Positions 1-10,301 are shown, counted from the first letter of the stretch. The stretch is 10,301 nucleotides of DNA from Candidatus Hodarchaeota archaeon (GCA_016839815.1 JAEOTM010000086.1:1-10301); one strand, 5' to 3'. Notes: generated by a model from the sequence alone, not told the origin. A program made the numbers and translations.

Positions 1-284
1 CCTATTTGATCGTCCATCAGGTTCTGGTCTGTTGGTTCCTGATAATAAGACTGATCACCCGATATTTCCGAGATATGACAATCTTCTATTTCATTAAGAC
101 TTGATTGATAAACTGATTGTGTATTTATACCTTCTGTAGTCATTTTATCTAGATTATAGAGTGTATCAGTAGCACTAGAATACATCAAAGGAATACTCGT
201 AAAAATAACGGAAGTTATGAGTAAAACAACTATGGTAGATCGTTTTATTGTATGAATCATATTCTTTCTAAATGTTTTCTTCAT
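1..284 (-). CDS. Secreted/surface protein, N-terminal part only (continues beyond the left edge of the window)
   Basis: Not in the ORF track. Manual translation from ATG at 284 is open to the window edge: MKKTFRKNMIHTIKRSTIVVLLITSVIFTSIPLMYSSATDTLYNLDKMTTEGINTQSVYQSSLNEIEDCHISEISGDQSYYQEPTDQNLMDDQI. It has a basic N-terminus, a hydrophobic stretch and an SSA cleavage-like site. A purine-rich GAAGGAGAAGAG lies upstream. Alternative ATG at 260. Confidence 0.8.
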   Translation of the reverse strand, partial: MKKTFRKNMIHTIKRSTIVVLLITSVIFTSIPLMYSSATDTLYNLDKMTTEGINTQSVYQSSLNEIEDCHISEISGDQSYYQEPTDQNLMDDQI

Positions 285-313
285 TTATACCAACTCTTCT
301 CCTTCTTTTCCTC

Positions 314-347
314 ATATCTGGTGACTGAGGATGTTTAAACCAGATAT
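314..347. promoter_or_regulatory. Inverted repeat (9-bp arms) overlapping a putative TATA box of the leftward gene
   Basis: ATATCTGGT (314-322) and ACCAGATAT (339-347) with a 16-nt spacer. TTTAAA at 334-339 lies about 50 nt upstream of the ATG at 284. Confidence 0.4.
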
Positions 348-541
348 TTTGAGTAGAAATGTATCTTCTTCTTTAGATCCTTCTAGTATTTAAGGTTTTA
401 ACTTCTCAAGTGAGGTATTGAGAATGAAGTCACCTCATTTCGAGAGAAATCCACTTAGGTTTCTGCAATTCAATTCTAACTTCATTTGATTCAATAGAAT
501 TATAGAAATCAGTCAAAGAATCAGAAAAAATACATCTATCA

Positions 542-554
542 CAACGATTATAAG
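542..554 (+). promoter_or_regulatory. Putative archaeal BRE/TATA promoter of the solute-binding protein gene
   Basis: CAACGA followed by TTATAA (548-553), about 50 nt upstream of the TTG start at 602. Confidence 0.35.
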
Positions 555-601
555 AATATTCAACCCTCTTAAGCAACAACACTCTAACTGAGACGGTTGC
601 G

Positions 602-2701
602 TTGTATACTCAAAATAAGCGATATTCCAAAGCTATTTGCGTTTTTACCACAATAATATTTACATTATCGCTAATCTCAACTTCTACGGCTGTTATTGTT
701 AAAGATACACTTGTAATTCAGATCGAACAACCAATTATTAATCTTGACAATCGGTATAGAAGTTCATCTTCTATCTATGATAATATGATTGCCTATCAAT
801 ATCAGGGTTATCTTGGTATGATTGCGCCTGGCGAAACACTTGTAACTCTGTCTGGAGTCGCGGAGAGTTATTCTGTTAATGAGGAAGGAAACGAGTGGAC
901 TTTCACTCTTCGGGAAGGTGCGCGACTTCATGATGGATCAGTTATTGATGCGAAAACAGTAAGATATAGTATGATCGCCAATTGGATGGCTTACTATGAA
1001 TATGATAATATCTCATATGCATTGACCCAGTGGGAATCCAGTGGCTACAATGTCACTTTTCCTTCGAGCGATCCGAATGGGAATGGTTTAGTGGTTACAT
1101 TCTCTGGTGAATCTGTTTCTGACCCGAAATTCCCCTTTGATATATCGGGAGCTTGGAATGGACTAATGTTAGTGCCTTATGGAATTCAAGGTACATATAC
1201 AGACTCGACAATCACTTGTCGAGACAAATTAGAAGCTTTTAAAGAATCTCCAATCTCGTGTGGGCCATATAAATTCGTTGAACATGTTTCGGAAGATTAT
1301 GTCCTTTTGGAACGATTTGATGATTGGTTTGGCTGGGGAATGACCTTTTTTGGAAGTAATGGTGTTGCTTATACGTTTCCTGATAATTATGTGTCTTTTA
1401 AATTTCTCAAATTCCGGACAATTTCTGAAAGCTCAATAGCTGTAGTTGAACTTCAAACTGGCGGGATTGACGCAACAACAAGCCGAATGAGAAGTCTCTC
1501 TTTGTATAATGATATCCTAACTAATCCCAAATTCGATGGATACATGTATTCATCCTTAGGAGGAGCTATAATGGGAATTAACATGGAAGGAGATTGGCCC
1601 ACATTTTTTGGAGGGCCTGGAAATTTTCCTTTATCACAGGTTTGGTTTCGGCAGGCTATTTCACATGCTATAAATAGAACGAACTTAGTTGAAAATGTCT
1701 ATTTGGGAATTGCAGAGGAAAAAAGAACGATTTTTCCAAATTGGATACTATCTCGTTTTAATAATATCGATACCACGGATTATTATGATTTTGATCAAGG
1801 AGTCGCTGAAGCAGAAGCTATACTAGATGCAATGGGATATTCCCCAAGGAAATTCTCAGATGAACCTGACAACCGTTTCGGTCATGGTTTATATGCCAAC
1901 GAAACCCAGATTAATGGAGTAAACCAAACTAAAGGTAGACACTTCAGAATAATTACAATGGAGTGTGACTTCTGTGCTCCTCGTGTTCTTGCAATCCAGA
2001 AAGATCTAAGACAGATAGGAGTCTATCTTGATATCGACATTATGGAATGGGGTGCATATTTAACAGACTTAAGATACACCGCGGATTCTGGGTTTGATTA
2101 CAACAGTACTGGTCCCCAACCTGACCCATATTTCAATGGTCCAAATTGGGACTTTTCTCTTGGTGCCTTCAGTGGGTACTACGAAACTCCATGGAATTAT
2201 ATTGCCTATCATTCGTTTGTATACTGGATGTATTATGGCTTTGGTGAGTTTAGCTGGTTTAATATTGATTATGAAGTAGCTTATGCTAAAGCCACCGATG
2301 GTGAAAGTTTCCTCTGGATGGATTGGCCGGGATCTCCTACAGATTGGCCCTATCCAATTCCTAAATGGTCTAATGATGATCCGCAGTTTACAGATGCGTG
2401 TGAGGATGCAGGTGATCTCCTTTCATATTATCTACCCAAAATTCCTCTAATTTGGTATACAGAAACCTCGGTTTTTGATGCACGTTTGAAGAATTTCCTC
2501 ACATCTCGCAGTCAGATGTTTCATGTTGCGTATTCCTATTGGGAAGGTAATGAGGTTGTTAACTCTACAACCACAACCGATTCCAACCATAGAACCACCA
2601 CAACTACAATACCGAAGATTTCACCTTTCTTTGATTTATCATTTCTTCTAGGAATCTCTCTGCTTCTAATTAGTATTTCGCGAAACAAAAAGAGGAAGTA
2701 A
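602..2701 (+). CDS. ABC transporter substrate-binding protein, family 5 (OppA/DppA/NikA-like), with C-terminal membrane anchor
   Basis: 699 aa, TTG start. N-terminal signal peptide. Family-5 motifs AESYSVNEEGNEWTFTLREGARLHDGSVIDAKTVRYS, PISCGPYKFVE, VLLERFDDWFG, FRQAISHAINR and IQKDLRQIGV. Ends in a Thr-rich linker, SPFF, a TM helix and RNKKRK. Confidence 0.92.
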   Translation: MYTQNKRYSKAICVFTTIIFTLSLISTSTAVIVKDTLVIQIEQPIINLDNRYRSSSSIYDNMIAYQYQGYLGMIAPGETLVTLSGVAESYSVNEEGNEWTFTLREGARLHDGSVIDAKTVRYSMIANWMAYYEYDNISYALTQWESSGYNVTFPSSDPNGNGLVVTFSGESVSDPKFPFDISGAWNGLMLVPYGIQGTYTDSTITCRDKLEAFKESPISCGPYKFVEHVSEDYVLLERFDDWFGWGMTFFGSNGVAYTFPDNYVSFKFLKFRTISESSIAVVELQTGGIDATTSRMRSLSLYNDILTNPKFDGYMYSSLGGAIMGINMEGDWPTFFGGPGNFPLSQVWFRQAISHAINRTNLVENVYLGIAEEKRTIFPNWILSRFNNIDTTDYYDFDQGVAEAEAILDAMGYSPRKFSDEPDNRFGHGLYANETQINGVNQTKGRHFRIITMECDFCAPRVLAIQKDLRQIGVYLDIDIMEWGAYLTDLRYTADSGFDYNSTGPQPDPYFNGPNWDFSLGAFSGYYETPWNYIAYHSFVYWMYYGFGEFSWFNIDYEVAYAKATDGESFLWMDWPGSPTDWPYPIPKWSNDDPQFTDACEDAGDLLSYYLPKIPLIWYTETSVFDARLKNFLTSRSQMFHVAYSYWEGNEVVNSTTTTDSNHRTTTTTIPKISPFFDLSFLLGISLLLISISRNKKRK

Positions 2702-2721
2702 CACCTTATCATTTAAAGGAA

Positions 2722-2736
2722 AGCTATTTTTTAGCT
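2722..2736 (+). terminator. Putative terminator (T-tract within a small hairpin)
   Basis: AGCTA-TTTTT-TAGCT about 20 nt after the stop at 2701. Oligo-T is the usual archaeal termination signal. Confidence 0.4.
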
Positions 2737-3127
2737 GGTTTGGATAGACGTTGATCAATAATTATGGAGTTAGCATACATTTCCAAGCTTTTAAAGCGTT
2801 TATCCAAGGGTTGTGATTCATCTAAGAAGAAATTGAGACTCATTCGAGAAAAGTAGATTTGTTATCTCGTGCAGTATTTGAGACCGAGTAAATAAAAACT
2901 CTTGTGATAGAAAAAACTGTTATGAAGAGGAATCATTTCGAGAATTCTTTATAGTAGATATGGTCATTAACAAAGTTGTCTTGATAAAGAATTATATTTT
3001 AAATTTAATAATCTAAATGCGCATTTTTATTCCTGAAAGAAGTAAATAATTGCGGAGAATTGTTTCAGACTAATATATTAAGGTTCATACCTATTTCTTA
3101 AATGAAAGAGAACATTAGGTAAAAATC

Positions 3128-3271
3128 ATGAATAGAAAAACGTTCATTATCGCTTTAGATGATTCTTTAAAAGTAAATTGTCAATTCGAGTCTTTTCTTT
3201 ATACTGTTAAGATAACTAACTTTTTACCAACACATATATGTTCAAAAATGGGAGAGGGAATAACTAAATGA
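3128..3271 (+). CDS. Possible 47-aa small ORF translationally coupled to the Zn-finger gene
   Basis: MNRKTFIIALDDSLKVNCQFESFLYTVKITNFLPTHICSKMGEGITK*. Preceded by TAGGT. Its TGA overlaps the next ATG (ATGA, 3268-3271). No recognisable domain. Confidence 0.2.
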   Translation: MNRKTFIIALDDSLKVNCQFESFLYTVKITNFLPTHICSKMGEGITK

Positions 3272-3606
3272 GTGATAAAACGACTATATATTGGGAAACA
3301 AAATATCCAGAGTTACAAAGCTTAAATACGAGTAATAATTCATTACGAAAGCGCAATGAATCCGATATGACAGTACTGGGGAATTTTTCAGTAAATATCA
3401 TTGATTTCGTGCCTTGTCAAAAATGTGGCATAATTCCTGCTGCATATTGGAAATGTCGAGAGTGTAGTAGCGTTGAATGTTATAATTGTTTGATTAAACG
3501 TCATAAATTACGACGGGGAGCGTATCAATTCAAATGCTCTTGCGGATCTTCTAATCTTTTTTATAAACATAATATTCTTACAATTCCCTTTGCTTTTAGA
3601 ATATAA
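3268..3606 (+). CDS. Small Cys-rich zinc-finger protein (B-box/RING/ZZ-like binuclear finger)
   Basis: 112 aa with C50-x2-C53-x9-C63-x2-C66-x4-C71-x2-C74-x4-H79 and C90-x-C92. SD-like GGGAGAGGG upstream. Confidence 0.75.
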   Translation: MSDKTTIYWETKYPELQSLNTSNNSLRKRNESDMTVLGNFSVNIIDFVPCQKCGIIPAAYWKCRECSSVECYNCLIKRHKLRRGAYQFKCSCGSSNLFYKHNILTIPFAFRI

Positions 3607-3701
3607 AAGTCAGTTCAAACCGTGTGTGCCGAAATCGTCCATTTATTGCTCTGCATGCTCTCTAAGGAACGTTACTCAATAGAAAAAATGAGAGACAGGA
3701 G

Positions 3702-4544
3702 CTATCTGTCTCGTTTTTTCCTAAAAGGAAGGATGAAGAGTAGAAATCCGAAAATGACTATCGTAAGGCCTTGAAAAGACGCTGAGGTCTTTGTAGGCTC
3801 AGGATTGTTCGTGATTTGAAATTGATCTGAAATATCGATGAAGAAATAACCATTGGAAGTGTAAGTTCGTAACATGAGACGATAGTGATTTCCGTCAGCG
3901 ATATTCGTGGTATTCCAATCATAAGATGTAGTTGTTAATCCCATTACCAATAGCACCCATGTGTTACTATCATCCGAAGAATAATACAAATCATAGTAGA
4001 TGTCTTCGTCTCCAATACCCATCAGTTCATTCCACTGGATAGTTATTGTACCACTAACATTTCCACCGCTTGGGAAAATAAAAACAGATGCAATAATGGG
4101 AGGGATATTATAGGGGATTACAACAGGTACATCATCATAGTTTCCTCCAGAAATATAATACGGGTTATCTACAATTCCATCGATATCAAAATCAGGGATA
4201 ATCCATTCATTCCAGTAATTGTACTGGAAAAGGTTAGCTTCTCCGTAATCACTTGCTTGGGAAAAATAGTAATAAGGAGCCATTGGACTATATTCGATAA
4301 AATCGTCCGCATTGTTACCAATAAAATTATTGGAACGAATAGTATTCGATGTCGAACCCGTAGAGAGATGTACTCCGTAGAGCCCGTTTATCATGATAAG
4401 ATTTCCTGTGATCGAATTTCCTGTTGAACGATGAAGAAGAATACCATTTTGTCGATTTTGGCTGATGATATTCCCGCTTATCTCTGAATCTGCATTGTAA
4501 TAGAGAGCTATCCCGATATCTGAACTACTAAGGTCTAAGAGAAG
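3702..4544 (-). pseudogene. 5'-truncated cell-surface protein: NosD/CASH right-handed beta-helix, Ig-like domain and C-terminal anchor (ORF track gives 3702..4394)
   Basis: The frame stays open 50 codons upstream of the called Met and continues the beta-helix repeats (DIGIALYYNADSEISGNIISQNRQNGILLHRSTGNSITGNLI-MINGLYGVHLSTGSTSNTIRSNNFIGN) until TGA at 4547-4545. That extension has no ATG/GTG/TTG and no signal peptide. NYWNEW..PDFDIDGIVDNPYYI is the typical NosD-type C-terminal cap. SGTITIQW..YDLYYS..YDWNTT is an Ig-like module. The protein ends in a TM helix and RKKRDR. Confidence 0.75.
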
Positions 4545-4623
4545 TCATAGGAGGAATTGTTTTTACAACACAGCAGATAATGAACTCCATAGTTTTTTGA
4601 AGGGGAAAGGGATAGGTCTAGGA

Positions 4624-5577
4624 ATGAAATCCCAACGACAGTATAATATCTTGGTGATAGGAGGAGGACCAGCAGGAATAGCGGCTGCGCTTTATAGTGC
4701 CCGAAAAGGATTGGTTACTGGGATTGTAGACAAAATGAGTATTGGGGGAACGGTTGCTCATGGAGCAGTAATTGAAAATATCCCTGGGTTAAATGAACCA
4801 TTATTAAATTATCATTTTTGGGAAAATAGTCAAACAGAACTAGAAGATGCTGGAGTACATATTCAGGAAATATTGGAAATACTACATATCTCAACCGAGT
4901 CAACTCCATTTCAGATTACTGGTTTTCATTATCCTGAAGAAATAAAATTTACAGCAGATGCGATTATTTTAGCTACAGGGGTTTCCCGACGCATATTAAC
5001 TGTTTCAGGAGCGAAAGAACTGGAGGGACGGGGAGTTTCATATAGTGCTACATGTGATGGGCCTCTGTATAAAAATCGAAGAATCGCAGTCATTGGTGGG
5101 GGAAATTCAGCAGCCTGTGATGCCCTCTTTCTTGCAGAAATACCATGTAAGATCTCTCTGATTTTCCGTTCTTCTCGTTTAAGAGCTGATGAGAGGTATC
5201 AAACTGCGATTAAGGCGTATAAGAATCTTACACTGGTAAACAATACGATCGTTACTGCGATTCACGGAGGAGAAGTAGAGGGAGTACAAGCAATAAGTAT
5301 AAAAAACCTAGAAACAGGGGATGAGAGTAAACTGAGAGTTAGAGGAGTCTTTGTTGCGATTGGCACGATTCCTGAGATCTCCCTTCCCAAGAAGCTAAAT
5401 CTTCCGTTAACAACAAATGGTTATGTGCAAACAGATCCCAAACAGCGAACCTCGATCCCTGGAATTTATGCAGTCGGAGACCTGACATCAGGTTCAGGGC
5501 ACATCTTAGTGGCCATGGGAGAGGGGGTTCGTGCGGCAATGACGGCTCATCGTGACTTGAGGAACATTGGTAAATAA
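4624..5577 (+). CDS. Thioredoxin reductase-like FAD/NAD(P)H oxidoreductase (TrxB family) with atypical SxxC active site
   Basis: FAD motif VIGGGPAGIAAA, IENIPG, IILATG, GRGVSYSATCDG, NAD(P)H motif VIGGGNSA, GVFVAIG and TSIPGIYAVGD. ATG at 4624 is preferred over TTG at 4597 because it gives the usual TrxB N-terminal length and has a purine-rich sequence upstream. No trxB symbol is given because the dithiol is incomplete. Confidence 0.9.
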   Translation: MKSQRQYNILVIGGGPAGIAAALYSARKGLVTGIVDKMSIGGTVAHGAVIENIPGLNEPLLNYHFWENSQTELEDAGVHIQEILEILHISTESTPFQITGFHYPEEIKFTADAIILATGVSRRILTVSGAKELEGRGVSYSATCDGPLYKNRRIAVIGGGNSAACDALFLAEIPCKISLIFRSSRLRADERYQTAIKAYKNLTLVNNTIVTAIHGGEVEGVQAISIKNLETGDESKLRVRGVFVAIGTIPEISLPKKLNLPLTTNGYVQTDPKQRTSIPGIYAVGDLTSGSGHILVAMGEGVRAAMTAHRDLRNIGK

Positions 5578-5592
5578 AGAGGAACGATTGAT

Positions 5593-6129
5593 ATGGTATC
5601 TTTAATGACTTCTGATGATGAAGAAAAATGTACTGATATTGTAAATATTGTAACACAAATGTACCAGAACGATAAAACTCAGAGATGGACACATCTCGGA
5701 TCTGGATTATATGATATTCCGGTATTCATTCATAAAAAACTCTTTAGAAGTAAATACACCGATATCTCTAAAATAGTCAAAAGAGAATACAATTTATACA
5801 AGGGATTAAAGAAAAAAATTCTAGAAACTGAATTAAAACTCTATCAAGGACTTTTAAGTGGGAGACCTTCAATTCTCAGCCGTTCACTGTCGTTAATAGC
5901 ACTAGTACTATCCTTAGTAGCAGTAATATTCAGTCTTACATCTAACAATGCCACAGAAAGCACAGTAGAAACAATGATTGTTGGGTTATTTCCTTATATC
6001 ATGACCATGCTTATCCTACTTCTAGTTGCAGGAATTATCGGATTAGGTCAAGATAGATTATCTGTCAGAGAGCATCACATACGGATTATCGTTCTTTCGT
6101 ACCTACTGGCTAATAGTAAGAAAAGGTAA
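5593..6129 (+). CDS. Hypothetical membrane protein: soluble helical N-domain and two C-terminal TM helices
   Basis: 178 aa, starting 15 nt after the TrxR-like stop, with SD-like AGAGGA (5578-5583). Hydrophobic segments SLSLIALVLSLVAVIFSL and MIVGLFPYIMTMLILLLVAGIIGLG. Basic tail. Confidence 0.8.
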   Translation: MVSLMTSDDEEKCTDIVNIVTQMYQNDKTQRWTHLGSGLYDIPVFIHKKLFRSKYTDISKIVKREYNLYKGLKKKILETELKLYQGLLSGRPSILSRSLSLIALVLSLVAVIFSLTSNNATESTVETMIVGLFPYIMTMLILLLVAGIIGLGQDRLSVREHHIRIIVLSYLLANSKKR

Positions 6130-6226
6130 CTCGATAAGTAGCCATTCCAGTCGAACTATTCTAATTGTGCATTAGACGACGTTAACATGATTATTTGTTT
6201 GAGATCTTCTCTCAATTTCTCATTAT

Positions 6227-7114
6227 CTAATTTATGATTTCTTCAAACATACTACGCAAGTCTTGTTTAGTAAATCCATGAGTATTTTGTTTAAATAGTT
6301 GGCCAAGTTTAATTATTTGGGATCTTATCACGTATTGAAACAGCTCAGTCTCTTCTTGTGATATTACTAGATATCGTGGTTTTGGTTTTTCAGAGTACAA
6401 TGCGTCCATTATAGCCTCTACTACCTCTCCAGGTGTAGGTACTCTAGTCCAAGTCTCAACTCTTTCGCTTAATCTTCCCATCATTGCCTCAATATCTTTT
6501 TGAAACATACTTTCAGCTGCGTGTTGGTATCTTTCCAATAGAATTGGTGCAGCTGCACTTGCTATATTTGTAGAATAGTTTCCTGGTTCTATTATGCTTA
6601 CTTTTACATTATAAACTTCTAATTCTTGTAGTAACGCGTTTGACCATGCTTCAATGGCATATTTACTCATACTATAAGCAGCCATGTATATTGGTGTAAG
6701 TAATCCGGAAACAGAGCTTATATTCACAATTCGACCTTTTGATTCAATTAAAAATGGAATTAAGGCATTAGTAACCCGGAAAGGTCCATACACGTTGACA
6801 TCTAACACTCTGTGAAGCATTTCTTCTTCTGTTGCGAGGATTGGCCAAGATTCACTAACCCCAGCATTGTTAATCAGAGCATATAGTCCTCTTCCTTCAG
6901 TTTGAACACGGTCAACAACTTGTTTGACTTCTGTGGGATTCGTAACATCTAATCGAAAGGAAATTACATTTTCGACTTCATTTAGAGATGCGATATCTTC
7001 TTGTTTTCGAGCACAAGCATACACTAAATACCCATTTTGAGCTAAACATTCTGTAACCATCTTCCCAATCCCAGAGCTAGCTCCTGTTATTAAAATTGGT
7101 TTGTTTTGGGACAT
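6227..7114 (-). CDS. Classical short-chain dehydrogenase/reductase (17beta-HSD/RDH/BDH-like subgroup), probably NADP(H)-preferring
   Basis: TGASSGIG, LDVT, NNAG, catalytic N107/S134/Y147xxxK151 (YSMSK) and IEPG. Basic ARK after the second beta-strand. SD-like GAAGGAAGAGG upstream, and TATA-like TTTATAAA at 7172-7165. Confidence 0.93.
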   Translation of the reverse strand: MSQNKPILITGASSGIGKMVTECLAQNGYLVYACARKQEDIASLNEVENVISFRLDVTNPTEVKQVVDRVQTEGRGLYALINNAGVSESWPILATEEEMLHRVLDVNVYGPFRVTNALIPFLIESKGRIVNISSVSGLLTPIYMAAYSMSKYAIEAWSNALLQELEVYNVKVSIIEPGNYSTNIASAAAPILLERYQHAAESMFQKDIEAMMGRLSERVETWTRVPTPGEVVEAIMDALYSEKPKPRYLVISQEETELFQYVIRSQIIKLGQLFKQNTHGFTKQDLRSMFEEIIN

Positions 7115-7514
7115 TTTCCTCTTCCTTCATTAAGTTAGGAATTGGATAGGAAGGATATTCCTCTTTTATAAACCCAATCGAAGATTGACTAAATCCCGTA
7201 TATTCTCTTTTTTCGGAAATATTCGTTGGTTAGAGAAGCTCTTTTTCTTATTATTTCTTATCATTTTGAAAATGGGGTTTCTCTTTATTCACAATCTCTT
7301 TTTACAAAAAGGACATTGGCCTTTCTGACAACAAATTGCTTTAAGACATCTATGCGATCAACAAATCGTGGGGGGAACTTTTTGAGTGATTTTTTCATTG
7401 ATTTCCGCTTTATTCCTTTTATTTAAACTAGAAAAAAGAAAAAAGCATCAAATTTAATCGGAGATTTGGTTTGGGAAAGATTTAATTTCTCTTTATCCCT
7501 CTAAGAGAAAAAAA

Positions 7515-7535
7515 GGAATCCATTTACGGGATTCC
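7515..7535. promoter_or_regulatory. Hairpin/palindrome upstream of the UroD-family gene
   Basis: GGAATCC-atttacg-GGATTCC, preceded by A7 (7508-7514). On the minus strand it reads as a hairpin followed by T7. Confidence 0.4.
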
Positions 7536-7572
7536 AGCTTTAAGGGCATAATAAAGGAGATGGGTATTCATT

Positions 7573-8574
7573 ATGAATTCCAAGGAAAGAGTACTTTTAG
7601 CACTAAAACATCAAGAGGCCGATTTTGTTCCGTTATTTGAGGCTTGGATTGAACAAGAAATCTTGGATCAGTTTCATGGAGATCCTTTTTCAACTAGACT
7701 CCACCTTGGAATGGATTGTCTTCCATTAGGCAGTCATCCCATAACTACGAAAGCATATAGAACTGGTATTGATGAATGGGGACGAATTTTTCAGGATGGA
7801 CATTACAGTGGCGGTTTAGTTAAGACATTTCAGGATCTAGAGAAATATACCCCTCCACTTTCTCATGCAGCTGATTGGTTTCCTCCTTCAGAAGTAAAAC
7901 GTCTTAAAACAACATATGGGGAAGAATATGCACTTTTTTATGCCTGGCATGATTGCTCCTTAGGACTAGCTTATTTATCAATGGGAATGGAAAACTTCTT
8001 CCTTGCATGCTATAACGATCTAGATCTTGTTAAAGCAGTCATTGAAAGAAGCACCTTATGGACAATTGCTCTGGTTGAAGAAGCTGTCAAGAATGGTGTT
8101 GATTTTATTGTGTTAGGAGATGATGCTGCTGATAATGACCGTCCTCTAATTTCTCCAAAAATGTTTCAAGATTTAATTCTTCCTGAATATAGAAAAATTA
8201 CTAAAAAGTGTCCAGTGCCTATTATTTGGCATAGTGATGGCAATATTGAACCTCTCCTACCTTTTATTGTAGAGGCCGGTTTTTCAGGTGTTCATTCTTT
8301 GGAGCCTAAGGCTGGAATTGATTTACTTAAGATCAAACAAACTTATGGTACTTCTCTTGTTCTTGCTGGCAATGTTGATACTACTTTTGTACTCTGTCAA
8401 GAGAATATGGATCTTGTGAGGGAAGATGTTAAACGAGCGATTCACCAAGGAGCATCAGGGGGTGGTTTTCTGTTTTCTTCTGCGAACAGTTTATATCTTG
8501 GACATAAAATTCGTGCAATAAAAGAGATGTATCGTTACGCGCGGGAGATTGGAGAATATCCAATTAAGTTCTGA
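7573..8574 (+). CDS. Uroporphyrinogen decarboxylase superfamily protein (MtaA/CmuA-like cobamide methyltransferase-type, not true HemE)
   Basis: MNSKERVLLAL...DFVP start, DEWG, MGMENF, GDD, PLISPKMF..LILP, WHSDGN, GNVD and GGGFLFSS. Lacks the RQAGRY motif of HemE. SD AAGGAG upstream. Confidence 0.9.
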   Translation: MNSKERVLLALKHQEADFVPLFEAWIEQEILDQFHGDPFSTRLHLGMDCLPLGSHPITTKAYRTGIDEWGRIFQDGHYSGGLVKTFQDLEKYTPPLSHAADWFPPSEVKRLKTTYGEEYALFYAWHDCSLGLAYLSMGMENFFLACYNDLDLVKAVIERSTLWTIALVEEAVKNGVDFIVLGDDAADNDRPLISPKMFQDLILPEYRKITKKCPVPIIWHSDGNIEPLLPFIVEAGFSGVHSLEPKAGIDLLKIKQTYGTSLVLAGNVDTTFVLCQENMDLVREDVKRAIHQGASGGGFLFSSANSLYLGHKIRAIKEMYRYAREIGEYPIKF

Positions 8575-8710
8575 TTTCAAACTCTATAATTCCTCTTCCT
8601 GATAATGAAAATCGACTAATACGATAGGAAGCAGTTAAGAGAAAAATGGGAGAGCAGAATAAGTAATTCATGCTTATCTAAGATAAAACCCTCTTAAAAA
8701 AGGAAAAAAT

Positions 8711-9023
8711 CTAATTTAAGGATTGATTGTTTTTGTTAAACATATTACAATTAGCTCTTTTCACTTTCAGCGTAATTACTTCGTTATTGAACTCCAATTT
8801 ACCCGTTATTATAATTCTGAATCTTTGTACCACCTTTTTCAACAACGTCTTTTCCCAATTGTGTTCCAAGTCTAATAAATGTAGAAAGTAGTCCTTCAAT
8901 TAAATATAATTTCTGCTAGGCACTAATAGTAATTTTTTCTTCAGAACTAGTTAATTCAATTGAATTAGCATTCATTATAATTTTGTATAAATTTTCTAAT
9001 TTCTTTATTTTGCGTTCAACCAT
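8711..9023 (-). pseudogene. Probable degraded small gene (in-frame TAG and possible frameshift)
   Basis: ATG at 9023 with a TTTTATAA TATA-like box about 35 nt upstream: MVERKIKKLENLYKIIMNANSIELTSSEEKITISA-TAG(8918-8916)-QKLYLIEGLLSTFIRLGTQLGKDVVEKGGTKIQNYNNG* (stop 8801-8799). The overlapping ORF 8711..8899 in another frame (…FRIIITGKLEFNNEVITLKVKR…) could be the shifted C-terminus. Confidence 0.35.
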
Positions 9024-9174
9024 ATTCGTCCACTTTAACTCTAATCTTTAAACCTTATAAAACCAGTCAATAAATTTATCCGTCTTTTATTAAATCCATT
9101 CTTCACCCGTAGCAAAGTATAAAAATGATAAAGTGTAGGAAGAAAAGCTAGGTCATAAGATAGGGGTATAGATT

Positions 9175-9987
9175 ATGTGTACAAGAGAGGATATCGAGAA
9201 ATGTTTGAAATTATGTATAGAATCTTATAAAGAAGATATAGAGGTACCAGGGTTTGAAGTGTTAGAGGGGGGAAAAATGGAGAGTCCTAACTGGGGACTC
9301 AATGCGTTTGTTGGAAAGATTGATAATGATACGTTTGTCGTAGTATTTAGAGGGACCGATGATTGGAAATCTGCTATAGCTGATCTTAGGTTTGTTTTTA
9401 AAAAGAAGCTTCCTTATGGACCAGGATATGGAGATAAGCAGGTACATACTGGATTCATTGATGCTTATTTAGAAGTTCAATCCAAAATACTTCTACTGTA
9501 TTCAAAAGAACTGTCTCCAAAAGTCCTGATAACAGGACATAGTTTGGGGGGCGCAATTGCAACTCTCTGTGCATTAGATCTACAATACAAGCAAGAAGAT
9601 GGTTCTTTGAAAGATGAGAAATCCCCAGAAAAACTCCAATGCATTACTTTCGGTTCACCACGAGTGGGAAATAAGGCTTTTGTCGAAAGTTATAACAGGC
9701 GTGTACCACACACATGTCGAGTGGTCAACGGGAACGATCCAGCAACTCACTTTCCTAAGATCTCCTTTCAGTTACCCTTCAAACTTAAGAAAAAATTTCT
9801 TCGGTGGCCAATTTCACCATATCGACATGTCCACAAAAAACTCCGATTAGGGAAAAGGCCCTTGTTATGCGCTCTTTTTGTACGCATAACAAGTCTTTTT
9901 TTCTTCCTTAAAAGATGTGGAAAGGATCATGATCTAAAAGAATACACGAAGGGATTAAAGAATCACATTTTCCCTAATGAATCCTGA
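9175..9987 (+). CDS. Class 3 lipase (Lipase_3, alpha/beta hydrolase)
   Basis: VVFRGT (oxyanion/lid region), VHTGF, nucleophile elbow TGHSLGGA (S123), TFGSPRVGN, RVVNGNDP (D188), YRH and DH (H252). SD-like AGGGGT upstream. No signal peptide. Confidence 0.93.
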   Translation: MCTREDIEKCLKLCIESYKEDIEVPGFEVLEGGKMESPNWGLNAFVGKIDNDTFVVVFRGTDDWKSAIADLRFVFKKKLPYGPGYGDKQVHTGFIDAYLEVQSKILLLYSKELSPKVLITGHSLGGAIATLCALDLQYKQEDGSLKDEKSPEKLQCITFGSPRVGNKAFVESYNRRVPHTCRVVNGNDPATHFPKISFQLPFKLKKKFLRWPISPYRHVHKKLRLGKRPLLCALFVRITSLFFFLKRCGKDHDLKEYTKGLKNHIFPNES

Positions 9988-10133
9988 CTCTAGGAACCTA
10001 TGGTAACTATTTACGTTGAGAAGGGATAAAGACTCCACCTTTGAACCATCCTGTCAGCTCCCTGAACATTTATGGACACCAAAGTGTCATTTCTTGGGTA
10101 AGGTTCAGGAAAAAAATGGGAAGAACTGCTTAT

Positions 10134-10268
10134 TCAACTGACCGTTGAAAATTCTATCTCTCGCAATGCAGCTTTATCCTATTCGAATCGGAGAATGTAT
10201 TCTTTAATCATTTTGAGTGTAATAGCATTATCTGAAACTTCTTCTACTTGGTCATTTCCTTGATTCAT
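10134..10268 (-). other. Possible small ORF or gene remnant with in-frame TAG
   Basis: MNQGNDQVEEVSDNAITLKMIKEYILRFE-TAG(10181-10179)-DKAALREIEFSTVS-TGA, followed on the same strand by CCCATTTTTTT (T-tract 10116-10110). Confidence 0.2.
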
Positions 10269-10301
10269 CTAGTGAAAACGCACTACTTTCTAGGGGGTCC
10301 C

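Follow-up and report, generated by a model that had tools for sequence, protein, structure and literature searches.

A one-cysteine, thioredoxin reductase-like flavoprotein encoded in a Hodarchaeota genome, and the small family to which it belongs

The window (the whole stretch of DNA analyzed here, 10,301 nucleotides) is one contig, C29, of a Candidatus Hodarchaeota archaeon assembly that comprises 4.24 Mb in 206 contigs and is 89.5% complete and 7.8% contaminated. A gene on its plus strand, whose product we call P0001, encodes a thioredoxin reductase (TrxR)-like flavoprotein that has serine at the position of the first cysteine of the redox motif. An earlier reading made from the sequence alone had placed this protein in an intact open reading frame of 326 amino acids beginning at the first TTG. 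The frame is intact, but ATG 4624 is a likelier start than TTG 4597, because a homologue with 73% identity (P0002) begins there in the alignment; the protein then has 317 residues. Residues are numbered here from ATG 4624, and adding 9 gives the numbering of the sequence-only reading. The features used below are as follows.

4597 to 5577, plus strand: open reading frame counted from the first TTG
4624 to 5577, plus strand: gene for the one-cysteine TrxR-like flavoprotein (P0001, 317 aa), recognized by Pfam, TIGRFAM, PDB sequence and AF2 matches
4660 to 4677, plus strand: FAD-binding GGGPAG (residues 13 to 18), read from the translation and nearly invariant in a 60-sequence alignment
Residues 41 to 44 of P0001, from the translation: GGTV
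4807 to 4809, plus strand: Asn62 (AAT), a derived residue of the one-cysteine family; the canonical residue is Gly
5044 to 5046, plus strand: Ser141 (AGT; S150 in the earlier numbering), at the first-cysteine position of CxxC
5053 to 5058, plus strand: Cys144-Asp145 (TGT GAT), the retained flavin-proximal, interchange cysteine and the acid-base aspartate
5095 to 5118, plus strand: dinucleotide-binding GGGNSAAC, with GGGNSA intact, including Cys165 (TGT at 5116 to 5118)
5164 to 5187, plus strand: FRSSRLRA (residues 181 to 188), a degenerate form of the 2'-phosphate motif HRRDxLRA, with R182 invariant
5500 to 5502, plus strand: His293 (CAC), where canonical enzymes have a conserved Gln
5593 to 6129, plus strand: 178-aa protein with two transmembrane (TM) segments and no Pfam family, beginning 15 nt after the P0001 stop

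The two-TM gene and the P0001 gene are probably cotranscribed. The two-TM protein carries a conserved RWTHLGSG motif at its N-terminal end and two TM helices at its C-terminal end, and just three distant homologues were found among 5.8 billion clusters. Their identities (74, 51 and 43%) run parallel to those of the P0001 homologues, and an orthologue is absent from 23 other genomes of the order, as is the case for P0001; because of this parallel and this shared absence, the comparison suggests that the two genes are coinherited. With a single, nonconserved cysteine, the two-TM protein makes no obvious thiol partner. The other neighbors in the window encode an SBP_bac_5 protein, a small Zn-finger protein, a surface protein, a short-chain-dehydrogenase-type (SDR) protein, a URO-D-like protein and a class-3 lipase, and these genes around P0001 gave no clue to a redox partner or substrate. 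The small Cys-rich, Zn-finger-like ORF (3268 to 3606) has weak B-box/UBR hints (E ~0.1), and the lipase (9175 to 9987) matches PF01764 with an E value of 1.7e-31. Orthologues of the URO-D-like gene (7573 to 8574) with 58 to 79% identity are present in 17 of 21 congeneric genomes, and the contig therefore belongs to the genus. In the closest relatives, the genes surrounding the URO-D orthologue are not syntenic with this neighborhood. One URO-D-like orthologue of a congeneric genome (G049:C7:19517-20509) carries a single in-frame TAA, which could mark a pseudogene or reflect misassembly.

The translation bears out each of the motif readings made previously from the sequence: SATC at the active site, GNSAAC, FRSSRLRA, GGTV and a His in place of Gln. 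The active site reads GVSY-S141-ATC144-DG, with S141-A-T-C144 where TrxB requires CxxC (CATC). P0001 also departs from the NADPH signatures as defined in PMC5627308, GGGxxAxE and VxxxHRRDx[F/L]R, having GGGNSAAC and SLIFRSSRLR, respectively; the Gly-rich loop, R182 and R187 are retained, and the alterations are H181F and R183S. GGGPAG and GD of the FAD site are preserved, as are GGGNSA and R182 of the dinucleotide site, and the FAD domain contains no cysteine at all.

Despite these substitutions, Pfam and structural comparison agree that P0001 has the two-domain FAD/NAD(P)H fold of TrxR. Pyr_redox_2 covers residues 7 to 301 (E 1.3e-43), and thioredoxin reductases supply the best PDB sequence matches (2Q7V at 1e-52, 3F8P, 3CTY and 4ZN0), with 1f6m_A the top-scoring E. 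coli TrxR chain. An AF2 model built from a 60-sequence alignment (pLDDT 95.8, pTM 0.91) superimposed in Foldseek on 1F6M_A, in the FR conformation, with a TM score of 0.92 and an rmsd of 1.7 Å; it matched the other FR-state structures 3CTY and 5MH4 at TM 0.90 and 0.89 and FO-state structures at just ~0.6. The TrxB equivalog model TIGR01292 scored 258.6 bits, below its cut-off of 343.45. Several neighboring families were also compared with P0001. Membership in the CoA-disulfide reductase (CoADR)/Nox/Npx group was rejected on a TIGR03385 score of 53.9 bits against a cut-off of 578.8 and on the cysteine-free FAD domain, and membership in the YpdA/Bdr bacillithiol-disulfide reductases was rejected on a TIGR04018 score of 69.3 bits against 339.9. 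P0001 lacks the marks of the TrxR-like ferredoxin/flavodoxin-NADP+ reductases (FNRs): Cys144 is kept, and the closest relatives are TrxRs, not FNRs. The NAD(P)H-independent TrxRs (TRi, FFTR/DTR and DFTR) show the reverse pattern; in P0001, GGGNSA is intact and CxxC is lost.

The one thing in favor of a misread or misassembled normal trxB, or of a mutation private to it, is that AGT and TGT are one base apart. We regard this explanation as having a negligible chance of being right: independent contigs agree on the codon, the first cysteine is missing as well from relatives that are 73, 58 and 51% identical to P0001, and a separate canonical trxB exists in the genome. Comparison of window positions 4400 to 6200 with contigs from public marine-sediment runs gave one contig from another run (X2, 212 nt) that covers 4985 to 5196 with zero differences, including AGT at 5044, and one from a different study (X4, 378 nt) that covers 4914 to 5291 with 37 differences (~90% identity) and retains AGT5044, TGT5053 and TGT5116. 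The 31 differences listed of these 37 comprise 19 synonymous and 12 nonsynonymous changes over 93 codons, giving pS of ~0.26, pN of ~0.058 and a pN/pS ratio of ~0.22 from this single low-depth contig. A ratio this far from 1 argues against the relaxed selection that had been named as a way of refuting a repurposed enzyme, and as judged from that one low-depth contig, the P0001 gene is under purifying selection.

A first homology search with P0001 returned three close relatives only, followed by a gap to canonical CxxC enzymes at 39% identity. The closest of the homologues is annotated "Candidatus Hodarchaeales archaeon." The three relatives, with their identity to P0001, active-site motif and other motifs, are the following.

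P0002 (MHA1978832.1): 73% identity; SATC; GNSAAC and FRSSHLKA
P0004: 58% identity, N-terminally truncated; NAVC; YRSSSLKA
P0003: 51% identity; SSTC; HRQDRLSA

A profile of P0001 to P0004 searched against 1.84 billion cluster representatives added P0121 (SAIC) and P0246 (NATC), and a further profile search added P0283 (LATC-A), P0288 (VATC-A) and P0325 (DVTC-N), which were found amid ~115 canonical CATC enzymes of Heimdall/Hodarchaeales origin. With the clade profile, contigs of metagenomes yielded one weak, partial match, and a scan of genome contigs returned canonical bacterial and archaeal TrxRs only (≤38% identity). The profile matches also included P0226 (SVRC), and one-cysteine variants of TrxR may arise repeatedly. 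Fourth in the profile search ranking was P0123, a 1,427-aa protein with two TrxR-like modules (CALC and CGLC).

A maximum-likelihood tree groups all ten one-cysteine sequences in a single clade (SH-aLRT 99) that lies within the radiation of canonical TrxRs of the Hodarchaeales; for an earlier tree, which included seven of these ten, monophyly was not rejected by an AU test (p 0.518). The residue at the first-cysteine position varies among the ten (S, S, N, S, V, S, L, D, N and N), and the position is thus unconstrained. The second cysteine, in contrast, is present in 10 of 10 sequences over a tree length of ~5 substitutions per site; it is the sole cysteine of the P0283 protein, and it is invariant in 60 of 60 aligned TrxRs, where the first cysteine is nearly invariant outside the one-cysteine members. 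The tree and the aligned sequences show that the first cysteine of CxxC was lost once, in a duplicate of the lineage's canonical TrxR, and that the position drifted afterwards. Asp145 is kept in 7 of the 10, the remaining three having A, A and N.

The truly clade-specific changes include C141S/N and G62N (N in 9 of 10 family members and G in all 40 canonical sequences compared). Others are confined to the four-member subclade of P0001, whose stem is long (0.81): Y53I, E130A, E166D, R183S/Q, E189D, Q293H/N and F309H/Y, together with a 4-residue insertion at 100 to 103. Position 183 reads S/S/Q/S in this subclade, and the members outside it keep the HRR motif except for P0246 (HRG). Position 293 reads H/N/H/H, compared to Q in 39 of 40 canonical sequences. 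The earlier suggestion that several of the unusual motifs covary needs to be divided. FRSSRLRA (through R183S) and Q293H are indeed clade specific, but the departures from GGQL and from the Glu of GNTAVEE belong to the background of the lineage, whose canonical TrxR already reads GGLA and GGGNSAVT-E. Since it reads so, Cys165 replaces a variable Thr and not the conserved Glu.

This distribution bears directly on the earlier proposal of a relocated redox pair, C144-C165 (C153-C174 in the earlier numbering), in place of the CxxC disulfide. Cys165 is new with respect to the E. coli enzyme, and P0002 and the X4 variant keep it. It occurs nowhere else in the clade, where T (P0003), L (P0004), V or M stands at that position in all other members, including the six outside the subclade; the lineage's canonical enzyme has its variable Thr there, and the model places Cys165 in the first helix turn past the GxGxxA pyrophosphate loop, off the CxxC helix. 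The relocated pair is thus very improbable. Of the expectation that SATC and GNSAAC together would mark a conserved clade, the first half held, in that loss of the first cysteine defines a ten-member clade, while the second half failed with the restriction of Cys165 to P0001, P0002 and X4.

The host genome contains a canonical trxB at C149:60892-61803 (CATC, HRRDQLRA), as had been proposed for a check; its product is 43% identical to P0001, and with this gene present, P0001 was free to diverge. The same genome also encodes a second CATC enzyme (C206), a Grx-fused enzyme (C9), an FNR-like enzyme and three ordinary thioredoxins (Trx). A conserved clade, a pN/pS ratio of ~0.2 and a separate canonical trxB together uphold the earlier view that P0001 is a repurposed paralogue, as opposed to the product of an error or of a private mutation. 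A second one-cysteine paralogue lies at C158:3483-4538 and has GVSY-N-ATC-DG with HRRDCLRA kept; it carries an insertion of ~30 residues in the FAD domain, shared only by P0246 among its relatives, and the gene runs off the contig end. Elsewhere in the genome, at C148:4872-5018, a membrane-anchored, TlpA-like thioredoxin-fold protein has W-A-Q-P-C, with the first cysteine changed to Ala, and is another redox protein that has the second cysteine only; its paralogue at C19 has a normal WCQPC. A short aromatic tail, ...GGDWYGKE, with Trp in 19 of 20, closes the canonical TrxRs of the genus and those of many other archaea (L002 1483-2436 and L009 to L027). This tail, which recalls the flavin-stacking C-terminal Trp of FFTR/DTR, is missing from the P0001 subclade.

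For P0001 and the NATC paralogue alike, the best match in each of the 21 other species genomes from this genus was the canonical CATC gene, with 41 to 45% identity to P0001 and 58 to 66% identity to the C-terminal half of the C158 paralogue. No orthologue of P0001 was found in 82 other genomes of the class, and none of the C158 paralogue was found in 23 other genomes of the order. Of the 22 species genomes of the genus, one thus carries the P0001 family, and the known family members are all singleton clusters from metagenomes. As far as these searches extend, the one-cysteine family is real but rare and patchy.

Rarity of this kind would be no surprise in a duplicate that is dispensable or short-lived, and P0001 could accordingly be a decaying or neutral pseudo-enzyme with no selected function. 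The patchy distribution, the long subclade stem (0.81) and the degenerate NADPH motif are what one would expect of such a gene. Intact reading frames in ten diverged sequences, the pN/pS ratio of ~0.22, the invariance of Cys144 and the cofactor motifs and the confident AF2 model (pLDDT 95.8) are not, and we judge this explanation to be quite improbable. The evolutionary pattern of the family, tiny as it is, is clean and unexpected for a TrxR.

In textbook accounts, low-Mr thioredoxin reductase works with two cysteines. The sequence-only reading held that its first cysteine attacks thioredoxin and that P0001 had therefore lost the substrate-attacking thiol. This assignment is reversed: according to Veine 1998, as cited by Valette et al. 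(PMC5627308), C138 of E. coli TrxR receives the electrons of the flavin and is also the residue that starts the interchange with thioredoxin. Consistent with that account, the sulfur of Cys138 lies near attack distance from C4a and that of Cys135 lies farther away (Minjarez-Saenz et al., PMC12796991). Because C138 is both the flavin-contacting and the interchange thiol, the residue lost from P0001 is the partner, or resolving, cysteine, not the attacking one. By this alignment, P0001 retains the chemically central thiol and lacks only its disulfide partner. An engineered SxxC FFTR has residual DTNB reactivity only (PMC12796991), and canonical activity is for that reason not expected from P0001. 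A large-scale classification describes TrxR homologues with two cysteines (TR) or with none (FdR) (PMC5627308). A full-text literature search for a natural SxxC or single-cysteine TrxR lineage returned engineered mutants only. To our knowledge, single-cysteine low-Mr TrxRs have been known only from the laboratory, as mutants constructed for the trapping of intermediates.

We therefore weighed what a TrxR scaffold with one active-site thiol might do. P0001 could still belong to the thioredoxin system, forming a C144-Trx mixed disulfide that an external thiol or partner resolves and serving as a slow reductase, a trap or a regulator. Its putative docking elements would suit such a role: P0001 and the canonical TrxR of its genome have the same G[R/K]G element as defined in PMC5627308 (GRG at 135 to 137) and the same CDGPLY, the latter being the lineage's version and not the FF of E. 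coli. The host has its three ordinary Trx genes to offer as partners. 1F6M_A, on which the model superimposes (TM 0.92), comes from the TrxR-Trx complex trapped with the engineered E. coli C135S enzyme, which forms just such a mixed disulfide. However, no resolving thiol is conserved anywhere in the one-cysteine family, and a Trx-bound enzyme would be unable to return to the flavin, which leaves such a cycle no obvious turnover. The near inactivity of engineered SxxC FFTR (PMC12796991) and the lack of a Trx gene adjacent to P0001 weigh in the same direction, and we consider a role within the thioredoxin system improbable.

A different possibility is a thiol-independent NAD(P)H:acceptor oxidoreductase (acting on ferredoxin, flavodoxin, quinone or O2) in the style of the TrxR-like FNRs, in which the retained cysteine would only tune the flavin, for example by thiolate-flavin charge transfer. 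TrxR-fold enzymes without CxxC are known to act as ferredoxin/flavodoxin reductases (PMC5627308), P0001 has weak sequence matches to FNR chains (E 1e-16 to 1e-18), Asp145 is dispensable in three family members and the profile matches included three TrxR-like proteins (P0164, P0199 and P0260) that lack both cysteines. However, the known FNR-type members lose both cysteines, and here the second is kept in all ten sequences while its neighbor drifts. P0001 is also far nearer to TrxRs (E 1e-52) than to FNRs, and in the AF2 model it stops directly past the last helix, without a C-terminal extension. We find this explanation plausible but unlikely, if clearly less so than a place in the thioredoxin system.

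The P0001 family probably does a different, single-thiol redox job. The reading that we prefer, to which we give slightly less than an even chance, is that P0001 is a functional, Hodarchaeales-specific one-cysteine TrxR paralogue that uses a monothiol mechanism centered on Cys144 to act on a small substrate. Without a partner cysteine no internal disulfide could form, which would make thioredoxin turnover by the normal relay impossible, and a mixed disulfide with a protein would be barred from swinging back onto the flavin. The Cys144 thiolate would instead take up, by itself, a small oxidized species of sulfur or oxygen, giving a mixed disulfide, a persulfide or a sulfenate; the swing of the NAD(P)H domain would then place Cys144 on the flavin (the FO state), and FAD reduced by NAD(P)H would reduce the adduct directly. 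Such a scheme would reach the logic of CoA-disulfide reductase and NADH peroxidase on a TrxR scaffold. In the P0001 subclade, the FRSS that replaces HRRD and the Q293H change near the flavin suggest a shifted donor preference or flavin potential; the site contains no acidic residue of the kind typical of NADH sites. Replacement of the acid-base aspartate in 3 of 10 members (A, A and N) is odd for thiol-disulfide chemistry and counts against our preferred monothiol reading. The more specific proposal, that the Hodarchaeales one-cysteine TrxRs have turned the dithiol relay into a CoADR-like monothiol reductase of (per)sulfides, mixed disulfides or peroxides and constitute a new class of flavoprotein, we offer only tentatively.

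Were the monothiol reading true, a naturally selected lineage that retains just the cysteine nearest the flavin would show that the rotating TrxR scaffold supports monothiol chemistry, and an uncharacterized redox enzyme would be added to the Hodarchaeales, the archaeal lineage closest to eukaryotes. The family would also be a ready natural system for probing Cys138 acting alone. Its members have been annotated automatically as "thioredoxin reductase (NADPH)" or "NAD(P)/FAD-dependent oxidoreductase," and the first of these labels is almost certainly wrong for the one-cysteine proteins.

Among known systems, the closest is the canonical TrxB of the same genome, which shares with P0001 the two-domain fold, the FAD and GGGNSA motifs, the putative docking elements, the second cysteine and the aspartate. 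P0001 differs from it in having Ser for the first cysteine, FRSSRLRA for HRRDQLRA, G62N and Q293H, in lacking the C-terminal GGDWYGKE tail and in falling below the TIGR01292 cut-off. The SxxC arrangement itself is identical to that of two engineered enzymes, E. coli TrxR C135S (1F6M) and Gloeobacter FFTR C135S. Those enzymes are nearly inactive laboratory mutants used for trapping intermediates (PMC12796991), whereas the state of P0001 is natural, inherited and selected. YumC-type FNR (the "FdR" of PMC5627308) has likewise abandoned the CxxC disulfide on a TrxR fold, but it lacks both cysteines and is distant in sequence (E 1e-16 to 1e-18), and the P0001 family strictly keeps one. DvTRi, FFTR/DTR, DFTR and the T. 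acidophilum TrxR resemble P0001 in being lineage-restricted TR1 duplicates with a changed 2'-phosphate motif (PMC5627308), and 3CTY is the best structural match of the P0001 model in the comparison with the NAD(P)H-independent TrxRs. These enzymes keep CxxC and change the electron donor; the P0001 family, in contrast, keeps the dinucleotide site and changes the dithiol. The chemistry proposed for P0001 is closest to that of CoADR, NADH peroxidase and NADH oxidase, in which one flavin-adjacent cysteine goes from a thiolate to a mixed disulfide or a sulfenate and back, with FADH2 as the direct reductant. Those enzymes belong to another branch of the superfamily, carry the cysteine in the N-terminal FAD domain and undergo no domain rotation, and the likeness of P0001 to them would be one of analogy and not of membership.
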